In this document: positions 1 to 64,000 of the stretch, one piece after another
How the letters are laid out: every line of letters begins with the position of its first letter
How positions within the stretch are numbered: position 1 is the stretch's first letter
Assembly: GCA_043228905.1 (NCBI GenBank)
Contig: JBHGNT010000009.1
Location: forward strand, 18,910,001 to 18,974,000
DNA length: 64,000 bases
Reading direction: 5' to 3'
Origin: Azolla caroliniana
Lineage: Eukaryota > Plantae > Polypodiophyta
The notes under the pieces: generated by a model
The model's input: the letters and a program-made list of their open reading frames with translations, nothing else
Databases searched by the model: none
Told to the model about the DNA's origin: nothing
Translations under genes and position numbers: made by a program

Positions 1-69
1 ACGCTTGACGGATGCCGCTACTACGTCACCTTCATCGACGACCACTCGCGCTACACGTGGATATACCCG

Positions 70-1341
70 ATGAAGAAGAAGAGTGAAGTGCTCTCCCACT
101 TTCAAAGGCTCAAATGCCAAGTGGAGAAAGAAACCGGTCGGCACATTCGATGCCTACGATCAGACGAAGGAAAGGAGTACTTCTCCGACGAGTTCACCTC
201 CTACCTCCAAGGAGAAGGCATTCGTAGAGAATTCTCATGCCGACACACTCCCCAACAAAACGGAGTAGCCGAGAGAAAGAATCGGCAAATACTCGAGGTA
301 GCACGCGCCATGATGCGTGAGAAGCACATGCCGAACTTCTATTGGGCGGAAGCGGCATCCACGGCCGTCTATCTCATGAATCGATGCACCACAAATAGCG
401 TGCACGACCTTACTCCATACGATATCTTTGTTGGAAGAAAGGCCATCCTCTCGCACCTCAAGGTGTTCGGAAGCATTGCGAATGTACGCATCCCGAACAA
501 AAGTCGAGAGAAGCCCGACACGAAGTCGGAAGAATGTATCCTCATAGGATACTTGTTCACGAAAAAGGCGTACAAATGCTTCAACCCTTCGACTCGAGCG
601 GTGCGGATAAGTCGTGACATCATTTTCGACGAATCGGCATCTTGGTATAAGCCCGATGCGACTCCAACCGACCCGATCGAGGAAGAGTTGAACGCCAACT
701 CGGACGACGAAACTCGGCCAAGTCCTCCACCCAAGGACAATCCAAGCTCTATTGAGCTAATTGGCCCACAAGAGCCTCCACGCGATGAAAACACGTCGCG
801 GCCAAGTCCGACATCAGACAAAGGCAAAGGTAAGATGCCCGAATACAAAGTCGAGGTCCACCCCGACGACCGTGATTCGGATGATTCGGCTCGCTCACTA
901 GATAGTGAGTTCGGTGTACCCATCATGAGGACACCTGGAGTAAAGAAGGCACTCACATCGACAAACGAGAAACTCCGCCGCTCATCACGAGCGAAGACCC
1001 AAGTCACTCGTTACGCCTACAACGAGTATATGGCCCATCACTATGCCCTCGCGATGAAGGTAGTGGCCGAACAAGAGCCCGAGGATCCAAGCCTTCGTCA
1101 CAAGCTTGAGGGGGAGAACAGAACCGCGCAACGAAGCCGGAAGACGCGAAGAAAGCCGTGCAACACCGCGCAACAAAGCCGCGGAGAGCCGCGCAACGCC
1201 GCGCAACAAAGCTGCGAAGAGCCACGCAACGAAGTCGCGAAGACGCGAAGAAAGCCGCAAGCCGCACCGATGCCGATGAAGCCGAAGGAAGCTAAACCGG
1301 ACGTTGGACGCCTCACACTTGAGCTTGAGGGGGCGTGTTGA
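70..1341 (+). pseudogene. Copia integrase ORF fused to non-coding 3' UTR
   Basis: 423-aa ORF with rve core and SH3-like CILIGY region; the C-terminal ~90 aa is translated low-complexity UTR. Confidence 0.85.
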
Positions 1342-1773
1342 GATATCAAGCTCAACTAGTTTAATCTAGTTAGTCAACACATGTAACTTAGTAGTTACCT
1401 AGATTGAATCTAGTTAATGTGTTGACCTTAAGCCTTAAATAGGACCTTGTACTTAAGTGGGATATTCTAGATCCTCCACTCCTTAGTACATTTAATGTAG
1501 GACTTACACATAAGTACCTATGTTCTACCCACACATGTGCACCTTTGCACATGGGTTGTATATATACCTCATTGTGGGTATTTTTGTATGTTGATGACAC
1601 TTTTCAATATAGTCAATCATCCCCCATTTATCTTTGTGTTCAAGTGTAACTTCCTCTCTCTCTCTCTTCCTCTCACACACTCTCACGCGCATATCATACT
1701 AATCTTCCGCTGCTTAACGTAACCATATAATTAGTCTCTAATTAACCCTAGTTAATTACCTAATTACTTAACA
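1336..1773 (+). repeat. 3' LTR of Copia element
   Basis: TGTTGAG...CTTAACA termini, directly after the PPT; its start resembles the minus-strand LTR at 9150-9598 (TGTTGAGAATCAAGCTC). Confidence 0.8.
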
Positions 1774-1789
1774 GGCTACATTTTTTGCT

Positions 1790-2030
1790 TAAGCTACTCG
1801 ACTTCAATTGTTGGTTGATCTTCAAGACCATCAATTGCGTGGTTACACACGCAAATCCTCATAGATAATTAAAGTGTTATGGTTGTAGCGAGAAAATCCA
1901 GTTTTCCATACATTGAACAATGCATATTGAAGTCCAATTATATACAAGGGAGAGATTACAAGAACATGAAATCAACTTAGTATATTATCCTACAAAGGAC
2001 AATGTGGCAAATAACATTGTTGAGGGGAAG
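1790..2030 (+). pseudogene. Highly degenerate Copia RNase H remnant
   Basis: Frameshifted translation DN*SVMVVA(R)NPVFH..HIEV..RERLQEHEINLVYYPTKDNVA matches the Copia RNH consensus DNQSA..NPVFH..TKHIE; ends near TTGAGGGGAAG. Confidence 0.65.
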
Positions 2031-2199
2031 TTCAAAGGTTTCCAAAAAGCTTTCGGATTATTGCTTCCATGTCATGGATGATTTGCTACTTGATTCCAAG
2101 TTCAGCTCATAGTATCCCTATATTGGGGATTTGTAGGAAACCATGTTGTGGTACATGTGTCACTACCTTTACTATTAAGGATTGTGAATATGATTGCAT

Positions 2200-2580
2200 G
2201 ATCTAAGGCACAGTTGATCATGTTGTTCAACTTTGAGTCATAGATCTCTCAATTTCCAATATACAAATGCCAAATCGACAATGGTATGGTCGTGACACAT
2301 CATAGGTATTCCACCTTTGGACCACACACCTACAGGGTAATATAAGTCATGTTGTATGGAATCTTATTATTAAGTTGATCATACCATTAAATCGTGATGT
2401 GTGTTCAACATAGGAAACTTGTTCCTTGCATCCCATTTAATGTGAAAGAGTTGTAAATGTAAGGGTTTGACACACCCTTTACGTTACTCAATCAATGGGA
2501 TCTAGCAACACATGCTACAAATACGTCACATCCAATAATGATATGATGAGAATTTGTAAGCTAATGTTCAAAGGTTTTAG
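2200..2580. repeat. Diverged ~380-bp segment duplicated at ~9990-10350
   Basis: Colinear shared blocks: TCTCTCAATTTCCAATATA, ACACCTACA, AATATAAGTCAT, CCTTGCATCCCA, CAATGGGA, TACGTCAC. Confidence 0.7.
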
Positions 2581-3930
2581 AGTGAAGAGAGTTTGTATTT
2601 TATCTTAGTGATGAGAGAGTAACAAAAACATAGGTTTTTTTTATCAAAATCATCGATGGATAAGAAAAGTGGGACGTGTTTGAAAGATTATAAAATAAAA
2701 AGAAGAAGAATAAAACATATTAGTTCTATCAAAGTAATGTAAAAGGTTATCAAAATAGAGGGTGTAGGCTCTGCTTACATAGACCAAAAATATGAGTTCT
2801 ATGTTTTGGAGGCCATGACATAAAAAATTGACCAGATACTTTGTATGAGGTGCCATACATGCAGAAAGAAAACATGTACACTATGAGATTGAGAAAAGAG
2901 TATCTAAGTCCTAGCTAGAAAAAGAGCTATGCCCAAAATTTGTCAGTTATTTCTTCATTATTTTTTTATTCCCAAAATTTGGGGCACTAGTAATTTTGGG
3001 GAGCTCGAGATTTGGGAAAAAATTGAGGGTTTGGAAGGTCTTTGCTTCCTATTATATTGGGTTTTGGGTTGATGAGGGTTAGTGGTTACATGAGGAACAA
3101 TTCGACAATATGTGGTTGGAATATTGATCTCGTCAAATTCACTCTGTCCATCCAATTCACCTCCGAATAAGATCGGTGCATTTTAGAAGTGTTATTAATT
3201 ATCTTAATATAATTAGTGCATTTTTGTTGCGTACAATTGAACATGTGAGTTTGCTGGTTTATCGAACCAGATCGATGCATTTACGATGAGTTCCTATGCA
3301 AAAAGTTGTGGTGACGTGTTTATGCTAATTGAAGGTTTGAAAAAAAAAACCTAGGAAAGTTCAAGCAAAAATTGGATGAAATTATGTATGATCAAATGAA
3401 AACTATTGTACATTCATTTGGCAAAGAGTCAAAAAATTGTAGTGAGGTGTTCATGCTAATTGGAGATCTGATAGGAAAGTTTGAGAAAGATTTAATGGAA
3501 TTATTTGTGATCAAACAAGAACTACTAGGATCGACATTCAATCGGCAGAGATAGAATTCAAACGTGCACGTATGAATCAACATTTTAGGCTCTACTATTG
3601 GGCTACTCCTACATATTGTCCAACCTTAGGAAGGTTGGACATCTTTTACTCCATACTTTAGGAACACCCATGGCAAGAGGTCTTGGGTTTAACTCCTCTC
3701 GAAAGAAGTACACCCTTTGTTATAACTTATAATTGTGGCAAGAGCATAAAAGTCTAGATTATAGTCTAACACGGTTGATCACTTCATATATACGAATGGG
3801 CATAAAAATCTATTTGTAAGAATGGGAATTCATTTAAAAGCAAGGGCATTGCTTTCATTTAGTCTATTTGCAACAATATAAGCTTGACACGCTTAAGAAT
3901 GTTATGGAGTTTTGAGACTTAAGCTTGAAG

Positions 3931-4092
3931 ATAAGTTATAATCATGATTTTCAAACTCTTTTGAAACCCATCACATGATGGCATGGTGCACTCTATAGTA
4001 GATTCTTGATTGGGTCCAACGAACTTAAAGAAGGATGGTGATATGATGTAATATTAGAAATGATGGATTCAATATTGGACTCCTCGAAATGG
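3931..4092. repeat. Direct repeat flanking the Copia at 4093-9598 (second copy 9599-9779)
   Basis: AGTTATAATCATGATTTTCAAA...GAAACCCATCACATGATGGCATGGTGCACTCTATAGT...ATATTAGAAATGATGGATTCA occurs on both sides. Confidence 0.85.
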
Positions 4093-4563
4093 TGTCTGCT
4101 TCAGATGGTATCTGGTTCTCTCTCTGTTACTCCCCCTCAGGCTTGGCAAGTTAGCGATCGTCAATCCAAGTTCCGACGTGAATTGCCGAAGCTTGTCAAC
4201 ACCTAGGGCTTTCGTGAAGATGTCAGTTGTCTGATGATTGGTGTTGATGTGTAGAAGGTCAACATCCCCTGCAAGGACACATTCTTAGATGAAGTGGTAG
4301 TGCACCTCAATGTGCTTTGTCCAAGCATAGAAGACGGGGTTTTGAGCAAGATGGATATTGTTGAGATTGTCACAATAGAGGAAGATTGGATCGTTGATGG
4401 AGACGTCTATATTCTTCATATCCTCTTGAGCCATATAGCTTCACATGCAGCAACAACCGCACCCCTATATTCGGCCTCTGTACCGGATAAGGCGACCTTT
4501 CGTTGCTTCTTATTGCTCCATGATATGGCTCCGCCGCTGATTGACAATACGAAGCCTGAAGTT

Positions 4564-5040
4564 GATCATCGGTCGGCTTTGTAGCTGGCCCAATCGGCAT
4601 CTGTATACCCTTCGAGTCAAATTGACATGGTCAATTTATAGAGAATGTCGCAGTCCATCGTTCCACTCATGTATCGTAACACTCGGTTTGCAATCCAAAT
4701 GAATATCACGTGGAGTTTGCATGAATTGAATAAGGAGGCTGACCGGATGGCTGAAATCGGGTCGAGTGATCATAAGATAGATAACGCTTCCGACAAGTTG
4801 ATCGTCAATCAGCTTTGTAGTTGTGGCCCAATCGGCATCTGTATACCCTTTGAGTCGAATTGGCGTGACCAATTTATAGAGAATGTCGTAGTCCATCGTT
4901 CCACTCGCGTATCGTAACACTCGCTAAACACAATCCAAATGAATATCACGTGGAGTTTGCATGAATTGAGTAAGGAGGCCGACCGGATGGTTGAAGTCGG
5001 GTCGAGTGATCGTGAGGCAGATAAGACTTCCGACAAGTTG
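4564..5040. repeat. ~240-bp tandem duplication inside Copia RT/RNH
   Basis: GGCCCAATCGGCATCTGTATACCC at 4587 and 4825; CAATCCAAATGAATATCACGTGGAG at 4691 and 4931. Confidence 0.85.
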
Positions 5041-8000
5041 CCGATAGTGTATCAACTCACACTTTGTGGTGCTGGAGTTGGTGTCCAGTTTGAGGTTTCG
5101 GTCGAGAGGGGTAGCGATGGTGGGCTTACACTCTATGATCCCAAACTTGAATAGCAGATTCAGGATATAGTGTCGTTGGGAGATCATAATGCCATTAGAG
5201 GTTTGAATTACTCCAATGCCTAGAAAGTAATGAATCTCTTTCATGTCTGTCATCTCGAATTTGCCGGAGAGGAGGGACTTGAGCTTGTTGATGTTGACTA
5301 GCTCTTCATCGCCAAGGACCAGATCATCCATGTAGAAGATGATGAAAATCGGACTTCCAGATTCGCTTTTTACATAGAGAGAGTTGTCGGATTTTGACAT
5401 TTTGAAGCCGATTCAATGAAGATATTATGTTATCTTGGAATGTCAAGCCCGTGTCGAGCCTTGCTTAAGGCCATACAGTGGCTTCTTTAGCCCGCACTAT
5501 GTTGTGGGATGTGTGCTCTATTCGAAGCCAGGTGGTTGTACCATACACACCTTCTCTTCTAATTCGCCTAGAAGAAAGGCGTTCTTGACGTCCATTTGAT
5601 GGAGGTGCCACCCTTTCTCTGCCGCATAGGCAATTACAGTCTGAATGGGTATCATCTTTGCCACCGAGGCAAAGGTCTCTTCATAGTCTATGTCGTGGGT
5701 TTGTGCATAGCCTTTTGCTATTAGATGGGTCTTGTCGCAGTTGACAGCTCCGTCGGCATTGTACTTCACTTTGTATATCCATCTACATCCAATTGCTTTC
5801 TTATGAGGTGAGTGAGGGACAAGATTCCATGTCTTGTTCTGGTCGAGCTCACGAGTGGAGTAATGGAGTTTTTCGTTTGCCGTTGTAAGTGCTTTCTTCA
5901 CTTTGGGTGTCCTCATGATGGGAACACCGAACTTGTTATCAACTGTTTGCGCCAGTTCATCCGCATCACTCTCATTAGAGTGGTTGTCCTCATACTCGGG
6001 CATTTTGGACTTTCCTTTGTCCGATATCAGATTTTTTCGTGACATGCTTTGCTTGCTTGTAGGCTCTTGTGGTCCACTCAATTTGGTTGAGATTAGACTC
6101 TCCTCGGGTATTGCCCTTAGTTGTTCGTCGTCGTCCGGGTTGACTTCAAAGTTGGCCATGATTTGTTGGGGTGAAGTCGGCTCAAGGGCATACCATGATG
6201 CCAATTCATCAAACACGACATCCCAACTTACGCGAGCCATTCAAGTAGATGGGTTGAAACATTTGTAACCATTCTGCTCAAGCGAGTACCCCACGAGGAT
6301 GCACTTCTTCGATTTTGGGTCAAGCTTCTGCCACTTTTCATCGGGAATGTGCACATATGCAATTGAGCCGAATACCCTTACATGTGATAGATCCGGTTTC
6401 TTTCCATAGTACTTCTCGTGAGGGGTAATCTTGTGCACATCAGATGTCGTACATCGGTTCATTAGATAAACGGTTGTGCATGTTTCTTCGGTCCAATATG
6501 ACTTCAGCATGCGTTTTTTGTTTAGCATGGCCCTTGCTACTTCGAGGATGTGTCGATTCTTTTGTTCAACTACTTCGTTCTGTTGTGGTGTATGTTGACA
6601 CAAAAATTCTTGATGAATTCCTTCTTGTTAGAGAGACGCTGAAAATTCGTCGAAGAAATACTCTTTTCTTCCGTCTGATCGAAGACATCAAACATGTCGA
6701 CCAGTTGCCTTTTCGACTTCTCTTTTGAACTTTTGAAAGTCTGCGAATACTTCGCTCTTGTGGTGCACCGGATAAATCCAGGTGTGTCTGGAGAAGTCAT
6801 CAATGAATGCGACATAGTATCAACACCCTCCGAATGTGGTTGTATGTGTTGGTCCCCACACATCAAAGTGGACTACGTCTAGTAGTCCTTTGCTCATGTT
6901 CCACTCTTTCGAGAAAGGATGTTGATGTTGCTTGCCGAATTAGCATGCTTCACATACTCCATTGATTTCCTTTTCTTTAAATGCATGGAGTCCAATGACA
7001 ACTCCTTTTGATTGCATCCCTTGGAGGTTGATGTGGCCGATCCTTTTGTGCCACAATTCAATATCTGTGTCGACTTTTGACCCTTTCGCATACATGGCCG
7101 ATTTCACCTCGTGTGAATTGAGAATGAACATTCGGCCCTCTCTTCATCCGCATGCAATTAGTTGGACCTCTTTCTCAATGAAGCAACTTGCATTGGTAAA
7201 GCGGACTTGCATCCCTTACTCCAAATTTTGGCCAATTGAGACCAAATTCTTTGTGATGGTCGGTACATGCAAGAAATTTTTAATATACATCGGGTTGCCT
7301 TCTTTGCCAAATGGGACATTGCTGATGTATCGTATCGGATGAGTAGTATCATCTCCGGTTTCGACATAGCCAAGTCGATCCGGCTCTCGCAGGATTCAGA
7401 ATCATTCTTGATGAGATGTCATATGGTTCAAGGCACCGGAGTCGACGAACTAGAGGCCGATATAGAATTTGCTCTATGTCTAATCACGAACATTCCTCCA
7501 TGGTCATCATAGTTGGAGTTGGTGGCATTATTGGTGAGTTGTCGGCCTGTGGAAGCCGACTCACATTTCTTCTTTTGGCACTCCTCTTCATAATGGCCGA
7601 TTTGGCCACACTATCCGCATTCAACAAACTCGTTGTTTTGTCGGCTTGGTCCGACATGAAAACTCCCCCGTTTGCCGAACGTACCTCACAAGTTTCCACT
7701 GTCTTATCGGTAATGGGAGTTGTTTTCATATGTCAGGCCTCGTCCACCTCGTCCTTGGCCGAATCGTCCTCTTCTTGCACGACCGTGTTCTCTGCCACCA
7801 TCCAAGTGCGAATAAAGCATGTGTGCTTCAGAGGTGATGCTCCTTGATCAGATGTGTTTTTCTTCGACCAACAACATTGACTGAAGGTGAAAGGAGGGAG
7901 GATTTTAATTTGTGAGGACGACCGATCGCAATGTGCCGAATTGTGGTGCTAAGCTGCTAATGTTGTCGTTGATTGAGCTGAGTGAGTCACATAACTCCTT

Positions 8001-8276
8001 GATATTCACGGTATAGTTTGTGATTGACATGTCCTTTTGTTGGACATTGTTCAACTCTTGGTGGAGTTGAAGCTTGTGTGTGGTTGTGTTTGCCACAAAA
8101 AATTTCCTGACATTCTCCCATGCTTCCTTCGGCGTCTTGGCTTCTCGAATGTAGCCAAGCATGTGGTCATGGACGCATGTCGCCAAGCAATACATTACTC
8201 AACTCGCCACTTGCTCCTAAGTTGAGTAGTCAACGTTCTTTGGGTCGGGTTTGTTTTCTTGTGCTCCTTGAATGTA

Positions 8277-8873
8277 TATCATGGACATACCAACCATGAA
8301 CTACAATGGAGCATGGATGATGGGCCTATGAGTCTGGAGCTTAAGAAGCTGGGAACAACACAAGAGCATGGAGACAAAGATGACGAAGGAGACAAGATGG
8401 AATGAAATGAGAATACTAGATTACTGTGTCAATGATTGGTGATGATGATAATAATCAACAAAGCAAAGTAGTGTCGACAAAGATGAAGGTTTGGCAAAGT
8501 AGCATTGGTGAACACAACAAGAGGTGTTGAAAATGATGATGTCAAAGACAAGGCAGCAAAGATGAGGAGGAGGAGGAATCAACTTTGGAAGCAAGGACAG
8601 AGTCATTGCCCTTGCTTCCAGAGTTACCATCATCACCAGTTACAGAGTCTTTCAATTCATCAACTCATCCATTCAATTTTCTTCTAGTCTCTTGTGCATA
8701 TTATCTATCTGTGACAGTTTGTTCACCTTCCACTGGAAGCATCACCCGTGTTTGTCATTGTCCTTGCTTCTAGAGTTAGCATTGTCACCAATTATAGAGT
8801 TTTTCAATTCATCAACTCATGCATTTGATTTTCTTCTAGTCTCTTGTGCATATTATCTATCCGTGACAATGAC
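8277..8873. other. ~600-bp unclassified insertion in Copia gag
   Basis: Splits gag at GQGYWGYI|QGAQEN. Flanked by AATGTA at 8271-8276 and 8874-8879. Contains an internal ~80-bp duplication (~8640-8720 and ~8790-8870). Confidence 0.7.
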
Positions 8874-9137
8874 AATGTAGCCCCAATATCCTTGTCCGAC
8901 AAGGTATTGGTGCATCTTGTATTCCCAAGATGCAAAGTTGTTTCGGTCCAACTTCTCGGTGTGAAGAGAGCTACCCATTTGAGCATTCATGATGGTCGAT
9001 GTAGATTTCCTTCTTCGTTTTCTTTTCTCTTGGACATAAGCTATGTAGTGACACTACGATAGCGATGAGCTAGTTCTTCTTGAATCATTGGCGTCTAACA
9101 CAACACACGAGGATGGGCTAGATCAAGCTACCAAATC

Positions 9138-9149
9138 GCTCTGATACCA
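9138..9149 (-). promoter_or_regulatory. PBS complementary to initiator tRNA-Met
   Basis: Minus strand reads TGGTATCAGAGC adjacent to the LTR end. Confidence 0.9.
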
Positions 9150-9598
9150 TGTAAAGAATTGAGTGTGATTCTATGCAACGGAATATGTTAAAGATGTATG
9201 TTATGTGTGTGTGAAAGATGAGAGAGTAGAGACACAAGATAGATAAGAAAATGAAATACTCAAGATGTAAATTAACAAGAAGTAGAGAACAACTACGTAG
9301 AGATAATGAGCACTACAAGGGAGATTAAGCGAGACTTACAAAGTAGGAGGGTGCTTTATATAAGTTCACCCTCTCGCTGAACCACTCACTCACTCTCTAG
9401 AATCTTGGGGAGTGGGGAATCTCATTAACTATGTGTCATATAGTGTAACTCCTATGACACATGAGTTATGTTACAAGACTCATTAATAATGTGTCATAGA
9501 ATGTAACTCCTATGACACATTAGTTATATCGCATAGTTGTGGTGTGTAACTCTCTAGTGTGTTTACACACTAGGATAGGTCGAGCTTGATTCTCAACA
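9150..9598 (-). repeat. 5' LTR of Copia element
   Basis: Minus strand TGTTGAGAATC...CTTTACA, followed by the PBS. Confidence 0.85.
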
Positions 9599-10577
9599 AT
9601 GAGTTATAATCATGATTTTCAAAGACTCTTTTGAAACCCATCACATGATGGCATGGTGCACTCTATAGTGGATTCTTAGTTGGGTTCAACGAACTCAAAG
9701 AAGGATGGTGATATGATTTAATATTAGAAATGATGGATTCACTTTGATTTATCATCAATGCTAGACTCCTCGAAATGGATCCCAATGTTTTTAGCATAAT
9801 CAGTGGCTCGCTCAAATCTTTTTCAATCCATTACTAGTGACTATCAAATAATCTAAATAATCACTTGTTAGGAATGAAGTGGTACAAAAGCTTTAAATTG
9901 GATGATTTTGTAATGTCAATTGATGCTCACTGCATTTTTTGGAAAGATGGTAAAATTTATGTTCATGGTGTACCATGACCAAATACTCCATCCACTCACA
10001 TGGACCATGTTGATAAACACTTAGTCAAAGGTCTCTCAATTTCCAATATAAATGACAAATCCACAATTGTATTCTCTTGACACATCATATGGGTTCCATC
10101 TTGGCAGTATACACCTACACGCCAATATAAGTCATCTTGTGTAGAATCTTATCATAAAGTTTGTCATACCGTTGAATAATGTTATGTGTTTAACATAGAA
10201 AACTTGTGCCTTGCATCCCACTTAATGTAAAAGAGACATAAATATAAGCGAGTGACCCACCCTTTGTGTTAACCAATGGGACATAGCAACATATATGCTA
10301 CAAGTACGTCACGTCCATAATGATACAAAGAGAATCTGTAAATAAATGTTCAAAGTTTATTAATGCGTGGTAAGCCGATTTAGGGTTACAATGCAAATAG
10401 TAAGTTCTTCGAACTTGATTCAATTGTGAACCAAATACTTGAGGGGCACTTTAGATTTGCCTTAATGCTAAATCTAGCAAACTTGTCATTATTCCCAGTT
10501 TTATACTATTGGCATTGAAACCTAAAGTATGATAAACATGTGAACTTTCATTTTACGAGATATAGAATCAATATGAA

Positions 10578-10790
10578 CATTGAATACCACATTCTAGTTC
10601 AAAGAAACTATGTTGTACATCTTTGTTAAGTATAATTTGATCACCGATGCCTTAATGGAGAAAAACAATTTTAACTGAAAGAAATTTCGCATTGAATACC
10701 ACATTCTAGTTCAAAGAAACTATGTTGTACATCTTTGTTAAGTATAATTTGATCACTGATGCCTTAATGGAGAAAAACAATTTTAATTGT
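10578..10790. repeat. Near-identical tandem duplication, period ~112 bp
   Basis: CATTGAATACCACATTCTAGTTC...GGAGAAAAACAATTTTAA at 10578 and 10690. Confidence 0.9.
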
Positions 10791-11739
10791 TTAGAATTCA
10801 AGGACATCCTCTCAAAGTTTGTGACTTGAACGTAATGTGTGTGCTTGTGTTGCCTATTGATAGTAGATACAAGTGTGGCAATACTAATGTGAGAATAAGA
10901 TAGTCATAGAAACATTAAATGTAAATATAGTTAGCCTAAGATGATAAGCTTACATAAGCAGTTCTAAACATGCAATTAGAAATGTTGCTTTCCTTGAATC
11001 ATTTTGTTAGTTAGTGGACTTTTCTCAAGATCCCTTATATAGTATAAATGAATCATTAATCGTAGAAAACGATTGACCTCAACAACAATAGTCAACAAGA
11101 GAGTGTTTCATCGACGATTTGACAAACAAAATTGATTACTATATTGGAATCTTACACCGAGGTATAGACTTTTTCAATCACTCAAAAAATATGGTTGTTT
11201 TAAGGTTCCCCAAACGAAGCACATGTGCTCACACCCGATGTCTCTAGCTTTACGAACATGGTTATCGAATATCAAGTTGATTGAGAACATCATATGTTGA
11301 TTATGTTTGGGTCCATTAGTTGAATATGCAAGTTTTGCTTTGACCTAAGCTTACAAAGCGGGGAGTGAACCTCGACAAACACATTCTATACATAAAATAC
11401 GTAAAATTTGAAGAAATCTTAAATGTCATTATGTATCTGATGAAATGTTGACTAATGAACAAGGAAAATGAGATTATTTATCTAACTTATTATTTATTTG
11501 ACGAGGGATCAAATAATTGAGCTAGCCACAAGTGCCACTGGGATAGCTCTTAGGGATTTCATCAAACGACTTAGTGTTGATATTTTACAATTAAAGATAC
11601 TGGTCCAATATGTGAAGACGATGTTGTAGTTTGGCTTTGTTTCTCTTTATGATAGCAACATTTGTGATCCCAAAAAATAGATTCAATGATTTTATTAGAG
11701 TATCAAATTATGAATAACTTCACAAAAGCCTTGCTATAA

Positions 11740-12640
11740 TTGTACATACCTTTCTTGCTCAAATCTACCACATGCTCAAGGAACATTTTGACCTTTCCCA
11801 ATATTTTGAGTGTACTCGCTTTTTATTCGAGAAAGCTTTGGAGTAGTTTTGCTCATTACCCCTATTCAAAATCAACGCGTGACGTAAATTTAACATGGAA
11901 TATGGGAAAGGTTTCTTCACGATAGCCTTGTGTTGTACAATAATATAAAAAGTTGGTTTTGAATGTTTGTGAAATATATGTTACGACATTGCATTAGAGA
12001 GAATGTAACTTTAAATTAGAAGATTAAATGATTAAGTAAACGTTCACCACAAAACTTCATGAACTTGACTTATAGAACTTCATAACAGTTGTTTTGTTTC
12101 TCTTCTATATAGTCCTCTTAAAATATATTATTATCTCGTCCTTTTACAAGTGGTCTTATCATCATTATTTTGCTTGTGTTCTTTGTACATTACCTATCTC
12201 TCTCAATTCTACCACATGTTCAAATAGCATCCTGACCTTTCTCGACATTTCAAAGTAACTTGCTTTTATTAGAGAAAACTTTGCACTACTTTTGCCCATT
12301 TCCCCTATTCAAACTCAATGCATGATGTAATAAACCTTAATGTGAAATACATCATGGCTTATGGGGAAGCTTTCCCATGTCAACCTCATGTTGTATAATG
12401 GTTTACAAAGTTTGCTTCGTAAGTTTCAGAAATATACGTGCCGACATTGGATAAGAGGGAATGTGATTTCAAATGAGAAGACTAAATAATGATGTGAACA
12501 TTAGGCACAACAAACAATAATGAACTTTACTTATAGAAATTCATAAGAGGTGGTTCGTTGTGTGTCTTCTCCTTGGTCCTCGTAATTGTATGTTATATTA
12601 TCACTTTCTTTTACAAAGAGAGTTCCCATCATCATTATTA
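11740..12640. repeat. Old diverged tandem duplication, period ~440 bp
   Basis: TTGTACAT..CTACCACATG, CCCCTATTCAAA, ACTTATAGAA.TTCATAA and ATCATCATTATT recur colinearly. Confidence 0.7.
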
Positions 12641-14806
12641 TCCTTGTATGTTTTCCCTAGTATAAGCAAGGACATCTTCAACGAGGTTTAGCTCCTATCC
12701 TATCTTATTTGTTTATGTTTTTTCTACAACTTATGGTAGCCATGACTATCAAGTTGTTAAAATACGCACTCCATTATTCTATTCTATATTAATATATTCT
12801 TGTATGTGTGGAAAACCAAACCTAGCTAACCTGCAATGCTCACACGTGTAGTTCCCTTGCCTTTTATGCATTTCTCGAAATGATGTGTAAAGATGTCAAT
12901 TCAAGACTTTGCTATATTGAAATAATACAATATCAAGGTTAATTTAGAAAACATCCCATATGTGTATATTTTGTTAAGACTAGAGCTAATTTGAATGTAT
13001 GAGTATGACAAGGTTGTATACATGAAAAGGGCATGAACTAGCACTCTTCATATTGGAGATTTCCCACTTACAGTATTTTAGGACAAAGACTTCTTCAAAT
13101 GGGGAGTATGTAATGACAAGCATTGAGCATAGGCATGACCATCATGTGTATGAGGCAAAGGCACATGTGAACACATGCATGGGGCCATGATATACATTTG
13201 ATGGTGGAAAAGGTGTTTAATATGGGCCTCATGTATTTGTGAGGTAAGAAATCTCGACATATACATGGAGACAAAGCCATCGTATTGACTTTGATAACAT
13301 AGTACTATTGTGTAGGGTTCTTGAAATTTAAACTAAACTCAAAGTACCTATCCATAAATGTTTGTTTTTATATTGTTAAATCTTATTAATGCGCTTATAA
13401 ACTACCATGTTGCAAAATGAGCATTTAACTCTATTACTAGGGCTTAATTTGGATGATGGTAGACGATGTGTCATATGCTATTTTGCAATTTGGATGATGT
13501 TAGACGATGTGTGATAAGCTCTTTTGGAATCTAATAGTTGAACGCTTGAACTTGTTGGGGGTTCAAATTGTATGTATGTGTAAGAGAGAGTATGTGGATA
13601 ATTCATTGAAATCAGTCCAAAAGGGGAGATGTAGTAAATGTGACACTGATATTTTAAAATTTGTTTGCATAAAGAAAGGTTGTCTCTTTGTCACATATTG
13701 AATTACTTAATTAGCATTAGAATACAACTTAAAAGCATGACGTAGAATTGTTCTTTCATATCATAACTGTTAATATAATAGCACATTATCATTACGTTGC
13801 TTAAATTTATTAGCCTTCAAAACTAGTCTCTTAGACTAAACATAATCGGATTAGCTACATCGGCACCTAGCCTAATGACCCTCACATGAAATGGCACTGT
13901 CATGGCTTTTTCATAATAGTGTTTTGATATGACTAGATAACTACATTATATATTTGGGTGTTTATATATTGGAAACCCACTAGCGAACTATTGTATTGTA
14001 TCCTTTCCTTAAGGCTAAGACAACCAAGAGGTCTAATAATTTAAGAAAGGAGAAAATGACACATCAAAAAGAAAATTGGTAATGCTCATGTGTGCGAAGG
14101 AGTGATGCAAGTTGAGGGCCCATGGTTTTATATGATAAAGAATGAGTGGTTTTCAACACAAAGACATTTCTTTCCATGGGTGAACCAACTCATTTTCCCT
14201 CATGTTTCAACAACCTAAAGCTTATGTTTCAACAGGAAACCTTTGGGCCTTTTAGCCTATGGCCAGTATATTACTGTGCATCAACCACAAGAGTTGTGGT
14301 AAGTTCTATGATACAAACTGAATGATAAAAGGATAAGATAGGAATCACAAAGAGGACGGAGTCGACTTTCCTCCATGTTAAAGCTTGAACCGTAGCCCCT
14401 CGGATCTTGGCAACCTTGCTTATTGGAATTCATAAACTTTCGGTACAAATCCGCAATCTATTTTATCATGTTTGTGGGGAAGGTGGTAGGATCATATAGA
14501 GACAAATATCTATGTATGTGAATAATACTTGCAATATGGAGAGTTATTGTTGGACTTATTCAAAGGAATGAAAGGTTGGAGAAACACTCACGGAACCTAT
14601 ATATTTCTATCAATACCAGAAGCCAACTTGCAAATCTCCGAGTTCTTATGTCCAGAGTGTTTTAATAAAGATATTTTCTCCTTATCCAAATCCTTGCTTT
14701 CCTTTTGGTGTACCGAGTACATATAACACATATATATCTTACACTATATCCTCTTAAAAACAAATCACAAGGACTAGAAGAAGCACAAGCACAAGTACAA
14801 GTACAA

Positions 14807-14839
14807 GAAGAAGAAGAAGAAGAAGAAGAAGAAGAAGAA
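14807..14839 (+). repeat. (GAA)11 microsatellite immediately upstream of the F-box ATG
   Basis: Perfect GAA run ending one base before the ATG at 14841. Confidence 0.95.
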
Positions 14840-14840
14840 C

Positions 14841-16052
14841 ATGAGTTCAAATCCTTTGCACTTCCTTCCTGAGCCAGTTTTAGAGAAGGCTTTATCCTAC
14901 CTTCCTCTACCCTCCATTTTATCCACTTCTTCAACATGCAAGTTCCTCTATTCTCTAGTGTCATCCATTGAATTCCTACACATTTACTCCCTCACCCCAA
15001 CCAACAGATCGCCTTGGTTCTTCCTCTTTGGCATCAACCACATCATCCCTTCAAAGAACCAATCTTTCGCCTTCGATCCGATCTCCTTCTCTTGGATCCG
15101 CATCCCTTTCGTCACCCCGCCTCGCCACAACCACTCGTCCCTCGGCTCTTCCAATGGCATGCTTTTCGCGCTCGCCGGTGCCAACCAAGACCGTCTTTGC
15201 TTCGCCCCGATGCCATTGAAGCAAGATTGGAAAGTCATCGAATCCCCCATGGAAGTGTCTAGGAAGGAACCCATTGTGGGCATTATACACGATCGTGCCA
15301 ATGAAAGCTATAGTGTGGGCGAGGGACACCAGGGTACACTTGTGGTGGTTGGTGGAGGCGAAGAAGCCGACGAGGAGGCGGAGGTCGAATTTTACGATGA
15401 CATTGGGGAGAAATGGCAGCGGGGATCGGAGGCGATGCCGATCCGGGGCGTGAGTATCCTCTCCTCGCTTGTCTATGGCGGCCGGATGTATGTAGCCGAT
15501 CAATATTCCGGGAAGATTTGCTGGATGGAGGGGGCCGGAGGGCGATGGACATTGGCCGAGGTTGAGAGGCCCACAGGAGCCAAGTGGTGGAATTTGGTGG
15601 CACTCGGCGGAGGGTGCAGGTCCTCCAGATTGGGGGCGGTTGTCGTGTGTGCCAAGGTGGGGGTAAAGATAGTCGCGCTAGATGAGGACACAATGAGAGT
15701 GAAGCAAGATTTAGGGACTATGCCATTAGAGCTATTCCAAATGCTCAATTCGCCCAATGGAGGGGACGAAGAAGAAGAAGATGAAGAAGACTTGGTCGGT
15801 GAAGAAGATGTTGATCCGACTGAGAAGCATCTCACACTAGGTTGCACGGGAGGGGCGGGCGGGATCATCTACATATACTCGACATCGAAATTCGCATTAG
15901 AGAGCCCGATGGTCGTCGTGTGCAAGATCGAAGCCTCGTCGGGTGCTTGCTCGTGGCTCGTCCCTCCTCTCCTCCCTCCCATTGTCCATCGTTTTGATCA
16001 TGTCTTTTGCCTCTCATCCCATGTTCCCTTGGCCTCTTGCCTCACACCCTGA
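14841..16052 (+). CDS. Intronless F-box/kelch-repeat-like protein (resembles the At3g24760 family, from recall)
   Basis: 403-aa open ORF. N-terminal F-box LHFLPEPVLEKALSYLPLPSILSTSSTCK, then PWFFLFG..NQSFAFDP..W, kelch-like LVVVGG..VEFYD...KW, and an acidic insert. Confidence 0.9.
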   Translation: MSSNPLHFLPEPVLEKALSYLPLPSILSTSSTCKFLYSLVSSIEFLHIYSLTPTNRSPWFFLFGINHIIPSKNQSFAFDPISFSWIRIPFVTPPRHNHSSLGSSNGMLFALAGANQDRLCFAPMPLKQDWKVIESPMEVSRKEPIVGIIHDRANESYSVGEGHQGTLVVVGGGEEADEEAEVEFYDDIGEKWQRGSEAMPIRGVSILSSLVYGGRMYVADQYSGKICWMEGAGGRWTLAEVERPTGAKWWNLVALGGGCRSSRLGAVVVCAKVGVKIVALDEDTMRVKQDLGTMPLELFQMLNSPNGGDEEEEDEEDLVGEEDVDPTEKHLTLGCTGGAGGIIYIYSTSKFALESPMVVVCKIEASSGACSWLVPPLLPPIVHRFDHVFCLSSHVPLASCLTP

Positions 16053-17694
16053 CATATCTATCTATATCTTTCTTTCCCAATTTCTTTCCTCTTATCTAGT
16101 AGCCAAACCCCCCTTCCATGGTCCCTCATAATGTTACTAACCTCCCACACTTCACATAGCAATTTGCATACATACATACAATGCATACATAGATACATAT
16201 GTGAAGCCACACCAATGTTGTATAAAACATGCATCGACCCCAATGCGAGTTAACTCCTCTTAGTATAAATCTTCGGTAAAAAAAGAGGAAGCAAAACTAG
16301 TTCTTATGAATTTCGTATAACACACATTGACCTTTTAAATCGAATGTGTTTGGGCCAAAAGTAGCTCGTTTTGTTGGGGATCGAGATATATGTATGTCAA
16401 GAGTCACCCTTATCCGAAGGTGCATATGTGGTATCCATATAAAGTAGAGGATAAGACCTCAATGTGTGTAGCTTTTACTTACAAAAAAGACCTCCCTTAT
16501 CTAATGGTGGTTATCTACAACATCCACATTCTTTACATATGCGTTATAATAATCAAACAATAACCATTTCGTAAACATTGACTAGTAGCAAAGTGTAACT
16601 TTATATGGGTCTCCGTACATTCAACTCAACCCTGTGCTCTCAAAGCTACAATCCTTGATGCACCCAACTCATTTGCGAGCGTTCAATTTACACCAAAAGA
16701 CTCGCTATGCTAATGGGTGTGTAGAGGGGTCATTGATCATGTGACATTGTGTAGCACATATTGCCTCAATCATTCAAAGTCTAGATCACCTGGCCCATGG
16801 GACCAAAACAAAAACATTTGAATGATTCTCTTGTCCCAATTTCTATGGGATGAAATCACTTTCAATAACACAAATTTAAATATTATATTCAAATAACAGG
16901 CCTAATCCAAATAATGTGGTCACATCAACATGGCCATGTTCTCTCTAGAATTGAAAGCATGGCATGTCCTTAATGCCATCTCAAATATGATGTAGTTGAA
17001 GGTGTGGCCATGGCTCGCTTAGATTGGTGTCAATAAGAAAGAATGGACACATGGTTATGCTTGGTGGAGTGTCAAATTGGTTTTGGCAATGCATTGGTTC
17101 ATAATGAGAACGTTGAATCTTTGTGCCAGTACCACGTGTGACGTGACCTTGCCCACATTTAAATACATTGTCAACAATATATTAAGGTATGGAAATGACA
17201 CACCTTAAATGCAAATGCATTTTGGATTTTCAGATTACTAAATGGTAATGCAATTGAATTTCAAATTGTTTTAATATGAATATCCAAGCATGACTAAATG
17301 GACATGTCTTGAATTACAAATTGATTCCTTCCAATTTTCATCATGGGGAATGCTATTATTTCAATCCATATTATATGGATAAATTGTAAATGTCAATAAT
17401 GTGAAGACATTTTTAACGCAGATATCTAGTGCTCATGATTGCAATTTTGAAAAGATTTAATAGTGAATGGAAGATCAAATCCGTCAATTGAGACCTAACA
17501 TCCCATAAATTTGCTTTTCAAATTAGTGGGGTTTTTTCTTAGATGTACAACTAATTTTGGGCAATATAAAATCAAGAAAGTCCAAGAAATTCTACTTGGT
17601 TCACCTCTCTTCAACACCTTAGGTACACTAGCAAATCATACACCTACAAACATATGTTGACATCCATGGGGGTCAACATGGCATATGCAACTAA

Positions 17695-20600
17695 TGTTTG
17701 AAAAATCACTCTCCCAAACCATCTAGGATAGAGGAGTTCACCAATGACTCGGATATCACACTTCTTGTTGAAACATGGGAGCATGATACTCAAAGGATTC
17801 AAGGTTTAGGAAACTATAATGTACACTCTTTGATATGGAAGAAAAATCCAAGACAAAGAAGAGGACAAGGAGGGGTGGCATGTTTGATTAAGAAGGAAAC
17901 AGAGAAATATGTGTCAATCATAAAAAATGATGAAAATAAATGCTACATATGGCTCAAAATAGAAACACCTAATGATTTGCCCACTTTTGTTGTTGGATGT
18001 TACATTCCTCATCAAGATTCTAACTTTTATGCTTGTTTGGATAAAGATCAACCGTTTGCCAATCTAGAAGATGATATTGCTTATTTCAAATCCAAAGGGG
18101 AAGTTATTGTCTTTGGTGACATGAATGCTCGTACAAGAAGTTTCCAACTTGATTCACAAGAATCTTTCATGCCACATATCTCAAGGATGCAAGAGGATAT
18201 GCAAATGTATAACCGCTCTTCTAGCGATGAAAAAGATCCGGACCAATTTGGGAAGTTACTCCTACAAATGTGCAATAGTACCGGATTGCTTATTGCAAAT
18301 GGTATTTCCTTATGGCCCAACACTAATGGTTTTACATGTAGAAAATACAACGGAAATAGTGTGATTGATTATGTGCTACTTTCCGAAGGTATTTTGGATC
18401 GTATACATAAATTCTCACTTGGTGAATGGACACCAGAATCAGATCATAGGCCTTTATGTATTGATCTCAAATGTATGCATAGGTTTGATTGTGAGAAGGC
18501 TATTGAAGATAATAAACAACCGCACTTGAGCATGAACCTTAAGCGAGCACCCATGTATTCCAAGATGGTTGAGGATATGTTACAAATGACAAAGATACAA
18601 CATGGTGCCACACTAGAATGCAAATGGGAAGCTTTCAAGAAAGTCATTCTCTCATGTACAAACAAATGTTTTTCGACCAACCGCACATCTTGGAAATGCA
18701 CCAAGAAACTTAGGAAAAAATGGTTTGATAAAGAATGTCGTGAAGCTCGAAAGTGCCTTATGGTTTTGGATGTAGTTAAGGATAAAGAGAATTACCAAAA
18801 GCATTTGCATGAGTATAAAAGGCTTATTCAAAGAAAGAGAAGAATATGGGAAGTTACTCAACAATTTATCCAAACGCAAGAGAAAGCACATGCATGTGCT
18901 AAATTTTGGGGAAATCTAAAGGGAAAACGTGTTGAGAGTTATGGTGACTTAACTCTTCACGACTTGTCTATGCATTGTAAGAATTTATATGAGTTATCTC
19001 TTGCCGGAAAGATGATGTGTTATGGTTCTCTTTCACATATGCCTTCCTTCTTTACAATTGAAGATATATGCATAGGACTTAAGATATTGGCCTCTCGAAA
19101 GGCAAGCGATCTTCAATGTATAAAGGCTGAAATGCTCAAATGGACGGGAAAGGAAGCACATATATGGATAAGCGATATGTTTAATGATGCATTGCAACAT
19201 GGTATGCCGTACGATTGAACTACAAATTGGATCAAACCTTTACATAAAGGTGGAGATATAAATAATGTAAACAACTATCGAACCATCATGGTTGGCTCAT
19301 TAATGGCAAAACTATTTGGATGTATAATGGAATCAAAGATAAGTGTATGGGCTGAAAAAAGTGGTAAGAGAGCTTATGGACAAGCTGGCTTTCGGAAACA
19401 CCATAGCACCATTGATCACCTTATCACCCTTCGAGTATTAATGGAGGAAAGTCGCCTTAGAGGTAAAGGTTTATATTGTTGCTTTGTAGACTTCAAGAAA
19501 GCTTTTGATATGGTACCTCGTGAGCATCTTTGGAGGCGAATGGAAGAACTTGAGGTGCCAAGTGAATATATGCTTGCAATTTCCCGAATTTATGAGAAGG
19601 TTATATGTTGTGTGCGCATGAGAGATAAACTTTCAGATTTTTTCAAAAGCACTATTGGTGTTAAGCAAGGATGCCCACTCTCACCAACACTATTTGGTCT
19701 ATGCATTGATGAATTGGAAGAAATGGTTACCAAGTTTGCAAAGGAAGAATGTGTTGAAGAAGTTGCCATTGGGAATGTTGTGATTATGCTTTTGCTATAT
19801 GCAGATGACGTAGTGCTTTTTGCAAATACTTTAGGAGATGCACAAAAGCTTATGAAGGCATTGGAAAAATTTTGCATGCATACTAAATTAAGTGTCAATA
19901 GCTCTAAAACAAAGATTATGCTTGTGAAGAGCCAAAAAAGAGATAAACCATGCATTATGTACAACAATGAGCCACTTGAATGTGTGGAAAGCTTCAAATA
20001 TCTTGGCCTTGAAGTTCCTTCAAATCATAGATGGAATGAATGTGCTACACGCCGCTTAGAGGCGGGCAAACGAGCATACTATGCATTTGAGAACACATGC
20101 AATCTTGGAGATATTAAGTGTTGGGTCCTCAAGAAATATCTTTTTGACACTTTGGTGACACCAGTTCTTCTCTATGGGGTGGAAGTATGGGGCGATAGCA
20201 TCCCTAAGTCTATGTGGAAAGAGTTTGAAAATGTCCAAAAGCATTTTCTTACCAAGTTTCTACAAGTTAAGAAACAAACGCCCTACACCCTCCTCCTCCT
20301 TGAGACGGGATCGCTTCCCATTGAGATCATGGCCATGGAAAGGGTTGTTGAATACATGCTTAAGGTTCAAAAAAGTCCCTCACATCGACTTCCTAGAATT
20401 GCGTGGGAAGCAAGCAAAAAGATCCAAAAGACGCATAAAAGCAAAATTTTGTGTTCCGGTTGGATGCAAGATACAGAAAAATGGTTTGGTAGATGGGATG
20501 CGAGACACTTGCTTCATGATGCATCATTAGATTCCTCTGTAAATGAGGCATTTTTGCAACGCCAATGTATCATGACATGGGACAAATGTGGAGGCTCACG

Positions 20601-21101
20601 CTTCACACATTATACTACACATGTTGCACCTAACTACAAAACCATATTCTTTGCGGAACGGGGAAATCGTACACATCCATACATGTTAGAGCCCATACCG
20701 TTATCTGCCATTCGAACCATTGCTTCCATGCGACTTAGCTCACATGCATTGCGATGTGAAACAGGGCGTTGGGGTACAAGTGATGAGAGTGGTCGGCTAT
20801 GCACACTTTGCCCTAAACAAGTTCGCGAGTCTGAGTATCACACTTTGATACAATGCTCTGCCTTTGACCATATTCGACCATGCTTTCCACATCTCTTCGA
20901 TCGAGCCCAATCTTTGCATGAATTCCTCTCACAACCACAATGTGCACTCTCGATTGCAACATTCATTGGTAAAATTCTTGAACATCGAGAGTCACTACTC
21001 ACTTTCACACGTATCACGTGAAATGTAATATTTTTGGTCTCATAGGTCATATTTGATCTCCGAAGACGATAATATAATCTATCTATCTATCTATCTATCT
21101 A
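17695..21101 (+). mobile_element. Non-LTR retrotransposon, RTEX-like (APE endonuclease, RT, C-terminal Zn finger), 5'-truncated
   Basis: APE motifs LVETW, GDMNAR, SVIDY, SDH. RT motifs QAGFR, FVDFKKAFD, GVKQGCPLSP, LLYADD, FKYLG. C-terminal RLSSHALRCETGRW..RLCTLC..ESEYH..C. (ATCT)n tail at ~21078-21101. Confidence 0.9.
17698..21021 (+). pseudogene. LINE ORF2 (EN-RT) broken by a single in-frame TGA at 19216-19218
   Basis: The 506-aa and 577-aa ORFs are in the same frame, with PYD*TTNWIKPLHKGG across the stop (TGG>TGA likely). Confidence 0.88.
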
Positions 21102-21299
21102 GGTGGGGGACTTTGAAATGGTCAAACAAGAACAAAAACTAAACTAGAAGTTCGAAACTTGTTTCCTAATTCATTATTTGGATATTACATGAGTTAGTTT
21201 TGGGCTAAGCAAAAAACAAAGGACATTATTTAGAGCTATCAATGATGGTCTTATTCTCTTTAGGAATTCATTAAGAATATTTTAAAAGCAAAAAACAGA

Positions 21300-22215
21300 A
21301 TAGCTAAATCCTGTTGTTGCTACTTTGCAGTAGCCACCATTTCCCAAAACAAAAAAATGTTATAAAAAATACTTCTTTCTTGAACACAACCTGTTTGTGA
21401 ATCATGAATTAGTTGAGGTAAAAAAGGTAATCTCCTTGTTATTGTTTTAGCTAAAATCTTATACACAACAGTAAGTAGTGTTATAGGCCTCCATTTTCGA
21501 ATATTATGCAAAGGGCCATCCCCCTTCGGAATCAAATATATTAGGCCCTCTGTCCATTCCTAAGGCATATAACCATGGTCGCGAATTTGTTGGTATGCAG
21601 AAGTCAAAACATTACCAATCATATCCCAATACTCTATATACCATGAAACCCCCATCCCATCAATACTTGGACAAACATCCTTACCTAACGCCTTAGTTGC
21701 TAACAGAACTTTCGAAGGTTGCAATGGAGCAAGCAAAGCAATCTGCATTTGAGACGGAACTCGATTAGAGATCGAAGCCCAAACATAATCCCTCTTAATC
21801 AAACTATTTCTTGAGAGAGGAATTTTAGTCAACAAATTAGGATAAAAAGATGAAGCTATATCCCTCATCTCGACAATATCTGATGTGAAAGATCCTTCAA
21901 AACACCTCATGCTTGTCGGCTGAGGCTTATGAGATTTAATGCGATGAGGTTGAACGAACTGTTTACAAACCGTATCAGCCTGTCTAATCCATCTTGCAAA
22001 TGATTTATGATACCAAAACTTCGATCTTTGCAATTGTAATTTGGCAATCGTTTTCCGGACATCAATAACTCTCCTGGCTAAATCTACAGATTGCGACCAC
22101 TTTTGTTGCAAATGTTGTAATGCTGTCAACGATCGCTTATATCTTCCAATCTTGGAATGATAATCAAGGTACAAAGATTTCGCCTTATGCTGGAATACTT
22201 CCTGAATTTCCTTTA
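21300..22215 (-). pseudogene. L1-type LINE ORF2 fragment (RT N-terminal part)
   Basis: KDVCPSIDGMG..YW, LIPKGDG..IRKWRPITLLTVVYKILAK, QTGCVQERSIFYNI. Confidence 0.8.
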
Positions 22216-22218
22216 AGA

Positions 22219-23177
22219 TTGTCACTTTGGGCAATGCCGGGCCGGAAGGAAAACAATTATCCCTAGCAAGAGTCAAGTTGAGCTTGGTAGATGAGGAGGC
22301 GCGTCGGAAAGACAAGGATACGAGCTCCGACTCCAAAGCGCTCCTTAGCGAATCGGAACGCGGAAGACAAAGGAACCGGAGTCCCTAGAACCGGGAAAAG
22401 TCGTGAAGAAGAGTTGATGCTCATCATCGAGGAGAGTGAGTTGAACCTTGACGGTGACGAGACAACGTGGGTTGTTGATTCCGGAGCATCGGTCCACCTG
22501 ACCCCGGACCGGAAATGCTTCTCATGCTACACAACCGGGGATCACGGTTGTGTCCGGATGGGGAATGAAGGTACATGCCTAATTATCGGCATAGGAGATG
22601 TACTGTTGACGACACCAACCGGATGCAAGCTGCTGTTGAAGGATGTCCGATATGTTTCAGAGGTTTGATTAAACCTAATATCAGCCAGTCGGCTAGATGA
22701 TGAAGGCTACACGGGTAGCATCCGGAACGGAGTCATGAAGTTCAACAAATGGAGCCTAATAGTGGCTCGGGCCCGGAAAGTCAACACTCTGTACCTAATG
22801 AATGCCTAGTTATGCGAGGAAGAAGTGAACGTGGCATCCGACACTACCGGTGAGCTGTGGCACAAGAGACTGTGTCACATGAGCGAGAAGGGGATGAGGA
22901 GGCTTGCCGATGACAATCTCATTCCGGTGAAGGATGTGCATCTTGAGAGGTGCACCGACTGCCTGGCCAGTAAGCAAAACTGGACCTCCTTTCGATCAAG
23001 GCCACCGATGAGACGGAATGCACCACTAGAGTTGGTGCATACCGATGTGTGTCAAGTGGACATGAAGTCACATGCCGGATCGCAGTACTTCGTGACGTTC
23101 ATAGACGACCACAACCGGAAGCTGTGGGTCTCATCGTTGAAGACGAAGGACCAGGTGTTATTCGTCTTCAAGGAGCG
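22219..23177 (+). pseudogene. Copia gag/PR/GAG-pre-INT fragment, same family as 32211-37555
   Basis: Closely matches 33590-34740 (WVVDSGAS.H, ELWHKRLCHMSEKG, FIDDH); the zinc knuckle is deleted. Confidence 0.9.
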
Positions 23178-23209
23178 AAACGACACAGAAAATGCGAAAA
23201 GGACAAGTT

Positions 23210-23800
23210 GATGATCGTCGTTGTGTGTGTTGCCAAGTACATGAGGAAACTTTGAAACATTTGTTTTGGACTTGTAGTGCAGCTCAAAAATATTGGGGAA
23301 GGATATTGATGATGTTTTCTTGTAAATATAAGGGAGCAATTTTTACATGGGGGGCTATTTTCTAGGGGTCTTTGTATGTGCAGGTATCTTTCTATGAGAT
23401 GGAGCAATGCTCGGAAGCATTACGTGTGTTGGAGAATACAACTGAAGTAGTTCTTCCTAACATTCTTGGTGGTAAATTTTTTAAAAATTCTTTTGTTTGG
23501 AATATTGTTTCAGTTAATGCTTTATGGGTGTGGTGGAAGTGTTGTTGCAGCAAGAAATATGAAGGCATCGAGTACAATGTGGTGGATATGATTAAGATGT
23601 TCTAGGACAACTTGGTGCACACAGTTAAGGGAGAGTATGATAGTATTAAAGGAACAGAAAAGGTGAAAAAATCATAAAATATGGTGGCCAATACCTCTCT
23701 GGTTGGATGAGTCACATGAAGATCGTTGGAATTATGCTCCACCACGTTGGCTATTCCCTCCTCCTAGTCCTTACAAGTGGACAAGTGGTATATAGTTTTT
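23210..23800 (+). pseudogene. L1-type LINE ORF2 C-terminus remnant
   Basis: VCVAKY..ETLKHLFWTC-like zinc-finger remnant, NALWVWWKC, ending WNYAPPRWLFPPP*. Confidence 0.6.
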
Positions 23801-23988
23801 TCTTTCCTCTTTAACTTACAAGTGAACAAGGACATAAAAGAGGCGGATGTGATTGGGCCAGTCCTGTGGAGTGACAGGGGTGAGATGGTGGATGCAGAAA
23901 ATGAAGCATCTTTTGATTTTGGATAAGGATGAGTGATGATGGTGTTGAGGGCTATAACATAATTTAATGGGGAGACGAGGAGAGTAGT

Positions 23989-24414
23989 TGTCATGATATG
24001 GCAAGACTCGAACCTATGACCTTATGCTACATGGGTCAAGCTCTTACCATTAGACTATGAATTGTATTTTGTAAGATATTATTTTCATTTATGTTTTATC
24101 ATAGAAAATTGATGTATATTCCAGATCTCTCTGGAACATTCTAGAAGCTTCAGGATTATTCCTAAAAACACTATAAAAGGAGGCACAAGGCATTGTTTTG
24201 AACCAAATTGGTTCAACACTAGTCTTAAGCCTCTTAGCCGATTTGTACTTATCTTTCATATAATATAAGAGCTGTTGTCATCATCCTATTTCTCTCTCTC
24301 TCCTCTTCTCACTTCCTCTCTCTCGAGAATCTTACGCAGTCCCGTCCTCTTAGTACTAATAGTACTACTCTTCTTAGTACTAATTCCATCTCTGCTTTAG
24401 TACTATTCCTGACA
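23989..24414 (+). repeat. 5' LTR of chromovirus
   Basis: TGTCATG...CTGACA; TATAAAA at 24172; about six substitutions versus the 3' LTR by eye. Confidence 0.95.
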
Positions 24415-24490
24415 GTTTGAACCAATTTGTTCCTCTTTCCTCCGGCCTACTTGTCGTTCTCCCTCATCCTCCTATCCTTTTCCCCCTACT

Positions 24491-25648
24491 ATGGTTACTG
24501 TTAGCGCCCAAGAATATCAATCCGTGTTCTCCGAGTTACAGTGCCTAAAAGAAAAGTTTGTTGCCCTGGAACAAGAAAACCAACGGCTGATAGGGGATCT
24601 GCAACAAATCGCTCTAGAAAAGCAACAAATGCAGCAACAACATGGGGAGTTAGCGTTATGGGTGCAACAACTCGAAGCGGCATTGCAACAACAAGGATCA
24701 AGTCCCCAAGGATTTCATAAAGAGCCGAAGATTGGACTTCCTGTGAAATTTGATGGAACGCGATCGCAATTCAGGGGATTCCTTAATCAGGTACGATTAG
24801 TCCTCCAAATGCATCCTTCCCGATAACCCACTAATGCATCCCGAGTCGGCTTAATAGGCACGTTGCTTAGTGGCTCAGCCTTACCATGGTTCGCTCCGCT
24901 TCTAGAAAAACAATCGCCCTTGCTTAATAACTTTGAAGATTTTATTAGTGAGTTCAAAGCCTGCTTTGGAGACACCGATAGCATCAGGACGGCGATCAAC
25001 AAGATCCGGCGATTGCGTCAAGGCGATCGTCCAGCCTCTGCCTATGCGGCGGATTTCCGCCTACTCGCTTCCGACATACCCTGGGATGATCAAGCACTAA
25101 TGGAGCAGTTTCGTTATGGCCTGCGAAATGATGTCAAAGATCTACTTCTAACCTTCCCCGAAGAACCAAAGTCTCTTACGGAGGCAATCAATCGAGCGGT
25201 TCGATGTGACAACCGCCTCTTCGAACGGCATTCAGAACGTCAATTACAGATACCACGCGCTAGGCCTGAGCCCACTTACGCCGCAGTCGCGGCTAGACCA
25301 TTTACACGAGACATTCCTCAAGCAAATACTTCGACACCGATGGAGATCGATACCATGCGTCGACGCGGCCCGTTATCAGAAGAAGAAAAGCAACGACGAC
25401 GTGCAAATCGATTATGTCTTTATTGCGGTGGACCAGGGCATATCGCAATCAATTGTCCCCATAGGCCAAGAAGACAGGTAAATCAAATTGTAGCCTGTAC
25501 TAAACCCGAGTCAATTCTTCCCTTAGGAGTGTCTGATAGTATTAATAGTACTAATAGAGTGTTTGATAGTATTCATAGTACTAATAGCCCAAGTATCTCA
25601 AATAAATTTGAAATCCTTAGTCAATTAGATGAAGAGTTAAACGATTGA
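24491..25648 (+). pseudogene. Chromovirus gag with one in-frame stop (24824-24826)
   Basis: Coiled-coil N-terminus, retrotransposon capsid domain, PMEID motif, CCHC knuckle. Confidence 0.88.
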
Positions 25649-28600
25649 GTCCAACCAAAATAGGAGCCGTTTGGTTGGACAACAACCCTAGATCTGTACA
25701 GCCCATTAGTGGTTCCATTCCTTCCAAGCAAGTTAGCAATGTGTTCCTAGCCCAAGTCATTGTTAGTACTAAAAGTACTCCCCCAGTACCCGTCCTAGCA
25801 CTTTTAGATTCCGGAGCTAATTCCTGTTTCATGGATCGAAATTTTGCCCAAGCTTCTCAGATATCCTTAAGAAAACTTCCTTGTCCCGCATCTGTAGTAG
25901 TCATTGATGGTCGTCCCATCGCTTCCGGGAATATTATAGAAGAATCAGAACCCATTCAAGTTGTCCTAGGTAGTTTTGTGTGTGTAATATCATTTAATAT
26001 AATTAGTAGTCCAGAGCATCCCATTGTCCTAGGATTACCTTGGTTTGAATTACATAATCCAGCCATAGATTGGAGAACAAGAGAAGTCCGATATTGACCA
26101 CCCCAAGTATCAACTCACCAAGTTTCAACCATTTCACTCCATCAACTACGCGAAGAAGGACCCAAGGAGGCAATGTTCCTATTTGCAATATCAGTACATC
26201 CTTCCAGCACTATTAAGAAGGACTCCTCAGTACAACTTCCAGCAAAATATCATCCTTATGCCGATGTATTTGACAAGGTAAAAGCCGGTACCCTTCCTCA
26301 TCACCGTCCCTATGTCTGTCCCATCGATTTACAACTAGGAACCGAGCCACCATGGGGACCAATTTACAACTTGTCACCCACCGAGTTAGAAGTCCTTCGA
26401 GCCTACATAGAGGAGAGCTTGGCAAGCGGGTTCATCTGCCATTCGAAATCTCCGGCCGGTGCACCCATCTTCTTTGTCAAGAAGAAAGATGGCTCACTTC
26501 GTCTTGTCGTTGATTACCGCGGATTGAATAAAGTCACCATCCGGAATAGGTATGCACTTCCTCTTATATCAAGTCTTTTAGAGCGAGTTAATGGTGCCAA
26601 GTTTTTTACTAAAATCGACCTACGAGGAGCGTATAATCTCGTGCGGATCCGACCGGGAGATGAGTGGAAGACCGCCTTTGGCACGCGGTATGGGCATTTC
26701 GAGTATACTGTTATGCCGTTTGGCCTAACCAATGCACCCGCAGTCTTCCAACACATGGCAAATGATATATTCAGAGACCTCTTGGATATCTATTTGATCA
26801 TTTATCTGGATGATCTGTTGATTTATTCGAAGACCCAGGAAGAGCACGATTCTCATGTACTATTAGTACTAAAGCGACTCCGCGAGAATGGTCTTTATGC
26901 CAAGCTAGAAAAATGTAGCTTTGACTGCAAGCAAGTGGAATTTCTAGGCTACGTCATCTCCTCAAAGGGCATCGCCATGGATCCAGCTAAAATCCAAACT
27001 GTACTAGAGTGGCAAATTCCACGGTCGGTACGAGATGTACAATGTTTTCTAGGTTTTGCTAACTTCTACTGTAAGTTTATACAGGATTACTCGAAGATTA
27101 TTTTACCTGTCACACAACTTACGAAGAAGGGCCAAGCATTTCTTTGGTCCATAGAAGCAAATATGGCTTTTCGGCATCTTAAGAAAGCCTTTACATCAGC
27201 ACTGATTCTAGCTCATGTGGATACAAGCAAACCATTCATCATGGAGGCCGACGCATTAGATTTCGCCCTCGGTAGCATCCTTTCTCAACAAGGCGATAAA
27301 GAAGAGTTGCATCCGGTGGCTTTCCATTCGTGCAAATTCGATGTCGCAGAAATCAACTACGAAATACATGACAAGGAGTTATTAGCCATCGTGGATTCAT
27401 TTGTACAATGGCGACATTTCTTAGAGGGCTCTCCACATCAGGTCATTGTCTTTAGCGATCATAAAAATCTTGCTTATTTTCAGAACGCTCGCGTACTAAA
27501 TCGACGGCAAGCTCGGTGGGCGCAATTCCTCACGCGTTTCGACTTCAAAATCACATATCGACCGGGGAAGCAGTAAGGAAAAGAAGATGCACTATCACGG
27601 CGTTCATATCTTGCACCTCGTCCTGGTGACAAAACATTTGATAATCAAAAGCAAGTAATCTTGGGACCAACACGATTGCACACGACGCGGATTTTTCACA
27701 CCCTGATGGATTCACGGATTACCGATGACATACGTGCAACCTTGAAGACGGATAGTTTTGCTCAAGACATCTTGGCGCACATTGATACTTCTCGGGCATC
27801 CTGTTCTCAGTCTCAACAACCAGGTATTGACTACCGACAATTCAAATATCATGATGGTTTGTTATTCTTTAAAAAGCGCGTATATGTCCCCAATTGCTCC
27901 TGTAGCCTTCAAATCGTCCAACATTGTCACAACACCCATACGGCGGGACATTTCGGTAGTACTAAGATGTTGGAGCTAGTGCAGCGATCTTTTTGGTGGC
28001 CCCACATGCGCCGTTTTGTCGACGACTACGTTCGGACCTGTGATGCTTGCTGCCGAGCAAAGATGCCACGACACCATCCATATGGCTTGTTGGAACCTTT
28101 ACCGATTCCAAGTAACCCATGGCAGTCTATTTGTCTTGATTTTATCACAGATCTGCCGGTCTCGAAGGGTTTTGATGCTATCCTAACCGTCGTCGATCGA
28201 TATACGAAGATGGCACATTTTGTGCCATGTACTAAAGCCATCACTAGCGAGGAAACCACCGCTCTTGTTATGCGTGAGGTATTTTGGCATCATGGCCTCC
28301 CAGACAGTATTATCAATGACCGAGGCCCGCAATTTGTCTCCAAATTTTGGCAGCATCTCTTCAAGATGCTCAAGGTCTCCTGCAACCTCTCCTCCGGCTA
28401 CCATCCTCAAACCGACGGACAGGCGGAACGAACAAACCAAACACTGGAGCAATATCTCCGGTGTTTCCTGAGTTATCAACAGGACGATTGGGCTGAGATT
28501 CTCCACTTTGCGGAGTTTGCGTATAATAATGCTATTCACTCCTCGACTCGGGTCTCCCCATTTTTCGCTTATACCGGTTTCCATCCTCGCTGGTCGGTGA

Positions 28601-29184
28601 TCGACACTCCGGAGCTACCTACCAACCCTCGTGCCGAGGATCATTTGGAGAGGCTACGCAAGATCCAGATGGATCTCTCTACTCACCTTCGTCATGCTCA
28701 ACACACATAGAAGACTTATGCGGATCGTCATCGGATTCCCTCCTCTTTTGCCATCGGAGATCGAGTATGGCTCTTACGTCGTCACATCAAGACTACTCGA
28801 CCGTGCGACAAGTTGGATTATCGACGACTCGGTCCTTTCCGTATTACGGGGAAGATTAATGATGTCACCTTCCGCCTTGATCTCCCTCCGCAGCTTCAGA
28901 TACATCCGGTTTTCCATTGTTCTCTTCTTGAGCCTTATAAAGCAAACACCATTCCCGATCGTGTGACACCACCGCCGCCCCCGCTGGAGTTGGACGCCGA
29001 CCCGGAGTATGAAGTTGCTGCCATCCTCGATTCCAAACTTGTTCGTAACAAACTTTATTACTTGGTCGATTGGCTCGGTTATAGTCCGAGCGAACGTACT
29101 TGGGAACCCGTCGAGCATGTTGCCAATGCACAAGATCTTCTTGCTGATTTCCACCGAAAGTATCCAGACAAACCCGGTCCGTAA
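25645..29184 (+). pseudogene. Chromovirus pol (PR-RT-RNH-INT-chromodomain), several in-frame stops
   Basis: ORFs at 25645, 26173, 27661 and 28813 share one frame, which is -1 relative to gag. Confidence 0.9.
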
Positions 29185-29228
29185 TTAGCGCCAACTCGTT
29201 CCACTTGTCGTCTTTAAGGGGGAGATAG

Positions 29229-29654
29229 TGTCATGATATGGCAAGACTCGAACCCATGACCTTATGCTACATGGGTCGAGCTCTTACCATTAGACTATGA
29301 ATTGTATTTTGTAGGATATTATTTTCATTTATGCTTTATCATAGAAAATTGATGTATATTCCAGATCTCTCTGGAACATTCTAGAAGCTTCAGGATTATT
29401 CCTAAAAACACTATAAAAGGAGGCACAAGGCATTGTTTTGAACCAAATTGGTTCAACACTAGTCTTAAGCCTCTTAGCCGATTTGTACTTATCTTTCATA
29501 TAATATAAGAGCTGTTGTCATCATCCTATTTCTCTCTCTCTCCTCTTCTCACTTCCTCTCTCTCGGGAATCTTACGCAGTCCCGTCCTCTTAGTACTAAT
29601 AGTACTACTCTTCTTAGTACTAATTCCATCTCTGCTTTAGTACTATTCCTAACA
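29229..29654 (+). repeat. 3' LTR of chromovirus
   Basis: TGTCATG...CTAACA, followed by TSD GTAGT. Confidence 0.95.
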
Positions 29655-30490
29655 GTAGTGACATTTTGTTTTTCTAGGTACACGATTTTGGAGGTAAATT
29701 AGCAAGAGTGAGTGGATTAATGAAGCACAATTCATGTTTTTGATAAGGCTGAGTGATGGTGGGGATTGAAGCATAGTCTCTTCAGAAGACTAGACTCATT
29801 TAGTTGTTTGTATGTACCGGATTTTGGTGGCAATCAGTGAGATGTTTGATGTGGACTTGATGAAGCAGAATGTATGGTTTTGGATAAGGATGGGTGATCA
29901 GGGTGTGGGGGGCGAAGCATACTCTCATGAGGAAACAAGACTCATTGTATTGTTGTATGTGCAGGATTTTGGTGGTATTCGGCGAGATGGTTGGTGTGAA
30001 CTTAATGAACTAGAATTTATGTTTTGGATAAGGATGAGTGAAGATGAAGTATAATGTATGTTTTTCGATAAGGATGAGTGATGAGGGTGTGGGGGGCAAA
30101 GCATACTCTCATGAGGAGATGAGGAAACACAACTCATTATATTGTTGTATGTGCAGGATTTTGGTGGTGTTCAGCGAGATGGTTGATGTGAACTTAATGA
30201 AGTAGAATTTATGTTTTGGATAAGGATGGTGTGGAGGCCGAAGCATATTCTCATGAGGAGATGAGGAATTTAGACTCATTTTATTGTTTATGTGCAGGAA
30301 TTTGGTGGTAATCGGCGAGATGGTTGATGAGGACTTAACGAAGCAGGTTTTATGTTTTTGATAAGGATGAGTGATGATTTTGTGGGGGCCGAAGAATAAG
30401 CTCATGAGGAGAGGAGGAAACTTTACTTAATTTGTTGTTGTATGTACAGGAATTTGGTGATCATCCGGCAAGATGGTTGATGTGGAAAGA
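29655..30490. repeat. Degenerate tandem repeat (~145-185 bp units), continuing at ~23820-23988 on the other side of the chromovirus
   Basis: Recurrent TTTTGGATAAGGATGAGTGATG, CTCATGAGGA and GTGCAGGA..TTGGTGG..GAGATGG. Confidence 0.75.
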
Positions 30491-31339
30491 GGAAGCATAG
30501 TTGTTGGGTTTACAGTCACGAATGTGAAATGTGGATCTCTTGAAAAAGCAAATAACATAGTTGATCACCTTCAAATCTGAGATGTACAAGCATGAAATAC
30601 AATGTTATCTACCTTGTAATGAAAGCTTGTGGTAGCATTCAGTTTTTTGGATAAAGATTATGTTGAACAAGTACAGGTTGAAGAAGTATTGAAATGGTTC
30701 AAAACTATGACCTGAGAGGGCTTGTTTTCGAATAGAGCTGCTTTTGTTGTTGTCTATGGATATGGATACCTTGCAATATGTCTATGGAATAGCTTGTAAT
30801 TATTGGATTGTTTTCTCTACTTTGGAGTACATAGCCTTGTTTCCTCAGCCATTGTTGCACACAAGACGGGCTTGGGGAAAAAATACTTTGTATGTTGTAG
30901 CTGTTATGACCTTTTGATATAACTAATGGAAGGATATTTTGTTTTGGAAAAAATAATAATATTAAAAGCATCCCTAATGTCTCCATATTATCTCCAACAA
31001 GAAGACATGTGCAAAGGTTGTAGTTGAGCACACACATCATGAACATCTTGGATCAAAGTTTAATGTAAACAACATTAAATTTACTTGGAGAAATGATCAC
31101 TATTTAAATGATTACATATAGGATTAAGTTTGTCTAACAAGATATTACATCGATGATATTGAATTCATAAGGATTATCATTAAAAATTGAAGCAAGTGGG
31201 AAAATATCCCATGATTTATAAGAATTTACAACTTAATAAATATAATATGATGGATCCTAATGGTTGAAGCTATACATTCTCTTTGAGGAGGTCATGGGTT
31301 CAAATCTCTATTATGAGTCTTAGAGTTTAGGTATATGTT

Positions 31340-32210
31340 CATGACACTTAATTTACAACTTAGTATTGTACTCCCAGGTGCACAAGTGCACAAGTGCTAA
31401 TTAAGGTTCAAGCCTTGTAATGTATCCAATTTACAACATACTATTGTCCTCTCTGTGCACAAGTACTAATTATGGTGTAAGTCTTGTAAAGTATTTTTAA
31501 TTTATAACTAAGTATTGTCCTCAAATGTGCACAAGTACTGACTATGGTTTAATGCCTTGTAAAGTACCCTTATTTTACCACTTAGTACTATCATCCCACA
31601 TGCACGAGTATTGATTATGGTTTACAACTTAGTACTAATTTATAACTTAACATTGTCCTCTTTGGTGCATTAGTACTAATGAATATCTTAGTACTGTCCT
31701 CTCTTGTTCATTAGTACTAATTTATAACTTAGGACTGTCATCCCAGGCATGAGCACTAATTTAATACTTAGCATTGTCCTCTCTCATGCATTAGTACTAA
31801 TTAATAACTTAGTTGTATCCAACTTTGTTCATTAGTACTAATTTATAACTTAGGATTGTCCCCTCTCGTGCATTAGTACTAATTAATAACTTAGTACTGT
31901 CCAACTTTGTTCATTAAGACTAATTTATAACTTAGGACTGTCCTCTCTCATTAGTACTAATTATTAACTTAGTACTATCCAACTTTGTTCATTAGTACTA
32001 ATTTATTACTTAGGACTATCCTCTCTCGTGCATCAGTACTAATTAATAACTTAGTACTGTCCAACTTTGGTCATTAAGACTAACTTATAACTTAGGACTG
32101 TCCTCTCTCTTGCATTAGTACTAATTAATAACTTAAGACTATCCTCTCTCGTGCATTAGTACTAATTTCCAACTTAGTACTATCCTCTCTCGTGCATTAG
32201 TATTAATCAA
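31340..32210. repeat. Minisatellite of ~40-bp units built on the TTAGTACTAA palindrome; resumes at 37556-37660
   Basis: Roughly 20 copies of CATTAGTACTAATT(T/A)ATAACTTAG(T/G)ACT(G/A)TCC; interrupted by the Copia insertion. Confidence 0.85.
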
Positions 32211-33098
32211 TGTTAGGAAACAGGTCCCTCTAGATGGGAAGTGAGAAGAACAGTGTTGATGAGCAAACTCGACTGAGGTCGATAGGCCGAGGCCGAAACC
32301 GGATGACGAGTACCCGGCAACGGAAGACCCGGTGAGAACCAGATGTGGAGTACCTGGTAACGGAAGACCCGGTGAGAACCGGATGACGAGTACCCGACAA
32401 CGGAAGACCCGGTGAGAACCGGATGTGGAGTACCTGGCAACGGAAGACCCGGTGAGAACCGGATGATGAGTACCCGGCAACGGAAGACCCGGTGAGAACC
32501 GGATGTGGAGTACCTGGCAACGGAAGACCCGGTGAAAACCGGATGACGAGTACCCGGAAACGGAAGACCCGGCGACAACTGGATGTGGAGTACCCGGCAA
32601 CGGAAGACCCGATGAGAACCGGATGCTACAGGCCCGGTGAGAACCTCTCATCGGATGGAAGGGACATATATGTAAATATGTTCGAGAGAGCCCACTAGGG
32701 CTATATTTGTAAATATCCCGAAAGTCATAATAGTATAAATATGACCTAGGGCAAACTTAATAGTGAGAGAGTTATTGGTGTTAACCTCTGTACAGTGCGT
32801 AAGAGAGTGATATAGCGAAATACAAAGATTGTGTCTCTGTTGTAACCGCCTTGTGGCGAAGCGAGGGAGCAAGAGGTCGTTGCCTCTATGCCCCACTGTT
32901 GTAATCTTGATATAGTGATATTTTGCAGTCTGAGGGCTGTCGTGGTTTTTCCCAGATTTGGGTTTTCCACGTTAATATCCTGTGCATTCTTCTTTACTGT
33001 TTCGTGCTTAGATACATCTCTCCACATCCCTGTTTTTCTGTGATTGATCCGACGTCTCGGTTGTGGCCGAGCATAGCTCAGGAGGCATTTTCATATTA
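32211..33098 (+). repeat. 5' LTR (888 bp) with U3 tandem array
   Basis: TGTTAGG...CATATTA, then AAG and the PBS. Confidence 0.9.
32301..32620. repeat. 8 x 40-bp tandem repeat in LTR, alternating A/B variants
   Basis: GGATGACGAGTACCCGGCAACGGAAGACCCGGTGAGAACC alternates with GGATGTGGAGTACCTGG... Confidence 0.95.
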
Positions 33099-33129
33099 AA
33101 GTGGTATCAGAGCGAAACGACACAGAAAA

Positions 33130-36100
33130 ATGGACGATTTGTTGGGAGGCATGTTCAAGCTCACCGGCTCCAACTATTCAGTGTGGAAGTCGAAGATGAG
33201 GGACATGCTCGACGTTAAAGATCTTTGGTTGCCGGTTCAGTTCATGGACAAGAGACCGGACAAAATCAATGCCACGATATGGGAGGTGATGCACATGAAG
33301 ACAACGACGTACATACGGTGCTTCATTGACATGAGTCTATACAACAACTTCAATGAAGAGAGCAAGGCTCATGAGCTCTGGGAGAAGATCGACATTATGT
33401 TTCAGAACAAAAATGTTGTTAATCAGGTTTCGGTATTTTGGAAGCTAGTAAGACACCGGTACCAAGATGGCTCCAGCATGGCAGAGCACATGAATGCCTT
33501 CCAGGCAACATCATTAGAAGTACCTCTCGTCGATGAGGTACTAGCACTACTCCTGCTCGGTTCCCTCCCAGATAGCTGGAAGACGTTGGTTGTCACTTTG
33601 GGCAACGCCGGGCCGAAAGGGAAACGGTTATCCCTGGCAAGAGTGAAGTCGAGCTTGCTAGATGAGGAGGCGCGTCGGAAAGACAAGGATACGAACTCCG
33701 ACTCCAAAGCGCTCATTACCGAATCAGAACGCGGAAGACAAAGGAACCGTCGTCCCCAGAACCGAGAGAAGTCGGGGACACGGTCAAAGTCAAGGGGGAG
33801 GCCTACCTGCTTCTATTGCGGCAAGCCGAGACACTTCCAAAAGAACTATCGGCACTTCTGAAAAGACAAGGAAACCGATGGTACCGATTCGAAGCGGACA
33901 CCGAACCGAAACGGTAAAGACCGGAGGGGAACAGACCGGAAGGGAACGACGGCAATCACGGCAAGTGAAGAAGAGTTGACGCTCATCACCGAGGAGAGTG
34001 AGCTAAACCTTGCCGGCGACGAGATGACCTGGGTGGTCGACTTCGGAGCGTCGTTCCACCTTACCCCGGACCGGAAATGCTTCTCATCCTACTCAGCCGG
34101 TGATCACGGCTATGTCCGGATGGGGAATGAAGGTACATGCCTAATTGTCGGCATAGGAGACGTGTGGTTGACAACACCAACCGGATGCAAGCTGCTGGTG
34201 AAGGATGTCCGACACGTTCCGGAGGTTCGTCTGAACCTGATATTAGCCGGTCGGCTAGATGATGAAGGCTACACGGGTAGCATACGGAACGGTGTTATGC
34301 AGTTCAACAAAGGGAGCCTGATTGTGGCTCGGGCTCGGAAGGTAAACACATTGTACCTGATGAATGCCCGGTTATGCCCGGAAGAAGTGAACATGGCTTC
34401 CGACACTGCCAGTGAGCTGTGGCACAAGAGACTGTGTCACATGAGCGAGAAGGGGATGAAGAGGCTTGCAGACGACAATCTCATTCTAGTGAAGAACGTG
34501 CACTTGGAGAACTGCACTGATTGTCTGGCCGGTAAACAAAACCGGACCTCCTTTCGATCAAGGCCACCGATGAGACGTAATGCACCACTGGAGTTGGTGC
34601 ATACTGATGTATGTTAAGTGGACGCGAAGTCACATGCTGGATCGCAGTACTTCGTGACGTTCATAGATGACCACAGCCGGAAGCTGTGGGCCACACCGTT
34701 AAAGACGAAGGATCAGGTGTTATCCGTCTTCAAAGAGCTCCACACGAGAGTGGAAAGAGAAACCGGCCGGAAGTTGAAGGCGGTTCGAGCAGATAACAGA
34801 GGTGAATACCGGGGGCAGTTCGAGGAGTACTGTTGCTCGAAGGGAATCCGGCTCGAATTTACCGTGCCGAAGACGCTGAAACTAAATGGGCTGGCCGAGA
34901 GGATGAACCAGACCATAATGGAGAGGGTCCGGAGTATGCTGGTGCATGAAAAATTACCCAAGACGTTTTGGGCTGAGGCGTTGTCGACAACGACGTATGT
35001 GATAAACAGATCACCCTCAGTGCCCTTGGATGGAGACACACCACAGAAGGTGTGGACCGATAAGGAAGTGTCCTACCGACATCTGAAGGTGTTCGAGTGT
35101 CTCGCGTACATGCATGTTGCTAAGGACCGGAGAGGAAAGTTGGATCCAAAGACCCGGCCATGCATATTCCTCGGATACGGCGATGACGAGTTCGGCTATT
35201 GAGTGTGGGATCCGGTTGAAATGAAGGCTTTCCGGAGCCGAGATATTATCTTCATGGAGGACAAGACTCTTGCCGGCTGGGAGTCTGAGAAGAAGATAAT
35301 GAACTCCGATGAGATTCGGACACACCCGGCTAAGAGCTGGTTGACACTCGAGGAACCAATCGGTTACGGTGAGTATACCGAACCGGCAAAAGAAGAAGTA
35401 GAGGAAGCTGAAATCGGAACCAGCCAAGATCCTGAATCGAATTCGGGTGAAGAACAAATAGAGGAGCCGGTTGCCGAAAGCCAAAGACGGAGATATCCTC
35501 TTAGAGAGAGAAGGCCCCCCCAGAGATTTCCAGATGCAGAGCATGTGCTGCTAACCGATGAGGGGGAGCCAGAAAGCTTCGAGGAAGCTAAAAGTGACGC
35601 CCATAGCCACAAATGGTTAAGTGCCATGCAAGATGAGATGGATTCCCTGCATGAGAACCATACGTACGAATTGGTGGAGTTGCCGAAAGGAAAGCGGGCA
35701 CTCCGAAACAAGTGGGTGTACAAGTTGAAACCGGGAGATGCCGGCAATCCCCCGAGATAAAAAGCAAGGATCGTGGTGAAGGGGTTCCAATAGAAGAAGG
35801 GCGTGGACTTTGACGAGATATTTGCCCCGGTAGTAAGGATGACCTCCATCCGGACGGTGCTGAGTATAGCGGCAAGCATGGACCTCGAGGTAGAGCAGCT
35901 AGACGTGAAGACGACATTCCTTCACGGTGACCTCGAAGAGGAGATCTACATGCAGCAACAGGAAGGATTCGTGGAGAAAGGGAAGGAGCACCTGGTTTGC
36001 CGGTTGAAGAAGAGCTTGTACGGATTGAAGCAGGCTCCCCGACAGTGGTACCAGAAATTCGACTCCTTCATGACCGATCAAGGGTACCACAACACACAGG

Positions 36101-37136
36101 CCGATCACTGCATGTTTGTGAAGAAGTTCGAAGGAGATGACTTCCTGATAATCCTTCTGTACGTAGATAACATGTTGATCGTCGGACGGGACCAAGCCAA
36201 AATACGGATGCTGAAGAAGGCTCTCAACCGAACTTTCGCAATGAAGGACTTGGGTCCGGCAAGACAGATGCTGGGGATGCACATTATCCGGGACCGGTCA
36301 AAGAAGCAATTGTGGTTGTCATAGGACAAATACGTGACAAAGGTGCTTCAACGGTTCAACATGCTAGAGCAAAACCGGTCAGATCGACACTCTCGGAAAA
36401 CTGCAAACTATCCGGTAAACAAAGCCCGAAGACGAAAGCAGAGAAGGCGGATATGGTGAAGGTTCCATATGCCTCAGCTGTCGGGAGCTTGATGTACGCA
36501 ATGGTGTGTACTCGGCCGGACATTGGATACGCAGTCGGAGTGGTGAGCCGGTTTATGAGCAATCCCGGCAAGGAGCACTAGAACGCGGTCAAATGGATAC
36601 TCCGGTACTTGAAGGGCACTTTGAATATGTGTCTCCGACTCGGCTTCGGTAAACCTGAACTTGACAGTTTTACCGATTCGGACATATCGGCCGATGTGGA
36701 TACCAGCCAGTCTACATCCGGGTATGTAATGACATATGCAGGGGGAGTTGTTTCGTTGCAGTCAAGGCTGCAGAAGACGGTTGCGTTGTCAATCACGGAG
36801 GCGGAGTACATGGCGGCTGTGGAAGCCGGCAAGGAAATACTATGGATGAAGGACTTCATCGGAGAGCTCGGTATCCGTCAAGATGAATACCGGCTCTATT
36901 GCGACAGTCAAAGTGCCATCCACCTTGCTAAGAACCCAGTGTACCATTCCAGGACGAAGCACATCCAGCGTAGGTATTACTGGATCCGGGAGCGAGTAAA
37001 AGATCGAGAGTTCGTGCTGACGAAGATCCACACGGCCAAGAACGGGTCAGACATGCTGACCAAAGTACTGATACTCGATAAGCTGGATGCATGTCGGAAG
37101 CGGATCAGACTAGTAAGACATCCCATGCCGGAGTGA
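33130..37136 (+). pseudogene. Copia gag-pol, disrupted
   Basis: Consecutive ORF fragments in gag, PR, INT, RT, RNH order. Confidence 0.92.
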
Positions 37137-37146
37137 AGGGGGAGTT

Positions 37147-37555
37147 TGTTAGGAAACAGGTCCCTCCGGATGGGAAGTGAGAAGAACAGTGTTGATGAGC
37201 AAACTCGGCCGAGGCCGATAGGGCGTAAGAGAGTGATATAGCGAAATACAGTGCGTAAGAGAGTGATATAACGAAATACAGAGATTGTGTCTCTGTTGTA
37301 ACCGCCTTGTGGCGAAGCGAGGGAGCAAGAGGTCGTTGCCTCTGTGCTCCACTGTTGTAATCTTGATATAGTGAAATTTTTGTAGTCTGAGGGTTGCCGT
37401 GGTTTTTCCCAGATTTGGGTTTTCCACGTTAATATCCTGTGCATTCTTCTTTATTGTTTCGTGCTTAGATACATCTCTCCACATCCCTGTTTTTCTGTGA
37501 TTGATCCGATGTCTCGGTTGTGGCCGAGCATAGCTCAGGAGGCGTTTTCCTATTA
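37147..37555 (+). repeat. 3' LTR (409 bp), internally deleted
   Basis: Lacks the 40-bp array and TATA region; 30-bp duplication at the deletion point. Confidence 0.9.
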
Positions 37556-37703
37556 ATCAATACCTTATTATTGTCCTCTCTCATTAATTTGTACTAATTT
37601 TTAGCTTAGTATTGTTCTCTCTCATGCATTAGTAATAATTATGGTTTAAGCCATATTAAGAATTGCACACTCCGGTGATGCACTAATTGTGGTTGTTGGC
37701 TAA

Positions 37704-38609
37704 GTGTCATGCAAAACACCTAGATACTTCTCATTGAAAAACATTAGGATGCGATGGAACTACTTCGGGTCCGGACATGGAAAGGGGGAACACGATGGTG
37801 CGGGGGCTGTGATCAAGCATGCTCTTACAAGTGAGCAGTTGGATAATAAAGGTGCTAAGCTACAAAATGCACATGATGTTGTGGAGTGGCTGACATGGAA
37901 AATGTCAGATGATGGTAAGAATAGATTTTTTATTGAGGTTCGTGCTAATGAGGTGGATAGGAGTAAATCGTATGGTTTTAAAACCGTGAAAGGGACACAC
38001 AAGACCCATTGTGTTTTAGGGTTTAGTCGCAAGGACACAACACAATCGTTATTCCGCGGTTTATCATGCTTTTGTTCCATGTGTTTACATGAAACTTGGG
38101 ATGAATGCACCAATCTATCAATTCTGGAGCCATGGAAGCTATAGAAGCTTGAGATTGAACAATGTTACGATATCCAAGAAAATGAACATTTAGACAATAT
38201 TGTATACTACAAGCAATGTGAAGACTTGGCAATATTATTGGAAGTTGGTGATCATTTTACAGTGCTCAAATCTCCTCAAAATTAAGATTTTGAAGACTAC
38301 TACATTGTGGTGTGCAAGCAAGGAAATACAATATTGGAAGAAGTCATGAGGGATGGTTGCGGCAACATGTTCAACATTGTTGAATCTGTCGTGTATGGAA
38401 ACTACTATGCAAAGTTGCCACAGTGCAAGAACACGTATGCATTATTAAAAGATGCACCCACCGCAATAATCTATGATGATGCCATTATCACAATCAAGCT
38501 CACTATGACTCAAGCAAAGCACAAGGTTAAGGGATACAACACTGTTTGCAAGGTCCCCAAAGAGGTGTACGAACACATATTAGGGGAGGTCTCCCTCTTT
38601 AATGCTTAG
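37704..38609 (+). pseudogene. Sola2-like (HGKGxxDG) DDD transposase C-terminal remnant
   Basis: RWNYFGSGHGKGEHDGAGAVIK, TVKGTHKTH, LSCFCSMC...C zinc motif, then a broken C-terminal LEVGDHF..YYIV domain. Superfamily assignment is from recalled motifs. Confidence 0.65.
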
Positions 38610-38816
38610 AATGGCAACCACTCTTCATTTGTAACTTTCACGTTTATTCTAACTCTGACTTTCAAATTGATGGAAATATATCATCTTTGGTTTTCATATG
38701 TACCTTTTTGAATTATTACGAGTTTGCAATGAAAAATCTAATGATATCCCTCTTTGGTTTAGATATGTATGTTTTTTTACATAAAGTGTCAAGTGTTTGG
38801 TGAAAACTCTCTTGGG

Positions 38817-39430
38817 TTAGTACTAAAACTGTGTTACGTGTTTACGAACCTAGAGATATCTAAGATAGGAGTGTTCATTCCACTCATCACTCATCTTCTC
38901 ATTGTCACATGTGCGAAAAACAAGTGTCATTGAATCATTCTTATTAAGATGAGTTGCCAAACAGTATCCAATTCACATTCTCATATCAAGTATCCTTCTT
39001 TGCCCCATTGTGTCAAGTGTTTGGAAAACATTAAACGCAACATGTTAAAAGTAAGGGACACTTATCGTTCATAGCACCCACTCTTTCCTTCTTTATATCC
39101 ACTTTTGCCTTTTCTACTGTGTGGTACACTCATAATTCATAGATTGAACATGTTAAATGCAAGTACTAATACAAAGGTTTGTTCAAGTATACATACCACG
39201 TTATGCCTATAACTCTTTTAGAGTTCATATGTATCAAAGTTAGTACAATGCATATCAAGTTAGTACTAAAACTGTGTTAAGTGTTTACTAACCTAGAGAT
39301 ATCTAAGATAGGGGTGTTCATTCCACTCATCACTCATCTTCTCAATGTCACATATGTGTGCATAACAATTCTCAATGTGATCATTCTTACTAAGACACGT
39401 TCTCAAAAGTATCAAATTCACATTCTTATT
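38817..39430. repeat. ~170-bp direct repeat (38817 and 39260)
   Basis: TTAGTACTAAAACTGTGTTA..CCTAGAGATATCTAAGATAGG..CATTCCACTCATCACTCATCTTCTCA occurs twice. Confidence 0.85.
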
Positions 39431-39797
39431 AAGTAAACCAACACAATGTCAAGAAGCAGGTAATCAAAAACTTAGCATTCGGTAATCAATTACAGACAAC
39501 GATATAAATACAATAAACTTTGGTTTTAGTTTTTCCTGGATCTTGTAATGCGCCTATTTTTTGTTTCATTCTTCTAAGATTTCACACCCTTCTTCATCTT
39601 AAAGCCACGAGGTAGTAGACTACTGAGTGACACTTCATCATCGGAGGGGCAAGCCAAGCAGAACAATGTGCTCTACTCTTCCAAGAAGATGCAGTTGATG
39701 GTATTAACATTAATCTCCTAGAAGTCATTCGACACCTCGTTCTTCAATTGGTGTTATTCCTCTTCATGGGTAGAAACGATGTTCTGGACTGACGCTT

Positions 39798-42457
39798 TGA
39801 AAAGAATTATGTGCGGAAGCTTGTAGACAAACTGGCTTAGTCGGATAACAACAGTAAATAGAAATGAAGGTTTAATGGAAGCTTAAAAATATATAAAACA
39901 CAAGAGAGACAGAGAGAGTAGAATACCATAAACTTGATTCAAACTAATAACACTTTGTACATACACTACAGAATAATTTTTATACAAGTCCTTGAAAGGA
40001 CTGACAGAAGTACTAACATGTACTTCAATGCTCATACGAGCGACTGACACTAACTCCAAGGAATATGCCTACGTACTGGGCTCGGACCGTAGGATCCAAT
40101 GGCTTACCGGTTCTCACTATTCCGTAGTACAATCTAGTTCTCCGATTTGGCTCTGGCTTATTCAGTCGATTAAGCTTGCCCGCTCAACACTCCCCTCAAG
40201 CTCAACTTGAGGTCGGATTGTTGTGTGTGTCCACCGGTCCTTTCCTCTGACTCCTCCTGGCATCTTCCTGCCTTGCTCACGCTCCTTGACCCGTTTGGTT
40301 TCGCTTCCCACGATCCGTCTGGTCTTGCGCACCTCGACCTTCTCGGTCGGCTTTTCTGCTCATAAGGCCGCTCGGTTCCTTCGGTGTCACGACTTCGGTG
40401 CTTCTCCACCCGTCGATCCCTCCATGTCGGTGTCGACTTCCGCTACTAGAGGAAGTAATAAAGGTACCCCAGGTCAAGGTTGTTAGGTACGTTAGGTACT
40501 GTATGGATACCATACGTATTTAACGTATTAATACCCATATAGTACCTCCCAATTTAAAAATACGTCAAATACGTTTTCTTAATATGTTAAATACTTATAA
40601 AATATGTAAAGTATGTAAAATACGTATTTTACGTATAGTACGTTAAATACTTCTAGAATTTGAAATTTTTTTACCTTTCTAAAAAATATCTATAATATTG
40701 TAAAAAACATCTATGTTTACACAATTTTGTGATGTACAATATAGTTCTACATCCTAAAATGCATATAAGACATTTGAACATTTCACATCCTAAAATAATT
40801 GTAGTAATATGGATGTCGACATTCCCTTATTCTATAAATCAGTGTAAGTGTGTAGATTTCTCTTTTGCGATTATCACACTCAGGACAGGTTTATGTCTTC
40901 TTTTCTCTCTTCTTCTTCTTCTTCTTCTTCTTCATCTTCTTCATCGTCGTCTCTTCTATTCTTCTTCCTTCCTTCCTTTGGCTTCTTTTTCACTAAAATC
41001 TTTATTTTTCTTTTGCTTTTTGTTAGGGTTTTACTTACATTTTCTTTATAAATACGTATTATACCTGTTTTTTTATAAATACGTTAAATACCCTATTGGA
41101 CAAATGTACATGATATTTGACTGAACAACATTGAGGTATAGTACATACTATACAAATGATGGGGTACTATACGTATTTAAACGTTAAATACGGGTACGTA
41201 AAAAACCATGCCCCAGGTCCTTCATTTCGAATGCGTCGAATAGCTGGGAGTTCACTTGGCCGATTTCAGCAAGGCCCGGTCCAGTGATGACTAGATCATC
41301 CACGTATAACAAGACACATACCGGACTTTTCGGACCTTTTCGGATGAACAACGAAGAGTCTGACTTCGAGGCCGCAAACCCCATCTTACGCAACCAATGT
41401 GTGATCCTCCAATTCCAAGCATAGGGTGCTTGCTTCAAGCTGTAAAGTGACTTCTTGAGTCAACAGACTACCGACTGAAAACCGGGGGGTTGAGGCATGT
41501 AGACCTGCTCTTCAAGATCACCTTGAAGAAACACATTCTTCACGTCCATTTGGTGAAGATGCCACCCCCTTGCTGCAACAACTACGAGCACCACACGAAC
41601 CGTCGTCATCTTTGCTACCGGAGCAAAGGTCTCATCGTAGTCGATTCCGTGGGTCTGCATGTATCTTTTGGCCACTAACTAGGCCTTGTACCGATTGATT
41701 GAACAGTTAGGATTGTACTTTACCTTGTACACCCAGTTGCAACCGATCAGTTTGCAATGTCGGGGAGGGTCAACCAAGTCCCATGTGTTGCCTGCATCTC
41801 TTCCTCCATCGTGGCATGCCAATGTGCGTCTTGTGCCGCTTCTGAGTAGCTCTTTGGCTCATGCACTTCTGCCACTTTTGTCATGTATGCATAGTGAGGC
41901 ACCATCCATACCTCTGTACGGGATTCTTCTGGTGGGTGAATCGGTGTAACTTCTCGTTAGCTGATTTCAAGGCCCTCTTGGCCAACTCAGACTTCGTTCC
42001 CAAAGGTCCATCTTCGTTCCTTCGGGAGTCAGACTCGCTCTGATCTGACTCTTCCCTGCCGGTGTCATATTCCAACATCTTCTTCTTCCCTTTCTCTTTG
42101 CGCATAAACCGTCTCTTCGGTTCCTTGTGCGGGGAAAGCACGGCTGAGCCTCCAATACTCGTTGGCTCGTCATCGGACTGGTCGGTCTGACTAAGTCGTT
42201 CGTTCATCCCACTCAATCAAAATGAAATCTGACTCTCATCTAGAGTACCGATGCCTTCTTCTTTAGCCCGGATTGTTTGCGGCTCACTGCCTCACCTTTC
42301 AGAGTCGGCTTGGAGTCAGGGGTCGGAGTTGGTAGAGAGTACAAGGATGTTGACTCATCGAACTCAACGTCTCGGCTTACTCGAATTTGTTTAGTTCGGG
42401 GGTTATAACACTTATAACCCTTCTGTTCGTGTGAGTAGCCGACTAATATGCACTTCG
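39798..42457 (-). mobile_element. Copia element, 3' half (INT end, partial RT, 3' LTR 39798-40189)
   Basis: [36 protein letters not shown]; PPT rc CTCCCCTCAAG at 40190; the LTR matches the one starting at 57028. Confidence 0.88.
40475..41210. mobile_element. Non-autonomous hAT-type element (MITE) inserted in Copia RT
   Basis: 8-bp TSD CCCCAGGT (40467-40474 and 41211-41218). Imperfect TIRs CAAGGTTGTTAGGTAC / CATGGTTTTTTACGTAC. Subterminal TACGT/ACGTA motifs. Removal restores MKDLG-YLYYFL. Confidence 0.85.
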
Positions 42458-43073
42458 ATCATCTTGAAACTTGGATTCATTTCTCGTTTCGAACATTCAC
42501 TTGTGGCATACGAGGCATCAACTGATTGATGTTGTGGGTAGAAAAAGGAAAAAAATGTATAAATACATTTTTAACACGTTCGCGTTCAGAAGTGGAAGGA
42601 TCGCGCAAAAATGGAAGGATAAGGAATATTCCTTCTAATTTTGGGGTTTAGGTACTCTATTCACAAAACATAATGATACCAGTATCACATGTTCACAAAA
42701 TACAGTTGGAAAACCTCAAAAATTCATCATTTCCTAAACTTGAAAAAACGCTAAAATTATGCTATAATCCAAATGGTACAATGCTCACTATCACCAAGAA
42801 GTCAAGAAGTAATATATTTTATAACAAACAATGTTTGTACAAAGCAATACTATTTCTAAACATAACTTTTACATCTTTCGAGTATTACAAATGGCACTCT
42901 CTTACAATAGATACCAAAATTACATTGACGAATGTAACATTTACAAAAATCACTCGTATCATGGTTCAGAGTTGCTACTATAACTAAGGTACAATGCAGA
43001 TTGTTCCTCATCATCTTCGGATGTACCTATTAAGGCATTGTCTTCATCTAAAACTAGATGTTGCAATTCCATG

Positions 43074-44534
43074 TTAGGGTGTTGACGATCTTGTTTGCCT
43101 TCGACTTGAGATCCCTTGTAGAATAGGTAATTTCTCCTTGATGATATCTATTGTAGACTTCCTGAGACGTCCAACTTTTGTTAGTGTGAAGTCGTAAACA
43201 ATAATATCTATGTCACCAATGTCAAGGCATGAAGTGCTACAAATATTTCTTTTCCTCTTTCTATTCCCCCTTGATCGTGGACATTCCATCATCTCTAATG
43301 CATACTTGTCGGTAAAGGCATTTTTTCTTTTAGTGTTGTACCAATGCACCTTTATAGACTGGATTTGGCTTTGGTTCTCATGGATCACCACATCTAAAAC
43401 CTTACCAATCCAAAATTGATGTCCCAACTCATTATCATCAGCAGGTGTAGCAATTAACATACCCACCTTCAGTTCTTGCAAGTTTCCTTGCCACCTTGTT
43501 TCTGCTATTTTCGTCAGCTTGGGTCCAACATATATGTCCCTTTGTGGTGGATGGAGCAAGCTATCATTAATCGCATTAGGTGCAAGATGAGAAGTCTGAG
43601 AATTACGACACTGTTGTATATTCCATGTGAAGGCGATTTGCACGGTCCAAGTACCAAGGACACAATTGTCAACAATATGTTCTTGATCTGTAAAGATCAC
43701 ATCCCACCATGACGTGTCTTGTTCCCCAACATACTTCTTCGCATTGTCAATGTGCTTGCGTTTTTCTTGTAGCGCTTGCATCCAAACATCCTTTTGATTA
43801 TCAACTAGTACATTGGTGACCACTTTTTTAGTCTTAATCGGCATTTGTCCTGCACCATAAACAAAAGTAGAAGGCATATGAAGTAGAAACTGACACCTGC
43901 CTTCAGGCTCCCATTCGGGGGAGGATGAATACTGCTTTGCATATAATAATGTACAACCACTATGATCATTTTTATTTATTAAGAATATGTGGTTGAAACT
44001 TATATTATTTAATGGCGCTAACACTTTGGCATTTCCCTCAGCACCATCTGAGATGTATCTCTTGAAATCATATATTTCCTTCAAGTGTTCCACGATTGGG
44101 CGTGGCATATATACATCACGAATGATGTCGAACAACTTAGGTAACGTGAAAGCATCATATCGTGATAACTGCATAGAGAAGTTACTAAACATCTGATCAC
44201 TATGGTCATGTGTGTGACCAACCAATAGAAAGTTAACTTTCACTTTCCTAAAAATTCCTTGGTTCACTAGCATACTTAGATAACCAAAGACCATAGAATT
44301 TTTGTTTTCATGAGCAATATTGTCTAGTTGAATATATAAAACCATTGGCAAAGACATAAAAACTTTTTGAATCACAGTGACTGTTAAATTAGGGTCATTG
44401 TGGACATTTGGGTGGGTAACGAAAACATGAGTCTTAACACTTCCATTATATGCTAAACAACCCACCAAGTGCATCTGCATGAGACAATCATCGTTGAATC
44501 CTTTAGGAAGACGTTTAAGATGAGGTAGACACGT
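43074..44534 (-). pseudogene. Sola1-like DDD transposase, central and C-terminal part
   Basis: LYIQLDNIAHENKN and FLLVGHTHDHSDQMFS motifs; C-terminal LKVGMLIA..FWIGKV..VHWY domain. The first ~145 aa of the listed 631-aa ORF are translated LTR. Confidence 0.8.
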
Positions 44535-45182
44535 TGTCGCGTTACTATGCGCGTGCGTGGAGAAACGAGGCGGGACCACCGGGGTCTTGAACCGAAGAGC
44601 AGGTGATAGAAGGGGAAAAGCGAAAGAGAGAGACGCCCGGTCATGTATGAGCAAAGAAACACAGGGGCGCGGCCCGTCAACACAGAAGACGCGAATGGAC
44701 ACAGAGACAGGGAGGCACAAGTGTTTGTATATTAACGAATAACAAGTACACAGCAGAACACGCGAGTGGTTACAACCGAAAGGCCGGCGAACAGATGCCG
44801 ATGCCTGTTCGTCTGCGCACAAAAAGGGGATAGGATGGAGGTGCTGCCGGAAGCACACGGGCGTTCCTCGAAGCAGCGCGAGCCTCCTGAAACCTGCAGA
44901 GAAGAGCAACAGAGAACAGACAGAGGAGAAGCATTTGGTTTTGGTCCGACAGCACTTTGTCCTCCTCAATGCGCGATCCCTTTCTCCCTGCGTCTCCCTC
45001 TCCTTTATAGCGTCAAGAAGGGAGCCGTCTCCCTCATTTACTTCCTACCTACCGAATCTAACTACCCGGATATGCCTTCGTACTTAATTCCCTATTATAT
45101 ACATTAAGGGCGCGCACACGTGAAGAGCTGGTTCATGCCTGCTATGCACCGATTGTGCCAAGGGACGGTTTTCTTCACGACA
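44535..45182 (-). repeat. 3' LTR of Gypsy
   Basis: TGTCGCG...CACGACA, adjacent to the PPT. Confidence 0.95.
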
Positions 45183-48100
45183 TCCGCCCCCACCTAACTA
45201 CGCATCCATCGGTATGCGCCAAAATTGGGTTCTGGTTAGAGAAAACTGGTCCTGGTTCCGTTTGTTCATCCATCGGTTCGTCCTCCGTTTCGGACTGTTC
45301 GTCTTCGCTGTCCAGGCCTCTTAGATCCGGTTCGTCGTCGTTGCGTTTCTTGAACGCTTTGACCCGCTTCCCTGCTACCGGCATCGCCATCCTCGTACCG
45401 TCGAGTTCCGCCAGGTGATACGTCCCGTTGTCGTTGGCGCTTGTTACCACGTAAGGCCCGAACCACCGCTTCGCAAACTTTTGTGTTGCTCGGTGCTGGT
45501 TGTCGAGGCTACTGTCGTAGACTAGCACCCAGTCGCCTTCCTCGATCTTCTTTGGTCGGAGCCGGTGCGTCCGGTCGAACCGGGCTTTGTTCTTCATCCT
45601 TGCCACCCGAAGTTTCTCTGCCGATTGTTCCACGTCCTCTGGCCTCCGCTCGAGCTGCCGTATACGCGCCACTAGCAGTTCTTCCCGACTCATTTCGTCA
45701 CTCCAGTCTACTGTCGCCCAAGAGGAGATCGTCCTTTCCATCGGCATGATCAGCTTCTGTCCGAACATGAGCTCTGACGGCATGAACCTGGTTACCGAAC
45801 TGTGCGTTGTCCGATCCGCCCACAAGGCATAGGGTAACAGTCGTGGCCAGTTCCCGACCTGTCCTTCGCACACTCAGACTAGCGCTTTGACGATTGGTCC
45901 GTGCCCGCGCTCCACCTTCCCATTTGCCTCTGGATTGTACGCTGTGGTGAGCGAGAGCTTGACCCCTAATCGGTCGAACAACTCCTCGTCCTCTTCGGCG
46001 GTCAGCCACGATCTTCCTGACGCACCCGTACCGGCATATCACGTCCTCGATCAGGAATCAACACACGGCTGCAGTCGTTTTGTTCTGTAGGGCTCGGCCT
46101 TCCACCTGGTTCGTTAGGTCCTCCCGGGCCAGCACCAGATATCGCATCTACCGTACGCCCATTGGCATCATCACCAAATCTACCATCCATTTGAAGTGGA
46201 TGGCCGGAGGGTACGTAGGGTGAAGCTCGTCCCGATGTCGGACTATGGAGTGCATCTGACAGCTCTCACAAGTTGTCACGAATTGACGCACGTCCCGGTA
46301 CAGTCCCGGCCACCAGTACTTCCCCTTTAGTTTCTCGAACGTGGCCCACGTCCCACGGTGTCCAGCCCAGGGGCTGTTGTGGTAGGCCTTCAGCAATTCC
46401 TCCCGTTCCTCCTTCATCGCCACTACTCGGAGCGGGATGCTGTTCCTCTTCTTCGGGTGCTTCCACAAGTATCCGTCTCGGAGAAAGAATCGGTACGCTT
46501 TCTTCCGGATCCGGTTGGCCTCGTCCCTTGTCCACGATGCGTCCGGCACCATTGTCCTTAAGAATCCCCCAATCTGCAGCCACTCCCCGTCGTACTTGCT
46601 CTCGTTGAAATCGTTAAGCGCCGGAGTGCTTCCCCCCTCGGTTGTTACGTAAGCCGCCTCGAAGAAGTCTACGCCGACTTCCTCGTCCTCTGAAACCATG
46701 CCGCCCTCGTCGTCGAATCGCGCCCTCGAAAGCATGTCGGCCATGGCATTGTCCTTCCCGGAAATGTGTCGTATTCCGGATCTAGGGACTTGATGTACGC
46801 TATCCACCTGAGCATTGCCAGGTCCGGGGTTGCGCATCCGGAAACCATGTCGAGAATCGGCAGGCAGTCCGTCTCGATAATCACCTCTGTCCCAATCAGA
46901 TAGCCTTTATTGGCCTTTACCGCCGAAACGATACCCCAGAGTTCGCGTTTAACCTGGGCGTATCCTCACTGCCGCTCGTTGAGGACCTTCGCGCCGAACC
47001 GGATTCGGAACCGAATGCCGTCCTCATCTTCTTGGTTGACGACCCATCCGATTCCGGTCGGACTATTATCTACCGTTATGTAGATGGGAGTGCCTTTCTC
47101 GTAGACAGCCTTTCGGAGTGCCGGAGCTGCAGCAAGAGCCTCCTTCATCTTTCGGACTGACTCCGCATGCTCGTCTCGCCACTCGAATTTTTGCCCCTTT
47201 TTCAGCAACCCGTATAGCGGCTCGGCAACGTGGGCGTAATGCGGGATCCATATGTGGTAGAGCGCGCATGCTCCCAAGAACCTCCGTACCTCTGTGACCG
47301 AGTTACAGTCGGGCTTCATAGCGGAGATGGCTTCCACCTTGGCCGGAGACGGTTTCCGGCCATATGCTCCGCATAGATGTTCGACGACCATGATCTCTGA
47401 TTGCTCGAAGGCCGATTTCTCCCCGGAGAAGGTGAGCCTCGCGTCCTCTAGCCTCTGCAGCACCCTCTCACAGTCGTCAATGTGTGTCGCCACGAATTTT
47501 CGGCCTCCGTCCGGTCCGATCGTTTCGTCCTTTTCGTCCACCGGACATCCCTTGATAGGGATGTCATCCAAGAATGGCATGGTGATGTCCGGGATACAAT
47601 CCCTCAACACCTTGTTCATCGCATTCACCATGTGGGCCACCGAGTTCGTCCCTCCTTGTGGCAGGGTACACATCCGCACTAGGCCGAGAGGAGTCCGCAT
47701 CGTCGTAATGTCTCTGCTTTCTACAACTAGTTGGAACTGATCGTACCCCAAGTACAGATCACCGACCGAGTAGATCGACCTTCCGGCGAAGACCTCCGCG
47801 AACTCGTCTATCGTTGGTCCGATTCCTGCGTTCTGAATGGTCACCCTGTTGACCGGTTGCAGGTCTTGAATGAAGCGCAACGTCCCGTTCTTCTTCGATA
47901 TGGTAAACCACCGGTTCGAGTACGGGGCACTCGACGGTTCGAGGATGCCCATATCAACTTTCTGCCTCAATAGCTCCATCAGCTCCGGGATGTGAGCTCT
48001 CGGTACCGAAATTGGTTTGAGATTCCACGGCACATGCGGTACCGTGAATATCACCATCGGCTTCACAACTGCCGGGTCTATGCACCCGATCTCTCCCGGC

Positions 48101-49627
48101 GAGAATGTGAAGGCTTTCCCGTGCCTTCCGAGCATTCTCCGAAACCGGTCTTCTTCCGCCGGCAGTAGGAACCCGCCCCCACTGATTTTGAGCTCCCGTA
48201 GCGTTCTGTCGGTGAAGGCTATGCAGGCCGGATCTCGTAAACTGGGTCCGACGCGACCCCCTTGATTCATAACTTGCTGCCCTCCGGTAAGGGTGCCGCG
48301 ACTGGCCTCACCTTCCGGTCCACAGTCTTGTACTTCGTGTTAACCCGGGCCGTCCTATCCGACTCGAGCCCTTGACTGAAGTCCGCGATGACTTCGTACA
48401 TTTCTTCGGAACAAACCGGTATCGTCCGGTCGTCTTTAAGGCCCTCTTCGACCATCCCTCGTAGTATTCCCAAGGTATCGTCGAAGGAGACCGCCTCCAC
48501 GGCTCCGTTGATTTCCTCGCTAGGCACGAGAACTCCGCGCGCCCGAAGTCGCTCTTCCGCCCTTGTCTTTTCTCGGCCTACGACGCCGACTATCGTACAC
48601 CCTCCGTTGTCGGAGAAACAAAACTTCCTACTTATGGTACAAGGTTTCTTTGATTTCGCTTCTATCGTACATTTGTGGGGTTTTCCCGGAGTGTCCGGAC
48701 TGTCGCGGCCCCACGCCTTGGCAGCCCTCTCTAAAAATCCTCTCGGTTCTCGCCACTGAGGGACTCGCGGTTTCGCTCGGGGTTGGGTCGCACCGTCAGG
48801 AACTGGACCGAATGACGCCCGTCCTGACTCTTGACCCTCGCGTAAGCCGACCCGTTGTCCAGCAGCTTGGTCTCCATTCGCGCTGCCGTAATGTACGGTT
48901 CCCCTAGTATGACCGGGTGCGAGGACGTTTCCTGCACAAAGAAGTGATGGTCTATTTCGACGTCGCCGATCTTGACTCGCACGTTTGGGCAGGCCCCGTG
49001 TAGTTCCTCGGTGGCGCGCATCGCCGCCTGTATCTTCCACCCGTGCTTAGTGTTGATCGGCCATTTCCCCATTTTGTAGAAGTCCATGGACATCAGGTTT
49101 ATTTCCGAACCGTGCTCCACCAGTGCCACCACCGGTTCCTGAACATCTCCGATCTTCACCGGGGTTTCCGTGGTCGCTCGGGCCCAGTGTGGCCTCGAAT
49201 AGTGGCTCTCCGCCCACTCGTCTTCCAGTGCCATGTCCTCTATGTGCGTCGTCCGCACTTCCACCGGCCTTTCCGGTTCTGCCTCCGTCGACAGCCTTTT
49301 CCTCTTCACCAAGTCCACGATGGAGTCATGGAACTCCTTCTTGGCGATCCTGACCACCTCCCACAATGACAGTTCCACCTTGTTGTCGAGGATTCGTTCT
49401 TCCAGGACCTTTCGTAGGTTCGTGGTCCTTTCGATCTCCGTGCCCAACCGGTATCCGCCCTTCTTGTGGCTATCCCGGGCACTGGACTCACCGGCCTCGT
49501 TCCGTTTTAGCCCGAATCGGGTTTCGTATCTCTGTGAGGGTCCGACCCCTCCGATTTTACCTACCCGTTTGTCTTCAACCAAAGCCTCATAGTTCTGGCA
49601 AGTTGCTTCGACGAAACCTGTCTTTTC

Positions 49628-50281
49628 TGTTGGGAGACAGGTCCCTCCGGATGGGAAGGGAGAAGAACAGTGCTGATGAACCGAATGAGGAGTACCCGGC
49701 TACGGAGAGCCAGATGATGCAGACCCGGTGAAGATCGGATGAGGAGTACCCGGCTACGAAGAGCCGAATGATGCAGACCCGGTGAAGACCGGATGAGGAG
49801 TACCCGGCTACGGAGAACCGGATGAAGAGACATATTCCTAAATATGTTTTCTGATAGTCCATCGAGGCTATATTTGTAAATAGCCGAAAAGTCATATTAG
49901 TATAAATATGACTTAGGGCAAACTAGTAGTTGTAGTTGTTATTTTTTCCTTGTTGGTGCAAGAAGAAGAGAGAATACGTAACGTTGTACAGAGAGAGAGA
50001 GAGAAAGAGGTCGCTGCCTCTGTTGTAACCGCCGCCTGTGGTGAAGATCGTGAGTCCGAGGTCGTTGCCTCCGTGAACTCACTGTTTTGTACATTCCTAC
50101 ATAGTGACAGTTTGCAGCCTGTGGGCTGCCGTGGTTTTTTCCCCTATTTTGGGGTTTTCCACGTAAACCTCCTGTGTATTTTCTTCTTCTTTGTGTCGCG
50201 TCTAATTTCCCGTTTTCTGTGTATCATTCTAAGCTCGGTTGTGGCTGAGCGTTGCGCATAAGGAACGGACAGTTCCCATCA
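49628..50281 (+). mobile_element. Copia solo LTR (relative of the 32211 family) inside Gypsy gag
   Basis: TGTTGGGA...TCCCATCA with TSD TTTTC; 54-bp U3 repeats; removal restores DPVEEK|TGFVEATCQNYE. Confidence 0.92.
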
Positions 50282-51552
50282 TTTTCTTCGACCGGGTCAC
50301 TCCACCCGGTTACCTCCTGGACCCGCTTCTCCGCGCGGTCCGCCTCGTCTCTCTTCAGTCGGGCACCGGCGAGGCCTTCCAGCACCGTCGGCCAGAACTC
50401 GGCTTTGCTCTCCTTCCGGGCCCCGCTGCCCCCGACCCGAATACCGGCTGACGCCGAGTAGTGGACGGTCTCCGCGTGTCGGGCTGCCGCCTCTTCCATC
50501 AGCCTTTTCATTCCTCCTCTCTCGTCATTTCGGTTCAGGGCCCTCCGGGTATTGCTGGCGTGCACCCGACCTTCCCACAGGTACACTACCCGGGTTCTCA
50601 AAGCCTCCATAAAGTCCCCGTAGTCTTTCCGGATGTGGCCGACCTCGTCGCACCACATGCACCTACTTCCTACCGAAGGTCGTTGGTCACGAGCCTGATC
50701 GCCGCCTTCCCTCCGAGCCTGGGCGATCTGGAGATCCTTTACCGCTCGGATAAACTCCTCCAGAGCTGTTCCCCCGGACGAGCCTCTGATCACGCCGGTC
50801 GAAGACGAACAGGTTTCGAGCCACTCCCGGGTCTCTTCCCTTCGCGCCTGCGGTATCGGTTCGAGCTTCGTTGCTGCGACAGGTCCCGCCTCGGTCGCCT
50901 CTGTATCAGCCCACTCCCACCAATTGTCAAAACGGCCGTAGACTCTCTTTACAGCGTCCCAGTCGGTCGTCAGCCAGTCTTTGGTTTCCAGTAAGGAGCC
51001 AACTTGCCCCCGATCCCGTGCGTCAACCGATTTGACAAACAGTAGGACACGACTTGTGTCCAGAACGGTCCGATCGAGCGCCGAAAGGCGCGCAAAGCGT
51101 TCCTCAAACTCCCGGAGGAGTACCGACGCATTTCTTCCTTTGTTGGGGGACTCCACCCACTCCATGAAGCTCCGCTTCGAAAGTCGAAGCGCGTCATCCA
51201 ACCCGTATTTCTCCAGGAGCCGTCCTTCGAACTCTTCCCAGGTCCGGCTCTCCGCCCGGACCTCGAGCACCTCCGCATGGATGCCCGGCATCGCCACTCG
51301 AGGGAATCCGGCAAGACGCCTCTCTTCCGGAATATCCCTCATCAACATCTCCGCCCGGTAGGACACCAAATAACTCGTGGCATCCTTTCCACTGAACCGG
51401 CCGATCATACCGATCAATAGCCCTGTCAAGGGCGCCGGTGCCGTCGCGCGCGCTCACTATCCGGTCCACGGCCGAAGCCATGGCCTCTGCAAGATCCGAC
51501 CCCCTCATCTTCTACTCCTCTGCCACCTGTTTCACGTCGAGTTCACGAAATA

Positions 51553-52200
51553 TGTCGCGTTACTATGCGCGTGCGTGGAGAAACGAGGCGGGACCACCGG
51601 GGTCTTGAACCGAAGAGCAGGTGATAGAAGGGGAAAAGAGAAAGAGAGAGACGCCCGATCACGTATGAGCAAAGAAACACAGGGGCGCGGCCCGTCAACA
51701 CAGAAGACGCGAATGGACACAGAGACAGGGAGGCACAAGTGTTTGTATATTAACGAATAACAAGTACACAGCAGAACACGCGAGCGGTTACAACCGAACA
51801 GGCCGGCGAACAGATGTCAATGCCTGTTCGTCTGCGCACAAAAAGGGGATAGGATGGAGGTGCTGCTGAAGCACATGGGCGTTCCTCGAAGCAGCGCGAG
51901 CCTCCCGAAACCTGCAGAGAAGAGCAACAGAGAACAGATAGAGGAGAAGCGTTCGATTCCGGTCCGACAACACTGCGTCCTCCTCAATGCGCAATCCCTT
52001 TCTCCCTGCGTCTCCCTCTCCTTTATAGCGTCAAGAAGGGAGCCGTCTCCCTCATTTACTTCCTACCTACCGAATCTAACTACCCGGATATGCCTTCATA
52101 CTTAATTCCCTATTATATACATTAAGGGCGCGCACACGTGAAGAGCCGGTTCACGCCTGCTATGCACCGATTGCGCCAAGGGACGGTTTTCTTCACGACA
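51553..52200 (-). repeat. 5' LTR of Gypsy
   Basis: Close match to 44535-45182, followed by TSD ACGT. Confidence 0.95.
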
Positions 52201-52365
52201 ACGTCTTCTTTTGGTCCATTCCATCTATCATGAAACACATGTAGTTAGTTGGATTGTTTATCTACTTTTCCCTGTGGTGCATAGCTCCTTTTCACTCTAT
52301 TGCTTGGGCATCTCGGTGATCTTGTAACAATTTCTTATTTAGCTCCTTCTCAGTCGTTGTCTCTG
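52201..52365 (-). pseudogene. Upstream part of the Sola1-like transposase (first catalytic Asp region)
   Basis: Minus strand reads LLQDHRDAQAIE*..NYMCFMIDGMDQKKT and joins CLPHLKRLPK across the Gypsy TSD. Confidence 0.85.
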
Positions 52366-52661
52366 TACGCCGTATCGAGTTGAGGCTCCTAACGCCAGAA
52401 CTCGATACGCCTTATCGATTTGTGACCCCCAACTCGATGCGCCGTATCGATTTGAGGCTCCTAACGCCAGAACTCGATATGCCGTATCGAGTTGTGACCC
52501 CCAACTCGATACGCCGTATCGATTTGAGGCTCCCAACTCGATACGCCGTATCGATTTGAGGCTCCCAACTCGATATGCCGTATCGATTTGAGGCTCCCAA
52601 CTCGATACGCCGTATCGATTTGAGGCTCCTAACACCATAACTCGATACGCCGTATCGAGTT
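52366..52661. repeat. Array of nine 23-bp palindromes (AACTCGATACG-C-CGTATCGAGTT) at 32- or 40-bp period
   Basis: Copies at 52366 (partial), 52399, 52431, 52471, 52503, 52535, 52567, 52599 and 52639. Confidence 0.95.
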
Positions 52662-53386
52662 GAGGGTCACAGAGACACTCGGGCAGTTAGACCACACTAT
52701 TAATGTACATTACACCATCAGAAACACGAAAGAAAACATTAGGCTAAAAATAAGAAGTAAAAACATGTTTAGAAATTCCAAATTAAGGTCCAAATACAGT
52801 AGAAATTGGCCTACAATATGAGATTTGGATACTGATGGGGATGTCAAAAGTCTAGTAATTTGAGGGTTTAGAGAACTTAGAGACGTTAGATATATATTTA
52901 TCTTGCCTTGTAATCAAGTTCCTAGGTTTCTAATCCTGTTTCCCCCATCCTACAAGTCCTTTACTCTAATATGGTTATTGTAACACTGAAATGAGGCCAG
53001 AAAATTACTGGATTGCTAATTTGGCACACCATACGACCTTCATTTACTAGGAATGTGCATACTATAAGACTGAAGTGAGGCCAAAACATTACCATACCAC
53101 CTTACTACCTTACTACCATTGCCAGTTAGGAGGATATAGGTTTATGTTTCACAATTCCGTTATCTGAACTCCCTTTCCAGTGCCTCTTACTAGGTTTTCG
53201 ACCTTATTATTACACGCTTTAAGTAGTTCCCTTACACAAGTTGTTAGGCAAGAGCTTAATGAGGCCAAACTATATTTTGAATTCTCATTTTCCAAACCTT
53301 ACTATCAAGATTACAATACATTATCATTTGAGAGAATGTAGGTTTAGGTTCACTGTTCTCTTATTTCATTTAGGTCGACTGATCCT

Positions 53387-54253
53387 ATGGAGGAGAGGCC
53401 ACTTAAAAGAATTAGGATTAAGTATCAAAGCTCTCCTCTAGAGACAACAAAGATTTCTGTTGTCACGTATCCGCAAAAGGGAAAGAAACTCGTTTTTGAG
53501 GATGAAGTCGTGAGGCAGTCGTCTGACGAAGTTAGTTAGAAGACATTTATCACGGCTGGAGGAGGTGAAGACCAACTGGACAGAGACTTAACTGGACACA
53601 AGTGGGCATTGCAATATGCTGACTCGAAAAAGAAGGTAGTACTCTTAGTTTCCAAACTGGCTGGACGTCGGATGCTTGCCCAAGATCGGTCATTTAGCTA
53701 TGGCAAAATTTTGTGGCTTAACTATGAAGATTCAGACTCAACTAATTTGATTGTGTGAGTCAACTGTACAAAAGGAGTTCGTAAGATGATCGTCTCCGAA
53801 GACTACTTGTTGAAGGATTCATGCGGGCCAGAATCCTTCCGGAATGCTATTGAGACAAGTACCAACCTGATAACAACACTGAGGCCATACATTGAAGGCC
53901 ATGTTAATTTGAAGTCAGCCTCTTTATCGCCTGTTAAAGCACCAATAAAGAAATCTGTTGTGCAGTCTAGGCCTCAAAAAAAGAAGGTGACAAGAATGTC
54001 ATATTTTGAGTCATCGAGTTCAACAGAAGATGATGAGGCTCAATCTACACCAAGAGCAGAGCTTGCGTCTGGCGTGTTGTCATCAGAACAAAATAAAATA
54101 AGAGGGGACATCATCCATAGAAAGCTTGTGTCGAAAGGGCAAGTTTTTAACCTTTCGATAACCCATATTCATCACCCCCCTCTAGATGAGAATACAGGAC
54201 GTCGTCCTTTGGAGATCAGAGCACCACATAAATTGCACGTCCAAAATTTATAG
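53387..54253 (+). pseudogene. Disrupted second gene inside the TIR element, divergent from the transposase
   Basis: ATG at 53387 after a TTTAG acceptor-like site; MEERPLKRIRIK (NLS-like); stops, then a 155-aa frame ending HHPPLDENTGRRPLEIRAPHKLHVQNL*. Confidence 0.55.
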
Positions 54254-55159
54254 TGGGACTGCAGGAGGCATTTGTAGATATTGGGGAGTATTTATTTTAT
54301 TGGAGGGGATTATACAACAAAAATCATGTTTCTATGGTTGATGATTGTCTGGACTGGATGTACAGAGGGCTATCAATGTGTGTTCTATATAGATTATGAG
54401 TACTTCATTTGTATATATGTGTTTAACTTCTTGATTTAGTGTTAATTTGTAGACAATCAAATGAAAATTTTAATACATGCTTCAACGTTACTACTGGAAT
54501 GTTATCTCTAGTTTGGCACCGAAAACTTTAGCACTGCCTATGCCTTAATAATTGTCATATATGTTTTGGGTATATTCTTTTATGTCTAATGTCATGTAAA
54601 CTAATAGTTATGAGTACGCTTTCTACTTCTAATTTTCATGTGTTGTCATGAACATATAGATTTGGTATTATATCCTAATGATCTTTACTAAGGATTAATT
54701 GCGGTGTATTGTATTCAATAATATGTAAATATCAATTTCTCAAATAACATATACACCTCTCTTGGAAAGTTTAACCATTGTAAACCTCTGCACTTTACAT
54801 CTCACGAAAATGGAATCCCTGTTTGTAAATAATTAATTTGTATCAAATGAATGCGCGATAAACCCCAACCCTAAATTTGCAAACATTGCAAAAATAAATC
54901 TCATACATTTATATTTTCTCCAATAAATAGCATGATCTCTAGGTATAGAGAATCTGCATCGGATTAATAAATCAATAAATTCACCATCTTTGGTTGAGCA
55001 TTTGATACTAGTGCATGTCCGATTTCACAACAGGCTAAAATTGTGTGACTACAAAGGGAATCTAAAAGTGGAATGCGCGATCCTTCCACTTCTGAACGCG
55101 AACGTGTTTTTTTTCCTTTTTCTTTTTATGAATAAACTTGTAATCTGGCTGATTTTGCA

Positions 55160-57480
55160 ATTAGCCCCACGGTCGTCCGGACCGCTTCAGCCTAGTAGAA
55201 CTTGGGCATGCTCTTCTCTTCCAACATTTCCCCTGCCACCTCCACAATAGACCGGTTCTTCCTTTCGTCCACCCCGTTTTGTTCCGTTGTGTATTTGCAA
55301 CTGAATTCTCTCTGAATTCCCTTATGTTGCAAATAACTGTTGAATTGGCCGGAAAAGTATTGTTTTCCACCATCCAACAACAGGAACTTCATCTTCCTCT
55401 TCGTTTCCCGTTCGATAAGACTTTGTAGGTACCGGAAACAGTCGAAAACTTCTCTTTTCCTTTCGATTAGGTAGATCCATGTGTGCTGGTTGTAGTCGTC
55501 GATGAAGAAGACGAAAGATCGGCTCCCGCCAAGACTAACGTTCTGTGCCGGTCTCGGTTTCTTTCAGTGGGGAACAGAAGCCAGTGTTGTTCCCCAGCTG
55601 GCAGGCTTCACAAATTTGGGCCTTCTGGCCATTAAACTTCGGCAATCTGAAAACAACCTATTTCGTCTACGGGTCTTGAAGGCTCTGGAAGTTGACGTGG
55701 CCGATCCACTTGTGCCATAAGTCGATATCCTACTCAACCTTCTGTCCTTTGGTCAATAGAGCTGTGTCGACGTCATTAGTATCGAGGATGAACATCCTCG
55801 CGTCCTGACACCCTTGCGCGATGATCCGGCCCTCTTCCTCAATGAAACACCCAAGATGCGTAAACCAGACCTGCATTCCTTGGTCGATGATCTGCCTGAC
55901 TGACACTAGGTTCTTCGTGATTGTCGGGACATGAAGCACGGTCATAAGCTTCCCTTGTTGTCCGACATGACTCATGGGAACTTCTCCTACATATGCACTA
56001 TTGGGTGAGGACTGTCGTCTCCGGTTTCGACAAATCCCGGTTTCTCCAGAAACGAGAACCACTCTTTGTGGCTCGTCATGTGTTTAGATGCTCCAAAGTC
56101 AATGTACCACACTTCCTCCAATCTGCAAGTGGTCTTCTTCATTGAGTTCGCCTTGTGCTTCATCACGAAGGCTGGCCCTTTTCCGGTCTTTCCAAATCCG
56201 GATCCAGAACTGTTGTCGGCACTATCTTTGTGCCTTTAGTGCTACTCTTGTCGGCCGCTTGCATTGCGTGCCAACCCACCTTGTCCTCCATGCCCACGGG
56301 GCTGATCTGCCTCTATGTATAGCATCCGACTATCCGATTGAGTGGTCCTCGACCACTTGCATGGTTTTCTTCGACAATGAGCATCGATTGCAGGTCAAAG
56401 AAGGACAATGGCTTCTCCTGGGTGCAAATTGTCGTCCGGATTGGCCCTGTACTGGTGTGTTAGACCATCGAGGCAGATCTGGACCATCTGTTCTTCGTCC
56501 ACCTTCACGTTGATGGACCTGAGCACATCGTAGATCTCCTTGATCTTGGTGGTGTAGTCGATGACCGACATGTCCCATTGCCGGATAATGTTGAGCTCTT
56601 GTCAGAGCTGCAACTTCCAAGCCGTGGTACTTGCGGCGAAAATCTTTCGAAGATTTTCCCAGGCCTGCTTTGGTGACGTTGCTTCTCTAATGTAGCCGAG
56701 CATCTGTTCATGCACACAGGACGTGAGGCAGTACAACACTCTACTGGCTCCTTGCTCCCATACCGGAAAGTCCTTGTGTGCCAAATCCGGCGCTGCTTCA
56801 TTTGCTCCTTCCACGTAGCCCAATTATCCATGCCTCAGAAGGTATTAGTGCATTTTATACGACCAAGACACATAGTTGCTCTGGTCGAGCTTTTTTGTAG
56901 GAAGCGAGCTCGCCATGCTTCTGTCCATGTCTTTCTTCTCTCTTCTGTTCCTTACCAGTGATTAGGGTTTGTCCGTTTCGAGCAGTGGTTGGCAGCAGAG
57001 GTTCTGAACCCTCTCGTTGTGATACCATGAAAAGAATTACATGTAGAAGCTTGTAGACAAACCGGCTCAGCCAGATAACAACAGTAAATACAAATGACGG
57101 TTTAATGGAAGCTTAAGAATACACAGTACACAAGAGAGATAGAGAGAGTAGAATACCATAAACTTGATTCAAAGTATTAACACTATGTACATACAAATGT
57201 CCTACAGAATACGTTTTATACAAGTCCTTAAAAGGACTAACAGAAGTACTGACATGTACTGCAATGCTCATACGAACGACTAACACTAACTCCAAAGAAT
57301 ATGCCTACGTATTGGGCTTGGACCGTAGGCTCCAACGGCCTACCGGTTCTCACTATTCTGGAGTACAATTTGGTTCTCCGGTCTGGCTCTTGGTACCGGA
57401 TACCGATATATCCAGACACCTATCCGGTTCTCTATTCCGGATACCGATCCAGCTTTGGCTTATTTAGCTGATCCGGATCC
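55160..57480 (-). mobile_element. Copia element, 5' half (5' LTR from 57028, PBS, gag, PR, INT start); probably the same element as 39798-42457
   Basis: PBS rc ending GATACCA at 57027; gag KLDQSNYVSW; EQNGVDERKNR; the LTR TGAAAAGAATTA..GCTTGTAGACAAAC matches 39798. Confidence 0.85.
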
Positions 57481-57747
57481 GAATGAGCCACACTCTATTT
57501 GTAGTACAACCTGGTTCCTCTTCTTGGGTGGTTGTCATCTTCATTGCAAAATCCTCATTGATGATGCTAGACACCTGGTTCTTTGTAAAGTCTTGCTCTA
57601 GGTTAAGGCTACATCCTGTGTTTTGGACTGACACCTCATTCGTAGTACAACCCTGTTCCTCTTCTATGGCGGTTGTTACAACGTCCTTAATGATACAGTT
57701 TGGGCCTAAGTTAAGGCTACTTACGGTGTTCAGGATCACGTGAAATA

Positions 57748-58021
57748 TGTGGAATATTTCTCGACCACAACCGAGTCTCAGATTGTGTCATTTAGAATCG
57801 AACACTGAGAATGGGAATGGAGGTGAAAAACACGTACACACAAACAATATGAGAGAGGGTACACAGTATGTTTGCGTGGAAAACCCTAAATGGGAAAAAC
57901 CACGGGAGTCCACAAACTCCAAATATCACTATGTCGAGAGGAATACAACAGGGGGCACAGAGGCAACGACCTCGTGCTCACACTCTTCACATGGCAGCGG
58001 TTACAATAGAGAATCACTCTG

Positions 58022-58056
<35 letters not shown>

Positions 58057-58320
58057 TACACTCTGTACAACAGTTACACCAATAACTCTATACAAAATAA
58101 TTACAATTCAAATAATATAGCAACAACATCCTCTGTTTGCCCTAGGTCATATTTATACTAATATGACTTTCGGGCTATTTACAAATGTAGCCTCAATGGG
58201 CTACCAGAGACATATTTACATATATGTCCCTTCATCCGGTGAGAGGTTCTCACCGGGTCTTCCTCATCCCATCTGGAGGGACCGAAATCTTAACAAACTC
58301 CCCCTTCACTCTGGCATAGG
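57748..58320 (-). mobile_element. Copia 3' LTR (57748-58295) plus PPT, truncated; related to the 32211 family
   Basis: Minus strand ATGCCAGAGTGAAGGGGGAGTTTGTTAAG matches 37126-37152; contains (CT)n at ~58025-58053. Confidence 0.85.
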
Positions 58321-58327
58321 AAAGTCC

Positions 58328-61134
58328 TTCTACACGCACGCGCGTAACAACGCGACAACGGGTTTGTAGCCGCTTCGATAAGAGAAGGGAATGGAACGAC
58401 GGGTCTCCGTTGAGCGGCCAAACATCCACAAGCTCCATTAGTGAGACACACGAACCCAGGGGTGGTAGAATACCTCAAGAAAGAGAGCAAGAAAATGCAA
58501 GGTTTGTCCCCGAGAGAAACGTGGTTGAAGCACCGTCGGGAGGGTCGGCAATAGACGAGCTCACAAAGATGGTGCGAGATTTCCATATAGCGCAAGCTAG
58601 GAGAGAGAGTGGTGTCCCTCAAGATCAACGTCCTCTATTCGCGCAAAGATGTATCTGGTGTGACAACCCCGACCACCTACGAAGGGAGTGTGGAGACTTT
58701 CAAGAGGCCCTAAGAAAGGATATTGTCTATCTTTGGAACAATAGGGTCTATTCGACGGAGACAAGGCGCCCCTTGTGATTGAATCAAGGCCGAGGGGGCA
58801 TGAGAAGTCTAATGGAGGAGGCCGAAGCACAACATGTTGAAGTCGTCCACTACTCGGTGTCGGCTGGGATCCGAGAGGGGAAAGAGGTGAGGAGGCAAGA
58901 GGAGAAAGAGTTTGACTTTTGGCCATCAATCCTTGGAAGCATCTCTAAGGGGAAGTTCAAAAGAGAAGAAGTGGACGACGCAGAAAGAAGGGTCCAAGAA
59001 GGATCCGGTGGAAGAAAAGATAGGTTTAGTGGAAGCCGCTTGCCAAAACTACGAAGTAATGGTAGAAGAGAAGAAGGTAGGAAATGACAAGGGAGCCGGT
59101 CCATCAAGGAAATACGATGCTCGAGGTGCATGAAGAAGGGAAGTTCCGAACCAGTCTCAAGCATGCGACGAAAGATGGAAAGAGAAGGGGAACCCCCCCA
59201 ACTTCAAGTTTTGCTCGGAGATCGAACAAGCAACGGACTTGAAGAAGGTAGTGGAGGAAAGGATCCTCGATAGTCGCGTAGAGTTTACTCTGCGAGAGGT
59301 CCTCGGAATTGCCAAGAAAGAATTCCATGAGGTCATCATCGACCAAATGAAGAGGAAGCGGCTCTCGACGGAGCAAGAAGTGGCAAAGCCCACGATTGTA
59401 AATGCATTGTCAACTGAGGTTCCCGAGGAAGACGAAGACTATGCGGACAGTCACTACAAGAGGCCACATTGGGCGAGAGCGACAACAAAGACACCGGTAC
59501 GGGCCGGAGATGTAAAAGAGCCGGTTGTAGCATTGATCGACCATGGCTCTGAGATCAACCTTATGTCCGTGGACTTTTATAAAATGGGAAAGTGGCCGAT
59601 CAACACGAAGCACGGGGGGAAGATTAGAGCGGCGACCCGAGCAACCGAGGACCTATACGGGGCTTGCCCGAATGTACGTGTGAAGGTGGGGGACGTAGAA
59701 ATAGATCAACATTTCTTTGTTCAAGAGACGTCCTCGCACCCGGTCATCTTGGGTGAACCATACATCACAGCGGCTCGCATGGAGATGAAGGTGCTAGACA
59801 ATGGGTCGGCATATGCGAGAGTCAAGAGACAAGATGGGAAGCATTTGGTCCAATTCCTTACGGTGAGGCCCAACCATGAGTGCAATCGAGCCTCCCTCAA
59901 AGGGGAGAGCCGAGAGGATTTTTGATTCGGGCTATTAAAGAGTGGGGCCGCAATAGCCCGAGGCCAACTAAGACCCTAAATCCTTGTAAAACTATTAAAT
60001 GTAATAGGAAACTATTTTGGTTCTCCGAAAATGGAGCTTGTAAAATTACTAGTTTAAGTGATAGAGATAAGTCTAGGGCCAAGAGATACGAAAGGTATCT
60101 CAAACAATGTAATTTATTGGGGGAAGATGACACCATAAGAGATGCCATGGAGACGGTCTCGTTCTACGACACTCTCAGAAAGATGGAGAGGGTAGTCGTT
60201 TCGGGCCTCAATGAAGTGAAGGTAATTCCAGTCAACTCAGTTGACATGTACACCGCCATCGAAGAGCTTGGGTGGTTGATTAAGGAAGCGAGGACGGTCA
60301 AGTTGCAAACAAAGTACAAGACCACCGTGGACAAGAAGGTGAAGCCTATGGCTGCCCCATTTCCTAACGATAGTTGGGATTGGATAAAGGGGGTAGCGGC
60401 TGATCCTAGCTTGCGGGACCCACGAGGCATAGGGAACCCGTTCACCGATGAGACGCGACAGAAGCTCCGGATTGGTGGGGCTGGCTTCCTATTGCCTAGG
60501 GAGGAGGAAAGATTTAAGAAGGACTTTCGCCTTCTCGTCGGGTGAGATAGGGTGTGTAAACCCTAAGATCGTGGAACCAATGGGGATCTTTACGGTGCCA
60601 CATGCACCATGGAACATCAAGCCATTCCCGGTTCCGAGAGCTCACATCCCGAAGTTGATTTAGCTACTCAAGGAAAAGATCGAGATGGGTATCCTCAAGC
60701 CATCAAGTGCCCCATACTCGAATTGGTGGTTCACTGTGCCAAAGAAGAACGACACCTTACGCTTCATCCAGGACCTACAACTTGTTAATCAAGTGACAAT
60801 TCGAAATGCAGGGCCGAGCGTTGAGGAATTCGCCGAGGCCTTCGTTGGAAGGTCTATTTATTAGATCGGTGATCTATACTCGGGGTATGATCAATTCCAA
60901 CTAGCTATGGAGAGTAGGGACATCACGACGATGCGGACCCCTATCGGCCTAGTGGGAATGTGTACCTTACAACAATGAGGCACTAACTCTGTAGCCCACA
61001 TGGTAAATGCAATGAACAAGGTATTGAGAGATTGCATCCCCGACATCACCATGTCATTCCTCAATGACATCCCCATAAAAGGGTGCTCTGAAGCGGAGAA
61101 AGATGAAACCTTGGACGAGGATGGGTGCAGACGT
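58328..61134 (+). mobile_element. Truncated Gypsy (LTR end, gag, PR, RT start), same lineage as 44535-52200
   Basis: LTR end ..CACGCACGCGCG..ACGCGACA at ~58356; CIWCDNPDH; LIDHGSEIN; GDLYSGYDQF; FLNDIPIKGC. Confidence 0.88.
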
Positions 61135-61896
61135 TGTCGCGAAATTTCGCGAGTACGTGTAGAATTCCAGGCGGGACCACGGGGGTCTTGGACTAGGGAG
61201 TGACGGAGCGTAGGAAGTTGTGCTTCACCATTTCCGGGGCATCCCAGAAGCACACTGGAAGCAACCGAAGGGAGAGAGAGAGAGAGAACAAGCACGCAAC
61301 ATTGACTCTCTCACACACACACAACACCGACCCAACTCACGCCCTTATGTACATAAGCAAGAAAGAAACACTAAGACACACACACACCCCAACAGAAACA
61401 CAAATATGCACAACCAAATGTATATGTATTTACAAGACAACGAGATTCAACACTGACTTCGAGCCGGACCTAGGTAGCATAGGATACAACTGTTGTCTAC
61501 TGCCAAGCCGCCGGTCGGGGAGCTCTCGGTCTTGTTGCGCCGAGCGGGGTCTTGCACGGAGAATAGGGCAGAAAACGGAAACACTAGATGCCAAGGCTCG
61601 ACACACAGAACGACGAAGAAGAAGCAAAGGAAAACAAGAAGAAACCCTAAAACCAGAGAAAAGAAAGAGGAAGAGAGAACGTTTCTTCCTCTAACGGTAT
61701 ACCCTACTACCAAAAATGGGCAACCCCTTCACCAAGGGCGCTCCCTTCCTTTTATAGAACAAGGAGAGAGATCCATAGCATCGTGGGATAAATCCCTTAT
61801 TACATGGGATTCTTGTCCCGACTTGATTACTCTTCGGCGCCATAAAGGCGGCCTCGTTATTCACACTAAATGTACAAGGGTGAGCGCACATGCTGC
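61135..61896 (-). repeat. LTR of a third Gypsy copy, inserted in the RT of the previous one and itself interrupted
   Basis: Begins TGTCGCG after ACGT; shares GGCGGGACCAC.GGGGTCTTG and CCTTTTATAG-like blocks with the 44535 LTR. Confidence 0.75.
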
Positions 61897-64000
61897 TGTT
61901 GAAAGCGAGGTCGTCTCTGCGGAAGATCAGGGAGCATTCGATTGCTGTGCATATACCTGCGTATGAGAGAGTGTAGGTCGTTGCACAGAGAGAGGGAGAG
62001 AGAGAGAGAGACACAAAGAACTCTTTATTTCTCAAAGCAAATAATACAACAACCAACCTCACAAAGAGGTTACAAGGTCACTATATATAGTGACCGACTT
62101 AGGGCAACTACCCTTTATGCTAATTACATAAATGGCCAAAGACGAGATAGTGTGAATACGTCCATTATACACATGTATTCGACACTCCCCCGTAATGGGC
62201 GTATACATGGGTTATCTAAGATTACAGGTATAGACTTAGGTTCTCGGACATATCAGCTTTGTTCGAGTCGGCAGGGTCCGAAGGCAGAAGACCGAACTGG
62301 TCGGGTCGGAACAGTTGAAGCCGATCATTAAGGAACTGATGTCGGTTGTCGGGAACCATCCTGCTCTGTGTCCGGCTCTAACCGGACTGGTTTGTCGTTA
62401 CGCCCATCTGATGCCGAAGAGACCGAAAACGGTCTGCCGAAAGACACTTGGTCATTCCATCTGCGACATTGTCGGTTGTGGATATTTTCTCTAGACCGAT
62501 TTTCCCTGAAATGACGCAGTCCCGAACGAAGTGATATCGAACGTCGATATGCTTGGAGGCGTTGTGGTGAACCGGATTTTTCGACAGGGCAACAGCACCT
62601 TGACTGTCGCTGTAGACAACTGGAGCCGAGTCATGTTCGACTTGCCGAAACGTGTGCGCCAGCCGACCGAGCCATAAAGCTTCTTTTGCTGCGTCGGACG
62701 CAGCTACATATTCTGCTTCGGTCGTTGAGGTCGCTGTGCACTCCTGAAGTTTCGACTTCCACGAGATTGCTCCATTGCCGAATTTGAAGCAGTATCCGGT
62801 TGTTGATTTCCGACTGTCTATACAGCCGGCGAAATCCGAGTCGGTGTAGCCGACTACGCCTGAGGTTCGGTTCGGACCGAAAAGAATGCCATGGTCTTTT
62901 GTGCCAGCCAGATATCTGAACACATGCTTGACTGCGTTCCAATGTGATCGGCCAGGATTGTGCATAAATCTGCTAACGACTCCTACGGCATGAGAAATAT
63001 CAGGCCGTGTCGCGACCATCAGGTACATAAGGGAGCCGACTGCCGGTGCATACGGTACCGACTTCATATCTTCCCCCTCCGAACCGGATGTCGGGCAGTC
63101 TCGCTGAGAGAGCCGAAGATTCATGGGGAGCGGGGTTGAAGCAGATTTGGCTGATTGCATGTTGAAGCGTTCCAAGACACGTCCGATATAGTCGGTCTGA
63201 GACAAAAAAAGATGTCGTTTATCGCGATGCCGACTAATCTTCATGCCAAGGATGTGTCGTGCCGGACCGAGGTCCTTCATGGCAAACTTCAACCGCAGTT
63301 GCCGAACGAGATCGGCAAGTTCGCCCGCGTGGCGTCCAGAAAGTAGCATGTCGTCCACGTAAATGATGAGGAAGATGGGTGATCCATCTTGAGCTGTGTT
63401 GGTGAAAAGACAATGGTCCTCATCGCTTTTGGAGAAGCCGATCGATTGGATGAAGTCGTCGAACTTCTTGTACCATTGTCGCGGTGCCTGTTTGAGGCCG
63501 TATAGACTCTTCCTGAGTCGGCAGACTAGATGTTCTTGGCCAGTTGCCACGAAGCCTTTTGGCTGCTCCATATAAATTTCCTCTTCAAGATCACCATGGA
63601 GGAAGGCTGTTTTGACATCTAGCTGAATCAGCTCCAAGTTGTCGGCTGCCACTACGCCGAGCAGAAAACGAAGGGTTGTCATTTTCACCACTGGTGAAAA
63701 AATCTCGTCGAAGTCGACGCCATATTCTTGTCGGAAGCCCTTCGCAACTAATCTGGCCTTGTACTTTGGGATGGTCGAATCAGACGTCTCTTTTAGTCGA
63801 TAAACCCACTTGCAAGGGAGAGCACGTCGGTTCCTAGGTAATTCGACCAGATCCCAAGTCTTGTTTGACCGAATAGAGTGCATTTCCGACTCCATCGCCA
63901 GATGCCAGGTGGCTGAATCGACAGATGTCGATGCTTCTTCGTAAGACGTCGGTTCGCCGGCGTCGGTGAAGAAAATTCCAGGAGAATACCTCTCCGGAGG
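61897..64000 (-). mobile_element. Young Ty1/Copia element (3' LTR 61897-62184, RT-RNH), continues past the window
   Basis: LTR TGTTGAA...TTCGACA, PPT rc CTCCCCCG at 62185, uninterrupted pol frame. Confidence 0.88.
62378..63895 (-). CDS. Copia pol RT-RNase H (open frame, partial)
   Basis: 505 aa: KARLVAKGF, QLDVKTAFLHGDL, IYVDDML, YTDSDFAG, TTEAEY, KHIDVRYHF. Confidence 0.92.
   Translation of the reverse strand: MESEMHSIRSNKTWDLVELPRNRRALPCKWVYRLKETSDSTIPKYKARLVAKGFRQEYGVDFDEIFSPVVKMTTLRFLLGVVAADNLELIQLDVKTAFLHGDLEEEIYMEQPKGFVATGQEHLVCRLRKSLYGLKQAPRQWYKKFDDFIQSIGFSKSDEDHCLFTNTAQDGSPIFLIIYVDDMLLSGRHAGELADLVRQLRLKFAMKDLGPARHILGMKISRHRDKRHLFLSQTDYIGRVLERFNMQSAKSASTPLPMNLRLSQRDCPTSGSEGEDMKSVPYAPAVGSLMYLMVATRPDISHAVGVVSRFMHNPGRSHWNAVKHVFRYLAGTKDHGILFGPNRTSGVVGYTDSDFAGCIDSRKSTTGYCFKFGNGAISWKSKLQECTATSTTEAEYVAASDAAKEALWLGRLAHTFRQVEHDSAPVVYSDSQGAVALSKNPVHHNASKHIDVRYHFVRDCVISGKIGLEKISTTDNVADGMTKCLSADRFRSLRHQMGVTTNQSG

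What the first reader, a model, noticed from the sequence alone, without database searches (positions are those of the whole stretch)
42573..55108. Candidate new system: Sola-like transposon with a divergent second gene and a central palindrome array
Seen: perfect 35-bp TIRs; a minus-strand DDD transposase (IDGMDQ / QLDN..ENKN / GHTHD..DQ); nine 23-bp palindromes; a plus-strand disrupted gene with an NLS-like start. From unverified recall, HHPP...PLEIR.PH..HVQNL resembles the start of fern hypothetical proteins that continue into a ParB/Srx-like (GGxH) domain; this copy stops before that motif. Sola elements are usually described as single-gene. Hypothesis: an accessory ParB-like DNA-binding protein acts on a parS-like array for anti-silencing, targeting or partitioning.
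Basis: partly seen in the sequence, partly recalled or inferred. Interest (0 to 1): 0.8.

Follow-up and report, generated by a model that had tools for sequence, protein, structure and literature searches.

The report
Plant transposon carrying ParB-methylase gene
This is a broken copy of a many-copy plant jumping gene (likely from a fern) whose full-length relatives carry a second gene for a predicted bacterial-style DNA-binding methylase plus a row of evenly spaced palindromes that this protein likely binds to mark its own DNA, a design already described in algae.

Summary
It has 35-bp TIRs, a 4-bp TSD and a nested 7.7-kb LTR retroelement. It also has two deletions (about 2.1 and 2.7 kb); the second junction occurs in 11 copies. 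Full-length copies (about 9 kb, several hundred in the genome) carry a Sola-type DDD transposase. Facing away from it is a predicted six-exon gene: PH-like domain, ParB/Srx fold, helical domain and a beta-class N6/N4 DNA methyltransferase (DIPY, FSGTGT). The gene is under strong purifying selection. The palindromes lie in its predicted first intron, keep the core CGATRC-N3-GYATCG across diverged families and are spaced near whole helical turns, which fits a protein dimer binding duplex DNA. The ParB GxxR arginine is absent, so a CTP clamp is unlikely. Array CpGs decay like exon CpGs, so lasting protection from silencing is not shown. The kind is in print: Sola1-1_Ec32 in Ectocarpus, and ParB genes beside inverted-repeat arrays in Bostrychia. 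This scan has noted the family many times in this genome and in others. Verdict: a new land-plant member of a known kind, well suited to testing.

The parts
42569..42572 (.). Left target-site duplication TTTT (right copy 55109-55112)
   Evidence: 4-bp TSD in 32 of 36 two-TIR copies
42573..42607 (+). Left TIR, 5'-AAC terminus
43074..44534 (-). 3' part of the Sola-type DDD transposase (second and third Asp motifs, C-terminal domain), open frame
44535..52200 (-). Nested LTR retroelement (Gypsy-like by gene order), LTRs 44535-45182 and 51553-52200, TSD ACGT; not part of the family
52205..52365 (-). Remnant of the transposase middle (first Asp, IDGMDQ), with two stops; cut at deletion junction 1
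52365..52366 (.). Deletion junction 1 (about 2.1 kb lost: transposase N-terminus, the predicted divergent promoters, predicted ORF2 exon 1, part of the array)
   Evidence: against L004; 6 genome matches with up to 3 mismatches
52366..52661 (.). Array of 23-bp palindromes (8 whole, 1 cut), periods 32 and 40; lies in the predicted first intron of ORF2
53374..54250 (+). Remnant of predicted ORF2 exon 2: basic start, PH-like domain (about 53579-53911), first 58 or so residues of the ParB/Srx fold (about 54077-54250); two internal stops
54250..54251 (.). Deletion junction 2 (about 2.7 kb lost: rest of ParB, helical domain, whole methyltransferase)
   Evidence: 11 genome matches with up to 3 mismatches
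55074..55108 (-). Right TIR

Best explanation
The window holds a doubly deleted, retroelement-interrupted copy of a cut-and-paste Sola-type transposon whose full-length copies carry a conserved second gene predicted to encode a ParB-fold DNA amino-methyltransferase, which likely binds as a dimer to the phased palindromes in its own predicted first intron and would methylate the element's DNA, probably at adenine N6, to help keep the two divergent genes active. Shown: anatomy, copy numbers, TSD, co-occurrence, purifying selection, intact methyltransferase motifs, conservation and spacing of the palindrome. Predicted: splicing, folds, homodimer. Inferred, with my odds: binding to the array about 0.7; catalytic activity on the element about 0.55; benefit through anti-silencing or activation about 0.4. 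The window's derivative has neither gene whole and would have moved using proteins supplied in trans.
For: Family size: 842 TIR matches with up to 2 mismatches, 2,228 exact matches to a 20-base palindrome pattern, 383 matches to the motif-IV coding stretch; reversed controls 0. Of 23 two-TIR copies among 40 loci picked by the TIR alone, 22 have the array, 19 the ParB part and 20 the motif X-I exon. A five-exon model on L007 gives a 962-aa open frame with four GT/AG introns, mostly kept in both subfamilies; 10 of 42 copies have no internal stop. A phase-matched first exon (usually MSSK...AG|GT) lies upstream of the array in 22 of 24 A and 11 of 15 B copies. 3 of 28 A copies have both genes unbroken. 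A versus B majority codons: pN 0.054-0.072 and pS 0.78-0.88 from the ParB to the methyltransferase region, against pN 0.082 and pS 0.70 in the transposase core. ADIPYG is kept in 20 of 24 A and 7 of 13 B copies, LFSGTGTT in 19 of 24 and 5 of 13. Pfam N6_N4_Mtase E 1.1e-8 to 3.6e-10; the Ginkgo homologue hits CcrM, M.MboIIA and M.RsrI. Fold of ParB plus helical part: pLDDT 84.7; Foldseek ParB/Noc E about 1e-5; PadC Z 9.4 (rmsd 3.1, 99 aligned), KorB Z 8.6 (rmsd 13.6, 170 aligned). Homodimer score 0.55, best of 3 controls 0.00, at least 37% contact agreement, pLDDT at least 73; the mark was reached by 21 of 30 solved pairs and 0 of 23 single chains in microbes and by 17 of 29 and 0 of 30 in eukaryotes, but by only 1 of 7 with no older solved relative, so it may be memory of ParB dimers. 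The same 23-mer is kept between A and B although spacers are unrelated. In metagenome relatives both arms change together around CGATRC-N3-GYATCG, and periods cluster at 31-34, 39-43, 49-54 and 60-63 bp (R 0.645 at 10.4 bp, 47 votes, 0 of 5,000 uniform draws). The amplified derivative keeps 1-9 units, while 2 of 2 array-less deletion junctions tested are single-copy. A Riccia transposase homologue and a ParB-methyltransferase have consecutive locus tags.
Against: No binding, methylation or expression was measured. Copies are clearly subject to host CG and CHG methylation decay (A: CG 2.36%, CHG 2.76%, A/T 0.56%; B: 13.0%, 12.3%, 0.9%). Array CpGs decay at about the same rate (33 of 1,440 = 2.3% in A; 255 of 2,248 = 11.3% in B, summed by hand, truncated by a 3-mismatch filter), so no lasting protection is seen. 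Motif IV is DIPY, a variant of DPPY, and the target base and sequence are unknown. The helical domain matches ParB, SopB and KorB DNA-binding domains only weakly alone (Z 3.6-4.8). No residue change that tracks palindrome variants was evident by eye, and one family mixes GATAC and GATGC arms. The phase votes are not independent (shared descent, neighbouring values). The window's array carries a local GATTT variant in 6 of 8 units, so arrays can re-expand in dead copies. Only 2 array-less junctions were tested.
Confidence: 0.5

Rival explanations
1. The protein binds the array as an operator and mainly dampens or times its own and the transposase's transcription, as KorB does; methylation is a feedback switch and not a defence against silencing.
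For: The array lies in predicted intron 1, about 55 bp after the exon-1 donor and close to both predicted promoters; KorB is among the top folds; no protection from CpG decay.
Against: The derivative kept array units after losing the predicted promoters and still amplified to about 11 copies; pure autoregulation explains poorly why a whole methyltransferase is as constrained as the transposase core.
Confidence: 0.22
2. The array is a cis-acting transposition enhancer: the ParB-fold dimer bends or bridges DNA to help the transposase pair the ends or choose targets.
For: Helical phasing; the amplified derivative keeps units, array-less deletions are single-copy; the TIR does not contain the motif.
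Against: Some derivative copies have a single unit (L017, L019); the array is about 4-5 kb from either end; the methyltransferase is unexplained.
Confidence: 0.13
3. True parS/ParB behaviour: CTP-dependent loading and sliding that spreads the enzyme along the element or biases its inheritance.
For: ParB fold, ParB-like predicted dimer and palindromic sites.
Against: The Box II GxxR arginine, whose loss abolishes nucleotide binding in the controls of bioRxiv 2025.10.10.680097, is absent in 51 of 51 rows (GGSHS, GGNHS and similar); no ParA partner in the element.
Confidence: 0.06
4. The palindromes act as hairpins in pre-mRNA or single-stranded DNA and are not protein sites on duplex DNA.
For: Both arms change together and the central 3 bases are free; intronic position.
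Against: A fixed core sequence and spacing near whole helical turns are not expected of independent hairpins.
Confidence: 0.05
5. ORF2 is a neutral passenger and the array is a slippage product.
For: Unit number varies from 2 to over 20 and arrays expand in dead copies.
Against: pN about 0.06 at saturated pS; same palindrome with unrelated spacers; similar pairing in Riccia and Ectocarpus.
Confidence: 0.02

Closest known systems
Sola1-1_Ec32 of Ectocarpus (PMC12477816; passages and supplement rows seen)
   Same: Sola-type element, 4-bp TSD, termini starting AAC (AACCG there, AACAC here), gene on the strand opposite the transposase that fuses a ParB-like domain to an N4/N6 DNA methyltransferase; the authors propose self-binding and self-modification.
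   Different: Brown alga, 21.5 kb, 282-bp imperfect TIR, 1,104-aa protein, 2 intact copies; the word palindrome does not occur in the main text. Here: land plant, about 9 kb, 35-bp TIR, predicted 974-aa protein with a PH-like domain, many young copies, a defined phased palindrome. The sequences were not compared directly.
Plavaka (EnSpm) elements of Bostrychia, PAG2 and PAG3 (bioRxiv 10.1101/2025.02.11.637652; passages seen; supplements not seen)
   Same: Transposon-borne ParB-like gene beside tandem arrays of inverted repeats, and a PF01555 methylase in the same element; same hypothesis.
   Different: Other transposase superfamily; ParB is fused to a 2OG oxygenase and the methylase to SET, on separate genes.
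VANDAL/VANC of Arabidopsis (PMC5735166; abstract and one results section read)
   Same: Plant DNA transposon with an accessory protein that binds dense arrays of a short motif in its non-coding regions; a model for how this may work.
   Different: MULE family (recalled), non-palindromic 9-mer, no ParB fold or methyltransferase reported in what I read; VANC is shown to remove methylation, whereas nothing is shown here.
Beta-class amino-methyltransferases (CcrM, M.MboIIA, M.RsrI) and the 4mC enzymes MpDN4MT1 of Marchantia (bioRxiv 10.1101/2021.02.12.428880; passages)
   Same: Motif order IV, then X, then I; PF01555.
   Different: DIPY here, not the TSPPY of the 4mC enzymes, which points to N6-adenine but does not prove it; fused to ParB and carried by a transposon, not a host gene.
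Bacterial ParB/Noc/KorB CTPases
   Same: ParB/Srx fold followed by a helical domain; predicted dimer; palindromic sites.
   Different: No GxxR arginine, no ParA; C-terminal methyltransferase.

Membership tests
Sola superfamily | 4-bp target-site duplication (PMC10741241) | tested here: met
   32 of 36 two-TIR copies
Sola superfamily | DDD transposase between TIRs | tested here: met
   Three Asp motifs in a 927-aa frame, DUF7869; their catalytic role is inferred
Sola1 subgroup | Match to the RNase_H_Sola1 profile (PMC5751038 supplement) | tested here: inconclusive
   By eye only, 2 of about 5 parts read: states 86-101 (DncagqNknsfvlaal) fit DNTARENKNSTVFGYL, but the near-invariant E of state 53 has no evident counterpart. 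The profile was not run; Bao et al. 2009 is not held.
Sola1-1_Ec32-type elements | Opposite-strand gene fusing ParB-like and N4/N6 methyltransferase domains; AAC termini | tested here: met
   Full-length copies; the window copy itself has lost most of this gene
Sola1-1_Ec32-type elements | Sequence homology to the Ectocarpus proteins | not testable with these tools
Beta-class N6/N4 DNA methyltransferase | Catalytic motif IV before motifs X and I | tested here: met
   ADIPYG at 679, NPYQKP at 815, LDLFSG at 839 of the spliced model; PF01555
Beta-class N6/N4 DNA methyltransferase | Methyl transfer to DNA; identity of the base | not testable with these tools
   Needs an assay or modification-aware reads
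ParB/Srx fold | Structural match of the domain | tested here: met
   Foldseek E about 1e-5; PadC Z 9.4, rmsd 3.1, 99 aligned
Canonical ParB CTPase clamp | Box II GxxR arginine | tested here: not met
   0 of 51 rows have R in the GGxHx motif
Canonical ParB CTPase clamp | HTH domain that reads a palindrome | tested here: inconclusive
   Helical domain Z 3.6-4.8 to KorB, SopB and ParB DNA-binding domains
VANDAL/VANC anti-silencing systems | Accessory protein causes loss of 5mC on its own family | tested here: inconclusive
   Indirect only: array CpGs decay like exon CpGs; no methylome available

The most novel reading that the evidence does not exclude
Land plants and their algal relatives (homologues in Chara, Riccia, ferns and Ginkgo) carry a lineage of transposons with their own self-addressed epigenetic system: a catalytically intact ParB-fold adenine methyltransferase is loaded on a helically phased, parS-like array and writes 6mA on its own element, beside the host's 5mC system. 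This would be a sequence-specific source of plant 6mA and a programmable writer.
Probability: 0.3. Interest if true: 0.8.

Novelty: new member of a known kind. Interest (0 to 1): 0.5.

Why it matters
Two algal papers propose that transposon-borne ParB-methylases bind and modify their own elements, without naming a site or testing it in the passages I read. This family supplies what a test needs: unbroken young genes, a 23-bp candidate site whose core and phasing are conserved across diverged families, and natural deletion derivatives. If active, it would show a plant transposon writing a bacterial-type DNA mark. My searches for a land-plant description found none, but the library lacks most subscription journals, and Iyer et al. 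2011, which is cited for algal cases, is not held.

Tried and rejected
Homologue search among longer proteins (957-2,730 aa): no hit, weak evidence. Pfam finds no ParB family in the exon, and the profile finds no PDB sequence; only folding showed ParB. The Atlas gave DUF3723 (0.96, a lead only). No RNA holder was listed, so splicing and expression were not tested and read laying was not used. The PH-like domain's best match, the SANTA domain (Z 6.3, rmsd 4.6, 101 aligned), is below the level to trust. An early guess that the host is a moss was dropped: the closest named homologues are from the fern Ceratopteris (transposase 64%; ParB part 72%); the host was not determined. The idea that the array is a separate inserted element was rejected because it sits at the same place in full-length copies. 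dN/dS could not be computed for most domains because synonymous sites are saturated, so pN and pS are given. Iyer et al. 2016 (passages and section 8) describes other ParB-linked methyltransferase clades, not this one in the parts read. PMC12344493 (passages) does not mention ParB. Bao 2009 and Iyer 2011 are not held. Supplements of the bioRxiv papers were not seen and may describe the repeats in more detail.
Full report
Observation. The TIRs, transposase motifs, palindromes and broken plus-strand gene are at the stated places. The array has 8 whole units and one cut unit, far above chance (9 against 0.015 in 200 shuffles). Of the 12,536 bases, 7,666 are a nested LTR retroelement (44535-52200); without it the element is 4,866 bp.

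The family. The genome (523 Mb) has 842 TIR matches, 2,228 exact matches to a 20-base palindrome pattern and 383 matches to the methyltransferase motif-IV stretch. I fetched 80 stretches: 20 (by TIR or ORF2 hits), 40 (by the left TIR alone, taken in list order from the 100 places shown of 842) and 20 (relatives of the window's subfamily). Termini are 5'-AAC...GTT-3', with a 4-bp TSD in 32 of 36 two-TIR copies. There is a young subfamily A (24 copies, 0.7-3.2% from their majority sequence) and an older subfamily B (13 copies, 3.3-5.3%) to which the window belongs. All 26 two-TIR copies of 8.5 kb or more that are not derivatives hold both transposase halves, at least 2 palindromes, the ParB part and the motif X-I exon. 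Of the 23 two-TIR copies among the 40 loci chosen by TIR alone, 22 have the array, 19 the ParB part and 20 the motif X-I exon.

The window copy. Against L004 it lacks about 2.1 kb at 52365/52366, where a transposase codon is joined to the middle of a palindrome, and about 2.7 kb at 54250/54251, right after HVQNL. The second junction occurs in 11 places and the first in at least 6, so this is an amplified non-autonomous derivative. Two array-less deletion junctions tested were single-copy.

The second gene. On L007 five exons with GT/AG introns give a 962-aa open frame; the splice sites are mostly kept in A and B, and 10 of 42 copies have no internal stop (only loci with all parts within 3.7 kb were scored). 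A short phase-matched exon upstream of the array (22 of 24 A, 11 of 15 B; not recovered in most of the 11 diverged metagenome loci tried) places the array in intron 1 and makes the protein about 974 aa. Splicing is predicted, not observed. Three of 28 A copies have both genes unbroken. Domains: a PH-like fold (66-180), a ParB/Srx fold and helical domain, and a beta-class N6/N4 methyltransferase. Between subfamilies, ParB to methyltransferase regions have pN 0.054-0.072 at pS 0.78-0.88, as constrained as the transposase core (pN 0.082, pS 0.70). The ParB Box II arginine is missing in all 51 aligned rows. A homodimer of the ParB-helical part scored 0.55 against a best control of 0.00, with at least 37% contact agreement and pLDDT at least 73; calibration counts are given in the For line, and the pass may come from memory of solved ParB dimers.

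Relatives. A profile search found 704 representatives at E up to 0.001. Of 41 longer ones scanned, 9 have PF01555; named ones are from Ginkgo, Adiantum, Riccia and Chara. Motif IV reads DIPY, DIPH, DAPY, DFPY, DLPY or DPPY. Riccia R1sor_010795 (transposase) and R1sor_010796 (ParB-methyltransferase) have consecutive tags on a contig of the same length; their orientation and TIRs were not checked. The closest named homologues are from Ceratopteris, so the host is likely a fern.

The array. A and B share AACTCGATACG-C-CGTATCGAGTT but have unrelated spacers: periods 51/52 in A, and 32, 40, 61 in B. In 80 metagenome loci (the best 80 of 140), diverged families keep CGATRC-N3-GYATCG with both arms changing together and a free centre. 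Periods of 25-70 bp cluster near 3, 4, 5 and 6 helical turns (47 votes, one per arm type and period; R 0.645 at 10.4 bp; 0 of 5,000 uniform draws). The votes share ancestry, so the true significance is lower. Against protection: CG and CHG transitions are 4 to 14 times the A/T rate in exons, and array CpGs decay about as fast as exon CpGs (2.3% versus 2.36% in A; 11.3% versus 13.0% in B; array figures summed by hand).

Mechanism. Most likely the protein dimerises through its ParB fold, binds the palindromes on one face of the helix and positions the methyltransferase on the element near its two promoters. DIPY points to adenine N6 (established convention, recalled; the Marchantia 4mC enzymes have TSPPY). 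Whether the result is activation, autoregulation or help in transposition is open; I give activation or anti-silencing the lead at about 0.4 for that step.

Prior art. Sola1-1_Ec32 of Ectocarpus has the same gene pair, a 4-bp TSD and AAC termini (PMC12477816; passages and supplement rows). Bostrychia Plavaka elements have a ParB gene beside inverted-repeat arrays and a PF01555 gene (bioRxiv 2025.02.11.637652; passages). VANDAL/VANC is the tested plant analogue (PMC5735166; abstract and one section). The Sola definition is from PMC10741241 (passages); the Sola1 profile was compared only by eye, with a partial fit (one Sola2 part was uninformative). Searches for a land-plant account found none. 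Earlier notes of this scan describe the same family repeatedly in this genome and in others; they gave me the Ectocarpus paper and the intron-1 lead, both of which I checked.

Verdict. Real, conserved and testable; a new land-plant member of a kind already proposed in algae. The window copy itself is a dead derivative. Interest 0.5.

Noticed in passing
window 42540-42572 and 55113-55123: With the element and one TSD removed, the insertion site is a perfect 20-bp-arm A/T-rich hairpin inside a broken Copia-like integrase region; it may be an older footprint.
   Followed up: partly
window 44535-52200: Nested LTR retroelement with a 4-bp TSD (ACGT), LTRs 96% identical, frames broken, and a 54-bp tandem repeat at 49680-49825; a related 40-bp repeat lies at 32297-32625.
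   Followed up: partly
window 42240-42500 and 55160-56240: Copia-like retroelement (rve, E 4.6e-8) into which the transposon inserted.
   Followed up: no
window about 43120-43520, minus strand: Conserved C-terminal transposase domain (KVGMLIA...FWIGKV...VHWY) that looks like a chromatin-reader barrel; not identified.
   Followed up: partly
L007 5210-5554 (residues 66-180 of the long exon): The PH-like domain's best structural match is the SANTA domain of the centromere protein M18BP1 (Z 6.3); weak.
   Followed up: no
L095 4750-5650: A second palindrome array of another family (AATCCGATGC and AATTCGATGC arms), including a perfect inverted repeat of about 108 bp, lies downstream of ORF2; probably a nested related element.
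   Followed up: no
L032 6500-9940: 3.4-kb diverged two-TIR element with an array but no ParB or methyltransferase match; perhaps a derivative of a third subfamily.
   Followed up: no
L054 and L056: Identical flanks on both sides (TSD GACA), so probably one insertion duplicated with its surroundings; counted as two in the tallies.
   Followed up: no
L007 about 3010-3200, minus strand: The transposase N-terminus is built from repeats of about 12 residues (SIEEYCLS).
   Followed up: no
P0087: A homologue of the helical part is fused to a SAM (sterile alpha motif) domain.
   Followed up: no
window 31386-32211 and 29717-30486: Tandem arrays of 41-82 bp and about 141-192 bp units, outside the finding.
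   Followed up: no
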